Source: Mizuhopecten yessoensis (lineage: Eukaryota). From it: a DNA stretch of 64,000 nt. A program made the position numbers and the translations under genes. Each line of letters begins with the position of its first letter. Position 1 is the first letter of the stretch. The notes beneath the pieces are model-generated. The model was not told the origin of the DNA and did not search any database. It saw only the letters and a program-made list of their open reading frames with translations. The DNA lies in the NCBI RefSeq assembly GCF_002113885.1, contig NW_018405822.1, positions 87,176-151,175 on the forward strand. The letters run 5' to 3'. This document shows, in pieces, positions 1 through 64,000 of this stretch.

Positions 1-360
1 GGAGATACACTGTCAGGCCTACAGTACAGGAGATACACTGTCACACATACAGTACAGGAGATACACTGTCAGGCCTACAGTACGGGAGATACACTGCAAC
101 ACATACAGTATGGGAGATACACTGTCAGGCCTACAGTACAGGAGATACACTGTCAGGCCTACAGTACGGGAGATACACTGCAACACATACAGTACAGGAG
201 ATACACTGTCAGGCCTACAGTACAGGAGATACACTGTCAGGCCTACAGTACGGGAGATACACTGTCAGGCCTACAGTACGGGAGATCACTGTCAGGCCTA
301 CAGTACAGAAGATACACTGTCAGGCCTACAGTACGGGAGATACACTGTCAGACCTACAGC
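1..360. repeat. Minisatellite, ~28-bp unit (GGAGATACACTGTCAGGCCTACAGTACA)
   Basis: About 12 direct copies visible; the array runs off the window start. Confidence 0.95.
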
Positions 361-3084
361 AGGCCCATGCTGACCCGTCAGTATTCTAGTTTGATTAACA
401 ATTGACTGGGTTTTTTTCAAGGTCAAATGAATGGAATGTGTTGATTTTTTTTTTACAAGAAAAGTGGACAACGACGGACCTAAGGTAACTGCAATAGGTC
501 ACCCGAGTGACTATAGAAACATGTGTTGATAATAGTATAACTCTCGCGACAGTATATATTTGACGTTGCTATGCCACAATACTGACTATATAAGAAACAA
601 ACCACTTGTGTTATAAGAAATGGAACAGTGTTTTTATTCCAAAAATTAAATAACAAATATTTACATCATAGTTTTTATAGCATTCAAGATCAATAACAAT
701 GTTCTGTGAAGAAAATAGAATTCCCTATTTACAGCACACACACACACTTACAAATCAGTTTTACCTCCTTTGTTTACATGTAACATGTACATTTTTCATA
801 TTCTCACATTTATCACTCAAGGAAAGTTTTAAATTACAATTTTGAAGAATAAAGCCATGGTTTTTATCTTACTTCAATATTCGCCAGTTTCAGTTAAGCT
901 TAGAAGCATGTTTAATGAGATATGTTTGATATTTAAGGAATTCTGTGGAAAGAATGATACTACTTTTGTAATTAAATGAGGCATGTTCATGCATACTTTG
1001 TGATATATTAAAAATTCAATGAAAACAATGATGATACTATTTTAAATAAATGTCAATATGATATCTTAGATTAAATGGTTTCTGGAATGTTACGTTTGGA
1101 GGGGAATAGTAATCAGTAAACAAGTCACTTCTTCATGCAGCATTCTAGCCACTTTTATATGTTGTATGAAACTCTGGCAATCATTTGAAATCTGTTTTAT
1201 TATGAGCAGGAAGGTCTGCCTCTAACACCTGGTGGTGTATGTATCACACTATATCATGGGCTATATCTGCTATAAGAGACATTATGCACTTTTCCAACAA
1301 GTAAGTGGCACCCTGTTGATTTATCATTGACAAATTCTCAGTATTATAAATGTTTAATTGATGGACACTCGGGTGTTTTTTTGGTGAGACAATAAACTCT
1401 CTAGTTTTTTGTTTTCTTAATAATTTACATCAACATTTACATATAGAACAATCAGCACACACAAAATTTCTGTAATCTGTTCATTTGTACCATAACATAA
1501 CACATAAAACCAATATATCTTTTATCTCAACCCGGACATCATACACATAATGGCCAGATATCTTATATCTCAAACCCAGATATCATATACGTAATGACCA
1601 GATATCTGATATCTCATCCCCAGATATCAAATATTCCTTTCACAGATATCATATATATTATGGCCAGATATCTTTTATCTCGTACCCAGATATCATATAC
1701 GTAATGACCAGATATCTGATATCTCGTACCCAGATATCAGGTCTCTTATTACATATATGTATCCTATAGCTGGATATGATTGAGGGAAAAAACTGCTTAA
1801 GAATTAAATCTAACAATGTCATAAATCTGAATATGCATAACATGACAAAAACTGCCTACAAACAGATCCAACATCACACTCCTAGATGACTATCAATCTT
1901 GATGGAATGGTGAATCGAAGCGACAGATGTATTAGGTTACAAAGAATGCAAACACAAAGATCCTGATAGCAAACACACCCTAAAACTCAGTATAGTCCGA
2001 ACTCTATTTATCATCACATTTACAAAATCTTGCATAGCACACATGAACAAAGCTGCAAATTGACAGGATAAAATCCCTAGGTGGCACTGCTAGAATCACT
2101 AGGTATTTGGTGTTTAAACAAGTTAAGGGTACCTCAGCTTTTCCTCAACACAAAAATGACTTTTAAAACTATGATTACAAAAAATGATTGGATTCACAGT
2201 TGCAGTTATGATAAAAAATGAACTTTATAAAATGTCATTATTCAATTTTAACAGTGAGAAGCTATGAGACATCTCACAAATCTAAACTTGAGCAAAGTAA
2301 AATGATCAAGATTGGGTAACTACAAAATTAATTAAATATATACGTAGTAAATATGTGCCTGGCCCATCAATATCCAGGTGGTGTATGTACGGGGGGGGGG
2401 GNNNNNNNNNNNNNNNNNNNNNNNNNNNNNNNNNNNNNNNNNNNNNNNNNNNNNNNNNNNNNNNNNNNNNNNNNNNNNNNNNNNNNNNNGGGGGGGGGGG
2501 GGGGGGGGGGGTATTGGTGGTAAATATTCTGGTATAACTACATGATAACACATATCCTACCTTGCTGTGACAAGCATCTCTGTGTTTCACACTAAGAAAC
2601 ATTTAAAATGTCTTTTTGTTTTAACATGGTTGACTGATTTCATCTGTTAGAAATATTAGCTTGGCCTTGGTGAAATGATTGCAGCCACGGTAGAATGACA
2701 CAGACAATCCTCTCAATAATTAAATACATGTAAACCAAGTAAAATAAACAAAATGGCAAATATAACTCTAGCATAAATCAGTAGTAACATGTAAGATAGC
2801 ATAACATCCTTAAGCAATATCAAATGATATTTTATCAGACAACTGTAAAATGTTAAGAAAACATGCTGCTACGTGCTCTCAGAAGGTTTTAACACATGAA
2901 TGCTAATGTGGAATAAAAAACCTTGTTAAAATTATGTTATAAATTAAATCAAACAATTACTAATTAAAACAAACATTATGAAATCCATGAGAATGATGAC
3001 CATCTGAGTTTTGGGGTGGCTTGTCACCTCCCATTTTCAACCCTATTTGTACTGCTGAAAAAATATTGTGCAATAAAATGATTT

Positions 3085-3450
3085 ATTATTTCTTCATATT
3101 ATTCCCGACAAGTGATTGGCCAGAAGTGAATCACGTGTCCACCGATAAAAACTGATATTGACTTGGAGCGTGTGATTTTTGTTGAAGGACTGGGTGTTTC
3201 TAAAAATAGAATAATGACGTGTCTCCAAACGAACTTATCGTCCCCCTTCCGTAGCTTTTTGCTGTGTTTTTTCAGATTGCTTACATTACTGTTTAAAAAT
3301 AATAAAACAATTGTAGCCTTTGACTTCGGTCAATACCTGGATTTATCGACCCGAGAAAAGATATATTCCTGCGTCCTCTGTCAATATATCTTTTCTCGGG
3401 TCAATAAATCCAGGTATCGACCTCAGCCAAAGGCTATAATTGAATAATAA
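3085..3450. mobile_element. Non-autonomous element ending in a long hairpin (60-bp arms)
   Basis: 3308-3367 is the imperfect reverse complement of 3383-3442; left boundary approximate. Confidence 0.5.
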
Positions 3451-3681
3451 TATCAAATGTCAGTTATACAGTGAAATCTGATATAATTTTGCTGTTTTTG
3501 TTATGCTTTCCCAAAATTATGTTTGGGTTTTTGGAATATTTTTTGCGGAAAAAAATGCTGCAAAATTATCAACAAGTTCTCACGACTAATGCAGAAAACA
3601 TTTGTAGTTTAGTGGGAAAGTAAACACAGAAAATGTAGGTTACATAAACATTTAGCAGCATTTTCTAGTTACAATTACAAC

Positions 3682-4108
3682 TAGTGTTGGGAATCAGTTG
3701 AGATTTCAACATCGATGATCGGATATAATCGGTAAGTTTCAACCGAACGATTTTCGATTATTAATCGGTTAGCCTACCGTTACATAATCCTTAAAAATAT
3801 ATATTAATTTCAACTTTTCCGCGTAGTTTCGTATCTTTATTTTTTATCATACCATTTCAACGTAACAATCTTTATTGATAAACAGCTATCATTTTTTATT
3901 TTTTGCAATTAATTATGTTTAAATAGCATGATTGGTAAGAAGTTGTAGTTAAGAGTAAAATGACATAGAACTCCCGTTCTCTCTTAGTGAAAATGAAAGT
4001 AGAACTCGCACTTCCGGTTTTGAAAACAATCATCGATGTTGACATCTCATAATCGATTGTCGAGAATCGGTTGCCTTCCGATTAGATATCGATTATAATC
4101 TAACACTA
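3682..4108. mobile_element. hAT-like MITE
   Basis: Termini TAGTGTTGG...CTAACACTA; subterminal ATCGAT/AATCGG motifs at both ends; 8-bp ATTACAAC at 3674-3681 and 4117-4124. Confidence 0.7.
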
Positions 4109-4859
4109 TATATATAATTACAACACAGGTATACAGATATCTACACAAGACCAAAATTGCACCAAATTCGATGTGAATCTAGTACACACAAAAAAATGTC
4201 CTCAATGTAAAAACCTAAAAAGTTCAAAAGTCTAAATGTTTCACAAGGAAATTTGAATATATTATTCAAAAGATAAATTTCAAATGGTCTCGGTTATATT
4301 TTTGGAAAAATTTAAAACAAAAACGTGAGTTAATTTTCATTTTCAGAAATAGGTTACACAATATGCTTAATAAAGGTTCTCTCTTTTCAATAAAACAACA
4401 AGGTCATTGAACTTTTGAATTCAACAGTACTTTTGAATAAATTACAATCTCTAACGCATCATTAAACTAACTATATTTTACAAAAATTTAATTATAAATA
4501 ATTCCATACTTTTCATTCAATAAATACTTACAAACCTAGATTCTTACTTCTGCATGATAAACAATGACAGCTTTAAGCATCCTGACAATAGGCTAAATAT
4601 CAAATAACACCCGAACAAAAATTGCATATGGATATGTTTGAATGCATAAAGCAACCTATAACTGCCCTATATCAAATACCTTGTCTGATTCGTGATGGGT
4701 TTTTTATACTGTAAAAAAAACATGTTTATATCCATCCAAAGTTCCTCTCATCATTATGTACGGAACAAAAAGTTGGACAACTCTTTTCTATATTAATGAA
4801 TTTAAAAGTTCATTGTTTACATGCAACAAAAGAGCAGTAATAAAAGGATCCTATACACT

Positions 4860-6935
4860 GATGCATGGATCCAGAGCTTACAGCACATGATGTATGTAGC
4901 TTACAGCACATGATGTATGTAGCTTACAGCACATGATGTATGTAGCTTACAGCACGAGACGTATGGATCCTAGGCTTACAGCACATGATGTATGTAGCTT
5001 ACAGCACGAGACGTATGGATCCTAGGCTTACAGCACGAGACGTATGGATCCTAGGCTTACAGCACGTGATGTATGTAGCTTACAGCATGTGATGATGGCC
5101 CTAGAGCTTACAGCACGGGATGTATGGAAATGGAACTTACAGCACATGATGTATGGAGCTTACAGCATGTGACATATAGATAATGAGCTTACAGCACGTG
5201 ACATATGGAGCTTACAGCACATGATGTATTGAGCTTACAGCATGGTATGTATGGAGCTTACAGGACAGCTTACAGCGCATGATGTATGGAGATTACAGCA
5301 CAGGATGTATGGACCTTGAGCTTACAGCACATGATGTATGGATCAAGAGCTTACAGCATGTCATGTATGGGTCTGTAGCTTACAGCATGTCATGTATGGA
5401 TCCAGAGCTTACAGCACATGATGTATGTAGATTACAGCACGAGACGTATGTAGCTTACAGCAAAAGACGTATGGATCCTAGGCTTACAGCACGTGATGTA
5501 TGTAGCTTACAGCAAAAGACGTATGGATCCTAGGGTTACAGCACATGATGTATGGAGCCTAGGATTACAGCACATGATGTATGGAGCTTACAGGACAGAT
5601 TACAGCGCATGATGTATGGAGATTACAGCACAGGATGTATGTAGCTTACAGCACAAGACGTATGGAATTCTAGTCTTACAGCACATGATGTATGGAGCTT
5701 ACAGCATGTGACATATAGATAATGAGCTTACAGCACGTGACATATGGAGCTTACAGCACGAGACGTAGGGATCCTAGGCTTACAGCCCATGATGTATGTA
5801 GCTTACCGCACATGATGTATGTAGCGTACAGCACAAGACGTATGGAATTCTAGTCTTACAGCACATGATGTATGTATCCTAGGCTTACAGCACGAGACGT
5901 ATGTAGCTTACAGCACATGAGGTATGTAGCTTACAGCACAAGACGTTTGGATCCTAGGCTTACAGCCCATGATGTATGTAGCTTTCAGCACATGATGTAT
6001 GTATCCTAGGCTTACAGCACGTGATGTATGTAGCTTACCGCACATGATGTATGTAGCTTACAGCACGAGACGTATGGAATTCTAGGCTTACAGCACATGA
6101 TGTATGTAGCTTACAGCACGAGATGTATGGATCCTAGGCTTACAGCACATGATGTATGGATCCTAGGCTTACAGCACATGATGTATGTAGCTTACAGCAC
6201 AAGACGTATGGATCCTAGGCTTACAGCACATGATGTATGTAGCTTACAGCACGAGACGTATGGATCCTAGGCTTACAGCACATGAAGTATGTAGCTTACA
6301 GCACGAGATGTATGGATCAGGAGCTTACAGCACATGACGTATGGATCCTAGGCTTACAGCACGTGATGTATGTAGCTTACAGCACAAGACGTATGGATCC
6401 TAGGCTTACAGCACGTGATGTATGTAGCTTCCAGCACAAGACGTATGGATCCTAGGCTACAGCACATGATGTATGTAGCTTACAGCACGAGATGTATGGA
6501 TCAGGAGCTTACAGCACATGATGTATGGATCCTAGGCTTACAGCATGTGCTGTATGTAGCTTACAGCATGTGATGATGGCCCTAGAGCTTACAGCACGTG
6601 ATGTATGGAAATGGAACTTACAGCACATGATGTATGGAGCTGAGAGCACGTGACATATGGAGCTTACAGCACATGATGTATGGAGCTTACAGCATGGTAT
6701 GTATGGAGCTTACAGGACAGCTTACAGTGCATGATGTATGGAGATTACAGCACAGGATGTATGGACCTTGAGCTTACAGCATGGGATGAATGGATCCAGA
6801 GCTTACATCACGTGATGTATGGATCCGGAGCTTACATGTATGGATCCGGAGCTTACATGTATGGATCTGGAGCTTACAGCATGGGATGTATGGATCTGGA
6901 GCTTACAGTACAGGATGTATCGAGCTTACTGCACA
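4860..6935. repeat. Compound minisatellite, 23/30-bp units (AGCTTACAGCACATGATGTATGT, with or without GGATCCT)
   Basis: ~2 kb of tandem copies. Confidence 0.95.
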
Positions 6936-7944
6936 TACACATTTCTATACAATAAAATAATATTGACACTTTAAGAAATACTGATTCTGCCCTAATGACC
7001 ATTTTGCAGTGCCACACTTGCTCAATATGTAGTGATGATCAAACATTTCAAACTAAAACTATAATATCATTGTAAAGTAAGTCTAACTGATACAGTTAGT
7101 GTAACACTATATACCACAAATGTTCGCCCCTCCAAATAATGACCCCTACTCGCCCAGTGTTAATTTGGCCTTTCACATTTACATGTAATTACTACACATA
7201 TTACGTTGGTTACTAAAGTTGGCTGTAATAATAAATTTGTCATCATTGGGGAAAAAGACAAAAACTAAACTGCAGAGAAACTTTCCTGCTATACGGTACA
7301 TGTATAACTTTTAAAACCAAACTTGCATGTTTTAATGCATTGGAAATTGTTAATTTGTAGTTTTTATGAAAATAATCAAATACTTGGATAGACCTGTCAA
7401 TAAACTACACTTGAACTGAACACCCATATAAATGCAGTCTTGGTTTCACAATAACATATTTAAACCTGTAATTGTTATTGGACACTAACATATTCACTTC
7501 TAATATGTATTATCTGATGTTACATGTTCATATCATCTGAAATACTTACAATTTCAAATTCAAGACAAGAGGCCCATGTGCAATGGACAATGACGGCCAA
7601 TATGTCAACTGAAACTTTGTATCAGGCGACCTAAAACGTCGGCAGAAACTCACAGATAACCCCCATTATGTTTTCAAGTTTGAGCTTTGACTGATTGCCG
7701 CCAAAATCTAATCAAGTGAAGATGTGACCCTACTACTGTGTTAATCTGACTAATATCTATTGAGGGGTTATGAGACATCCTGTACAAGGTTTTTACAGAC
7801 GGACGGACACACTGACAAAGTGATAACCATAGATCTCCACTCAGTGGGAAGTATTAGATAACAAACTCAGTTCATGTACCATCAAATCAGAGTATGGAGA
7901 CAAGACCAGTGTAATGTATAATAAACCTATAAACACAATATTAA

Positions 7945-10900
7945 TTATCTATTAAAAGCGAGATTAGCTAGCGAGAGCAGATTGAGAGCCGCCTCTTCTT
8001 TCTCTGCCCCTTTAGGGGTCTCTGTTGTTTGAGATGTTTCTGTTGAAGTGTTGTCCTGGTTTGGTTTGGGTGGGACCTGATTCGAGAGATTTTGGTTATC
8101 CTCTACACCGTTGGTGACAGTATCTGGTTTGTGGTTATTGTCCATTGTCACCACCTTGGTTTGACGTACATTTGTACCCAAATCTACAACATTTTGAGAT
8201 CTGTAAAGTGCAACATTGTTGTTTAAAACCTCACTCTTAGGCTCCACTTGAGGGTTGTTTTGTAATGGAATTTCTGCCTGAACTGGCAAAGACACAGAAA
8301 CTGCTCCTTGTTGAACGAAAGCAGCCTGGGGGATTTGGGGGGATTTCAGTAACTCAGCAATATTCTGAGTCTTCAACACTTTCATATTATCTGTGTTTGA
8401 CGGGGAGTTCTGCTGACCTTGCTGTGGGAAAATAATCTGTGTCTTTTTGGAAGTGCCAGGCATCACAATGTAGCCCTGGCCAGATCCAATCAGGCTACTA
8501 ATGTTAGGGGAGACCTGATACCCTATCTGTGTTCTATTGTCGGTTTGAACATGGAAAGTCTTATGATTTGTGGTGTCAGCCATTTTGTTGTTAGGAGCTA
8601 CACCAGCTGTACTAGCTACAGAGGAATGACCAGTAAGTCTGACCGTTATATCTTGCACATTGCTTTGTTGTTGACCAAGGAGCTGGCTGATCTTAAGATT
8701 TGAGGATGCAGTAATTTGGTTGCGGTTCACAAGTCCAACATTGTCTGTAGCTGGAATTGTTTTTCCTGTTGTCAAAGCTGGAGAAATGATGTGGTGCAGT
8801 TCGTTTCCTGTTAAAGTGCGAGACGTGCTCCCTAATTGCTGAGACAACACACTGGAAGTTACATTCACTGTGGCAGTCCTAACAGATTGTGGAGTATTCG
8901 TGATAGAATGATGAGACGCAACACTAGCAGTCACAAATGTTGGAGACACCACCCCTTTGGTACTCCTTGTGGATACACCACCAACTGAGGGAGACATGTT
9001 GATAGCCGACACACTAGGAAGCACTCTCCCTACTGAGGGAGACATGGTGATAGCCGACACACTTGGAAGCACTCTCCCTACTGAGGGATTTACCTTTGTA
9101 GATTGATTGGTGAGGATACTGCCCGGGCTGGAAGTAACAATAGCAACATCATTTGATCTGGCTACACTAGCAGTTAGACTTTCAGTAGCACTTGAAGACT
9201 GTGACCCAAACACAGGTTTAGTGGGGACTACATATCTCACCATATTAGCACCAGACACAATTGTCACTGGAGGATTGATGGGACCTTTCTGACCTAGGGA
9301 TAGCGGTGGTGACACCGTCTTGGCCTGGGGGAGGAGCACCTTAAGTACACCATTGTCAACTGTAACTGGCACGCCTTGAGGGGTGACCAGCTGACCACCA
9401 ATATTGTATAGAAAGAGTTTTTGGGATCCACCTACTTGGGAGGTGGTGGCTTTTGCAGGCGACAGGAGCGGTCCTGTATTGGGACTGACGATGGTATCTG
9501 GGAGACTCATGACCACAGATTGTTGAGATGGAGTCTGCAAGCGAACTTGTGAGGCAGCTGTGTTAAACCTAACAACATTTGCCTGTTGTACTGTCCCAAT
9601 GGTAGTTGTGTTGGTCTTGACAACACCTAATTTCTGGTGGAGAGGATTGGTGGGGAGGACTGGTTTTTCTGTGGCCTGTGAAGTACTGACAGGGGCAACA
9701 GATCCCATCACAGGTGTCTGCAACTGAGTTTTTGATACATTTGCTTGCACAGGTTTCCCGTTAGCTGCTTGAAGATCAAAGTTTAGCTTTACTTTTGAGA
9801 GTTGCGTGGCATTTTGGTCTTGTGTTACCTTGGCAGAGGACACTAGAGGGACTTTTATTTGTGTTTGTTGTAGGACTGGCGAGTTGAGTCTCAGGGTGAG
9901 CTGCTTTGGCTGCTGGGTGCCTGTTCCAATGCTGGTACCCTGTAGGCGTTTTTGAGGTGACAAAAGCAACATTGTCTGGCCACCCTGGAGATTTTGCTTA
10001 CCAGGGGGTCGAATCATGGCCTGGCCTTTCACTCCAGGTGAGGCAGGGACCTGTAATACCATATGATTAGGAATCTGATTGACTAGAGCGGACGATGACT
10101 GTCCAGAAAGCTGGAGCTGTGCTGCAGCCAGTTGTTTGATAAGGTCTGAGGATGACCCCTGTCCAATGTTACCAAGCACCACGGGAGCCTGGTTTGCTAT
10201 TGGACTGGTCAATTGTTGACCAATTATTTGACTGCTGCTGCCCGACAAACACAACTGCTGACCAATAACTGAAGGTGAGGTACTTGGAATGTTCATTTGC
10301 TGATTTGGCAATCGTAGGATCTGGCCTGAACTTCCAGCGACCTTGACCCCAGGCTGTCCAAGTAACTGAAGATTTCCTGCCATTGTTGTTTGACCTATGA
10401 CACCAGTCTTGTTAAGGGGGTTGGCTATCTGCCCTAAAACTGTTGCGAAATTTCCCATAGGACTAGCAAGCTGGCCAAGTAGGGGAGAGGTCAGCTGGAG
10501 TGGCGCCTGAGGAACTGGCCCAGGGGAGGAGGGAACCATCTGACTAGCCTGACCTCCAGAGGACCCTGTAGAACCTGCCAGTGTAACGATAGGGTAGATA
10601 TGTCCGAGTGTGTTATTGGAGCTTACTAAGGAAGGATTAGACACACAAGTCGAAACTGTCGACGACACCATGTTAGAAAGGTTGATGGAATTGTTCCCAA
10701 GAATTGTCACATTGTTACCGCCTTCTTGTAGTTTGAGCTGGCCTCCAACATTGACAAAGTTCATCCCTTGGATCAGACCTGGCATCAGAAGACCTTGACC
10801 TTGGGCCTGGAGTTTTGTAATTCCCCCTAGGTCCAGCAGAGTTGATGCCCCACCTCCCACTGCCTGGAGACGCCCCTTCTGGGTGTCCACGACGGAGCTG

Positions 10901-12866
10901 GACGATTTGTCATTACAAACTGATGGCTTAACACTAGCTGACGATATCACACTTGTTGATAGCACAGGGGTGGTATTAATTATCGAGCTCACAGATTTGG
11001 TCCCAATAGCATCGCTTCCTCCAGACCTAACAAGTCCAGTTATGAGATTTCCTGCCTGACTATGCACTCCTGCTGCGAACAATGTCTTCTCCTGTGTCCC
11101 AGCAATGCTCTGAATCAAGTTGCTAGGTGAGGATCCATAGTTACTTTGTACAAAACTTGCAGGCTGAACCACCTTCCCACAATTTTGCAGTGTTTTTCTC
11201 ATGTTCTGCTTTATTGTGCTGTTACTTTGAGACACACTTATCAGCTGATTCCCAGACACTAATGATGTCACACTTCCTGCCTTGAATCCCAGCTGGACAG
11301 GCATGCTGCTCAGGCTACCTACTGCACCTTGTGATAGGGTTTGGAGATTGAGGGCCCCTGAAGTGAGATTTTGGCTAGTGATAATTCCTGGTGTGATGGT
11401 TTGCTTGTTGACAGTCCCTGGTGCGAGAGTTTGGGTTTTGAGTATACTTTGAGTAATAGTTTGGTTGTTGAGTGCCCCCTGGTTTAATAACTGAGTGTTG
11501 GCTTGCTGTTGTAGAGCAGCTTGGGGTATGATCAGCCCTTGAGGGGTCAAGTATCCTTGCATTACTCCCTGCTGTGATTGCTGTACACTGTGTGGCAGCA
11601 CCTTCACAGTCATGTTCTTCTGATCTTGTGGTTGTTGTGCAGCTGCAAGAACCATATTTCCTAGTTCACTGGATTTGTTGAGAGTTGTCAACCTGATTTG
11701 GTTATTTCCAGCCTGAAGTTGTGTCAGCAATGATTGGTTGGTCTGGCTTGGTGGCGAGGTAACATTTACTGAGGTGTGACCTGACAATGCCATAGGATCT
11801 AATCTGGGTGCTGTAGGTATGGGACTTTTCATACTCTGTATGGTTTTCGTGACATTGTAGCGTGGCTGAATGGCAGGCATCGCTGACGGAGCTGGGACTT
11901 TGATGTTCACTGTGGGGAGAGAAGTAGGGACATCCGTCACCACGGCCTGGACTGCAGAGTCCAATGCAGCCTTACTTGGGATCTTTAAAGTCTTTATCCC
12001 AGTGGACGTGGGATGTAACAACACAGTGGGTGTAGAGGATGTTATTTCACTAGTCTTTTTAACAAGAATGGGCTTTGGAGATTCTCCTGGTATTTTTTCT
12101 GCATCCTTTCGTGCCTCCAGCAAAGTTTTCACAGTGACATTGTTTGCGTACTTGTAAGGCTGTCTGTTAGGAGAAGTGGATGAGATGTTTGTGGGGGACA
12201 GAGAACTACTGTTTGATGTCACCTGGGGTTTACCAACTGTTGGCATCGCCACACCACTCACTACACCAACACTTCCTACACTCCCCTCAATGTTTGCATT
12301 TGATACTTCTTTTAACGCAAAAGTGGACTCAATTTGAGAAGTGGACATCACAATGCCTCCAGTTGATGCAGTGATTGCATGGTGTAGTTGCCCGATGGAT
12401 GAGTTTGTAGAAGGCACATTCATATGTATATTGACGAGAGCATTGTTGATCTGGGGAATCCTTTTCTTGACCACAGACGACCCTGGTGTTGCTGGTGCAG
12501 CAGAGCTCACTTGTGTACTAACTGGGAGTCGTATCATTGTCTTTGGAACACTAGACTGGGGCAGCCCACCAGGTGTCTGTTCTGATACTGTCCTCACAGG
12601 TGTGTTCTGTGCGGTCTGGATCTGTAATCCAGCAATGGTCTGGCTCTGACTAGAAGAGGTGGGTCCCTGAGGGTTGACTGTGGTGAGCAGGACCATGCCA
12701 GACTGGTTAGGGCCTGGTGGGATCTTGAGGGCATTGGACTTAATGAGTTGTTGTAGGACAGACGGAGGTAGAGTGTTAATGTTGGCTGCATAGTACTGAA
12801 TCTTGCCACCTGCAGAGGCCATACTTGGGAGCTGGGGGTCTACAGCACCACCGACCATAGAAAGAC
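7945..12866 (-). CDS. BRD10: BRD10 terminal coding exon 16 (4922 nt; Q/S/T/P/G/V-rich low-complexity region)
   Basis: 1637-aa ORF extended upstream to acceptor tttcag at 12868-12867; ends EEAALNLLSLANLAFNR-TAA. Confidence 0.88.
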
Positions 12867-15800
12867 CTGAAATAACAAATTTACACTAAGATAAATTATG
12901 CCTTTTGTTAACATATTAATTCAAAGGTGTATTTCACAGCCAAACATATGAACTGATCGTGACCAAAAACCAACTGGAATGAATTATTTTGATTGATGCG
13001 AGCATAAATTTTAGATACCTTAAATATGCTGAGTAAGTGGAACAAAAGGCCTAAACAGCCTGTATTGCTCTAGAAATTATGTCAAAATGTTCTCATTAAA
13101 AGTAATACAAGTCACCAGGAGTGGGGCCAGACCAAAGATAGTATGAATTGTGTTTGTATCTTAGTGCAAAGTAATCAAGAAAATGAGTATGTAGTTTATT
13201 GTTATATATATTATTATGGGGAGGGGATCTCAAATATTTCTATCTTTATAACCCAAGGACTTATTACAAAGAGGCATGTCTAAAACTCATGTTGGTGTTG
13301 TATCTTCATACTTACATGTAGGTATATATAAATATAATGATGGGAATTTTGACTTCAAAGTTGTAACCCATTTTTGGCCCTGCCACTCATGATTATTGTC
13401 ATTATGTACTAACATACCACCTTTAATTGAAAATCTCTCCAAATTTGTTAATTTTTTTTCCCAAATTTAGGGAAGTTGTTGACAGTACTGTGTTGACAAA
13501 TCAGAATTGAGAATTTTATTTGAGCACTGCCATTATACAAACACATACTAAGTTTACCCATTTCAAGAAAAAAGTGTCTGTAATCTAATCAGAACAGAAG
13601 GATGTACCAGTCACTAACAAATATGTTTACCCATTTCAAGAAAAAAGTGTCTGTAATCTAATCAGAACAGAAGGATGTACCAATCACTAACAAATATATG
13701 TCTGTAATCTAATCAGACTAGAAGGATGTACCAGTCACTAACAAATATATGTCCGTAATCTAATCAGAACAGAAGGATGTACCAGCTGTCACTAACAAAT
13801 ATATGTCTGTAATCTAATCAGAACAGAAGGATTTACCAGTCACTAACAAATATATGTCTGTAATCTAGTCAGAACAGAAGGATCTACCAGTCACTAACAA
13901 ATATATGTCTGTAATCTAGTCAGAACAGAAGGATCTACCAGTCACTAACAAATATATGTCTGTAATCTAGTCAGAACAGAAGGATCTACCAGTCACTAAC
14001 AAATATATGTCTGTAATCTAGTCAGAACAGAAGGATCTACCAGTCACTAACAAATATATGTCTGTAATCTAGTCAGAACAGAAGGATCTACCAGTCACTA
14101 ACAAATATATGTCTGTAATCTAGTCAGGACTGGTACATTCTTCTGTTCTGACTAGATTACAGACATATTTGTTAGTGCCTGGTACATCCTTCTGTTCTGA
14201 TTAGATTACAGAAATATATTTGTTAGTGACTGGTACATCCTTCTGTTCTTATTAGATTACAGACATATATTTGTTAGTGACAGCTGGTACATCCTTCTGT
14301 TCTGATTAGATTACAGCCATATATTTGTTAGTGACTGGTACATCCTTCTGTGCTGATTAGATTACAGACATATATTTGTTAGTGACAGCTGGTACATCCT
14401 TCTGTTCTGATTATATTACAGACATATATTTGTTAGTGACTGGTACATCATTCTGTTCTGATTAGATTACAGACACTTTTTTCTTGAAATGGGTAAACAT
14501 ATTTGTTAGTGACTGGTACATCCTTCTGTTGTGATTAGATTACAGACATATATTTGTTAGTGACTAACAAATATATGTCTGTAATCTAATCAGAACAGAA
14601 GGATTTACCAGTCACTAACAAATATATGTCTGTAATCTAGTCAGAACAGAAGGATCTACCAGTCACTAACAAATATATGTCTGTAATCTAGTCAGAACAG
14701 AAGGATCTACCAGTCACTAACAAATATATGTCTGTAATCTAGTCAGAACAGAAGGATGTACCACTCACTAACAAATATATGTCTGTAATCTAATCAGCAC
14801 AGAAGGATGTACCAGTCACTAACAAATATATTTCTGTAATCTAATCAGAACAGAAGGATGTACCAATCACTAACAAATATATGTCTGTAATCTAATCAGA
14901 ACAGAAGGATTTACCAGTCACTAACAAATATATGTCTGTAATCTAGTCAGAACAGAAGGATCTACCAGTCACTAACAAATATATGTCTGTAATCTAATCA
15001 GAACAGATGGATGTACCAGTCACTAACAAATATATGTCTGTAATATAATCAGAACAGAAGGATGTACCAGCTGTCACTAACAAATATATGTCTGTAATCT
15101 AATCACAACAGAAGGATGTACCAGTCACTAACAAATATGTCTGTAATCTAGTCAGAACAGAAGAATGTACCAGTCACTAACAAATATATGTCTGTAATAT
15201 AATCAGAACAGAAGGATGTACCAGCTGTCACTAACAAATATATGTCTGTAATCTAATCAGACTAGAAGGATGTACCAGTCACTAACAAATATATGTCTTT
15301 AATCTAATCAGAACAGAAGGATGTACCAGTCACTAACAAATATGTCTGTAATCTAGTCAGAACAGAAGAATGTACCAGTCACTAACAAATATATGTCTGT
15401 AATCTAATCAGAACAGAAGGATGTACCAGTCACTAACAAATATATGTCTGTAATCTAATCAGAACAGAAGGATGTACCAGTCACTAACAAATATATGTCT
15501 GTAATCTAATCAAAACAGAAGGATGTACCAGTCACTAACAAATATATGGATTCTGTTCATCATTAAACTTTTCCAAAGTATTACCATCATGAAAAGCATG
15601 TCCACATTCAGCAATACTGCAAAAATCAAAATAAACATTCCTTACTTTTTCAAAATTATTCGTGAACAAAAAGTTTTAAAGAATTACTGTGAACCTTCCA
15701 ATAAGTCTTTTGTCAATGGTGTGCATGATGAATTGAATCCAAAGAAGATAGCTTCCTTCTATTTACCTGGTGTTGTCAGTTTTGTGATCGCTGGTCTGAT

Positions 15801-18800
15801 GTTGGTTTGTTTGTTCCCAGGCTGGAACAGAACTGTTCTCTGAGGGGTAGATGATAGTGCTCCAGGATGAGATGACACAGACAGACCGCCCCTGGGGCTG
15901 GGATGGCGCGATGTGGAGAGCAGCTGCTGTATGACGGGATGGGATGCCTGCTTGGAGGAGAGAGTATGTTGTGACAGGCCCTGCAACAGTCTGGCATGTG
16001 ACATGCTCTGAGAGTGCTGCTGTAACTGGGCTGGCCTCTGTAGTAGTGACAAGGCCTGGGGTGGAAACATCTTGTCCCCTGATACAAGTTTCACATTTGA
16101 AGGCAGGCCTGTCAGTAGGGTGTGATTCCCAGAACTCGTCTGCAACAGGATCTGACTAGCGGAACTATCGTCAACAGGACCAATAGAGGGTAGCGTCTTC
16201 CCAGGACGCTGCAGGATGTTTGGCACATGTGGTACAGTTGTTGGCAAAGAAACATTGACTAGCTTGCGTTTCTTGGGCGTTCCAGGATCTTCGGAGTTGT
16301 TTGGAATGACACGTCTTTTCCGAATACGTCCCCTAGAGCTCACATCAATGTCATCACAGTCGTCCATGATTTCTGTAAGAATCAAGTCAGCACATAGAAT
16401 CAAGTCAGCACATAGAATCAAAGAAATCCTATTTTCCATCCTAAAAGGGTTTTTTGTATGCTGAACAATTGTAACTTTTTATCTAAGTTAGGACAACGCT
16501 GTCATCAATCTACCCCACTCTGAAGACAAGTTAGAACAATCTAAGTACATATGTAGCAACTTAAGGTACGACAATATGGACAAAACAATCCTTCTTCTTC
16601 AGTAAACAGGTTTAAACCATGAAGCCTTGGAGCATACAATGTTGATAAAATTCTGTTAGTATTATCCACAAACCATTTATAGTTACCCAGATACGGACAT
16701 AGCAATTATTCTTTATATGAGAAAGTATAAGGAAGTGACTGAAGTAAACATGAAGATCAAATTCATCATTTGGAACATGAGTTCACAAGAGCAACCCTAG
16801 CTGTAATTGTTATTCATGTAGCACATAAGTTACCAAAACAGCGAAAGAGCTTTATTTTCTTTTTTTGCTTAAGTGCACAGACTCACTTTTTCCTTTATCA
16901 ACTGATCATGAGTGGGGGACAAATAGCTCTTAACAAATGAAATTATTCTGACTATAGAGGTTTTAGTGACTCTAGTATATAGTAGTCAGATTTGAATCAT
17001 TTCGTTAAACATATTTCAAATTTAGTGCATTTATAAATGAACTTGTGCATCCCTACCAGTCTGAGTTGTGGAGATATTGTTTGTTAATGCAGCTGCAGAA
17101 GTTGTCGTTTGTTGGCTGACCACATCGCTCTCTTCATCCTTATCCTCATTCTCACTCCCATCCGAGTCAGAATTCTCGCCATCCTCAGACTCGGATGAGT
17201 CAGAGTGCTCAGATTCCCACTTTTCCTGAATTTCCCAAAAACAGCACTTAGTCTCAGCCATAATGATTTAACACAGTAACATTTGACTTATAACAGACGC
17301 ATTTGGGTCTCAATTTGGTAGAAATCTGTCCTGTAGTTTAGGAGATGACTTTAAATCAAAATCGGACACTTTGACCCAGTCCCTCATGATCAATCCCCAA
17401 AGTAGGTCAACCTCTTTATATAATTTATGATCCCCATGGCCTAAGGAATCAAGCACGAAAATGTTTTTGTAGAGGATTTTTTTTTACACAATGACAGTTA
17501 TCTCTTTTTCACATATTTCAAAAATGATGTAAATAAATTGAAAATATGATCTAGAAATTGTCAATTTATTATTCTTTGATGGAAACCAAATTACTCTCAA
17601 CCATGCATACTTATGACATCTGTTAGCATTGTATACATATGTAACCAGAGGCTATCATGTGCACCCACACATGCATTGTCACAGGGATCTCAATATTTTA
17701 CCAAACACTATTCAGTGCTCCAGATAACTTTTGAACATGTGGGGGTTTTCACCCCTACCTCTCCAAAGTGTTGGGGTGAAAACTTAAATTTTAAACAATG
17801 AAGTGCTGTAAAAGCAACGTTACCTGAAAATGTTGAAATAAGATGAATAATTTGTATGTGTTATTCTTATAGTATACGGTTAAGAATGACTCAAATTCAT
17901 ATTTTTGTGTTGTCTTGACATGTGGTATTATTTTTCCATTTCACTGTGATTGTGTTTAAATGTTTAAACCCAAAACTCAATGAGTTGCATATTTTTTTCG
18001 TTTGAATAGTACACATATCCTTCTTCGTTTTTTATCATTCCATATTCGAACAGCCCTTCTTGGCTCAAAGTCAGTTCAGGTCCTAACATGTTGATTTTCA
18101 TCAATGTATTGACAGTTGCTGCTTTGAGAGAGCATCTTAACCGTGACTTTAGGCGGTTTTGCACACTGAATGATCGTTCACATTCTATTGATGTTATACA
18201 CAAGGTTAATGCAATTTGTGCTAAAACAGAAAAGTTTGGAATCATTTTTGAATGAAGTAAAACTACCCGCCGATTGTTGACATTTTGATAGCGCCATAAT
18301 TTAATTCTCTCTCGTGTTAGCGTTTGTAACAGGAGGCATTGATATGCAAGCGTCTCGGTGACTCACTGTAAGCGTATTATAATATGCTAAATTGGACCCG
18401 GAGACTGACGCAATGTTCCGGATTTTGCTTGCGTGAATTAAGCAAGTTCATTTTTTTCTTTTGCGTAATTTGTGAAATATCGTACGTGAATACGCATTCA
18501 CGCAAGCTATCTGGAGCACTGNNNNNNNNNNNNNNNNNNNNNNNNNNNNNNNNNNNNNNNNNNNNNNNNNNNNNNNNNNNNNNNNNNNNNNNNNNNNNNN
18601 NNNNNNNNNNNNNNNNNNNNNNNNNNNNNNNNNNNNNNNNNNNNNNNNNNNNNTGTTGTAAGATAGCTCGTCTGTTGGTGATATGTGTTGTAAGATAGCT
18701 CGTCTGTTGGTGATATGTGTTGTAAGATAGCTCGCCTGTTGGTGATATATGTTGTAAAATAGCTCGTCTGTTGGTGATATATGTTGTAAGATAGCAAATA

Positions 18801-21800
18801 TCAATAGAAACACATGTACAGTAAAATCTTGATGTAATGGCTTATGCATGCCCTTCATTTCATTTGCCACCTCGCTTACTCCAAACATATTTTCAGGTTC
18901 CTTAATTATGTTTTTTTAAGAATTCCTTTGCATGTTTCCCACAATTTATTGCAAAAAATTCTTTGAACAAATGGAGGTTTTGCTGTACCTTAACATGTTG
19001 TACACTTCAAAAGAGATGATGAGGCAATGTGAAATAGTCAACAGCTGTTGATGGTGGTGACCGATCCAACACTGCACAATCATGCAAACTTGCCCAACAA
19101 CTTTAACTAAGTTATCTAAAATGAATGCTATAAAATGAATGCTATAATGTTGGATGGGAAAGCAGTTGTTGGTCGTCAGGAGTAGTTCAGATTAAAATGT
19201 GTAATAGTCGGATCTGTGGAGACATTGATTTACTTATGAGCACATATCACTTTTTCCACAATCCTACTTAAATAGGCACACCATTTAAAACCTATAGAGC
19301 AAAAAGATTTAACACTGTGATAATATGAGGGAGTGTACCTCAACTTGTTCCTCGAAATAAGTAGTCTGTTCCTTGTGCATCTTGAGCCTGGCTTTCCTCG
19401 TTGCCTGGGTGAGTTTCTGTTCCCATGGCTCCAGCTCCTTCAGCAGGAACAAGAGCCGCCCATGGAGGTCTATCACACAACGTTTGCGGGGCGGGGGTTT
19501 AATCACCTGATCAAATCATAAAAAAGCAAAAATTCAATAAGAATTTTCTGTAACATCAAGGACTGAAACATTTAGCTGATATGCTTCGAACAAAAATTGA
19601 ATGACATTAGTTGTTTTAGATAATAATTATAACCAGCAAGGATTTTCATGCATTTTAGCAGTGCCAAGTGCATGGAATGATATGATAAAGACATTCAATA
19701 CATTCTGTACAAAGAAGGTCAAGGTCATTTTCATTCTCACACTGTGTCGGGCTCTATCCCAGGAAGCCACCAGCCAAATATAAAGATTCTATACCTTCAG
19801 TTCTTCAGAAGAAGTCGTTTGAAGCATTTGACATATTTGACCCCTGTGACCTTGAAAGTAGGTCAAACTAATTTTCGTTCTCAAACTTTGTCAAAAAGCT
19901 TTCAGCCAAATATCATGACTCTAGGCCTGTCCGTTCTTCAGAGGAATTTGTTTAAAGGAAATGTTGACGGACGAGGACGTACAAGGGATGCCGCACCATG
20001 ACATAAGCACATTTGCCCTTTGGGTAGGTGAGCTAATAAAAATGTAGTGTTTTTAATTATAGGCTCCGTTTCGTGTTAGTTTTACCAAATCGCTAAGCCT
20101 TTAGTGTGCATGTTTTTTCCCGGCTCACTTTCATGTTGATCTCGCGTCTAACAAGTGATCGATAACCTCGTGAATTATTTCAATATTTTAAAATGAAGCA
20201 TCATAAAAATAGTGTATTCTACTTTTATTTTTTTCTCTTTGTGTAGATTTGAAGGGGATGTATTGAATGTCCACGCTTCTAGTATAAACTTATTTTTTAT
20301 AATCCCTTTACTGTCAAATCAGCCTGTAGTTCAAACAGTGCAGTAGGCCTTCACGCCACTTGTTGAGGAGTGAAAACAACATGGTCCCTCCATCGCGATT
20401 ATAAATAATTTCAATTAAATTGCTGTAGACCTATTGTTAATCGGTAATCACTGATAGAGTGTTAGCTAATTACTGCATTGTAATTTGTATTAACTGTGGT
20501 GTTGAGAAGTGTCAATAATTTTCGCTGAAGCTATCGATCCTTCCTAGCCTATTGTCCGGGATCAGACGGCGTCGGTGGTTATAATGTTACCTGTGCCAAG
20601 CTAGTGTTTGTCACCAAATCAGCAGTCATGACAACAGATTACCGATTTTAATCATTTTAGAGTAGGTAAAAATTATGTTGTTTTTGTTATCTTCAATCTA
20701 TCATATACTGAACAAAAAAAGAAACGCACAAAGTTCCCCCCCGGCAGTACACCTTAGCTGTAAGGTAATAATGGAATATTTGGTCAGGTATTACATCAAG
20801 AACGATCTCCCTTCTCAACAATCTACCCTAAAATCAGCCAAGCGTGACGATGTCAATGTGTGACTTTGTGAGCTTCTTTAGTCCAAATCACGCGGTGTGA
20901 TCAAGCCAAGCCAGAATTTTTCAAACAAATAATCTCAACGGATACTCTAAGTTCAGCCACATTAATTTTCCACGTTGGCATTTTGATTTTGCCATTGACC
21001 GAGATGCCACGCTTAACGCATATTCAGAGGGGTAGAGCAATTGCGATGCTGATGGATGGTCATAGCCAAACTGCTTTCACACGGCAGTTTGGTGTTGGCC
21101 CGTGTACAACTAACCGTCTGTACACGTTTCCGTGCTACTTGGTTAGTTACGATCGTCTCAGGAGCGGTGGTCGTCCACGTGTAACGACTGCACGACAAGA
21201 CAGGGCGATTCGATTGTCGCACTTGCGCAACAGATTCAAAACTGCTGCAGAGACTGCGACGACGGACAAAAGGCGATCGCAATAAGTCACTTGAGACTTT
21301 GTCTCAGGGGACCTAAAAAGGGTCCATTTACAAGTATGTTTTAATCTATGGAAAGTACTGAAAACATATCATTATCAAGTATCTCAACACGTTCCATATC
21401 TTACACATATTCTACATGTACACGTAGTGGTTTTGCCATACAGTTTATTGTGTGTGATGCCTAATTTGACTTACGAAGTGTTAGTGTATAGAGACAGTGA
21501 AAGTGGGAAAGAGAGTATACATGAATATATATATATGCATGGTCTAGAAAAAAGTGGCCGAAGACATTGAGTTGTAATAAAAGAAATCATAAACATTTCT
21601 CTTTTTTTATACTAGTAAATGTATATATATATATACACTTTATGAAAACATTTGAAAAGGGATATTCGGCTCATGAATATTCCTTTTTACAGAAAGGTTT
21701 GGTTGGAGGAAGGTGTTTAGCTCTGTACCATTTGTACCGGTCACATTCCTGTAATAGATATTTCCTGGTGTCTATAAATAATGCTGAGATGCTAACAAAT

Positions 21801-24800
21801 ATTTCTTCATTTAAATTCTGGTTATTGGCGCATGTGTGCAATTAACTGATGATGATGAAGAATAATTACTGATTCAATACGTTTCAACACCGACTTAGAA
21901 ATCATATTACTTGGTTTCATAGTGCGGTAAGAAGTTTCACTTGCAGTTGCCCAACAGCCCCTCTCTGGGGGCCCCTTTGGGAACTTTGCATCTCGCCTGT
22001 GTTTACTGCCTCGTTTCAAAACCGTTAGGTGACATTATTGGTGCTATTTTTAACAGGGCTTTCCGGAACAATTCAAGTGGTCAAACTGGACATTTGGAAC
22101 GGACTATGAATATGGGGATAGCAAGGTAAAATAATAACAAGGTGCATACAACACATACATCCATAAAAAAAAGAATATGGTTCTTCACGTGATTTCCCTT
22201 TAAGAGTATAGTGAGAACAGCATTGTTGGAATATCATTATGATTTATTCATTCTCAGACATATATTCATTTATTTCTATGATGATATTTTGAAAGATTTA
22301 TGATGAACTTGAAGTATTTGTTAAAATTATCCATTTTCTTGAGTCAGACTATTTTATTTGTAGTTATTAAAAAGAATAATGATAAGAAAAAGAAAAGGAC
22401 AAGAAAATGAGCATTAATAATCTAATGTCAAGATTATTATATAATACTATTTATTTAAGATTAACTACATCAATTATTATTATCTTGTTTTGAGTTTTCT
22501 GTCTCAATGTGGTGTCACGCATGATAGATGGGTTACAACACGGAAATGGTTGGCAGCTCCTTGCTGCGATGGAAGGGTTAAAAAATAGATACCATAGCGC
22601 ATCAAAAAATAGATACCATAGCGCATCAAAAAAAAATACCATAGCGCATCAAAAAATAGATACCATAGTGCATCAAAAAATAGATACCATAGTGCATCAA
22701 AAAATAGATATCATAGCGCATCAAAAAAAAGATACCATAGTACATCAAAAAATAGATACCATAGCACATCAAAAAATAGATACCATAGCGCATCAAAAAA
22801 TAGATACCATAGCGCATCAAAAAATAGATACCATAGCGCATCAAAAAATAGATACCATAGCGCATCAAAAAATAGATACCATAGCGCATCAAAAAATAGA
22901 TACCATAGCGCATCAAAAAATAGATACCATAGCGCATCAAAAAATAGATACCATAGCGCATCAAAAAATAGATACCATAGCGCATCAAAAAATAGATACC
23001 ATAGCGCATCAAAAAATAGATACCATAGCGCATCAAAAAATAGATACCATAGCGCATCAAAAAATTCCTGGGGAAAACAATGCCTCTGGTGCACTCTTGA
23101 GTTATAATGTTTTGAAATGTAACGAGAAGATTTTTCACCTTTTGTTTCTTTCCTTTACCAATAACAATTGGTTCCTGTTCAGCAAATGATTCCACCAGCT
23201 GCTTCAAGTCTTCCACACATTCCACGACCAGTTTAAATGGACCTATTTCTGGGAACTGAAAACCATCAATAGTTCAAATCATGTATGAAATTCAAACAAA
23301 TCATTTTTCTCCAAGAAGGAACACTGTTCATGTTGATCATGAACAAAAATATGTTCATATTAAAAAACAAGATGTGTACCATACACATTCACTATTATTT
23401 TTTCTGTTGTTACAACCAATCCTTGCCTAAAACCATACTTATAAATAAAGTACCATGAGTTCTTATGTTTATCAAAATGCAGAATAGCTAAATTATTCTA
23501 TCCATTCTATTTTGTAACATTGAACCATATTCCAGCCTAATTAGATAGCACTATACAGATATATTGAATTCACTTTAAAAACTTTTATGGCAGATTATAA
23601 GATATATCGTTCAGTCAAATTAGATCGCTTGCACAAAACTATCAACTTGCATATGAAGAAATGAAACCAACACTCTGAATGCAAAGGTTTTGAGAAAAGG
23701 AAAAAGTGAATAGGTATGTTTAAACTCGTAGTTTTAGCCCCAAAATGATTTTATATGGTTGGTTTACCGCCAAAACGCAAGAAAATCAGCCAAGAAAACA
23801 TTTTTAAATTTAAGGGTGTAGTGGCTTTTGCTTCAGTTTATACAGATACCTGCATTTGATTCAAATATATTTAGCATTATTTATTTATTCAGTTAATTCA
23901 GATTTTGACCAGGTATGCCACATAGGTACTCCTAGCCCGAGTTTCCTCTGGCCCTGACAGATGTCTGGTGTGGGGCCAGAGCACACTGCTATATATATAA
24001 AAACGTGCAATTCTCCGACACGGTCTACTATGACAGAACACATAATTCACATATAACAACAAATGGATTATTTATTGATCCAAATCAGCTCTTATAATCA
24101 CCAACAGCTGCTAAATTCTGTCAGTAGAGTCTTCGATTTTCAATCGTTCAAAATTTCCCACCTGAGCGAACACCAATTTTTGTACGTCACAAGATGACTA
24201 ATCAACAAACCATATTGATGAGGACTGAAAACAGAATATATCATTCTTGTTTTAGAAGATTTCCGGACCGCGTGATTTGGTTGATTAGTCATTTCTGATA
24301 CCAAACTGTGTTGAGAATTCCACGTTTTCATATAAAAGTGCGCTCTGGCCCCACACCAGACATCTACAATGTATCTGTCAAAATGTCTAAGTCTGGTGTA
24401 GGGGCCAGAGGAAACTCAGGCTAAGGTACTCCCTGTAATCAAGAAGTATTTACCATTTCCTCCAGCTGCTCAATCTCTTCCTCCTCCCTTTTGCAGTCCA
24501 TTGCTTCACCCTTTACCCTGTCTAAATCAGCATGACAGCTCTGGCCATAATCATGGTCTAGGAACTTCCCCACCCCACTCTGCCCAGAGTAGTCATGGTC
24601 ATGCATTTGCCCTAATCCCTGTTCAGGATCTTTCTCTGTCATTTCTACTTTCACTTTAATATCAGAAGTGTCAGATATATCACAGCTCGAGGTTTCACTA
24701 CTGTCTCTATCAGATTGTGTGAGGTTTTTCCCAGTTTTTACACCCCCCACCTCATGCTTCACATTTGCCACAGTTTCAGGTGGATTGGATGTTGGAGTAT

Positions 24801-27800
24801 TTGATTCAGGTTTTATGTCAAAGGATGTGTTACACTCAGAAAGCTTATGTTCCAAACTGTCCTGAATGTTGTCCCTATTTGTGGACTGTTCTGCCATAAT
24901 TAGACTGTTCTGGGGAACTTTAAGGAACTGACTAGTACCAATGCCATCAGATGGCGACTCTGTATTATGAGCAGAAAGGGTATCACAAAATAGAGACGGT
25001 TTTACATCTGTAGTTTCTATATCCTTTGGATGGTCTCCCTTGGCATCCATCTCTATAAAACCATCCTGGAATTCTGTTTCATTAACATCCATTGGTTCAT
25101 AACCACTGTTGTCATTTCCCTTCATGCTCACCGGATGCAACATTTGGGAATCTGTGTCACTTTCACACATTTCTGTCTCATTCCTGTCCTGTATATGTTT
25201 ACCATCTGTTTTGATATCGCTATTTTTACAAGCACCATTACTATCTTCTAAACTGTCTAGAGTGTTACTCGTCTCTGACATAGTCTCATCTCTATCCATG
25301 GAACTTTCGTCTAATGACTGTTCTGAAACATTGAGCTCTCGTAACAACCCATTCCGCACCAGCCTGCGAGTTCGAGACCGCTTACAAGCACCCTCTCCAT
25401 CTACAGATGAAGTGTCGCTACAGTTGTCACTCTCCATCAGTCGCTGTAGGGGTTTGTTTGGAGGCTCACTGTTCCGTTTTTTGGGCGTACCATCACATAT
25501 CCCACTGTCATTAAGATTTAAGTCACTCTGATCTCCAAAACTAGTCCTTGTATTAGCATCAGACCCATCGCTTTCATCACAACCATCCTCCTCGTCATCA
25601 GAAGATGAGGGTGAAGATGAATAATTTCGAACAGGTAACACAGTTTTGATTTTCTGAAAATATAAAACCAGAAAAAAAATAAAAATTAAATGCAATTGAT
25701 TATAAGTACGAAAAAATGCATTTCCCTATAATTTTTGCTATTTCTTTTGCATAAATGAAAACATTTCAACAAAATTATGAAACAGTTTCTATCAAATGTC
25801 TTTGATGATGCGATATTCTGTATTTATGGATGACTGTCTAACTGGAAAAAGTAAAATAGGTCCAGTAATTCTAAATGGACATGGTTTACCTGTCGAAGTC
25901 GGCTTGGCCTATTTGTAGGAGGAGCAGGTACTTCTGGCTTAAGCTTCTTTCTCTTTTTCTTTGCTTTCTTTGAGCTCTGTGCTTTATTTGTTTCGGTATC
26001 TATCGCCATTCGTTCTGGTTCTTTTTCCTATAAAACAGGATGCCAACGTTTAAAACAAACCTCATCAACCTCTAATTTAATCATTGTGCTGTGGTGTTTC
26101 TACCAAAATCAGAAATTAGATTTGTTTTCAAACTCTGCTAACTTTTTACACATCTGAAACAATTGTCCCCTATACTGCAGACAAAGAAACCATTTGAATT
26201 CTCCCAAATGAAACTCATCTTACCAGCATCAATGTTACAACATATCAGAAGCCATGGCAGCCATATTGAACCTCGAAACTATTTTTTTTCTTATTTGGTG
26301 TAAAATATACCCATATATTATACACCTATAAAGTACAAATAAAACCAGCCCAGTATAGGACAAATTATAATTATAATCGTACCAGCAATAAGATGCCACA
26401 ACAGCCATCTTGAGTCCAAAAACTCAAAAACAGACCACAGTTGGAAAAACAGCTTCAACCCCTTTTCATCATAGCTGTCTGACCATGAGTACACCACGGC
26501 ATAACAGTGAGCAGCCTTCCCAACTATTTTGTTTATTTCTTTAGGTACCAATTGTCAGGGCCTACCTCTATATTGTTTCTACAAGAACCAAATACTGGGC
26601 CCAGAGTTTGATTCAAACTTTCAAAAATTTGTACATTCAATATTGTTCAGGTACTGTGTCTTTTAATGATCATTTAAATTCTGACAAATGAAGTTTTCAA
26701 ATGTAATTTCAATAACAATGAAAAGATCTAAATTTTAGTTAACACCTTGTTAAGGTCATGGTCAAACACCTGACCAACTGAGTCAAGACCATTAATCTAT
26801 TTTAAAAAAGCCTTAAGGAAGTATATTTTAAAAGGACCACCTGTTGGTAGTTTTTCTCAGCAAGGAAAAATATGATGCAATCAATTTTAAACAATGCAAA
26901 CCTTTTGTTTTGGTTTTGTTTTTTCTAGAACAGGGAGTTTGGGTTCAGGGATTTGTTCCTGTTTGTAGATCCTAAGGTCAGCCCCACAGAACTGGGGGAA
27001 GTGGAGGTAACGTGTTCCATCAGCGTCAACTCCCAGTAGGTAGTCGTGCTGCTCCTCGATGGCCTGTGACTCAATAGCGTCCCTAATGGATTCCTGGTGC
27101 TCCTACAGATTTAACATAGAAAGTAATGTTCTTCATATTCTTACTGGTCTTTTTCTTTCTTTTCAATTAAAACAAATACATGTGAATAGCTTATCATAGC
27201 TTGACAACACATACACTATACCAGTACTGGAGGACTATTCCACACGATGACATGTAAATACTTTTATTGTTTAGGATACAAAAATTTATCTTATAGATGT
27301 GAAACGACTCGAAATAATCATGCCAATTTAATTCAAATGGTGTGATTGTATTTATCAGATGGTCTATTTTATCAGTTTTAAAACTGCCCAGCGATCTCCA
27401 GTAATACAGTCACACATGATGACCATAATGCAGTAATTTGCTGTGTGATTTTGCTAAAGAATCTTGCTAAGTTAGTCAACATACATGAACTAGCATAGCT
27501 ATTTTTTAGTCCATTGAGTTGATCAGCTCTAGATCTTCCTGTAAGAATATTAGCTGTTTAATAAGACTCCTAAATTGAGTTGGGAAGCTGAAACAACCCA
27601 GACCATGTGATTTATTTGATTATTTGAATTCTTAAACTAATCATTGATCTTTCAGATCATAGGAAACTGAAATTGCAGAAAATAACTTATAAATAAATAT
27701 ATACAACAAAGTTACATGATATCGAACATTAAGTCATTGAAAGCTCTTTTATAACAAATAAAGATTCACAAAATGTATGCTGACCACAAACGACTATTAT

Positions 27801-30800
27801 GCTTCAATTGTACATTGACTGAAATTTAACAAAACAAGTGGGTTATGTGGGTTGCTATATTTATTTCTGGGATAGCCCTTACCAGGCAGTAGTCACACAA
27901 TGACTTGACAATCCAAACTCTTCGGTAGGGACAAAGGTCATGGAATTTACGTCGCTCCAACGGATTTCTCTTGCCTGCCAAGAAATTGTTATACTGTTAT
28001 TAACTTGGTCGCATCAGCTGCTTTGATATCACAGTAAAGCATGCTTAGTGCAGCCTTATTGTAAATGCTGACTTAAATTACAAAGACTTTAAGTCATAGT
28101 TGTCTTTTATGGTAAGGTTCTCTCTTATGACCATCAACTATAACAAATAATGCCAATATAGCAAACCTGGTTTTTTATCCTGTTACCTGGTTTTCTGTAT
28201 ATAACTATAATAAATATTCTGTACCGAGATGTACCTGTTTTGTGTCAGCATATTTTGTTTTAACTTTCTCAATGGTCAGACATGTTATTCACCTAACTGA
28301 CTGATTAGAGCTTTTGACGGACATAAAACTTCTCAATTTGAAGTTTGGGTAGAAATCAAATGAATTATGACACTCAAAGAAAAAGGTGTCTCTTCCGGAC
28401 TCGTATTGGTTACAATGAATATTTCTCCAAGATTGGTATACACATACTAGTTCATGCTCCAACTATAAGTATTATCCTGGTTCGTGTTGTATTTAATTTA
28501 TCTGATAAATGTAAGGATGTTGGTATGAGAGATATATTTTGTATTTTATGTACATCGTATACTATATATATAAATCTCTAATTCTCATCAATAGATTATT
28601 TTTCGGACAGCTCTACGAATACTGGCTCTTGAAAAATAAAGCATGCACTTTACAAGTTGACTTTGTGTAAAATAAGGAAGATATGATACCAGCAACAATG
28701 TCCTTCATTGTGTTTATAATGATTAGAAAAAGGCATGAAATGAACAGATCAACACAAATATCATTTAACACAGACAAGACATACTTAAACCAAAACTGAA
28801 CAAAATCAATACAATGTAAGGCTCACTTTAGTTGCCCACCACATAGACCAAGCCAAGCCTATCAGTACAACAATGATAAACCTACCATCTCATGGGCAAG
28901 TGTTGGTGGCTTCTAATAGTGTTATCACACTAGTTTTAGACCAAGCACGACCTATACTTACCAACTATATCAAAGAAATGGCCATCTATTCCTAGTTTAA
29001 CTGCAGTCTGTAAAGTAATAACCAATTATTTTATAGAAATCCTGTTTCCAACTACTTCACATTTTAGTCATACTCAAAAAGGCATTAATTTTGTAAATAA
29101 CCACAGCTATCCAGTAATATTATGGAAGAAAGGGTAACAGGTTTCAAAACGTTTCCTCTCAACTTTATATACCACAACTTTAATTTCATTAAATAAAATT
29201 ATATTATTTATAAGATTAAGATCATTCATTCAGTATCAAAATAAATCCACAATCTAAAACGTGTCCCAAAGTGCTATACTCGTAGATTTGTTATGCGACT
29301 CGTGGAATTTCTGGAGAAATGGTACAAAGCATGATATAGTATGACCCATAGTAAACAATACAGTGAACAGATTTAACTGAATTGTTGATTGACTGGTCAG
29401 TTTGAAATGATACAACACATGGATGCTTCTACTAAATCTACTATTCTGGACACTTCCATTTTTATCAATAAATTATTTTCTTTGTTAATCATTTTTCATA
29501 AAGTGTCTGAATTCAAGTATATAATAAATCACACCAGACCTTTTGTACATCCTCATGGCTGTCTACAAATATTTTGTACCACTGCCTCAGTCTAAGCCTC
29601 AATTTCTCATCCCAAATACTGTATGGCATCAAGGTCTTCTTGTCAATTCTGGTAACACAACATTTTCATGATTATTATTTTATTCAATAATAAACATTTT
29701 AATTATTTTTTTGTCTTAAATATATTTCTGAAATTAATTCGGCTAAAGACCATGCAGAACCTGACAATGAGACAATGGTTGGTACTTTCTTCTATTGCAC
29801 TATACTAGCCCAAGGCACAAAATCGTCCATGTGTTATTTTATTTTTTACAAAAATTATAATAAAATTTGAACATACTCAAAATAAAACACAAATACTTAA
29901 ATACTGTTCTGAATTAACAGTGAAGTTCACATTACAGATTAATATTTTAAACATTATTTTCCCTTAAAGGCCATTATTGATACTTACTTCATTCTCTGGA
30001 AGGGAGTACTAAGTAGAGCTGTCATGACTTTCTGCATGACTGCACTTTCTCGAGGCATGTAGAAGCACCGCTCCAACTCAAACTGGGGAATTTCTCCGAT
30101 ATTAAGAGCATCCTGACACAGGAACAAAAATTGACCAATTTGGGGCAGCTGCAATAAAATATTAAAAAAATCAACATTTACCAAATGTTATTAACTCATT
30201 CACCCCTGAATTCAAAGGTGGGAATAGTTCCTCAGGGTTCTCCCCAGATTTTTTTTAAGCCAATATGTTTAATTTCAAACGGATGTTCAAGACGGACATA
30301 GCACTGTAGCATGCTCAACGATACCATATCATATTTAGGGGGGAGAGGTCATAATGTAGATGTGGCACTTAATTTCTGTCTCTTTAAATAAGTACTTTTA
30401 TTTACCAAACTCTTGGTGAATTTAAAAAGAAAAAGACAACAAATAAAATATGTTCTCTCCTCTGTCGGTACTCAGGGTCAAATGAGATACATGCGTTAAC
30501 CTTTAAATTTCCATCCAAATCTTTCTTAGTTAAATGTCCATCAAAGCTTTATTTTGACACTCTTACAAACCTCCCACATGGCCCTCATATAGTCTCCTTT
30601 GCTATCCAAGATAGAAGTTTCCCAGTCCAAGATTTCCTGGAGCTGTGCCTCTTGAACAGCCTTCCGATCAGTTATCTGCTGTTTACGCTGTTCACGGTCA
30701 CGGCGCAGCTCTTCCTGTCTCAGCTGACTCAACAGGGCAGAGGAATCATGAGGAATTATTGTCCTAGTTCGCCTCCTTAAACCTGCAAAATAAATAAGTT

Positions 30801-33732
30801 CAGATCTTTTGAGCAACTATTAGTAGACTTTAGGTCTCAAGTTGAAATTTTCAAAATTCCTTAGACTCAAAAATCTATAAGCTGAATTCTTTGATAATGT
30901 TGATAAATTCCTTTCTGTATATTTCCATATTGGTGTTTCCAAATTTGAATTTCAAAATTTTTAATGATGCATTTATTGTGGACATACCTGAGAAAGAAAT
31001 GTCATCACCATTTTGACCTGAAGTTGCTGAAATGGATGTCTTTTCTCGTAACTCTCTGAAATGAGGATAAACAAAATTAACAACAAGGTAACTGATTTCT
31101 ACAAACAATCAATTTTGTCCAATGCCACAAATTCAGCTTTCTCAGGTCTAGTTTCTAGGGAAACCGTGTGTCTGTGTGTATTAGTGTAAAAAGTAGGGGT
31201 CAGTCAGCCATGAATGTTGTGGACAAATCCCTTCTTGTTTGGCAAGATATTTATACAAGAAATTGAAAGAAAGATTTTTTTCTATTAGCAATGTACATAT
31301 GTTTTCTAAAGCATAATAAATGATATATATATTTTTATTTATGTATTGTTATAATGTTAACATTATCATAACATAAACATTGATCAGCATAAAATGTTAA
31401 AACAGAATTATTCTTTACATATATATATATATAAATAAAACAAAACATGAAGACTAGTATATGTATTCGTGTTTTGTTTTTATATATTTACCGTCACATG
31501 GACATATAACACTATTTATCGCTATATTATATATAGACACCTTCCTTCTTTTTTTTGGGCTGAAAATGTTTATTCACCAACAAAATCAAAGGCTCTTTTA
31601 GTTTTCCTTTTCTGAAAATGCATGTATCCATATTAATACATCATCTTTATTCAAAAAGAAATAGTTGAAGCATAACTGTGGCTGTGCACTATGCATACAG
31701 TATTTAATTACAATGTCCTAACATCATGATGTAGTAAAAAATATAAAGATACCAGGTAATATAATTCCTAATTAACGACCATACTCCATTTTGAAATTGA
31801 AATTGAAACCCAAAGCATGTGTATTTCTCCCCCCACTACAATAACACTGTAATAAAAATAAAGTCATTTGAATTGTGTTAACCTAGAAAGAAGAGCCAGT
31901 TTTTGTTCCATCATGGTCTCCAGCTTCTGTCCTCTCTTGGAAACATAGTGGTCGGGCCCATTGTATCTGTAGCAGTTCTCCAGCATCAGACGGAAGTCCG
32001 ACACAAACTCAGTGATTGTTTCATATTCCCGATCTTCAAACTTATTTAATACTGAAACATATTCAATTTGGAAACAAAGATAAGAGAAAATGTCCATTAC
32101 AATATATGTTTGGGATCAAAATAATATGTTATAATATATGTAGCAGATAATTATAACATCAAAACCAGATAGTTAGGATGGCAGAGCAACAGTCTCAAGT
32201 TTACCAAGGGGGATTTGCATCCACCCTCCTCCCCCACTTTTGAAGCTTGACCATAATTAACTGTTAAATTTTCATTTTCCCACAATGACCAATAAGATCA
32301 AATTTAAAGTTGATCAGATGCATTGTGAAACTAAAGCTACCACAATTGATACACTACCTAAATTGGTACACGTCAGAAAATGGTTCGAATAGTACTTTAA
32401 ATTAAATTTGTGAATTTTCCTCTGATGGTACGTATAACAAATATATTTATAAGCATTTCCACCAAATAGTTTTGTTTTCAGCAACATTTTAACGTCAACA
32501 TGTTAGAAAACATGCATACATACAATTGTAGATCAGTTTGTATTTATAAAAGTGATATATTTTGTTGAAATTGGCACATCAACTAGTAAAAATTAAACAA
32601 GTTTCATAGCCTGTGATATGGTGTACTAATCATGGCCGAAAAAACAATGAAATCTCACTCTCTAAGTGTAGCTGTCTATTTTTAAAAGCAAATTACTTAC
32701 ATTCAAAACTTTTCCTGAAAATGAACCTAGAAGCTTTTCTGATAAACTGTCAACATCGTAGCCTGACAAGCTACACAACTCAATAACTACCAGTTTGGGA
32801 GAAGTGACAAATACCCATAGTTTGTACTATACCCGTCGGTGTCTATGGTATTATTTTTGACAATACTGCTATATGGTTTCAGGTTTCCAATAGTACTATT
32901 TTTTTCGGTGAAGGGACCAGCTAATCTTGATATGAAACACCAGTTGTAGCTGGGAGTCAGTACAGGGACATCATTATTTGTAAAACTATCAGTGCCATAT
33001 GACCATCTATTGAGATTGACGTTTATATTCATCCAGTATATTTTTGTGGTGAAAAGCATACAGGACATTTGGATGATATATAGCCAATTTTGAAAATACA
33101 AATAAACCATAAATGATGATTAGTGGTACAGCAATTCTTAGGTCAATAGCAAGTCGTTCATCACTTACTCCAGAATATTGCAATATTATCAAATTAATCA
33201 TGTTAAGCTAGTTAATCTAGATTTAGTTTAGTGCACCAATTTCTGGTAAAAACCAAGCAGTCATTAGTTTAACCCAAGTACAACCAGATATATATGATTT
33301 CGAATTTAACTTGTGGCGAAATGACATACTTTTTCCCAACCAGACTGGTCTCTTGATTCGTTCATAATAATCTGCTGTTTCAGGATGGCTAGAGTCGACG
33401 GCTTCCAAAAAGTGCCAGTTCACAGATTTGTTACCATCGGCCATAAGTTCTTTCAAAATTCTAAAGCCTTGTTGGAGTTCAGGACCGAGAGGATTTCGAG
33501 TGTCGACTCCTTCTCCCTTGATGTCAGTTTCAGGTGATCTTTCACCATAATCCTCTTCTTTAACAGGTACCGGCGAAGGTAACCCCAAATCAGCTGATGG
33601 GGTAATCTCTCCATCAACTTTTTCTGTCATGTTCCTGTCATCTGTTCTGGTTTCGTCCGTACTTGAATCACAGGATATGATCTTTGACAGAAGATTTCCG
33701 GAAAACTCCTCGCTATTCCCGAACTCTTCCAT
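7945..33732 (-). CDS. BRD10: Bromodomain-containing protein 10 (KIAA2026) orthologue, 16 coding exons, ~2926 aa
   Basis: Exons joined by hand: 33732-33330, 32051-31883, 31055-30988, 30782-30571, 30148-29988, 29648-29540, 29007-28962, 27974-27883, 27102-26902, 26027-25890, 25653-24454, 23255-23139, 19506-19339, 17225-17057, 16372-15767, 12866-7945. All introns are GT-AG, phases match and the total is 8781 nt (divisible by 3). N-terminal bromodomain (ELQQGFRILKE...FVSDFRLMLENCYRYNG) and the motif HFPQFCGADLRIYKQ match KIAA2026 as recalled. Confidence 0.9.
13570..15545. repeat. 51-bp satellite array with internal inverted block (BRD10 intron 15)
   Basis: Unit TGTCTGTAATCTAATCAGAACAGAAGGATGTACCAGTCACTAACAAATATA; reverse-oriented copies at ~14128-14564. 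Confidence 0.95.
15767..16372 (-). CDS. BRD10: BRD10 exon 15
   Basis: Acceptor ttacag; (E)IMDDCDDIDVSSRGRIRKRR...KLTTP; donor G|gtaaat. Confidence 0.85.
17057..17225 (-). CDS. BRD10: BRD10 exon 14 (acidic)
   Basis: Acceptor attcag; EKWESEHSDSSESEDGE...; donor G|gtaggg. Confidence 0.8.
17713..18521 (-). mobile_element. Internally deleted hAT transposon retaining the C-terminal dimerisation domain
   Basis: 18-bp TIRs CAGTGCTCCAGATA(A/G)CTT; ORF 18245-17964 PNFSVLAQIALTLCITSIECERSFSVQNRLKSRLRCSL is a typical hATC motif; right flank is an N gap so the TSD cannot be checked. Confidence 0.85.
18654..18795. repeat. 32-bp minisatellite (TGTTGTAAGATAGCTCGTCTGTTGGTGATATG), continues into a gap
   Basis: Four or more direct copies next to the N run. 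Confidence 0.9.
19339..19506 (-). CDS. BRD10: BRD10 exon 13
   Basis: Acceptor gatcag; VIKPPPRKRCVIDLHGRLLFLLKELEPWEQKL...EEQVE; donor gtacac. Confidence 0.82.
19745..20040 (-). mobile_element. Fragment of a Helentron-associated (HINE/DINE-like) non-autonomous element
   Basis: GACGGACGAGGACG microsatellite-like segment and terminal GGTGAGCTAA, the reverse complement of the TTAGCTCACC start seen at 51671. Confidence 0.5.
20706..21257 (+). mobile_element. Tc1/mariner transposon left end with N-terminal transposase fragment
   Basis: TA followed by TACTGAACAAAAAAAGAAACGCA; from 21004 MPRLTHIQRGRAIAML...GRPRVTTARQDRAIRLSHLRNRF (paired-like HTH plus GRPR motif); truncated. Confidence 0.85.
22580..23065. 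repeat. 24-bp minisatellite (AAAAAATAGATACCATAGCGCATC)
   Basis: ~20 near-identical copies; gives rise to spurious repetitive ORFs on both strands. Confidence 0.95.
23139..23255 (-). CDS. BRD10: BRD10 exon 12 (WHIM3-like)
   Basis: Acceptor tttcag; FPEIGPFKLVVECVEDLKQLVESFAEQEPIVIGKGKKQK; donor gtgaaa. Confidence 0.85.
23933..24423. mobile_element. Non-autonomous TIR element, AcademH-like (TAG...CTA termini, 9-bp TSD)
   Basis: TIR TAGCCCGAGTTTCCTCTGGCCC / GGGCCAGAGGAAACTCAGGCTA; perfect TSD AGGTACTCC at 23924-23932 and 24424-24432. Confidence 0.8.
24454..25653 (-). CDS. BRD10: BRD10 exon 11 (1200-nt acidic/Ser-rich exon)
   Basis: Within the 418-aa ORF; acceptor tttcag|AAA, donor ATG|gtaaat; phase 0/0. 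Confidence 0.88.
25890..26027 (-). CDS. BRD10: BRD10 exon 10 (basic NLS-like KKAKKKRKK)
   Basis: Acceptor ttatag; EKEPERMAID...RPSRLRQ; donor gtaaac. Confidence 0.85.
26902..27102 (-). CDS. BRD10: BRD10 exon 9 (WHIM2-like)
   Basis: Acceptor ctgtag; EHQESIRDAIESQAIEEQHDYLLGVDADGTRYLHFPQFCGADLRIYKQ...; donor gtttgc. Confidence 0.9.
27883..27974 (-). CDS. BRD10: BRD10 exon 8 (WHIM1-like)
   Basis: Acceptor tggcag; KRNPLERRKFHDLCPYRRVWIVKSLCDYCL; donor gtaagg. Confidence 0.88.
28962..29007 (-). CDS. BRD10: BRD10 exon 7 (46-nt small exon)
   Basis: Acceptor ttacag; TAVKLGIDGHFFDIV(G); donor gtaagt; supplies the phase-1 junction exon 8 needs. Confidence 0.85.
29540..29648 (-). CDS. BRD10: BRD10 exon 6
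   Basis: Not in ORF track; read by hand: acceptor taccag; IDKKTLMPYSIWDEKLRLRLRQWYKIFVDSHEDVQK; donor gtctgg. Confidence 0.85.
29988..30148 (-). CDS. BRD10: BRD10 exon 5 (DDT-like segment)
   Basis: Acceptor ttgcag; LPQIGQFLFLCQDALNIGEIPQFELERCF...LLSTPFQRM; donor gtaagt. Confidence 0.9.
30571..30782 (-). CDS. BRD10: BRD10 exon 4
   Basis: Acceptor ttgcag; GLRRRTRTII...MRAMWE; donor gtttgt. Confidence 0.88.
30988..31055 (-). CDS. BRD10: BRD10 exon 3
   Basis: Acceptor tttcag; RELREKTSISATSG...; donor G|gtatgt; phases fit both neighbours. Confidence 0.85.
31883..32051 (-). CDS. BRD10: BRD10 exon 2 (second half of bromodomain)
   Basis: Acceptor tttcag; LNKFEDREYETITEFVSDFRLMLENCYRYNGPDHYVSKRG...KLALLS; donor AG|gttaac. 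Confidence 0.9.
33330..33732 (-). CDS. BRD10: BRD10 coding exon 1 (start codon; first half of bromodomain)
   Basis: ATG at 33732; ...ELQQGFRILKELM...DYYERIKRPVWLGK; donor A|gtatgt, phase 1. Confidence 0.88.
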
Positions 33733-34498
33733 TCTAAGCTATCAAACTTGAACAACTAACATGTGGAACAAAGTCATTATTTACTAAAGTTTTGCAGTTT
33801 TCTGCAAAAGAGTGGAAAACGTCATTCAACAAAATTTCTCGCAATAAACAAAAGCAAATACTATTTGTCTTATTTCCGCTAATTTCAACAACTAAAATGA
33901 GCACGTCGATTTCAGGACTACAATATCGTGCAAATATATTCACACTATCCATCTTCAAAACATAACAGAACGTCTTCATCCAAATAAAAATTTGGAATTA
34001 TCACACCTGCATAATTGGCCATTTGGGATACATCGCTGGCTTGACCTTATCACAAGGTTTTGGACATCAGTAATATTCATACACATAAATATGATTATTA
34101 TTGGTCATACATTACCATAGAGGATATCTGATATTCAACATTTTATAATAAACAATTTTGTACTGTTGGTGATGATAATATGTTAGCGAGTTATTATACA
34201 ACATTTGTATCAATAATTAGAACTATATTCTGTACTATTTTCGTGCGCACACCGATATGCAAAATAGGAGCAAATAGTTCCTGGCTTTCGAAGCGTTACC
34301 TCGCGTACGACCCGATTAATTTTAGTCTTCGCCGTTATACATGCTCAGATGTTAAACTAACAGATGATACAACATGTAAATTCCCGATACATAAGGATAT
34401 TTCGTTAAACTCACCGAAAAAAGTTCTAATAGTACCGCAGTGAATAAAACGTAATTTCCTGTATATTTACTTCCGGTATTGACAGGTCCTGTGTCGAA
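33733..34498. promoter_or_regulatory. Putative bidirectional promoter region between BRD10 and the TMED5-like gene
   Basis: Divergent ATGs 766 bp apart; ETS/GABP-type site ACTTCCGG at 34469-34476; more CpG than flanking introns by eye. Confidence 0.6.
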
Positions 34499-34654
34499 AT
34501 GGAGAACTTCATCTATGTTTTATATCCGTTAGTGTTCCTTGTCGCTCTTGTCTCACCTTTCGAAATTGATCTCACAGTAGAGGTTAATGCAGGAACTCAG
34601 GATTGTTTCTATCAAACTGTTAAAAAACCAGTTGGGATTGAAATTGAATATCAG
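34499..34654 (+). CDS. TMED5: TMED5-like exon 1
   Basis: ATG; hydrophobic signal peptide; ...IEIEYQ|gtaaat. Confidence 0.9.
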
Positions 34655-37600
34655 GTAAATGTACATGGTTGTAATAATGTCACTTGGGAAAAGCTGCAAC
34701 ATTTCATGGCACGGTGCAGCCAATCGGAAGCTGACAAGTTGTTTAAAACAAAATATGTTATAGCTATAGTGTTTCTTTTACATTATTTGGATTCATAATG
34801 TATCCCAACAAGTGAGTTTAATTTGTGTTCTTTCTGGTATTGCTGTCAACTAGCACCCCCTTTTTATGAAAAAAACCCATCTCTTTTGATAAGGGGAGGA
34901 GTCAAGTATCTGTTTATTTACATTGACGACCACGCCCCCCCCCCCCCCCCCCCCCCATATTCATGGCACGTTTAAACGTTACTCTCATACAGTAGATAGC
35001 ATATACTGAAAACGAATGAAATAGATTTTTCTGTAAAAATGACACGACTGTGTACATACATGTGTAAGTACTAGTCTGACTCCTGATCAGTTGATGTGGC
35101 TACAGACATTCACAGGAGATTGAAACACTAACAATATGATATTTTTTTGTCTGACATGTACATCACTATTATCTGTTCAGGCTTAGAGTTAAACACTGAT
35201 CAAATAACACGGCTGCCCTTGTCTGGCAATGACCATCATGGTCACTGGTCATTTGTAAGGTGGGCTAGTCCTCTTTATGTGTGAGTGGGGTAGGGGGACC
35301 GGAGGACATAAATAACAGGTGTCCGGCAGGCATGTTCATTCGAGCCTTAAACAATTATCTCTGGGTCATTAAGTGATTAATTTGGGGAAAAAATATTGTA
35401 CATAAGACTTGAAAAACAAACACTCAATACAGCTCATCATCATCCTGGATAGGAATTTACTATGTGTGGAGTGTGATATTCCAGCGACCTACTGCAAGCA
35501 TGCCCAAGCCACACATTAAAAACATAAATATTTTTATAATTTTAAGATATAAGATAAAAACCAGCAGCCCAGGACCTCAGGGCTTTCTTTTCAGCAGATC
35601 CAGGTTGGTAATAAGGGACCTGAAGATTTAATGATCTTATTTCTGATTATAATTGGAATGAACTTTCTTTAAATTGTGATTCAGTTGATACTGCCTGTAA
35701 TCATTTTACTGATATGTTCCTAAAATTTGCAAATATATGTATTCCATCAAAAGATGTAACTATATACCTTTAAATGATAAACCTTGGATGACCTCTGAAT
35801 TAAGAAAAACAATAAAAATTAGAGATAAGTTGCATAAAATTGCGAGGTCAACCGAACATCTTTCGGACATCAACAAATTCAATTCTCAACGGAATAAGGT
35901 TAATAACATGAAAAAATATGCCGTAAATTATTTTATGAAAATGTTCATGGTATTATTGAAGAGTACTCGTCCTCTGATCCAAAAGCTTATTGGAGACTCA
36001 TCAAAAGGTTAATACAATCGTCTGGTACTGCACAATCTATACCTACTCTTGTAGATCCTGTTTCTGACAATGTGGTTACTAGTGACGTAGACAAAGCTAA
36101 TTTATTAAACGACTATTTTTGTAATATAACTCGTGTAGATGACATAAATACTGCGGTTCCTCTCATCGAGCCAAAAACTGACAAGAGTCTTAGGTACATT
36201 AGAGTCAATAATAATGAAATACAAGATATTTTACAAATATTGAAGCTTGGTAAGGCCTCGGGTGAGGATGGAATCAGTCACCATATGATAAGAAACACAT
36301 CAGAAACAGTTTGTGTTTCCCTTTGAATCATTTTTATTAAGTCTTTATCGTCTGGTGTTTACCCAATCTGTTGGAAAACAGCCAAAGTTATGCCACTGTT
36401 TAAAAAGGGTGACAGGCATTCTCCCTCTAACTATAGGCCAATTTCTTTATTATCTACAGTTGGAAAAGTGTTTAAGAGGGTAATTTTCAAATACTTGCAT
36501 AATTATTTCATTGAACACTCACTTTTTTCGGTCACCTGAGCTTTGCTCAAGTAACCTACTCCGGTCACTTTCCGTCTGTCGTCGTGCGTCGTGTGTAAAC
36601 TTTTTACATTTTCAACTTCTTCTCAAGAACCAGTGGATTGAATTTTTTCAAACTTGGTCAGAATCATCCTTGGTAGATGAGGCTACAAAATTGTAAAATT
36701 GGGATTCCTACCCCAACAGGAAAATTAACCAATATTTCAAAAATCTTCTTCTCCAGACTCAGAGGTACTACAGTCATTTTCTGCATGGATGGAAATTAAA
36801 GATAATCAGGGGCTTTATTTAAATTATAAATTTCAGGACCCCTGAGCTATTCGTTCTCCTTTGGGGAGGGGGTAAACTTTACCATAGTTTATATAGGNTT
36901 TATTTAAATTATAAATTTCAGGACCCCTGAGCTATTCGTTCTCCTTTGGGGAGGGGGTAAACTTTACCATAGTTTATATAATGAAACAATTACAACACTT
37001 TTGGGTATATTTTGACAATTTTCTGTAGGAAATTATGCTTACTTGGTGAGAATTATCCTTGGAGGAAGATGGTTTTAAAATGTAAAATTGGGATTCCTAC
37101 CCCAACCCTAGGGCCAGGGCGAAAATTTACCAATATTTCAAAAATCTTCTTCTCCAGACTCAGAGGTACTACGGTCAATTTCAGTGCATGGATAGAAAGA
37201 TCATCAGGAGCTTTATTGAAATTGTCAATGTCAGGACCTCTGAGCCATCCGTTCCCCCTTGGGGAGGGGGTAAATTTTACCATAGTTTATATAGGGAAAT
37301 AACACTTCTGGGTATATTTTTATTTTCAGCAGAAAATAATTCTTACTTGATGAGAATCATCTTTGGTGGATGTGGGTATTACATTGTAAAATTGGGATTC
37401 CTGCCCCATCCTAGGGGCTAGGGCGGGAACATTTACCAATATTTCAAAATTCTTATCCTTTGATGACATGACAATTATTGTATTTCACTTAGTTTACATG
37501 TTGATTTCCACATCACATCTAAACAATAGAATAAAGCTACCAGTACCTATGATATAACTCAGGTGACTGCTAAGGCCCTTGGGCCTCTTGTTATAAGCAC

Positions 37601-40600
37601 CAGTCTGGTTTTTTGCCTGGTCATTTTACTGTATATCAACTCATTGAAATTTATCATAACATCTGTATTGCTCTAGAAGAAAAAAAACCATGTATGTATG
37701 GTATTCTGCGATATTTCTAAGGCTTTTGAAAGGGTTTGGCATAAGGGTTAGATGATTAAGTTAAAATCCTATGGAATTTCAGGGGAATTGTATCATTGGT
37801 TGGAAAATTCCTATTTCAGAGGCACCAGAGAGCCTTTTGGAATACTTCTTACTCCGACTTAGGTTTCATTGAAGCAGGTGTTCCTCAGGGTTCGATTCTT
37901 GGACCTCTTTTGTTTCTTATCTATATTTATGATATTGCTGATATGTTTGAATCAACCTCTCGTCTTTTTGCAGACGATACTTCTTTGTTAAAATCATCCT
38001 ATTCATGTCTAGAAATCCAAACGGTTATAAATAGCTATCTCGAGTCATGGTCCCAAACTTGGTTAGTAACATTCAATCCAGAAAAAAACTGAGGTAATTT
38101 TTGTTTCAAACTTGGTTGAAATTGATGAAGATTTACAATTAGAATTTAATGGCGAATTTTTTAATTTTACTGATCATCATAAACATTTAGGTGTAATTTT
38201 TGATTCAAGTGCAAAAGGGGGGGATAAAATTTGTGCAATATATACTTCAGTTATGAAAAAAGTCAACGTCTTACGTAGATTAAAATATTTATTAGATTGT
38301 GATAATCTTTTAAAGATTTATAAATCATTTATTTTACCAGTTTTAGAATATGCTTGTGAATTGTGAGATGGTTGTAAAACTTATGAAACAGAAATGTTAG
38401 AGAAAGCCCAAAGAGAAGCTTCTCGTATTATAACTGGTCTTCCTTCATATGCCCGAATTGAAGACTTACTTTTTATACGCCCGTCAAATATGAGGGGAGT
38501 ATTATGGTATCTTTGAAACTTGGTATACATTATAATCATGATATAAAGTTGTGTCTTCCTTAAAAGAATTTTGATTCGACAATTTTTACAAAAGTTATTG
38601 CCCTTTGTTTATTTCAGTATTTGATTTTTGTCCAGCAATCTCCTCCTACATTTTTCAACGGATCTGTTTGAAACTTGGTATACATTATAATTATGATATG
38701 AAGTTGTGTCCTCCTTAAAAGAATTTTGATTCAATAATTTTTGCAAAAGTAATTGCCCTTTGTTTATTTCAGTATTTGATTTTTGTCCGGCAATCTCCTC
38801 CTACATTTTTCAACGGATCTCTTTAAAACTTGGTATACATTATAATCATGATATGAAGTTGTGCCTTAAAAGAATTTTGATTCAACCATTTTTGCAAAAG
38901 TAATTGCCCTTTGTTTATTTCAGTGTTTTATTTTTTGTCCGGAGATTTTCTCCTACATTTTTTATAGCATGTGATTGTCAGCTATAACCACTCTTAGAAT
39001 GATGCAGATCTTATTTCAATGTAAGAAAGTATATAACACTATATGGCATTCGGCGGGCGTATATTGTTCCGCCCCGCGGTACTCTTGTTGAAACTGGTCT
39101 AGAAACTCTTTTGAATAGAAGAAAACGCAGAAAACTCCAACTTTTGTATAAAATGCACAACAAATTAACTCCAGACTATTTAAATTCTCTATTGCCATCT
39201 TCCGTTGCAGAAAATAACCGATACACCCATAGAAACAATAAAGATTATAGAATTCGTCCTTTCAGGCTTTCTCTAACAAATTCATCTTTTATACCTTCAA
39301 CTCTTCGTGGTTGGAATTCATTGGACCTTTCAGTATGATCATTGACCTCATTACATTCTTTTAAAAACTTGTTAACTTCAAATGTACAATCTCCTCCACC
39401 AATCTACTAAGGTTTCGGTAAACGTAAATTGAACATTTTGCACACTAAACTTAGACATCAGTGTAGTCTACTTAAATATGATCTTTTTAGAGTAAATCTG
39501 GTTGATAGTCCAGTTTGTTATTGTGGCCATCCCTGTGAAAATGTCTTTAATTTTTTTGTGAGTGCTTACTTTTTAACAACGCAAGACATACCCTGCTCCA
39601 AAATTGGAATGCCTTGCATGTTGATTTTAATTTATATTAGAACTACTTTTGTTTGGTAATAGTCAACTTTCGGTAGAAAACAACATAAGTATCTTTAGAC
39701 ATGTGCATCATTACATCAAATCCATTATAGGTTTTGATAGTTAAAATTACTTTTCTATATTTATTTATGTGTAGTTGTTATATGTGTTTGTGAAATTGTA
39801 TTTCATTATTTTGCCTGATTTCTTTGTTACATTGATTCTGTTCATTTTGAAATTACTCTACCAGGCTGCATGTCATGAAATTTGTATAATTTAAAATTTA
39901 TTCAAATGCGGATCGATTTCTCAGTTTACACATTTACTTTTCTAGGAAACACCCCTCCCCTCCCACACTCCCACCCCACCTTTCCTTCTCCACCCTATCT
40001 TTTTCACTTTCCCCAAAAACATATACACCATTTTTATACGCCTGTCAAATTTGACGGGAGTATTATGGTATGGCGTTGTCCAGCTGCCCGGCGTAAACTT
40101 TTGTTTGTCCGGCAATCTCCTCCTACATTTTTCGACCGATCTCTTTGAAACTTGGTACACATTATAATCATGATTTGAAGTTGTGTCTCCCTAAAAAGAA
40201 TTTTGATTCGACAATTTGTCCAAAAGTTATTGCCCTTTGTTTATTTCAGTATTTTATTTTGTGTTCGGAGATTTCCTCCTACATGTTTTGACAGATTTCT
40301 TTGAAACTTAGTAGGCTAAATAATCATGATATGTTGTTGTGTTTCTTTGAAAAGAATTTTGATTCGACGATTTTTGCAAAAGTTATTGCCCTTTGTTCAT
40401 TTCAGTATTTGGGATTTTATCCGGAGATTTTCTCCTACATTTTTATAGTTTGTCAGCTAACCACTCTTTAAATGATGCAGATCTTATTTCAATGAAAGAA
40501 AGTATATAACACTATATGGCATTCGACGGGCGTATAATGTTCCGCCCAGCGGTACTCTTGTTACCATATGTATTGAGAAGAGAACTCTATTAATAAAGTT

Positions 40601-43600
40601 GTAATAACTTGTCCGATCCATTTGTATATTTGTACAATAAAATATGTTTAAATTACTAACGTGAAGATTGGGAGTTCCTCTACCTCCTTGATATTGTTAG
40701 GTAGGTTTTTCCACAGGGTAATAGATCTTGGTAGGAAAATCTGCTGGGATCTGCCTACAGTTGGCACCTCTTGTTCTGGAGTCAGTAGGCTTAAGGTGCT
40801 GTCCAGGTCCACGTTCACCTTTTTTGTTGAAGATATTATTGTGAAACATGACTAGTCTCGCTCTCAGTCTCCTCTGCTCATGTGTATCTCGTGCAGCCCA
40901 GTTTCTGTAGGATGGGGACAGGACTTTAAATTGTATTAGCCACTGACGAACCTCACTGCGCGTCTCTGGACTCCATTAAGATTTTCGATGTTGTTCCTCT
41001 GGTGAGGGTCCCATACTGTACATGTGGACACATATTCCAGAGTGGGTAATACAAGTGTGGTAAATGTACTTGCCTTGACTTGTTCGAAGCAAGAGCGGAT
41101 ATTCCATCGCAGGAAACCAACTGACCTCCGCAGGAAACCAACTGACCTCTGCAGGAAACCAACTGACCTCCGCAGGAAACCAACTGACCAGGTGAAACAG
41201 GTGTTAATGGGCTAACTCAATGACAAGTCACTGCTCAGCATTTATCCTAGGCGGATTGTGCAACTTCCAGCTGGTGTCCATGAAGTAAATATGGTTTCTT
41301 CTTTCATAGCTTCTTCTTCTTGGTAGTATGCATGATGACGCATTCCTCGGGGTTGATTTTTATCGGCTTTGCTCCTGGAGGGAAAGGCTGTCCTTGATGT
41401 TGTTTATGCTGTGATAGACTATGCAGTCATCTGCAAAGAGCTGCACTTCAGACTTCACATGGTTCGCCAAGTCGTTGATGTACAGCAGGAATAGGAGCGG
41501 CCTGACCACCGTCCCCTGGGAGACTCCAGACCATTCCTCAGACAAGTGGCTTCTTTCGATAGTAAAAAGTTGTTTCCTGCTGTTCATGAAGTCTTTGAAC
41601 CATGAAAGGGTGTTGTTCCGAATCCCAAAATGGTGTAGCTTCTGTAGCAGTCTCTGATGGGGTACCTTGTCAAACGCCTTGGAGAAATCAAGTAAAACCA
41701 TGTCCTCTGTTTTCCTCCATCTTAGCCTCTGGCAAGCTCATGTATGGTCTGGATGAGTTGGGTTTCAAAAGATCTCTTCCTCTGAAAACTGTGTTGTTCA
41801 TTTCTCAGTATGTTGTGTTGGTCAAGGTGTTGCATGACTGAACTATGGAGGATGTGTTCCATCAGTATGTAACAAACTGCTGTCAGGGAGACTCGCCTAT
41901 AATTGGCAGCAATGGAACGATCCTCCTTCTTAGGGACCACATGGGCCAACCTCCAGTTGTCTGGCACAGTCGAGCTGTCCAGGTAACACTGGAAGATTCT
42001 CCTGAGAGCTGGAGCAAGTTCAGTCGCTATTTCCTTCAGTAGTCTAGTAGGTATACCGTCTGGTCCAGCAGCTCTGTGAGACTTGAGTCCCTTCAGCAGC
42101 TCCTCAACTCCTCGGGTGGTAGCTTGTATCTCTGACCTTATGGGTTTTGCACTGGGCGTCTGCCTTGAGGGTCTTGTATCAGGTCTGATCTCTCTCTCGT
42201 TATCACAGTACATATTAGATTTCTTAATTCTATATGCATTTCCCTTTTCAGGTGATAGATGGTGGTGATCTGGATGTGAGTTTTTATGTGCAGGCTCCTG
42301 ATGGTCGAGTGATGGTATCTGATGTACAGAAGTCTGATGCTGTTCACAAGTAATGTATTCTGTACTTTTGATGTTTGTTATAATGTAAAGTGAAACTTGA
42401 TTAGTCTGCGCATGCAAGTTTTTTTGGAAGATAATCAGCATTTTTTTGCAACTGTCATTTCCTTTCCCAAGTGTATTTAACAGATTCAGAAAATAAACCT
42501 AATTCCTAATGAGAATGCTGCAGACAAATTGTGAAACCTTTCCTTTAGGCTGCTGGCAATATGGATTGTATAAGGGTTCATGTGGTAGCACAACCGGTAA
42601 GCAACAAAGCGTATCTGAATCGAGTGATTTCTGTACATGTATAACAACTATTGTAATTACGCCTACAGCGTAGCCAAATCAACATTGATTTTGTGGACAA
42701 CTTGTACACATTCAACACTCTTGTGTGCATACGCTTCACTGTTCATTTGTCTGATGAAGGTGACAGAGTACATACCATACCAGTCATGGAAACGTCACAT
42801 AGAAACACTTACTGGTTGTGTAACACAACCTTTTCATTATGTTAAGAAACAATCAGTAAGTGTTAACATGTGAAGTTTCCATGGTATGTGTAGTGCATTG
42901 TCACTTTCATCAGACAAATGAACAGTGAAGCGTATGCACATTTGTATTTATACAAGAAGAAAATGAAAAAAAAAATCTGGAAAGTTTTCAAATATTTTTA
43001 TAGATAATTCTAGGTTCAATAACACAACATTTTTGTTAAGGAAAGCCTAAGGTTATTGTTGTTTTGAGAGGCTATGACATAATCATTGGTATATATATGG
43101 AATAATATCAAATAAAAAGTTTGCAGTATTATTTAGCAAGCAGTATTTACAAAGTATGTATGTAACAGGAGTGGGCTGTGGCAATCTCTGTTGTCAGACC
43201 AACTAGCTCAGTTGGTAACAGTATCTGTCTAGTAGTTATGAGGTTGTAAGTTAGAATCCTGGTCAGGCCATTACATTTTTCCTTTCCTGTTACATTTACA
43301 TTATTACTGAATGCAAAAGAACAGATCTGTGTGTCTATTTGTATATCTGTTGCCAAGTTTACATGTGATATGTGAACACTTGTTTTGTGTTTCAGGATCG
43401 ACGCTGAGGTTGCTGGAGATTACAAGATGTGTTTTGATAACACATTCAGTCACTTCAACACTAAGGTCATCTATTTTGAGTTGGTGTCAGATGATGATGA
43501 AGATGATGGCGATGATGACAAAGATTGGAATTTTGCTAAAGAAGAATTGTCAGGTTTAATAGATATGACAATTCAAGACTTTAAGGTACAAAAAATAATG

Positions 43601-46016
43601 TTCGCAACCATGTCAAATCAGTTGTGTTGTCTGTGTATGTATTGTCTGACTGAGTGTACTGTGAAGCTACCAGATACATATATTGTATGTAGAACTGAGC
43701 AGGTTAATAAATCCAAGGATGTAGATAAAACCCAGAAACACAAGGTATAGGCATGGTTTAATGTACACACTTCACAAAACCCAGAAACACAAGTTATAGA
43801 CATGGTTTAATGTACACACTTCACATCCCCCAGAAACACAAGTTATAGACATGGTTTAATGTACACACTTCACAAAACCCAGAAACATAAGTTGTAGACA
43901 TGGGTTAATGTACACACTTCACAAAACCCAGAAACACACGTTATAGACATGGTTTAATGTACACACTTCACATAACCACGAAACACAAGTTATAGACATG
44001 GTTTAATGTACACACTTCACAAAACCCAGAAACATAAGTTGTAGACATGGTTTAATGTACACACTTCACAAAACCCAGAAACACAAGTTATAGACATGGT
44101 TTAATGTACACACTTCACAAAACCAAGAAACACATGTTATAGACATGGTTTAATGTACACACTTCACATAACCACGAAACACAAGTTATAGACATGGTTT
44201 AATGTACACCCTTCACAAAACCCAGAAACACAAGTTATAGACATGGTTTAATGTACACACTTCACAAAACCCAGAAACGCAAGTTATAGACATGGTTTAA
44301 TGTACACACTTCACAAAACCCAGAAATACATGTTATAGACATGGTTTAATGTACACACTTCACATAACCACGAAACACAAGTTATAGACATGGTTTAATG
44401 TACACGCTTCACAAAACCCAGAAACACAAGTTATAGACACGGTATAATGTACATACTTCACAAAACCCAGAAACACAAGTTGTAGACATGGTTTAATGTA
44501 CACACTTCACAAAACCCAGAAATACATGTTATAGACATGGTTTAATGTACACACTTCACAAAACCCAGAAATACATGTTATAGACATGGTTTAATGTACA
44601 CACTTCGCATAACCCAGAAACACAAGTTATAGACATGGTTTAATGTACACGCTTCACAAAACCCAGAAACACAAGTTATAGACATGGTATAATGTACACA
44701 CTTCACAAAACCCAGAAACACAAGTTATAGACATGGTTAAATGTACACACTTCACAAAACCCAGAAACGCAAGTTATAGACATGGTTTAATGTACACACT
44801 TCACTTATTAATTTGAAATTAATCAGTACTCTTCTAATGTTTTGGTTCCAAGCATCACTGATGAGTTCTAGAAGGACAAAACTGTATGGTGCTGTGTAAT
44901 ACATTTTTGGCGTACTGTATATATTTCCAAAGTGTAATCACATGTGTGTATCTTATTTTTAAGATTTTACTGAAGAGATATAGGTTTTAGGGGTGTACAA
45001 TAGCCCACAGATTGATTAGAAAAGGTTCTACTAGTCCAACTAGTATTTTCATAATAAAAATTGTGAACATTTTCAGTAGTTCAGACTTAAAATCTACTAA
45101 CCCCAGGCAACAGGCTAGCAGAGTTAGACATCCCTGAATTTGAGAGGTTTTCCTCGCAATGTAAAAACATGTGCGTAAGTCATGGGAACAGAAAAATGGA
45201 GTTTTACTATGGACCTTTTACTGTAAAAAATATATACATGTATTTATGTTTTTGAGACGGTTTCTTATTTGAAACAAATTAAATGGAACCTAAGACAGAA
45301 ATGATTTTAAGTGAAAACAAATTTAGAAAAATTATGAAATTGGAGTCGGGTAAAAAATATCTAGTTCATTTTCTACTTTGAGACTAATGACTACATGTTT
45401 TTCTGACTAATGACTACATGTTTTTCTGACTAATGACTACATGCTTTTCTGACTAATGGCTACATATATTTCTACTTTGAGACTAATGGCTACATATTTT
45501 TCTTCTTTGAGACTAATGGCTACATATTTTCTACTTTGAGACTAATGGCTACATATTTTCTACTTTGAAACTAATGGCCACATATTTTCTACTTTGAAAC
45601 TAATGGCCACATATTTTCTACTTTGAAACTAATGGCCACATATTTTTCTACTTTGAAACTAATGGCCACATATTTTTTACTTTGAAACTAATGGCCACAT
45701 ATTTTCTACTTTGAGACTTATGGCTACAACAAGCTCTGTTAAAACATTTCGTGACATTGATGTTTTTCTGATGTTTCAGCAAAAGATGGAAACAATGAAG
45801 GACCATTTGGACAAGTCTGCACAGATTCAACATTTTTTGAAAAATTATGAAGCAAGAGATCGAAATACACAAGAGAATAACTTCCAGCGAGTGAATTGGC
45901 TTTCTGGAATCCAGGTGTTTGTAATGGTGTCGGTTGGTCTCACACAGGTGCTGCTTATACGTGGCCTGTTTGATGACAAGAGTAGGGTACACAATGTGAT
46001 GAAAGCGAGAACATAA
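34499..46016 (+). CDS. TMED5: p24 family gamma-subfamily protein (TMED5/TMED1-like), 4 exons, 226 aa
   Basis: Exons 34499-34654, 42252-42349, 43396-43585, 45780-46016 (681 nt). Signal peptide; GOLD domain (LTVEVNAGTQDCFYQ...EYQVIDGGDLDV...GDYKMCFDNTFSHFNTKVIYFEL); coiled coil (EARDRNTQENNFQRVNW); TM helix; tail RGLFDDKSRVHNVMKART. TMED5 vs TMED1 cannot be resolved from sequence alone. Confidence 0.9.
36525..37592 (+). mobile_element. HINE/DINE-like non-autonomous element nested in the LINE
   Basis: Starts TT(C)GGTCACCTGAG, has a CGTC microsatellite and internal tandem repeats, ends CAGGTGAC...AGGCCCTTGGGCCTCTTGTT (3' hairpin); removing it restores the LINE frame HNYFIEHSLF|YKHQSGF. Confidence 0.8.
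38471..39089 (+). mobile_element. HINE/DINE-like element, family B copy 1, nested in the LINE
   Basis: Subterminal IR TATACGCCCG...CGGGCGTATA; 3' hairpin CCGCCCCGCGG; ~140-bp internal tandem repeats; removing it restores IEDLLF|ETGLETL. Confidence 0.8.
40031..40562 (+). mobile_element. HINE/DINE-like element, family B copy 2
   Basis: Same termini and internal repeat as 38471-39089 (TATACGCCTGTC...GACGGGCGTATA...GTACTCTTGTT). Confidence 0.8.
40661..42200 (-). mobile_element. Decayed LINE RT fragment (CR1/L2-like clade), antisense in TMED intron 1
   Basis: AAGPDGIP, ANYRRVSLT, LDFSKAFDKVPH, GVSQGTVVRPLLFLLYINDL, LFADDC; C-terminal FLPRSITLWKNLP. Confidence 0.9.
42252..42349 (+). CDS. TMED5: TMED5-like exon 2
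   Basis: Not in ORF track; acceptor ttttcag; VIDGGDLDVSFYVQAPDGRVMVSDVQKSDAVH; donor AA|gtaatg. Confidence 0.9.
42572..42941. mobile_element. Penelope-like element pseudo-LTR remnants in inverted arrangement (TMED intron 2)
   Basis: Homologous to the terminal repeat of the Penelope-like element at ~55960-56156; ~42724-42820 is the diverged reverse complement of ~42848-42941. Confidence 0.7.
42744..42802 (+). ncRNA. Minimal hammerhead ribozyme motif (probably impaired)
   Basis: CTGATGA-A-GGTGAC...GTCATG-GAAAC-GTC-ACA; the stem II closing pair is G.G instead of G-C. Confidence 0.55.
43396..43585 (+). CDS. TMED5: TMED5-like exon 3
   Basis: Acceptor tttcag; IDAEVAGDYKMCFDNTFS...IQDFK; donor gtacaa. 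Confidence 0.9.
43727..44805. repeat. 49-bp minisatellite (AAAACCCAGAAACACAAGTTATAGACATGGTTTAATGTACACACTTCAC)
   Basis: ~22 tandem copies in TMED intron 3. Confidence 0.95.
45370..45725. repeat. ~20/29-bp minisatellite (CTACTTTGAAACTAATGGCCACATATTTT)
   Basis: Tandem copies ending ~55 nt before the TMED exon 4 acceptor. Confidence 0.9.
45780..46016 (+). CDS. TMED5: TMED5-like exon 4
   Basis: Acceptor tttcag; QKMETMKDHLDKS...TM helix...MKART-TAA. Confidence 0.9.
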   Translation, partial: QKMETMKDHLDKSAQIQHFLKNYEARDRNTQENNFQRVNWLSGIQVFVMVSVGLTQVLLIRGLFDDKSRVHNVMKART

Positions 46017-47807
46017 CCCCCAAGTAATTGTTTTTCCTTGTTAGGGTACATAAAGTCTGTGCTGTGTCAGAATGATAGAATTTTTTAAAAAAGAATTATT
46101 CTTAAATTTTAGATTTTAATAATCAAAAATATTGCCATGATCAATATCATCAAGATTTTGCTAGATAGATTTATTCAATTTGGGTTTTTTTAATTTCACA
46201 ATTTTGTTCACTTAGCAAACATAAATTGCCAAACCTTTCAATCATGAGAAATATCAGTGACAATATGTTTCTATTGTAACTTTCTGGTGAATAAGTTTCT
46301 TATATTGGTGTAAAGTGACATTTTTGAGGGGAAAATTTGGGTTAATGGTTTAGGGTATAGAATAGGTAAAACATCTTTACATTTTTTTTTATAATATTTA
46401 TTGTGGATCTCGTTCAGCCTTAAGTATTTTACTTTGAAATATAAATATAAATAAAAGATTAATTTTCAATGATAATGGTACATAAACATCAATATTTCTT
46501 TGACTGCAATTGAAGGACAATTGAAATTTGTGGTACACCATTTAATTTTAGTAGTTTTGAAAAAAAAAAAGTTAAAGTGAATTTAAAAACTGCATGTTTT
46601 TAAATGCCCTCTTTATATGATAAGGTTAACTTAATAACGCAACTAATATATAATGTGCCACAGTAGTTCTTGTTGTTGTTTAGTTTTCAAAGCATTAGAA
46701 AATTCATAAAAAGTGACTTCTAGTCAAGTTCAAGTACATTTCAGTCGTGTGCATTAAGTTTCAACAAGTTTCAAACGAGTCCCTTCCAATTTCATGGTGA
46801 TGTTATTTTGTTTGTGATTCTTTTTAATTACCATAATAATTTATTCGATTAAGGAATAGTGAGTTATTAGATGTCGTGTATAACTGAGGAAGCTAGTGTT
46901 GAACCAATGTTAATGATAAATGAGATATTGATGAGATGTATTTTTATAATATAAGAATATATGTGTGAAAGGCATTGAAGCACAACAACACTGGAATGGT
47001 TAGGTATCCAAGGCAATATTCGTATCCAATACACAGCGAGACAGTGTTATGTGTAGACTTTCACTGATCTCCTGGTGATGGTGTTCCTATGTTATTTTAG
47101 ATTCTAACCTATAAGAAATTATAAGATTCTACATAGTTTAGAGTATTATATTTAGTCCTAACTTGATAGGCATTCCTTTACTTTCCCCAGTGTTTCACAA
47201 CTATATATAATATTGTTTATATTGTTGCACCTTCTCCCACCAATTCTGGATGGAATGTCAACGAAATTTGAACGTATGTTAACCTAGATTTTGTTTTAAT
47301 ATATGTCAACTGATGCAGTGTTACACAACTCCAGTTGAAAAGAGATCATGTTTTTGTTATCTGGGTATAAAATGGAGTAACGGACATAACGGACGACATG
47401 GCGCCACTGGCTGTTTATTTCTAGACATTGAATATTTACATTTCTACTGAACTTGGACTCAATATACCTACTTAATATTTTAAAGGTTATTTTTCAATGA
47501 ACTTTTCAGTTGGCGTATGAATACATCAGCATATTATCAACCTGATGATTACTCTGTTATTCCAAGGAGCGCGGCAAGTAGCTCCATTCATAGATTGTTT
47601 GAAATTTGTTGTTTTTTTGTCAGAAGTATTCAATTGAATTCAAAAAATATTTTACATCTTAATTTGCTTATTCATCTTACCAGGACGACATCTCACAGTG
47701 AGTTATGACGTCATAAGTTTTGATACCTTCCGTGGTGTTAGACTTGCACAAGACCGATATTTTAGAAATTATCCGAACAAATATCAATATCACTCTGAAT
47801 GTTAATA

Positions 47808-47879
47808 TAAGGATAGAATCCCATTTTGTTGAGGTTTATACCCCCCGATAAACCTCAACAAAACAGAATTCAATCCTTA
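47808..47879. repeat. Inverted repeat/hairpin, probably the end of a non-autonomous element
   Basis: TAAGGATAGAATCCCATTTTGTTGAGGTTTAT / ATAAACCTCAACAAAACAGAATTCAATCCTTA. Confidence 0.6.
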
Positions 47880-50464
47880 AATGCATTTTAGCTGTACCTT
47901 GCAAATCGTGAAAAATAATAATACTCAGGTCAAAAGTGAGAAGGATAATTATGAGATTATGAACACTTATTATTACAGAGCTTGAGGAAGGCAATTAGAA
48001 AACCAAAGAGGGAGATACTCGTTCTGTGACTAATTAATTAGAGATTTATTAATCATAACTAATCATAAAGTACAGTAATTTTGATCGTACCTTGTAAGTT
48101 CTTTGCTTTCTAGATTTAACAAAATGATTTCTTATATTCAAGTGTATATGCAAAATGTGTTGTATCATATTACGCAAGTTTCAACCAATCAGTTTTCACA
48201 TGCAAAGGTACTGCTCATTGTTTTTACATATTTTTGAGACCTTTTTGTTGTTTTCAGGTTCAAAAAATAGATTTATTAACTAAAAGTAAAGTGCTTTCAT
48301 AATATGTTACTAGATACATGATTATTGTGAGTAGGTTTGCCAGGTTTTCAACCTTAGTCTCTATTTGTATGATGGTTTCACGAACAACAGGCACAGATAC
48401 TTATACAAGTTACTTCCCTTGAAATTGGTTTATTACATTTCCATCTGTCTTTTAGATGTAAATGTGTGATGAAGCTACTGTTGACGGGTTGCACTGTCAA
48501 GTTATTGATATATTTATACATATATGTATGTGAGAAGAATTTTGTGAAAACAAAGTGCTCATCATGACTATTTGTTACTGTGTACAGCACAAATGTAGTC
48601 TGCTTTAAACTGACTTGTCTGAAATCCATAACTCTATGCTGGAGTGTAACATTATAGTAGGGTACACACAGAATTTATCTATGCAAGTTGTTGGTATGTC
48701 AAATGTTTGCTGACTTTAAACTGCTCCATGTATGTATTGTTATATAGCTATAAGTCTCCTACAGGTCTGGAAAGCCAGTGTTATTCTAGTATTTCAGTTT
48801 AAAGCTTTATTAGTTTATAAAAGAATATTTTCAAATTTTAAATTTGATAACAATTCAGTCTCCTTTCATGTATTTTTTCCGTGGCTATGAGTCAAAATTC
48901 TGTCATGTGAGTTACCGTGGTTACGAGTCGGCCTCCCTTTTTGTGTTGCCAAATAAAACAAGAATATTTTCTTAACATATTTTTATGCCCCAAAATTTCA
49001 AATTTCAAGTTGTTTTCTTTTCTGGTATGTGGAATTAGTTAGTTCAAAGCATATGATAGGTTTGATATCAAATATATATTAAAGTTTTTGTCTGTTCGAA
49101 TGGGCGATCAGATTTGCGTTTACATTGACATTTTGATAAATACCAGACTGCTTAAGAGTTTCCATTCAGAAGTTTATAAGACGTGGTGTTTAGTCAGGAC
49201 TTTGTGTTACTATGTGTAATTCTATCTGTCTATGACCTGATAGTACTGTGGTGTATTTATCAAGAACGTACACACAGTACAACACTCTGAACAGGGGACC
49301 ACCATTTTAAACATCTACATCCTACTAAACATACGTTTTCTAAAGATTTGGGTTTTCTGACATTGTTAGGTGGTCCCATCCTTTCTATTTAGCTGTTAGA
49401 ATTCTTTACATTTAAAAGTGGAAATGTCATTTCATCAGGAATTCCCCCCATAACCCTGTATAAAGAACCTCACATGTATCAATAAAAAACATGCAATTAC
49501 TTTTAATGTATAGATATTGTTTAAACACACTGTAGGTAACATGTTCCGTTGTTGTGATCTAGTGTGGCATACCAGTATATATAATGTATACCAAAGCTTC
49601 TGTCTTTTTCTATAGTCGCCATATTATGTCAGTACTGAATGAACAGCAGAATTTCATTGTTTTCAATGGTATTGTTGATATCAAATATCTTCATAAAATG
49701 GGGGGGGGGGGGTACAATCATACATATATTTCAGCAGTTAACCAGAACAATTTTTGAATAATTTGAATGTTATACATAATAAAACAAAAGAGCATTTTAA
49801 ATACTCTAAACATATACAAATTTATTATATAATACACAAGTGTAAACCTAACTGCTAACCACTATTTCCTGGTCTCCAGGTGTATGCTTGTCCTTTGGTG
49901 GTCTGTTTCTGTGTATTTTGATTTCGATTTACTTGTTTCTTTATTTTGAAGATTTTTTTATGGTTCAAAAGAGATTTTTTTGACAGTTACTACAAAAATA
50001 CAAACCAATCTAAAACTCCTTTACTATTTTCTTGATGAAATTCTTCAGTGTGATGGCTGGATGGTGCCGACTGTACGTTGTACTAGATGCTGTGATGTTA
50101 TTTATGTTTGATTGTTATGATGAGATGAATGTTGAGGCCTGAGAGCTATTGTAGTGTGATTTATTGATCGAATGTCCTGTCAGAACTTATATATGCAATC
50201 ATGACTATGCCTTAGGTTGAACTATCGAGTTATTGAACAATAAAACTATGTGAACAATATACTGATTTGTATGCTTTCTATGTCAGCGACAGCCCAAATG
50301 GAATTAATGTAAAAGGGTTAACTTTTGTGGTGTGGTGAACATCTGTTTTTGCGAAAAATATATAATCAGAAAAGTGAGTATAGGAGAAATAATTTTAACA
50401 AAAAAGAGAAAATGTACAACACACTGTGAAATAGACAATTCGTCCACTAGATCTGTGCCTGTTA

Positions 50465-51540
50465 GTCTTCTTCCTGTAATGGTACACGGGCTCCATCAAT
50501 GGTGATGTGTATGCCCTCGGGGGTCCTAACACAGAAGCGTGAAAAAAGGGGGTAATTTACAGTGATTAGTTGGCGTTTTTTTGTGATTTTTTTTTGCAAG
50601 GTATATAGATAAAAGATAAAAGTTGGCGTATGTTTTAGCGTGTGATGAGGGCTTCAAGGGCTGCGTAGGGTAAGTGTGCCTTGAAGCTCTAGTGTTGTGC
50701 ATTGTACTGCTGCTATGGGAAGGAGATTCCATTGTGTTATTGTATGTGGGAAGAATGAATATTTGTAGGTGTCCTTTGTTGCAGATATGTGTTTGTATGC
50801 GTGAGGGTGTGCATGTCTGGTTCGAGGGTCTACGGGTGTGAGTATGTATATTGGGTTTATAGCTACGATTTGGTGTCAATTTTGTAAAAAAGGATCATCC
50901 CTGTTTGACAGTGCCGTGTTTGTAGTGTTGGCCATTGTAGTTTTTTAATCAATCTGTTACGGAGCTAGTGTTGTGGTATCTGTTGTTTACGTAGCGTGCT
51001 ACTCTTCGTTGTGTTTTTTCTATTTGTTTAATTTGGTTTGTGTTGTGTGGATCCCAAATGGAAGAGCAGTATTCAAGTTTTGGTCTGACTAGTGCTTTGT
51101 ATGCGTATTCTTTTATATGTGGTGAGTTTATTTTTAAGTTGCGGTTTAGAAAACCTAGGGACCTATTGGCATTGGCTGTAATGTTGTTTATATGTTTGTC
51201 CCATCGTAGGTTATTTTGTTATGTTAAGCCTAAGTATTTGCTGGATTCTACTTGGTGTAAAGTGTGGTTGTGGAGTTTGTAGTCATGGTGTATTTTGTTG
51301 CGTTTCGGTGCAATGTCGAGTATGTTGCATTCGTCAGGGTTAAATTTCATTAACCAGTCCGCCTCCCATTGTCCCGCTGCGTCAAGGTCATGTTGTAGTT
51401 TTAGTGTGTCTTCTTTGTTGTTTATTGTCTTGTATATGATGCTGTCATCTGCAAATAGTCTAAGTGTACCGTATTTCATGTATTCGTGGAAGTCATTGAT
51501 GTAGATGAAGAAGAGGATAGGGCCCAAACAGGTTCCTTGG
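50465..51540 (-). mobile_element. 5'-truncated LINE (RT C-terminal half plus 3' UTR)
   Basis: GPILFFIYINDF, LRLFADDS, WLMKFNPDEC, KYLGLT, LVRPKLEYCSSIWDP on the minus strand; GAAGAAGA-type tail. Confidence 0.85.
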
Positions 51541-51667
51541 TGTCATACTCTAACTTGTAGAAGCCAGTGGGTGAGCCATCACTTATTTTGATAGCATGTC
51601 TTTCGCAAGAATAGATATTTACCATATATTTGCCTACTAAAATGTTATTTCGAGGGATTCTACTCCA

Positions 51668-52590
51668 TTTTTAGCTCACCTGGTCGGAAGGACCATGGTG
51701 CTGATGCCATACCGCAGCGTCCGTCGTCCATCAACTTTTCCTTTAAAAAAATACTAGTCATGAACGAATGAGCAGATTTTTGACCAAATTTGGTCAAAAG
51801 CATTCTTGGGGGAAGTGGAACAAGTTTTGTTTAAATGGTGGGTCTGGCCCTGGGGACTGAGGGGCAGGGCGCAATAGGGGAAATATTGCCAATTCTTTAA
51901 AATCCTTCTTCTTCTGGATGAATAAAAGGATTTGTTTCATATTTGGTCAGAAGCATCCTTGGGGGAAGGGGAACAAATTTTGTATAAACTGTGAGTCTGG
52001 CCCACCAGGGGCCATAGGGGTGGGGCCCAATAGGGGAAATATAAAAAATTCTTTAAAATCCTTCTTCTTCTGTAGGAATGAAAGGATTTGGTCCATATTT
52101 GGTGTGGAGCATCCTTGGGTAAAGGGGAACCAATTTTGTATAAACGGTGGGTGTAGCCCACCTTGGACCTGAGAGGCAGGGCCCAATAGGGGAAATATAG
52201 GTAAAACCTTTATAATCCTTCTACCATAGGGATTAAGGGATATTATCTTAATTTAGTCTGTAACATCCTCAGGCAAAGGAACTTAATTTCGTATAAACAG
52301 CGAGTGTGCCCCCCCCCCCCCTGGGGGCAGAAGGGAGGGGCCCAATAGGGGAAATAGAGGTAAAACCTTTAAAATCCTATTAAGGGATTTTTCCAAATTT
52401 AGTCATGAGCATCATTGGGCCAAGGGGACTCAATTTTGTATGGGCAGTGGGTGTGGTCTCCCAGGGGGCAGAAGGGCGGGCCCAATAGGAGAAATAGAGG
52501 TAAAACCTTTAAAATCCTTCTTTGACCATCAGGATTAAGGGATTTTATCCTTATTTAGTCTGGAGCATCCTTGGGTCAAGGGGAATTTCT
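51668..52590 (+). mobile_element. HINE/DINE-like element with internal ~150-bp tandem repeats, 3'-truncated
   Basis: Starts TTTTAGCTCACCTG; CGTCCGTCGTC microsatellite; repeated GGGCCCAATAGGGGAAAT units. Confidence 0.7.
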
Positions 52591-53434
52591 ATTTTTTCTT
52601 GATCACAAGTACACAGCCACTATCCAAGAAGAATATTGTTTTTACATATTGATTATATCTCGGTTTTGTTCTCATGCAATGTAAATAATTTGTTTTCCTG
52701 TTTCTTGATAAAGGTATGGGTTGCTTCATAGCTTTATAGTGCCTACACTGTTGGAATGACTTCCTTGCCACTTAAAAGTCTGTGTACATGTTGGTTAAGT
52801 CTGTGATTTTCAAACTTCTTAATAAACAACAAAGTCGAACACTCGATCACACCTTTGTAAATTTGATTCTTCAATGTAATCGGTATCATACAATTATTAT
52901 CTTTGTTTCATAATATAAATAATATAAATTGTTCCTTTAAAATAATGCTTTGAAATACCGAAAATACACGGGAACCCTTCTTGAAATGAATGACATTTAT
53001 TGTTTGTTTTTAATTAGATATACAAGATCTCTAATTTACACGGTTCCGAATCCTTTCAGGTTATCCTATGCGTTCGGTAACGCAGGTGTCTTGGGGATCG
53101 CCCCATACTACAAAGGTTTGTTTAACATGGAATTGCAGAAACGAAAGTAGTGACATCTATGACCTTATATGGTACATCATTCATAACTTTTGATTCATAT
53201 GCAAATATTTGCAGTGACACCTACCGGTAGATTATAGTGTTTGATAACTTTTTCAATCTTGAATTAGTGACGCCATTTTGTGGTTAGCCAATGAATGTTC
53301 GGCTTAACTAGTCAGATGTACTTGAAAAACAAGGCATGTACATGTAGTTGGGATCTTAATATTTCTCACTATTTCTAACCACCTTTTATTTCCTAGTGTC
53401 TTGCTTGGCAATACCTCACGTTTGTTCTTTAATG

Positions 53435-53800
53435 TTGAGCGTTCGCCCAGGTGAGGAAGGCAATGGGATCTTGCCCCAGGCCGGGACATACCTAAGTCCT
53501 TAAAAATGGTAGTTGTTATTCCCTGCCAAACATTCAGCATTAAGGGTAATAGCAACAACTAGTTTACCCGTTGTCAGTATAATGTGACCGGGTGGAATGC
53601 TGTGTTTGGTTCCTTCAGCATGGAATTTCAGTGAGATAGCACTATCAAGTCGGCATCAGATCCGCACAATCACAAGGAGGCAAGTACACCAACATACCAT
53701 ATCTCCAGCACACATACATACATGCACGCATCGACAACATAAATGGAGGCATGTCCTTAAATGACCTAAGCTGTTAAATACAACCAAACCAATCCAAATG
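53435..53800 (+). mobile_element. tRNA-derived SINE (degenerate)
   Basis: Decayed tRNA-like head (GAGCGTTCGCC...GGGATCTTGCCCC); central GTTGTCAGTATAATGTGACCGGGTGG block resembling mollusc SINE cores; ACCAAACCAATCCAA tail; family assignment uncertain. Confidence 0.6.
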
Positions 53801-54935
53801 GACAAGCTTCTTAATATACCGTCCTCCTAATGGACAGGCTTCCCAATATACCGTCCTCCTAATGGACAGGCTTCGCAATATACCGTCCTCCTAATGGACC
53901 GGCTTCCCAATATACTGTCCTCCTAATGGACAGGCTTCCCAATATACCTTCATCCTAATTGACTGGCTTCGCAATAGACCTTCCTTCTAATAGACAGGCT
54001 CCCCAATATACCGTCCTCCTAATGGACAGGCTTCGCAATATACCGTCCTCCTAATGGACAGCCTTCCCAATATACTGTCATCCTATTGGACAGTCTTCCC
54101 AATAGACCTTCCTCCTAATGGACAGGCTTCCCAATATACCGTCCTCCTAATGGACAGGCTCCCCAATATACTGTCATCCTAATGGACAGGCTTCCCAATA
54201 TACCATCCTCCTAATGGACAGGCTTCCCAATATACCATCCTCCTAATGGACAGGCTTCCCAATANNNNNNNNNNNNNNNNNNNNNNNNNNTCCTCCTAAT
54301 TGACAGGTTTCTCAATATACCGTCCTCCTAATGGACAGGCTTCCCAATATACTGTCATCCTAATGGACAGACTTCCCAATATACCATCCTCCTCATGGAC
54401 TGGCTTCCCAATATACCNNNNNNNNNNNNNNNNNNNNNNNNNGACAGGCTTTGCAATATACCGTCCTCCTAATGGACAGGCCTCCCAATATACTTTCATC
54501 CTAATGGACAGACTTCCCAATAGACCTTCCTACTAATTGACTGGCTTAACCATAGACCATCCTTCTAATGAACAGGCTTCCCAATAGACCTTCCTCCTAA
54601 TGGACAGGCTTCGCAATATACTGTCATCCTAATAGACAGGCTTCTCAATATACTGTCATCCTAATGGACAGGCTTCCCAATAGACCTTCCTCCTAATGGA
54701 CAGGCTTCGCAATATACCGTCCTCCTAATGGACAGCCTTCCCAATATACCGTCCTCCTAATAGACAGCCTCCCCAATATACTGTCATCCTAATGGACAGG
54801 CTTCGCAATATACTGTCATCCTAATGGACAGGCTTCCCAATATACCGTCCTCCTAATGGACAGGCTTCATCATAGACCATCCTTCTAATTGACAGGTTTT
54901 TCAATAGACCATCCTCCTAATGGACTGGTTTTCCA
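53800..54935. repeat. 32-bp minisatellite (AATGGACAGGCTTCCCAATATACCGTCCTCCT) with two small gaps
   Basis: More than 30 tandem copies. Confidence 0.95.
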
Positions 54936-55020
54936 GTAAACAATGTTGAGGAGAAACATTCAGAGATCATTGTGCTTTCAAACATCAGGAAGTTTTCATT
55001 ATAATTATTTTTCCGGACTA

Positions 55021-56156
55021 TGAAAAGATTCATGTAGCACAACCAGTAAGTGTTTTCACCTCGGGGGACCATACATTTACTATTTCTCTCATACCCATTC
55101 TATAACTTTATAACATATGTGCCGTTTCGATGTTTAGCACAGTATATACTCTGTAACCTTGATCAGAAAAATGACCAGTGAAGCGTATGTTCACAATGGT
55201 GTAAATTATGTTCGAGCACAGACGGATTGGATCACCCGTATCAACATAGCTGTCACTAACAACATCAAATGTACATGTGAGGAAGAAACCAACGGCACAA
55301 TGCCCTTCTAGACACTCAACTGGTAACAAAGAAGACAGAACCGTGAAGGTATTGGTCTATGGAAAAAGACCCATACGTACCAATACATGAACTTCAAAAT
55401 GAAAACCTGTGCATATCCGGAATGAGCCCTAAAACAATGCAAAAACAGTGTCAAAGTAAGGAGAAGGGACAAGAAGATGCAAATCAAGGATAAGAACAAA
55501 GCCAAAGGTCTTGTGGCCATCCCGTTTGTAAAAGGTATATCCAAAACCACCCAGAGGATATATAGCGGTCATGGCATAGCAACAGCCATGGAGTCCCACA
55601 AGACGCTACGTAATACAGAAGATATCATAGTACACCCCAAAGATAAAACACCAAAAGATAACGGTGCGTATAAAAAATCGGATGCAAAACCTGCGACGCA
55701 TCGTACATTGGAGAGACTAGAAGGCGATTTGGGGATCAGAAAGGAAGCAGTCGGAGTCCGAGATCAATAAATCGGCAATCACAGACCATGTCACACAGAA
55801 CACAATCATGTGATCGACTGGGATAACTCCAAAGTATACGACAGACAGAGCAATCTGTCCAAGCGGCAGATAAAGGGGGCCATCTGGATACGCCGCAGTG
55901 GGCCAGTTATATATCGAGATGTGGGCCTTATAGACTCGTACACCTCCATGACCGAGTAAAGAAAGCGTAGCTGAATCGAGTCATTTCGGTACCCGAACGA
56001 CACCGATTTGTGGACAACTCGTACACATTTTACACCTTTGCGTACATACGCCTCACTGGTCATTTGTCTGATGAAGGTGACATAGTATACATACCGTACT
56101 AGTCATCGAAACGTCACATATAAACACTTTTTGGCTGTGCTACATGAATCTTTTCA
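55021..56156 (+). mobile_element. Penelope-like retroelement remnant: RT C-terminus, GIY-YIG endonuclease and pseudo-LTR, with an inverted pseudo-LTR at the 5' end
   Basis: NIKCTCEEETNGTMPF(L)D; KVLVY..KTHTYQYMNF; IPFVKGIS; HPKDK; IGCKTCDASYIGETRR; SAITDH...HVIDWDNSK...KRQIKGAIWI; 55021-55055 is the reverse complement of 56122-56156. Confidence 0.85.
56061..56121 (+). ncRNA. Minimal type I hammerhead ribozyme of the Penelope-like element
   Basis: Core CTGATGA (56068-56074); stem II GGTGAC/GTCATC extended by TAGTA/TACTA; GAAAC; GTC cleavage triplet (after 56115); stem I TGT/ACA; palindromic ACGT in place of stem III. Confidence 0.75.
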
Positions 56157-57009
56157 CAAGCCATACTTCCCAACCTAAAAAAAAATCAAAATTATTTTTC
56201 CGGACTGTTAACGTTCCATAAATTGTTGACATCATTTCCCCCACAGAAACCATAAATATCACAGACGTAAAGCTGCGATATAAAATATATAGATTTCACT
56301 CGTTCTATAACCTTTAACCAACATTTGTTTTACGTTTTACTGGATCAGGTTAATTTAGAAACTGTTGCTCAGCATGTCCGTGTCTTTGAAGATTGTTTGT
56401 GCACCGCATGTACGTCAATTACTCCATAAGCTCTGCAGTGATGGGTTCGATTCCAGCTGTGTTAATTAGTTGTCAGCTTGACCAAAGTCTGTACACGTCC
56501 ATAGCTGATCAATATCGAGGCCGACACCGGGCATTGTTCAATGTGATAATTGGACAATCCTTATTGTCAACTACCGAAAATGATATACTGTCATCCACGT
56601 ATCACAGTGGTCCTATATTTCTCGAAACGGTTGAGTTATAAATGTAGGTCATAGTTAGTGGTCGTGTTATGTTAATTAATATACATTCTGCTTGTATCGG
56701 CGTTTTGAGTATGAATATGAGGTACACGAGACAAGAAATCCTGCCGCAATAGTAAACACAAAAAAAAACAATCATCACATCATCCCAACATAGGCGATAT
56801 ACAGTGACACACCGTACGTTTTTTTACGTTACGTTATTTTCGCATACGATTTTAAGGTAACTGGCCCTTTCTCGATATTTTTTACATATTTTATTTTTGT
56901 CCCATTTTCATGATATACGACACAACTACAGAAGTATCAAGCACTTCTGTTGGTAATATTTATATACTTAGTAATCATCTATTTCCTTTCCTTTTCTAAA
57001 TCCTGCTTG

Positions 57010-57690
57010 CTTGCGTGACCCTATTTTTGTACTAAGAAATATCATTGAACAGTGCACAGAATGGCAGAGACAACTTATAATAAACTTCGTAGATTTCGAA
57101 AAAGCGTTTGACAGCTAACCGAGATAGCTTATGGAAGGTCTTACGAAACTATGGAATACCAACAAAAATAGTACAACTTATACAAATGTTTTATACAGAC
57201 TTCAAATGCACTGTAGGTACTTCACCAGACACAAGTTTTCATGTAAAATGGAAAATCCGGAGTTAGAAAAGGCTATGTCATGTCATCCCTTCTCTTTATA
57301 ATAGCCGTCGATTGGGTAATGAAATCACCCTTAAGCCGTAACAACACAGGCATCAGATGGAATCTATTTACATACCTAGAGGACCTCGACTATCAGGTGG
57401 AATCTATTTACATACCTAGAGGACCTCGACTATCAGGTGGAATCTATTTACATACCTAGAGGACCTCGACTATCAGGTGGAATCTATTTACATACCTAGA
57501 GGACCTCGACTATCAGGTGGAATCTATTTACATACCTAGAGGACCTCGACTATCAGGTGGAATCTATTTACATACCTAGAGGACCTCGACTATCAGGTGG
57601 AATCTATTTACATACCTAGAGGACCTCCACTATGCAGACGATCTGGCCTTACTGTCACATCTTGAGACACATATGCAAGACAAAACCATT
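57010..57690 (+). mobile_element. RTE-clade LINE RT fragment
   Basis: LRNIIEQCTEWQRQLIINFVDFEKAFDS; LWKVLRNYGIP; LLFIIAVDWVMK; GIRWNLFTYLEDL(H)YADDLALLSH. Confidence 0.85.
57352..57631. repeat. 40-bp tandem repeat x7 derived from the RTE RT coding sequence
   Basis: ATCAGGTGGAATCTATTTACATACCTAGAGGACCTCGACT repeated with period 40. Confidence 0.95.
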
Positions 57691-58804
57691 AAAAATATTT
57701 ATGGCAAAGTTTATCGGAATGACGGCAAAAGTAACTGTCATTTTGAGATCAAAAACTGATTGTCTCACCAAAATGGAAAAATGGTATCAATATAATTAAT
57801 AGGAGCAGTGACAAAATTCCAAGCTGTTTTCAATTTTTTTTGCTAAAAAGGTAAAATAACTTTGAACCCAATGGTAAAATAAAGCAACACAAAATAATTG
57901 TGTCTCTTCTCTGCATTTGTTAACCATTTTCTAATGAGCGTAAACAGAAATGTTCTTAAACACATAACTGCCATTTAGAATGTATCTACCAGTCAAAACT
58001 CTCCGAAATCTGGTGATATTGACTCGTTATTCATTCAATTTCGCGTCCGTATTTTCCAAATAATTAATTCGCTATCGCGTTCTTACCCATATTAAACTCT
58101 CTATTACAGATACATTTCTTTTCACAAATATTTTCTTTATGCTCAGGAAAATTGTTGTCGACGAATGTCATTTTCCAGTTACATTGCTTTATGTACGCTG
58201 TCCCTGACCTCGATATGGTTTCGGATACAAGGACACAGTAGTATATCAGTGTCGAGATAGCTTAAAGATACGTAAACATAACAGTTTGTCATAAAATCTT
58301 CTCTTTTTTTTCTCTCCAAATGATGACAAGGTATTAGTACTAAACAGCGTTGTAGGGCTTTATAGTTATGAACAGAACCCGAGGTTTTTGTTTTTGACCA
58401 TTATGTGAGTTAGAATTTTACTGGACAAGTGTGTAAGAGTCACCTGGGAATTGAAATGTGTCAGGCTGGCCAGTGGTACGTTTTGATGGGTTTACTTATT
58501 AATACATTAGCGCCCTAATACAGACGGGTAACCGCGGCGGCCAGTCGCTGCCCTGAGAGCATGCCTTTAGACTCATTACAGATCGTCTGTTTACCGGTAA
58601 TGTCATTGTCTTACTCCGAAACATTAACAGCTGTGGTCAGATTTGTCCGTAAGTGGACGGAGACTGACCAGTCTAAAAATATTACTTATCAACAGTCGGT
58701 CAGCTCACCAGACAGGCATTACTTATAATTTTTCCACAATTAGTTCTTGTTTTTTTATTCGTCTATTATTTTGTATTCGACTTGGTTGTTAGTTTTTTCT
58801 CTTT

Positions 58805-59715
58805 GTTATTTGTGGTTTGTCTATGGTGTTTATAGTTCGTCAGTGTTGTTTGTAGTTCGTCAGTGTTGTTTGTGATTTGTCTATGTTGTTTGTAGTTTGT
58901 CAGTGTTGTTTGTAGTTCGTCAGTGTTGTTTGTAGTTCGTCTATGTTGTTTGTAGTTCGTCAGTGTTGTTTGTAGTTTGTCAGTGTTGTTTGTAGTTCGT
59001 CAGTGTTGTTTGTAGTTCGTCTATGTTGTTTGTAGTTCGTCAGTGTTGTTTGTAGTTTGTCAGTGTTGTTTGTAGTTCGTCAGTGTTGTTTGTAGTTCGT
59101 CTATGGTGTTTGTAGTTCGTCAGTGTTGTTTGTAAATCGTCAGTGTTGTTTGTAGTTCTTCAATGGTGTTTGTAGTTCGTCAATGGTGTTTGTAGTTCGT
59201 CAGTGTTGTTTGTAATTCGCCAATGGTGTTTGTAATTCATCAGTGTTGTTTGTTGTTCGTCAGTGGTGTTTGTAAATCGTCTATGGTGTTTGTAGTTCGT
59301 CTATGGTGTTTGTAGTTCGTCAGTGTTGTTTGTAAATCTTCTATGGTGTTTGTAGTTCGTCAGTGTTGTTTGTAGTTCGTCAATGGTGTTTGTAGGTCGT
59401 CAGTGTTGTTTGTAATTCGCCAATGGTGTTTGTAGTTCGTCAGTGATGTTTGTAGTTCGTCAGTGTTGTTGGTAGTTCGTCAGTGTTGTTTGTAGTTCGT
59501 CAGTGTTGTTTGTAATTCATCAATGGTGTTTGTAATTCGTCAGTGTTGTTTGTTGTTCGTCAGTGGTGTTTGTAAATCGTCTATGGTGTTTGTAGTTCGT
59601 CTATGGTGTTTGTAGTTCGTCAGTGTTGTTTGTAGTTTGTCAGTGTTGTTTGTAGTTCGTCAATGGTGTTTGTAGTTCGTCAGTGTTGTTTGTAATTCGC
59701 CAATGGTGTTTGAAA
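58805..59715. repeat. 20-bp minisatellite (GTTTGTAGTTCGTCAGTGTT)
   Basis: ~45 tandem copies. Confidence 0.95.
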
Positions 59716-60218
59716 TCCATTCAAACTTTTATGCAAAATGTTGAAAAAAACAACTACATTTCAACTGATCTATTTTCAATGGAAATGCATCTACCGAGAA
59801 ATTAGCGAAAATAAAAGACAAAGAGAAAAAAGAACCAGGAAATGTGCAGTTTGAAAGTGTCTAGCATTTGTCAGCTAAGGGTCGTATTATGATACTGTCC
59901 CTGTCATTTTTTCCGTCTTTCTGTCCCTCTGATGGTCTGTTATTAAAATAGTTTGCGCAAAATTTATCAAAATCATTTTTTATCCGATTCTCTTACTACA
60001 ATTACAAAACGATGTGTTTATGTATCAGGTATTCATTACAGACAGAAAAACACAACACAACTTATCACATAAAAAGACTATTTATTTTCAAGGGAGAAGA
60101 GCTTTGTTATTAATTTTCTATTATTTTTAATGAATTATTAAACACAATTATAACACCTCCGACAATAAACTGTTTGTCTTAACATTTTTATATTTTATAT
60201 TCTATCTTCTTGGACATT

Positions 60219-60380
60219 TCATATTATATTGCTTAGAACATTTTTGCGCCACGACATATTGACGAACTTCAGTTTGTGAACGCTCCTTTCCTTGATGTAG
60301 TCTGCACCTCCCCATAGGGTCACCTTTGTATAGCGGCTCTCTCTAGGTGTCACATATACTGACCCCGGCACAGTGATAAC
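60219..60380 (-). CDS. Possible terminal exon of an unidentified minus-strand gene
   Basis: Acceptor tttatcttgtag; 53 open codons VITVPGSVYVTPRESRYTKVTLWGGADYIKERSVHKLKFVNMSWRKNVLSNII-TGA; AATAAA at 60086-60081; no upstream exon found. Confidence 0.3.
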   Translation of the reverse strand, partial: VITVPGSVYVTPRESRYTKVTLWGGADYIKERSVHKLKFVNMSWRKNVLSNII

Positions 60381-60566
60381 CTACAAGATAAACAAATAGA
60401 TACAAATTAATTTAAATGCAGACCAACCATATCACTTTGTAACATCGATGACCCATACATAGATAGTATATCTCAATAGGTCATTATTATACAGACATGT
60501 TTTCTAAGCAACGTCATTAATTAAGGCGTTCTGTGTATTATTTCAGCGCGTGGTCACTTCTAGAAC

Positions 60567-60600
60567 GTCACCTAGCAACAGCAATGTGGAAGTGACGTGG
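60567..60600. promoter_or_regulatory. RFX X-box plus ETS/CRE-like motif cluster
   Basis: GTCACCTAGCAAC (60567-60579) fits GTNRCC-N(0-3)-RGYAAC; GGAAGTGACGT at 60588-60598. Confidence 0.35.
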
Positions 60601-61634
60601 ACTTTATAACATGTTATTACTAAATGGCGAGAGTGACAACGTTCCGATGATATTTTCGCGCGTACGAAAGATTTAAAACACACACAAAAAACTCAATACT
60701 TTCGGAAATCTGGACCCTGAGGGTTTTCAAGTGACATCATGATATTGAAATTAACCAATGAATTGACAGCATTTTTGCATGAGGTGCGACAAAAAAACAA
60801 TAGGTCTATTTATATATTTTATAACTATATACTATCAAAGGGAAATGTTCTACAGGAAATGTCTTTATCATGACTTTTATTCTCTGGTACGAACTCTTTA
60901 ATGTGCCATGTTTGTACATTAGCTGTCTACTGCTATCTATTGTTACATACTCTACATTATTGAATGGGCAGTCAAAAGAAGAATGTCCCTATACGTTAGC
61001 AGACTGGTTAACAGCAGACGGGTATGAATACATGTTGACGTTATCAGTCTGTCAAAGAAACTTGTCGAATAATAACTGATTGTTTATTTCCTCTATGGAA
61101 TACAATGTCGTGTCTCGTGTAATTGTGTTATGTCTATGTGTTTTATGCAGACTGACAATCATTAACCCCTGATTCAGTAAGTAACATTTAGGGGGACATT
61201 GTGGTGGACAGGACGAGCTCATTCAGAGAGGAATTGTGAACTATACCCCCTCCACCACATTATAGACCAGCTAACTTTCTCAAGGTTCTGATTAAGGTTT
61301 AAAGTTGTGATACCACACTTTTTAACATAATTCATGTATGCTGTATCAAATATCCGGTTCTCAAACAAAATTTTGCTTTTCGACCATATCAGTATATAGG
61401 ATCACGATGTGTTCCAGGTAACTTTAATGGGCTTCGTGTCACCATGCTCCCATCTTTCATTCAAGGCGCAGGAAGCTCAAGTACGACGAAGTGGGTATTA
61501 CTTGAAATCGGTAAACTCACAGAGAAGACTATTCAATTTACTGCAGAGTATATGAAGCACACAACATAGAACTGTTGATGCTGTAAAGTCATATACTGCT
61601 CAATGATTGTGAAGCTAGAAACAATGTCCCAAAC

Positions 61635-62050
61635 GAACGATTCTCTCCCCTTCCCTTTAAAGAAGGAACGGAGGATTCTCTCCCCTTCCCTTTAAAGAGT
61701 GTACAGTATCAAGGAACGAACGATTCTCTCCTCTTCCCTTTAAAGAGTGTACAGTATCAAGGAACTGAGGATTATTTCCCCTTCCCTCTAAAGAGTGTAC
61801 AGTATCAAGGAACGAACGATTCACTCCCCTTCCCTTTAAAGAGTGTACAGTATCAAGGAACGGAGGATTCTCTCCCCTTCCCTTTAAAGAGTGTACAGTA
61901 TCAAGGAACGGATGATTCTCTCCCCTTCCCTTTAAAGAGTGTACATTATCAAGGAACGAACGATTCTCTCCTCTTTCCTGTAAAGAGTGTACAGTATCAA
62001 GGAACGGACGATTCTCTCCCCTTCCCTTTAAAGAGTGCACAGTAACAAGA
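61635..62050. repeat. 48-bp minisatellite (GATTCTCTCCCCTTCCCTTTAAAGAGTGTACAGTATCAAGGAACGAAC)
   Basis: ~8 tandem copies. Confidence 0.95.
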
Positions 62051-64000
62051 AACGAAGGAATGATCACTATACACTACCGGAATATAGTAACTGGACTGCT
62101 GCCTATTCTGATGTCATTGACCTCGATCCCCTAGAACCTTTTCGAAACGTTTCATTTCACGTGAAAACCAGAAGAAGTGCAGGAGACGTCATTGGAAATA
62201 TATTGCAAATCATTATAATATCGCAAACCCTTGTTACAATGCACAGCGATGCTTGAGTGGCCAAGCAGACTATTGGTCAAACCTAATGTTTGACTGTAGT
62301 CTAGTCATAACAGTGTATAGTTTATTTCTATGTACGACTTACAGGTCGGACAAGTGGTATCTCTTTTAATGTGTCCTTTGTTGGTGGACGACATGCAATC
62401 GGAATTGTAATTACTCTCACTACCAGTTACTTAATTTGTTTTTATTATGTACATGTACGCAGATGATACAGCATTTTGTAGTTGACCTCCAAAATATGTT
62501 AGATGTTTTAGAAATATTATTCTCCATATAAAAGGTAGGTTTAGTTTACGATAGTTAATGTACTGTCGTGCAGAGTGACATGTCTGAGAGGAGAGCTTAG
62601 TGTCTTCTCTATAGGAAAGCTCAAAGATTGCTGTTGAATGAACATTTTGCATTACGGGATTTCAACTGTAAAATGAAGGGCTTTGGTCTTGCACCACGAG
62701 TTGAAAACATACTTTTGTTAGTTTTGAAATCCTTACAGCGTAGGATTGCTGTTTTAAGTACAGGTTGTGGGGATTGGAGACCACTAGCCGTATTTTTATG
62801 GCGGGCTTTCGAGGGTTTTCGAGGGTTTTCGATGCTTTGCAATAGGAAACCAAATAGTTTAAAAAATGAATACATCATTTGCGACATGATTTGTGTACGG
62901 TGTTTTCGGAGATGTATGGTTGGCGCAGTAAGCAACAAAAGATATATGTGTTGTTGTTTATACAAAAATTAATCATCGTATACAGGATGCTTTTATTTAG
63001 GAAATGAGAAACATTTGAGACCTGTTCTAAATGTATGTTGTACAATGTTGACCGTTATGATTTATGATGATAATTTACAAATCCTTTATTTAGACAATAT
63101 AACTGGTAAAGTATAGATAGTTTTGATTTAGAGACTGGTAGATACAATGTATTTCCTAAAAACCAGATATTGTATGCCCCTGTGTATGTCGTGGATGATA
63201 AGCTCTGTTCCTTTTCGTCTTGAGTTTAAAGAATTAATAGTATCTCAAATTAAGCAATAGTTCATATTCGTCCTTCTGTGTTTAAATTAATACACTAACC
63301 TTCTATAAAAAAAAATGAAAATAAAATAAATAGCAAACTCTTGATTCAAGCAACTGTTAAAAGGAACTTTCAACTATGGATTGATGGAATAAGTTAGCAG
63401 ACACTTTAGGAAAATGTCGTGATACTGTAGAATGCGAATCGTGGCCTATGTCTTTTTTTACTACATTGTATAATCTCAGGTTCACTATGTACTTTGGTAA
63501 CCGTCCGACTCACATTTTGAGACTATGTGATTGTATCTATTTGTTTTAAATTTGAGGCGTATTTGTACATTTACTTTTTGGTAGAATCCGCTAAGATATC
63601 CCTCGGAGAAGCTGTGCTTTACCCACTGGATTATATCATTTTGTAAAATGTTACCAATAAAACCTTTGTAAACCTAAATGCAATGCGAACTAAATTGAAA
63701 ATGACTTTATAGTTGCACAGTTGTTGACGAAAATGGTTAAAGCAAAGTAAAACAACAGTTCTAGTTATGTAAATAAGATGACGATATACTCAAAGAGGCC
63801 AGTTTATCACATCAATCATACCTAAATAATGCTTACAAACGAACTATGTATCAACAAATTATCCCCTCGACAACACAGAATATATTACGTACCTAAACGT
63901 ACCTAAACCCTATCCTCCTCGGGGACTATTTGTGACATTACCCTGTTATACCCTGTCATACAAGAAACATCAACGAAAATACCCCTCAATTCGTAGGTGA

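What the first reader, a model, noticed from the sequence alone, without database searches (positions are those of the whole stretch)
23139..30782. BRD10/KIAA2026 carries a CECR2/RSF1-like DDT-WHIM1-WHIM2-WHIM3 module: a candidate ISWI-complex accessory subunit
Seen: the reconstructed exons encode, in order, MWELPQIGQFLFLCQDALNIGEIPQFELERCF, NPLERRKFHDLCPYRRVWIVKSLCDY, LLGVDADGTRYLHF...RIYKQ and FKLVVECVEDLKQLVESF. Known: CECR2 and RSF1 have the same ordered motifs (WE.P.I..F DDT; NPL...F.DL....RV.IL..LCD WHIM1; LG.D..G..Y..F WHIM2; W.L.C...E....L.ESF WHIM3), which bind the ISWI HAND-SANT-SLIDE region. Inference: this poorly characterised protein could define another ISWI (SMARCA5/1) remodelling complex, with the bromodomain N-terminal to the module rather than C-terminal as in CECR2.
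Basis: partly seen in the sequence, partly recalled or inferred. Interest (0 to 1): 0.7.

Follow-up and report, generated by a model that had tools for sequence, protein, structure and literature searches.

The report
BRD10 carries a hidden DDT-WHIM module
A mollusc copy of the poorly understood bromodomain gene BRD10/KIAA2026 encodes a conserved helical region whose predicted 3D shape matches only Ioc3, the yeast partner of the ISWI chromatin-remodelling motor, so BRD10 may be an overlooked ISWI partner, though binding is untested.

Summary
The four peptide motifs lie on the minus strand in clean, phase-compatible exons of an intact BRD10/KIAA2026 orthologue. The whole gene spans 33732-7948, and the nearest protein comes from a scallop.

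Sequence methods do not link the region to DDT/WHIM:
- HMMER places the exons and 53 orthologues only in Pfam PF23450 (KIAA2026_hel).
- Profile searches of PDB sequences and of short proteins in a 5.8-billion-protein set found nothing.

The module is longer than reported. It needs one more exon (19506-19339), and a roughly 450-residue disordered insert separates WHIM2 from WHIM3.

I put a divergent DDT-WHIM module at about 0.85 and ISWI binding, which is inferred only, at about 0.45. No held paper links BRD10 to DDT, WHIM or ISWI. Verdict: new member of a known kind.

The parts
33330..33732 (-). Exon 1: start codon at 33732, acidic N-terminus and first part of the bromodomain
   Evidence: tblastn of P0001 residues 1-141. 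ATG and GTATGT donor located. No Pfam hit for this exon alone.
31883..32051 (-). Exon 2: C-terminal half of the bromodomain
   Evidence: Pfam PF00439, E 1.7e-9, profile positions 44-81 of 84. tblastn at 91% identity to P0001.
30988..31055 (-). Exon 3: short linker exon
   Evidence: tblastn. Splice sites. Its 3' end equals the loose-end consensus of RNA reads that continue into exon 4.
30571..30782 (-). Exon 4: charged coiled-coil stretch that ends in MWE, the first residues of the DDT-like domain
   Evidence: Translation and splice sites. tblastn at 89% identity. RNA reads present.
29988..30148 (-). Exon 5: DDT-like helices (LPQIG...FELER...)
   Evidence: Pfam PF23450, E 3.8e-21, profile positions 2-53 of 142. 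88 bits against the orthologue profile. It lies in the N-terminal part of the module that aligns to Ioc3 from about residue 175.
29540..29648 (-). Exon 6: long helix after the DDT-like domain (PYSIWDEKL...WY)
   Evidence: Pfam PF23450, E 2.7e-8, profile positions 57-88. Splice sites. Holds the invariant Y, W and L columns of the family.
28962..29007 (-). Exon 7: 15-residue connector (KLGIDGHFFDIV)
   Evidence: Splice sites and phase. Aligns to profile positions 110-123. RNA reads fall in this bin.
27883..27974 (-). Exon 8: WHIM1-like helix (NPLE..F.DL....RVW..K.LCD)
   Evidence: Pfam PF23450, E 1.1e-9, profile positions 107-136. Nearly invariant P, F, H, L, V, W, K, C and D columns. Helix 138-155 in the model.
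26902..27102 (-). Exon 9: WHIM2-like beta hairpin with the GxD signature (LLGVDADG...FPQFCGADLRIY)
   Evidence: 74 bits against the orthologue profile. G and D are at least 90% conserved. Strands 174-178, 184-187 and 198-201 in the model. No Pfam model covers it.
25890..26027 (-). Exon 10: lysine-rich stretch (putative nuclear localisation signal or DNA-binding patch), start of the disordered insert
   Evidence: Translation and corrected acceptor. pLDDT below 50 in the scallop model.
24454..25653 (-). Exon 11: 400-residue acidic, Ser-rich disordered insert between WHIM2 and WHIM3
   Evidence: Open frame with splice sites. tblastn at 70% identity. No Pfam family. Disordered in the scallop model. 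Insert length varies from about 40 to about 580 residues among orthologues.
23139..23255 (-). Exon 12: WHIM3-like strand plus helix (FKLVVECVEDLKQLVESF)
   Evidence: tblastn at 95% identity. Conserved in about 60 orthologues. Strand 248-250 and helix 253-272 in the model.
19339..19506 (-).
   Evidence: tblastn at 89% identity. Invariant or nearly invariant L, E, P and W columns. Helix 280-327 in the fish model and 731-771 in the scallop model, with pLDDT above 90. The Ioc3 alignment runs to model residue 318 (fish) and 766 (scallop), so it extends into this helix.

Best explanation
The region holds exons 4-12 of an intact, expressed BRD10/KIAA2026 orthologue in a bivalve mollusc genome. Together with exon 13, they encode a conserved domain of about 300 residues that is a highly divergent DDT-WHIM1-WHIM2-WHIM3 module, the same architecture as yeast Ioc3. 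A lineage-variable disordered insert splits it.

By analogy with the characterised DDT-WHIM proteins, the module most likely docks onto the C-terminal HAND-SANT-SLIDE region of the ISWI ATPase and lies along linker DNA. The N-terminal bromodomain would then direct the remodeller to acetylated chromatin.

Shown here: the gene model, the family assignment, the fold match to Ioc3 and the conserved GxD signature. Inferred: common ancestry with DDT-WHIM proteins (about 0.85) and ISWI binding (about 0.45). The stated confidence is for the combined statement.
For: - Gene model and expression.
- Family: PF23450 plus an N-terminal bromodomain in the window's exons and in orthologues. Orthologues are named KIAA2026/BRD10 in brachiopod, fish, frog, turtle and shark, and are also present in molluscs, nemerteans, arthropods, an echinoderm and a hemichordate.
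- The hypothesis named this fold in advance, so a chance top rank is about 1 in 48,000.
- The GxD signature that defines WHIM2/WSD (PMC11789628) is at least 90% conserved.
- Published view: DDT plus WHIM motifs form the binding pocket for the ISWI SLIDE domain, and ISWI binding is postulated to be general for WHIM proteins (PMC8536118).
- Precedents: the Paramecium ICOP proteins have a WSD motif seen only by HHpred and do bind ISWI1. The same paper notes that Ioc3 is annotated with WHIM1 alone, so profile annotation misses divergent members.
Against: - No DDT (PF02791), WHIM1 (PF15612) or WSD (PF15613) hit at E<=10 for any exon. Only 1 of 53 orthologue modules touches WSD, at E 0.064.
- Orthologue profiles find no PDB chain by sequence, not even Ioc3.
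- The same profile found no DDT-annotated protein among 1304 word-sharing candidates of 124-394 aa.
- Foldseek missed Ioc3 entirely; its best E was 1.9.
- The two models share most of their alignment rows, so they are not independent.
- No experimental or proteomic link between BRD10 and ISWI was found. From my own recollection, unchecked here, the ISWI interactome work I know of lists seven DDT-WHIM partners without KIAA2026.
- The only functional paper places BRD10 at the ciliary base with DZIP1 and acetylated tubulin (PMC13705004).
Confidence: 0.5

Rival explanations
1. The module descends from DDT-WHIM but no longer binds ISWI. It serves as a different scaffold, for example a DNA- or nucleosome-binding platform or a cytoplasmic/ciliary adaptor working with DZIP1 and acetylated tubulin.
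For: - PMC13705004 reports a BRD10-DZIP1 interaction, localisation near the basal body and binding to acetylated alpha-tubulin.
- No paper in the library links BRD10 with SMARCA5 or ISWI.
- Divergence is so great that no DDT or WHIM HMM detects the family, which is compatible with a changed interface.
Against: - The module is strongly conserved across Bilateria, including the motif positions and the GxD. That argues for a conserved ancient partner.
- By my reading of PMC13705004's coordinates, the DZIP1-binding site maps to an NLS-containing region that would lie in the variable insert, not in the module. This was not checked by alignment.
- Per PMC8536118 and PMC11789628, the WHIM proteins characterised so far are ISWI-complex subunits or bind ISWI.
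Confidence: 0.33
2. PF23450 is an independent helical fold. Its resemblance to Ioc3 is a generic helical arrangement or convergence, and the four motifs resemble DDT/WHIM only superficially.
For: - No significant sequence or profile-sequence link.
- Foldseek found nothing.
- Pfam keeps PF23450 as its own family name.
Against: - It aligns about 250 residues colinearly, including the beta hairpins and the segments on both sides of a 450-residue insert.
- It is exactly the fold predicted beforehand.
- The GxD signature sits in the hairpin.
- The module is associated with a bromodomain, as in other DDT-WHIM proteins.
Confidence: 0.15
3. The exons are a pseudogene or a chance arrangement of open frames.
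For: None found. Only the low RNA depth of about 1x.
Against: - The reading frames are intact, with canonical splice sites and compatible phases over 13 exons.
- Per-exon identity to a full-length scallop protein is 63-95%.
- RNA reads are almost confined to the exon-holding bins.
Confidence: 0.01

Closest known systems
Ioc3 (S. cerevisiae ISW1a subunit; PDB 2Y9Y/2Y9Z chain B)
   Different: Sequence identity is 12-13%. About 340 of Ioc3's 595 observed residues are left unaligned to BRD10. Ioc3 has GIQ instead of GxD and is not described with a bromodomain in the papers read here. BRD10 has an N-terminal bromodomain and a long disordered insert between WHIM2 and WHIM3.
CECR2 (CERF complex) and RSF1 (RSF complex)
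   Same: CECR2 also pairs the module with a bromodomain.
   Different: As I recall it, CECR2 has the bromodomain C-terminal to the module, whereas BRD10 has it N-terminal. CECR2 and RSF1 are established SMARCA5/SMARCA1 partners; BRD10 is not. No CECR2 or RSF1 sequence could be fetched for a direct comparison.
BAZ1A/ACF1, BAZ1B/WSTF, BAZ2A, BAZ2B, BPTF
   Same: DDT plus WHIM1-3 form an ISWI SLIDE-binding pocket and a proposed 'protein ruler' (PMC8536118). They combine the module with bromodomains.
   Different: PMC8536118 describes WAC and PHD domains and a C-terminal bromodomain in BAZ1B. BRD10 orthologues show only a bromodomain plus PF23450 in Pfam.
Paramecium ICOPa/ICOPb
   Same: They are a precedent for a highly divergent WSD-motif protein that routine searches miss (HHpred 91.7%, E 0.35) and that nevertheless binds ISWI1 directly (PMC11789628).
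   Different: ICOPs have only a WSD-like motif and low-confidence structure predictions. BRD10 has the whole module with a confident fold.
Pfam PF23450 (KIAA2026 helical domain)
   Same: The window's exons 5, 6 and 8 and all orthologues match it far above its cutoff.
   Different: The 142-position model covers only the DDT-like and WHIM1-like part. The conserved WHIM2-like hairpin, the WHIM3-like element and the final long helix are not covered.

Membership tests
BRD10/KIAA2026 family | Match to PF23450 (KIAA2026_hel) above the gathering score | tested here: met
   Exon 5 scores 76.3 bits, exon 8 39.2 bits and exon 6 34.7 bits, against a cutoff of 27.8. P0001 scores 192.6 bits.
BRD10/KIAA2026 family | Bromodomain N-terminal to the helical domain | tested here: met
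   Exon 2 matches PF00439 at E 1.7e-9. In P0001 the bromodomain is at 91-171 and PF23450 at 283-425.
BRD10/KIAA2026 family | Closest relatives are proteins named KIAA2026/BRD10 | tested here: met
   Hits include proteins named KIAA2026 or BRD10 in Lingula, Xenopus, Callorhinchus, Pelodiscus and many fishes. The nearest is a Ylistrum balloti protein labelled mucin-2-like.
DDT-WHIM module proteins (ISWI accessory subunits) | Significant sequence-profile match to DDT (PF02791), WHIM1 (PF15612) or WSD (PF15613) | tested here: not met
   No hit at E<=10 for any exon. Of 53 orthologue modules, one hits WSD at E 0.064 and none hits DDT or WHIM1. HMMER's speed filters may hide very weak matches.
DDT-WHIM module proteins (ISWI accessory subunits) | Profile-profile (HHpred-type) match to DDT/WHIM profiles or to Ioc3 | not tested
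   No DDT-family sequence or profile could be obtained.
DDT-WHIM module proteins (ISWI accessory subunits) | Whole-module fold superposes colinearly on a solved DDT-WHIM protein | tested here: met
   [not shown]
DDT-WHIM module proteins (ISWI accessory subunits) | GxD signature in WHIM2/WSD | tested here: met
   The G and D columns are at least 90% conserved in 53-62 orthologues. The window has G-V-D in exon 9. The signature is defined in PMC11789628.
DDT-WHIM module proteins (ISWI accessory subunits) | About 60-residue three-helix DDT domain at the start of the module | tested here: inconclusive
   The model has helices 18-28, 40-46 and 54-64/67-75, which fits the description in PMC8536118. 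There is no DDT HMM match, and no residue-level structural alignment was available.
DDT-WHIM module proteins (ISWI accessory subunits) | Physical binding to the ISWI HAND-SANT-SLIDE region | not testable with these tools
   No multimer prediction was available and no ISWI sequence was in hand. Literature and supplement look-ups were empty.

The most novel reading that the evidence does not exclude
BRD10 is the founding member of an eighth, bilaterian-wide family of DDT-WHIM ISWI accessory subunits. It would define a previously unlisted ISWI complex in animals, humans included, in which an N-terminal bromodomain targets the remodeller.
Probability: 0.4. Interest if true: 0.8.

Novelty: new member of a known kind. 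Interest (0 to 1): 0.65.

Why it matters
As I recall it, and unchecked here, the set of animal ISWI complexes has been treated as closed at seven DDT-WHIM partners: BAZ1A, BAZ1B, BAZ2A, BAZ2B, BPTF, CECR2 and RSF1. BRD10 is a large protein conserved from molluscs and arthropods to vertebrates. It was named only in 2025, from a bromodomain match (PMC12807706), and a 2026 paper still calls it uncharacterised (PMC13705004).

Recognising its conserved core as a DDT-WHIM module gives it a concrete hypothesis that a single co-IP could test. If that test is positive, it adds a new remodelling complex. It would also give a chromatin-based frame for the 9p-deletion and disease-association papers that list the gene.

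The case also shows that Pfam PF23450 under-covers the domain and is probably related to DDT/WHIM.

Tried and rejected
Steps that led nowhere:
1. HMMER against Pfam, exon by exon and for 53 orthologue modules, gave no DDT or WHIM hit.
2. hmmsearch of two orthologue profiles against PDB sequences at E<=10 gave only spurious hits.
3. Foldseek against the PDB gave nothing. A VIA re-look at Foldseek's own list also gave nothing.
4. Two homologous-protein searches were meant to pull in DDT-family proteins for an hhalign test.
   - The region search returned only the top 120 of 494 hits, all fish BRD10.
   - The profile search of 124-394-aa proteins returned 12 BRD10 fragments and no DDT-annotated protein.
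   - The third search was not spent, because BRD10 orthologues would again fill the list.
5. The sandbox holds no Pfam or HH databases.
6. The odd low-ranking hits of the representative search (P0096, P0030 and others) were checked with Pfam. They are BRD10 fragments or noise, not DDT paralogues.
7. The original WHIM paper (PMC3272235) is not held.
8. Supplement look-ups in four SMARCA5/ISWI papers failed because no files are held.
9. The search of earlier findings had no related note.
10. RNA depth was too low for the tool to call junctions.

Step left out by rule: the spliced protein of the window was never joined. Exons were searched one by one by reference, and database orthologues were used for alignment and folding.

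Rejected readings: a pseudogene or chance ORFs, and a vertebrate origin. The nearest relatives are bivalve and other mollusc proteins.
Full report
**What is in the sequence**

I mapped the exons with splice signals and phase bookkeeping:

| Exon | Coordinates | Content |
|---|---|---|
| E1 | 33732-33330 | start codon, N-terminus, start of bromodomain |
| E2 | 32051-31883 | bromodomain, C-terminal half |
| E3 | 31055-30988 | short linker |
| E4 | 30782-30571 | coiled coil, ends in MWE |
| E5 | 30148-29988 | begins LPQIG; DDT-like |
| E6 | 29648-29540 | long helix |
| E7 | 29007-28962 | connector |
| E8 | 27974-27883 | NPLE...LCDY; WHIM1-like |
| E9 | 27102-26902 | LLGVDADG...RIYKQ; WHIM2-like |
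| E10 | 26027-25890 | lysine-rich |
| E11 | 25653-24454 | 400 acidic/Ser-rich residues |
| E12 | 23255-23139 | FKLVVECVEDLKQLVESF; WHIM3-like |
| E13 | 19506-19339 | long C-terminal helix |

All exons have AG/GT boundaries and compatible phases. Each exon was searched by reference, and database orthologues were used for everything that needs a contiguous protein.

**Which gene it is**

A phmmer scan of 1.84 billion representatives with E5 alone gave 103 hits at E<=1e-3. Most are proteins of 1100-2900 aa with the match near residue 270-340. The best hit, P0001 (2931 aa), aligns by tblastn along the window from 33732 to 7948 at 63-95% identity per exon, so the whole gene lies in the window.

P0001 is a protein of the scallop Ylistrum balloti, labelled 'mucin-2-like'. 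The next hits are from a pearl oyster, a limpet, a brachiopod ('uncharacterized protein KIAA2026') and a hemichordate. Further members come from octopus, snails, nemerteans, a scorpion, a tick, a sea spider, a prawn, insects, a crinoid, a shark, bichirs, teleosts, a frog and a turtle.

The window is therefore from a bivalve mollusc, and the family is bilaterian-wide. Pfam on full-length members shows only a bromodomain followed by PF23450, 'KIAA2026 helical domain'.

**Expression**

Four RNA-seq runs under the same species label were laid on 26850-30830. They give only about 1x depth. The reads fall in the bins that hold E4, E5, E6, E7, E8 and E9, and the purely intronic bins are almost empty. 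The exception is a pile-up at about 30191-30230 that behaves like a short repeat.

A loose-end consensus at 30795 in run X24 is the exact reverse complement of E3 positions 31023-31001. These reads are therefore E3-E4 spliced reads that the aligner over-extended by 13 similar bases. No junction reached the tool's own reporting threshold.

**Sequence-level tests of the DDT/WHIM claim: negative**

- hmmscan against Pfam at E<=10 gave only PF23450 for E5, E6 and E8, and nothing for E9, E12 or E13.
- All 53 orthologue modules hit PF23450. None hit DDT or WHIM1, and one hit WSD at E 0.064.
- Profiles of the whole module and of its N-terminal 220 residues found no PDB chain by sequence.
- The same profile found no DDT-annotated protein among 1304 word-sharing candidates of 124-394 aa.

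**Fold-level test: positive**

*Fish module.* AlphaFold2 on a fish orthologue module with a short insert (P0052:276-620, 53-row alignment) gave pLDDT 86.5 and pTM 0.85. In order, the model contains:
- three or four short helices (18-75)
- a long helix (81-101)
- a helix (138-155) that follows the NPL motif
- a three-stranded sheet (174-201) carrying the G.D residues
- a strand plus helix (248-272)
- a 48-residue helix (280-327)

- The hit is the one fold named in advance.
- It stands 6 Z units clear of everything else.
- It is colinear over the whole module.
- It includes the beta elements.

I take this as strong evidence for a DDT-WHIM-type module.

**Motif-level consistency**

- W-E-x-P-x-I-G-x-F and E-L-E-R in the first helices
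- Y...W...L...W-Y in the long helix
- P...F-H-x-L.....V-W..K.L-C-D
- L-G-x-D.....Y..F-P.F...D.R.Y
- L...L..L-L.E-L.P-W-E in the last helix

The G-x-D triplet is the signature that defines WHIM2/WSD (PMC11789628). That paper also records two useful precedents. Ioc3 is annotated with WHIM1 alone although it also has WHIM2 and WHIM3. The Paramecium ICOP proteins, whose WSD motif is visible only to HHpred, bind ISWI1 directly. PF23450 covers only the DDT-like plus WHIM1-like part, so the WHIM2-like, WHIM3-like and terminal-helix parts are unannotated.

**Mechanism**

[quoted passage not shown] ISWI binding is postulated to be general for WHIM proteins.

The most likely mechanism has three parts:
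- The BRD10 module docks the ISWI HAND-SANT-SLIDE region.
- The bromodomain supplies acetyl-lysine targeting.
- The lysine-rich stretch after WHIM2 supplies nuclear import or DNA contact.

Only the architecture is shown here; the binding is inferred.

Evidence against binding:
- No paper in the library mentions KIAA2026/BRD10 together with SMARCA5, WHIM or the DDT domain. The only co-mention with ISWI is incidental, in the HGNC nomenclature paper.
- From memory, unchecked here, ISWI interactome studies list seven partners without it.
- The single functional study places BRD10 near the ciliary base with DZIP1 (PMC13705004). By my reading of that paper's coordinates, its DZIP1-binding, NLS-containing region would lie in the variable insert rather than in the module; I did not check this by alignment.

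My estimates are about 0.85 for DDT-WHIM ancestry and about 0.45 for ISWI binding.

**Novelty and verdict**

The gene and its Pfam family are known. The link to DDT/WHIM and ISWI appears undescribed in the literature I could search. HGNC renamed the gene in 2025 purely on a bromodomain match, and the 2026 paper lists only a bromodomain, a coiled coil, an 'FhaB-like' region and NLSs.

This is a new member of a known kind. It yields a directly testable hypothesis of real interest to chromatin biologists, but it rests on predicted structure and not yet on profile-profile statistics or biochemistry.

Noticed in passing
window 22580-23065: A 24-bp unit repeated 20.3 times (96% matches) sits in the intron just downstream of exon 12. 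It creates long spurious ORFs on both strands (the 226-aa and 199-aa ORFs), one of which runs on from the real exon.
   Followed up: partly
window 30191-30230 (intron between exons 4 and 5): RNA-seq pile-up of up to about 18x against about 1x on the exons. The reads have 'opposite strands' joints at 30210/30230 and consistent loose ends on one side in all four runs. It looks like a short inverted-repeat piece of an abundant transcript or repeat from elsewhere in the genome.
   Followed up: no
P0001 (Ylistrum balloti XP_060068222.1) and P0010 (Octopus bimaculoides): Mollusc BRD10 orthologues are labelled 'mucin-2-like', 'mucin-4' or 'serine-rich adhesin for platelets-like' in public records. 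This is presumably because of the long low-complexity tail, although they carry a bromodomain plus PF23450.
   Followed up: partly
orthologue modules, alignment A1/A3: The insert between the WHIM2-like hairpin and the WHIM3-like element ranges from about 40 residues (a planthopper, some fishes, a scorpion) to about 450-580 residues (molluscs). The structured parts stay conserved.
   Followed up: partly
[not shown]
   Followed up: no
window 18522-18653, 2402-2489, 54265-54290, 54418-54442: Runs of N. The one at 18522-18653 lies in the BRD10 intron after exon 13.
   Followed up: no
It is unrelated to this finding and was not examined.
   Followed up: no
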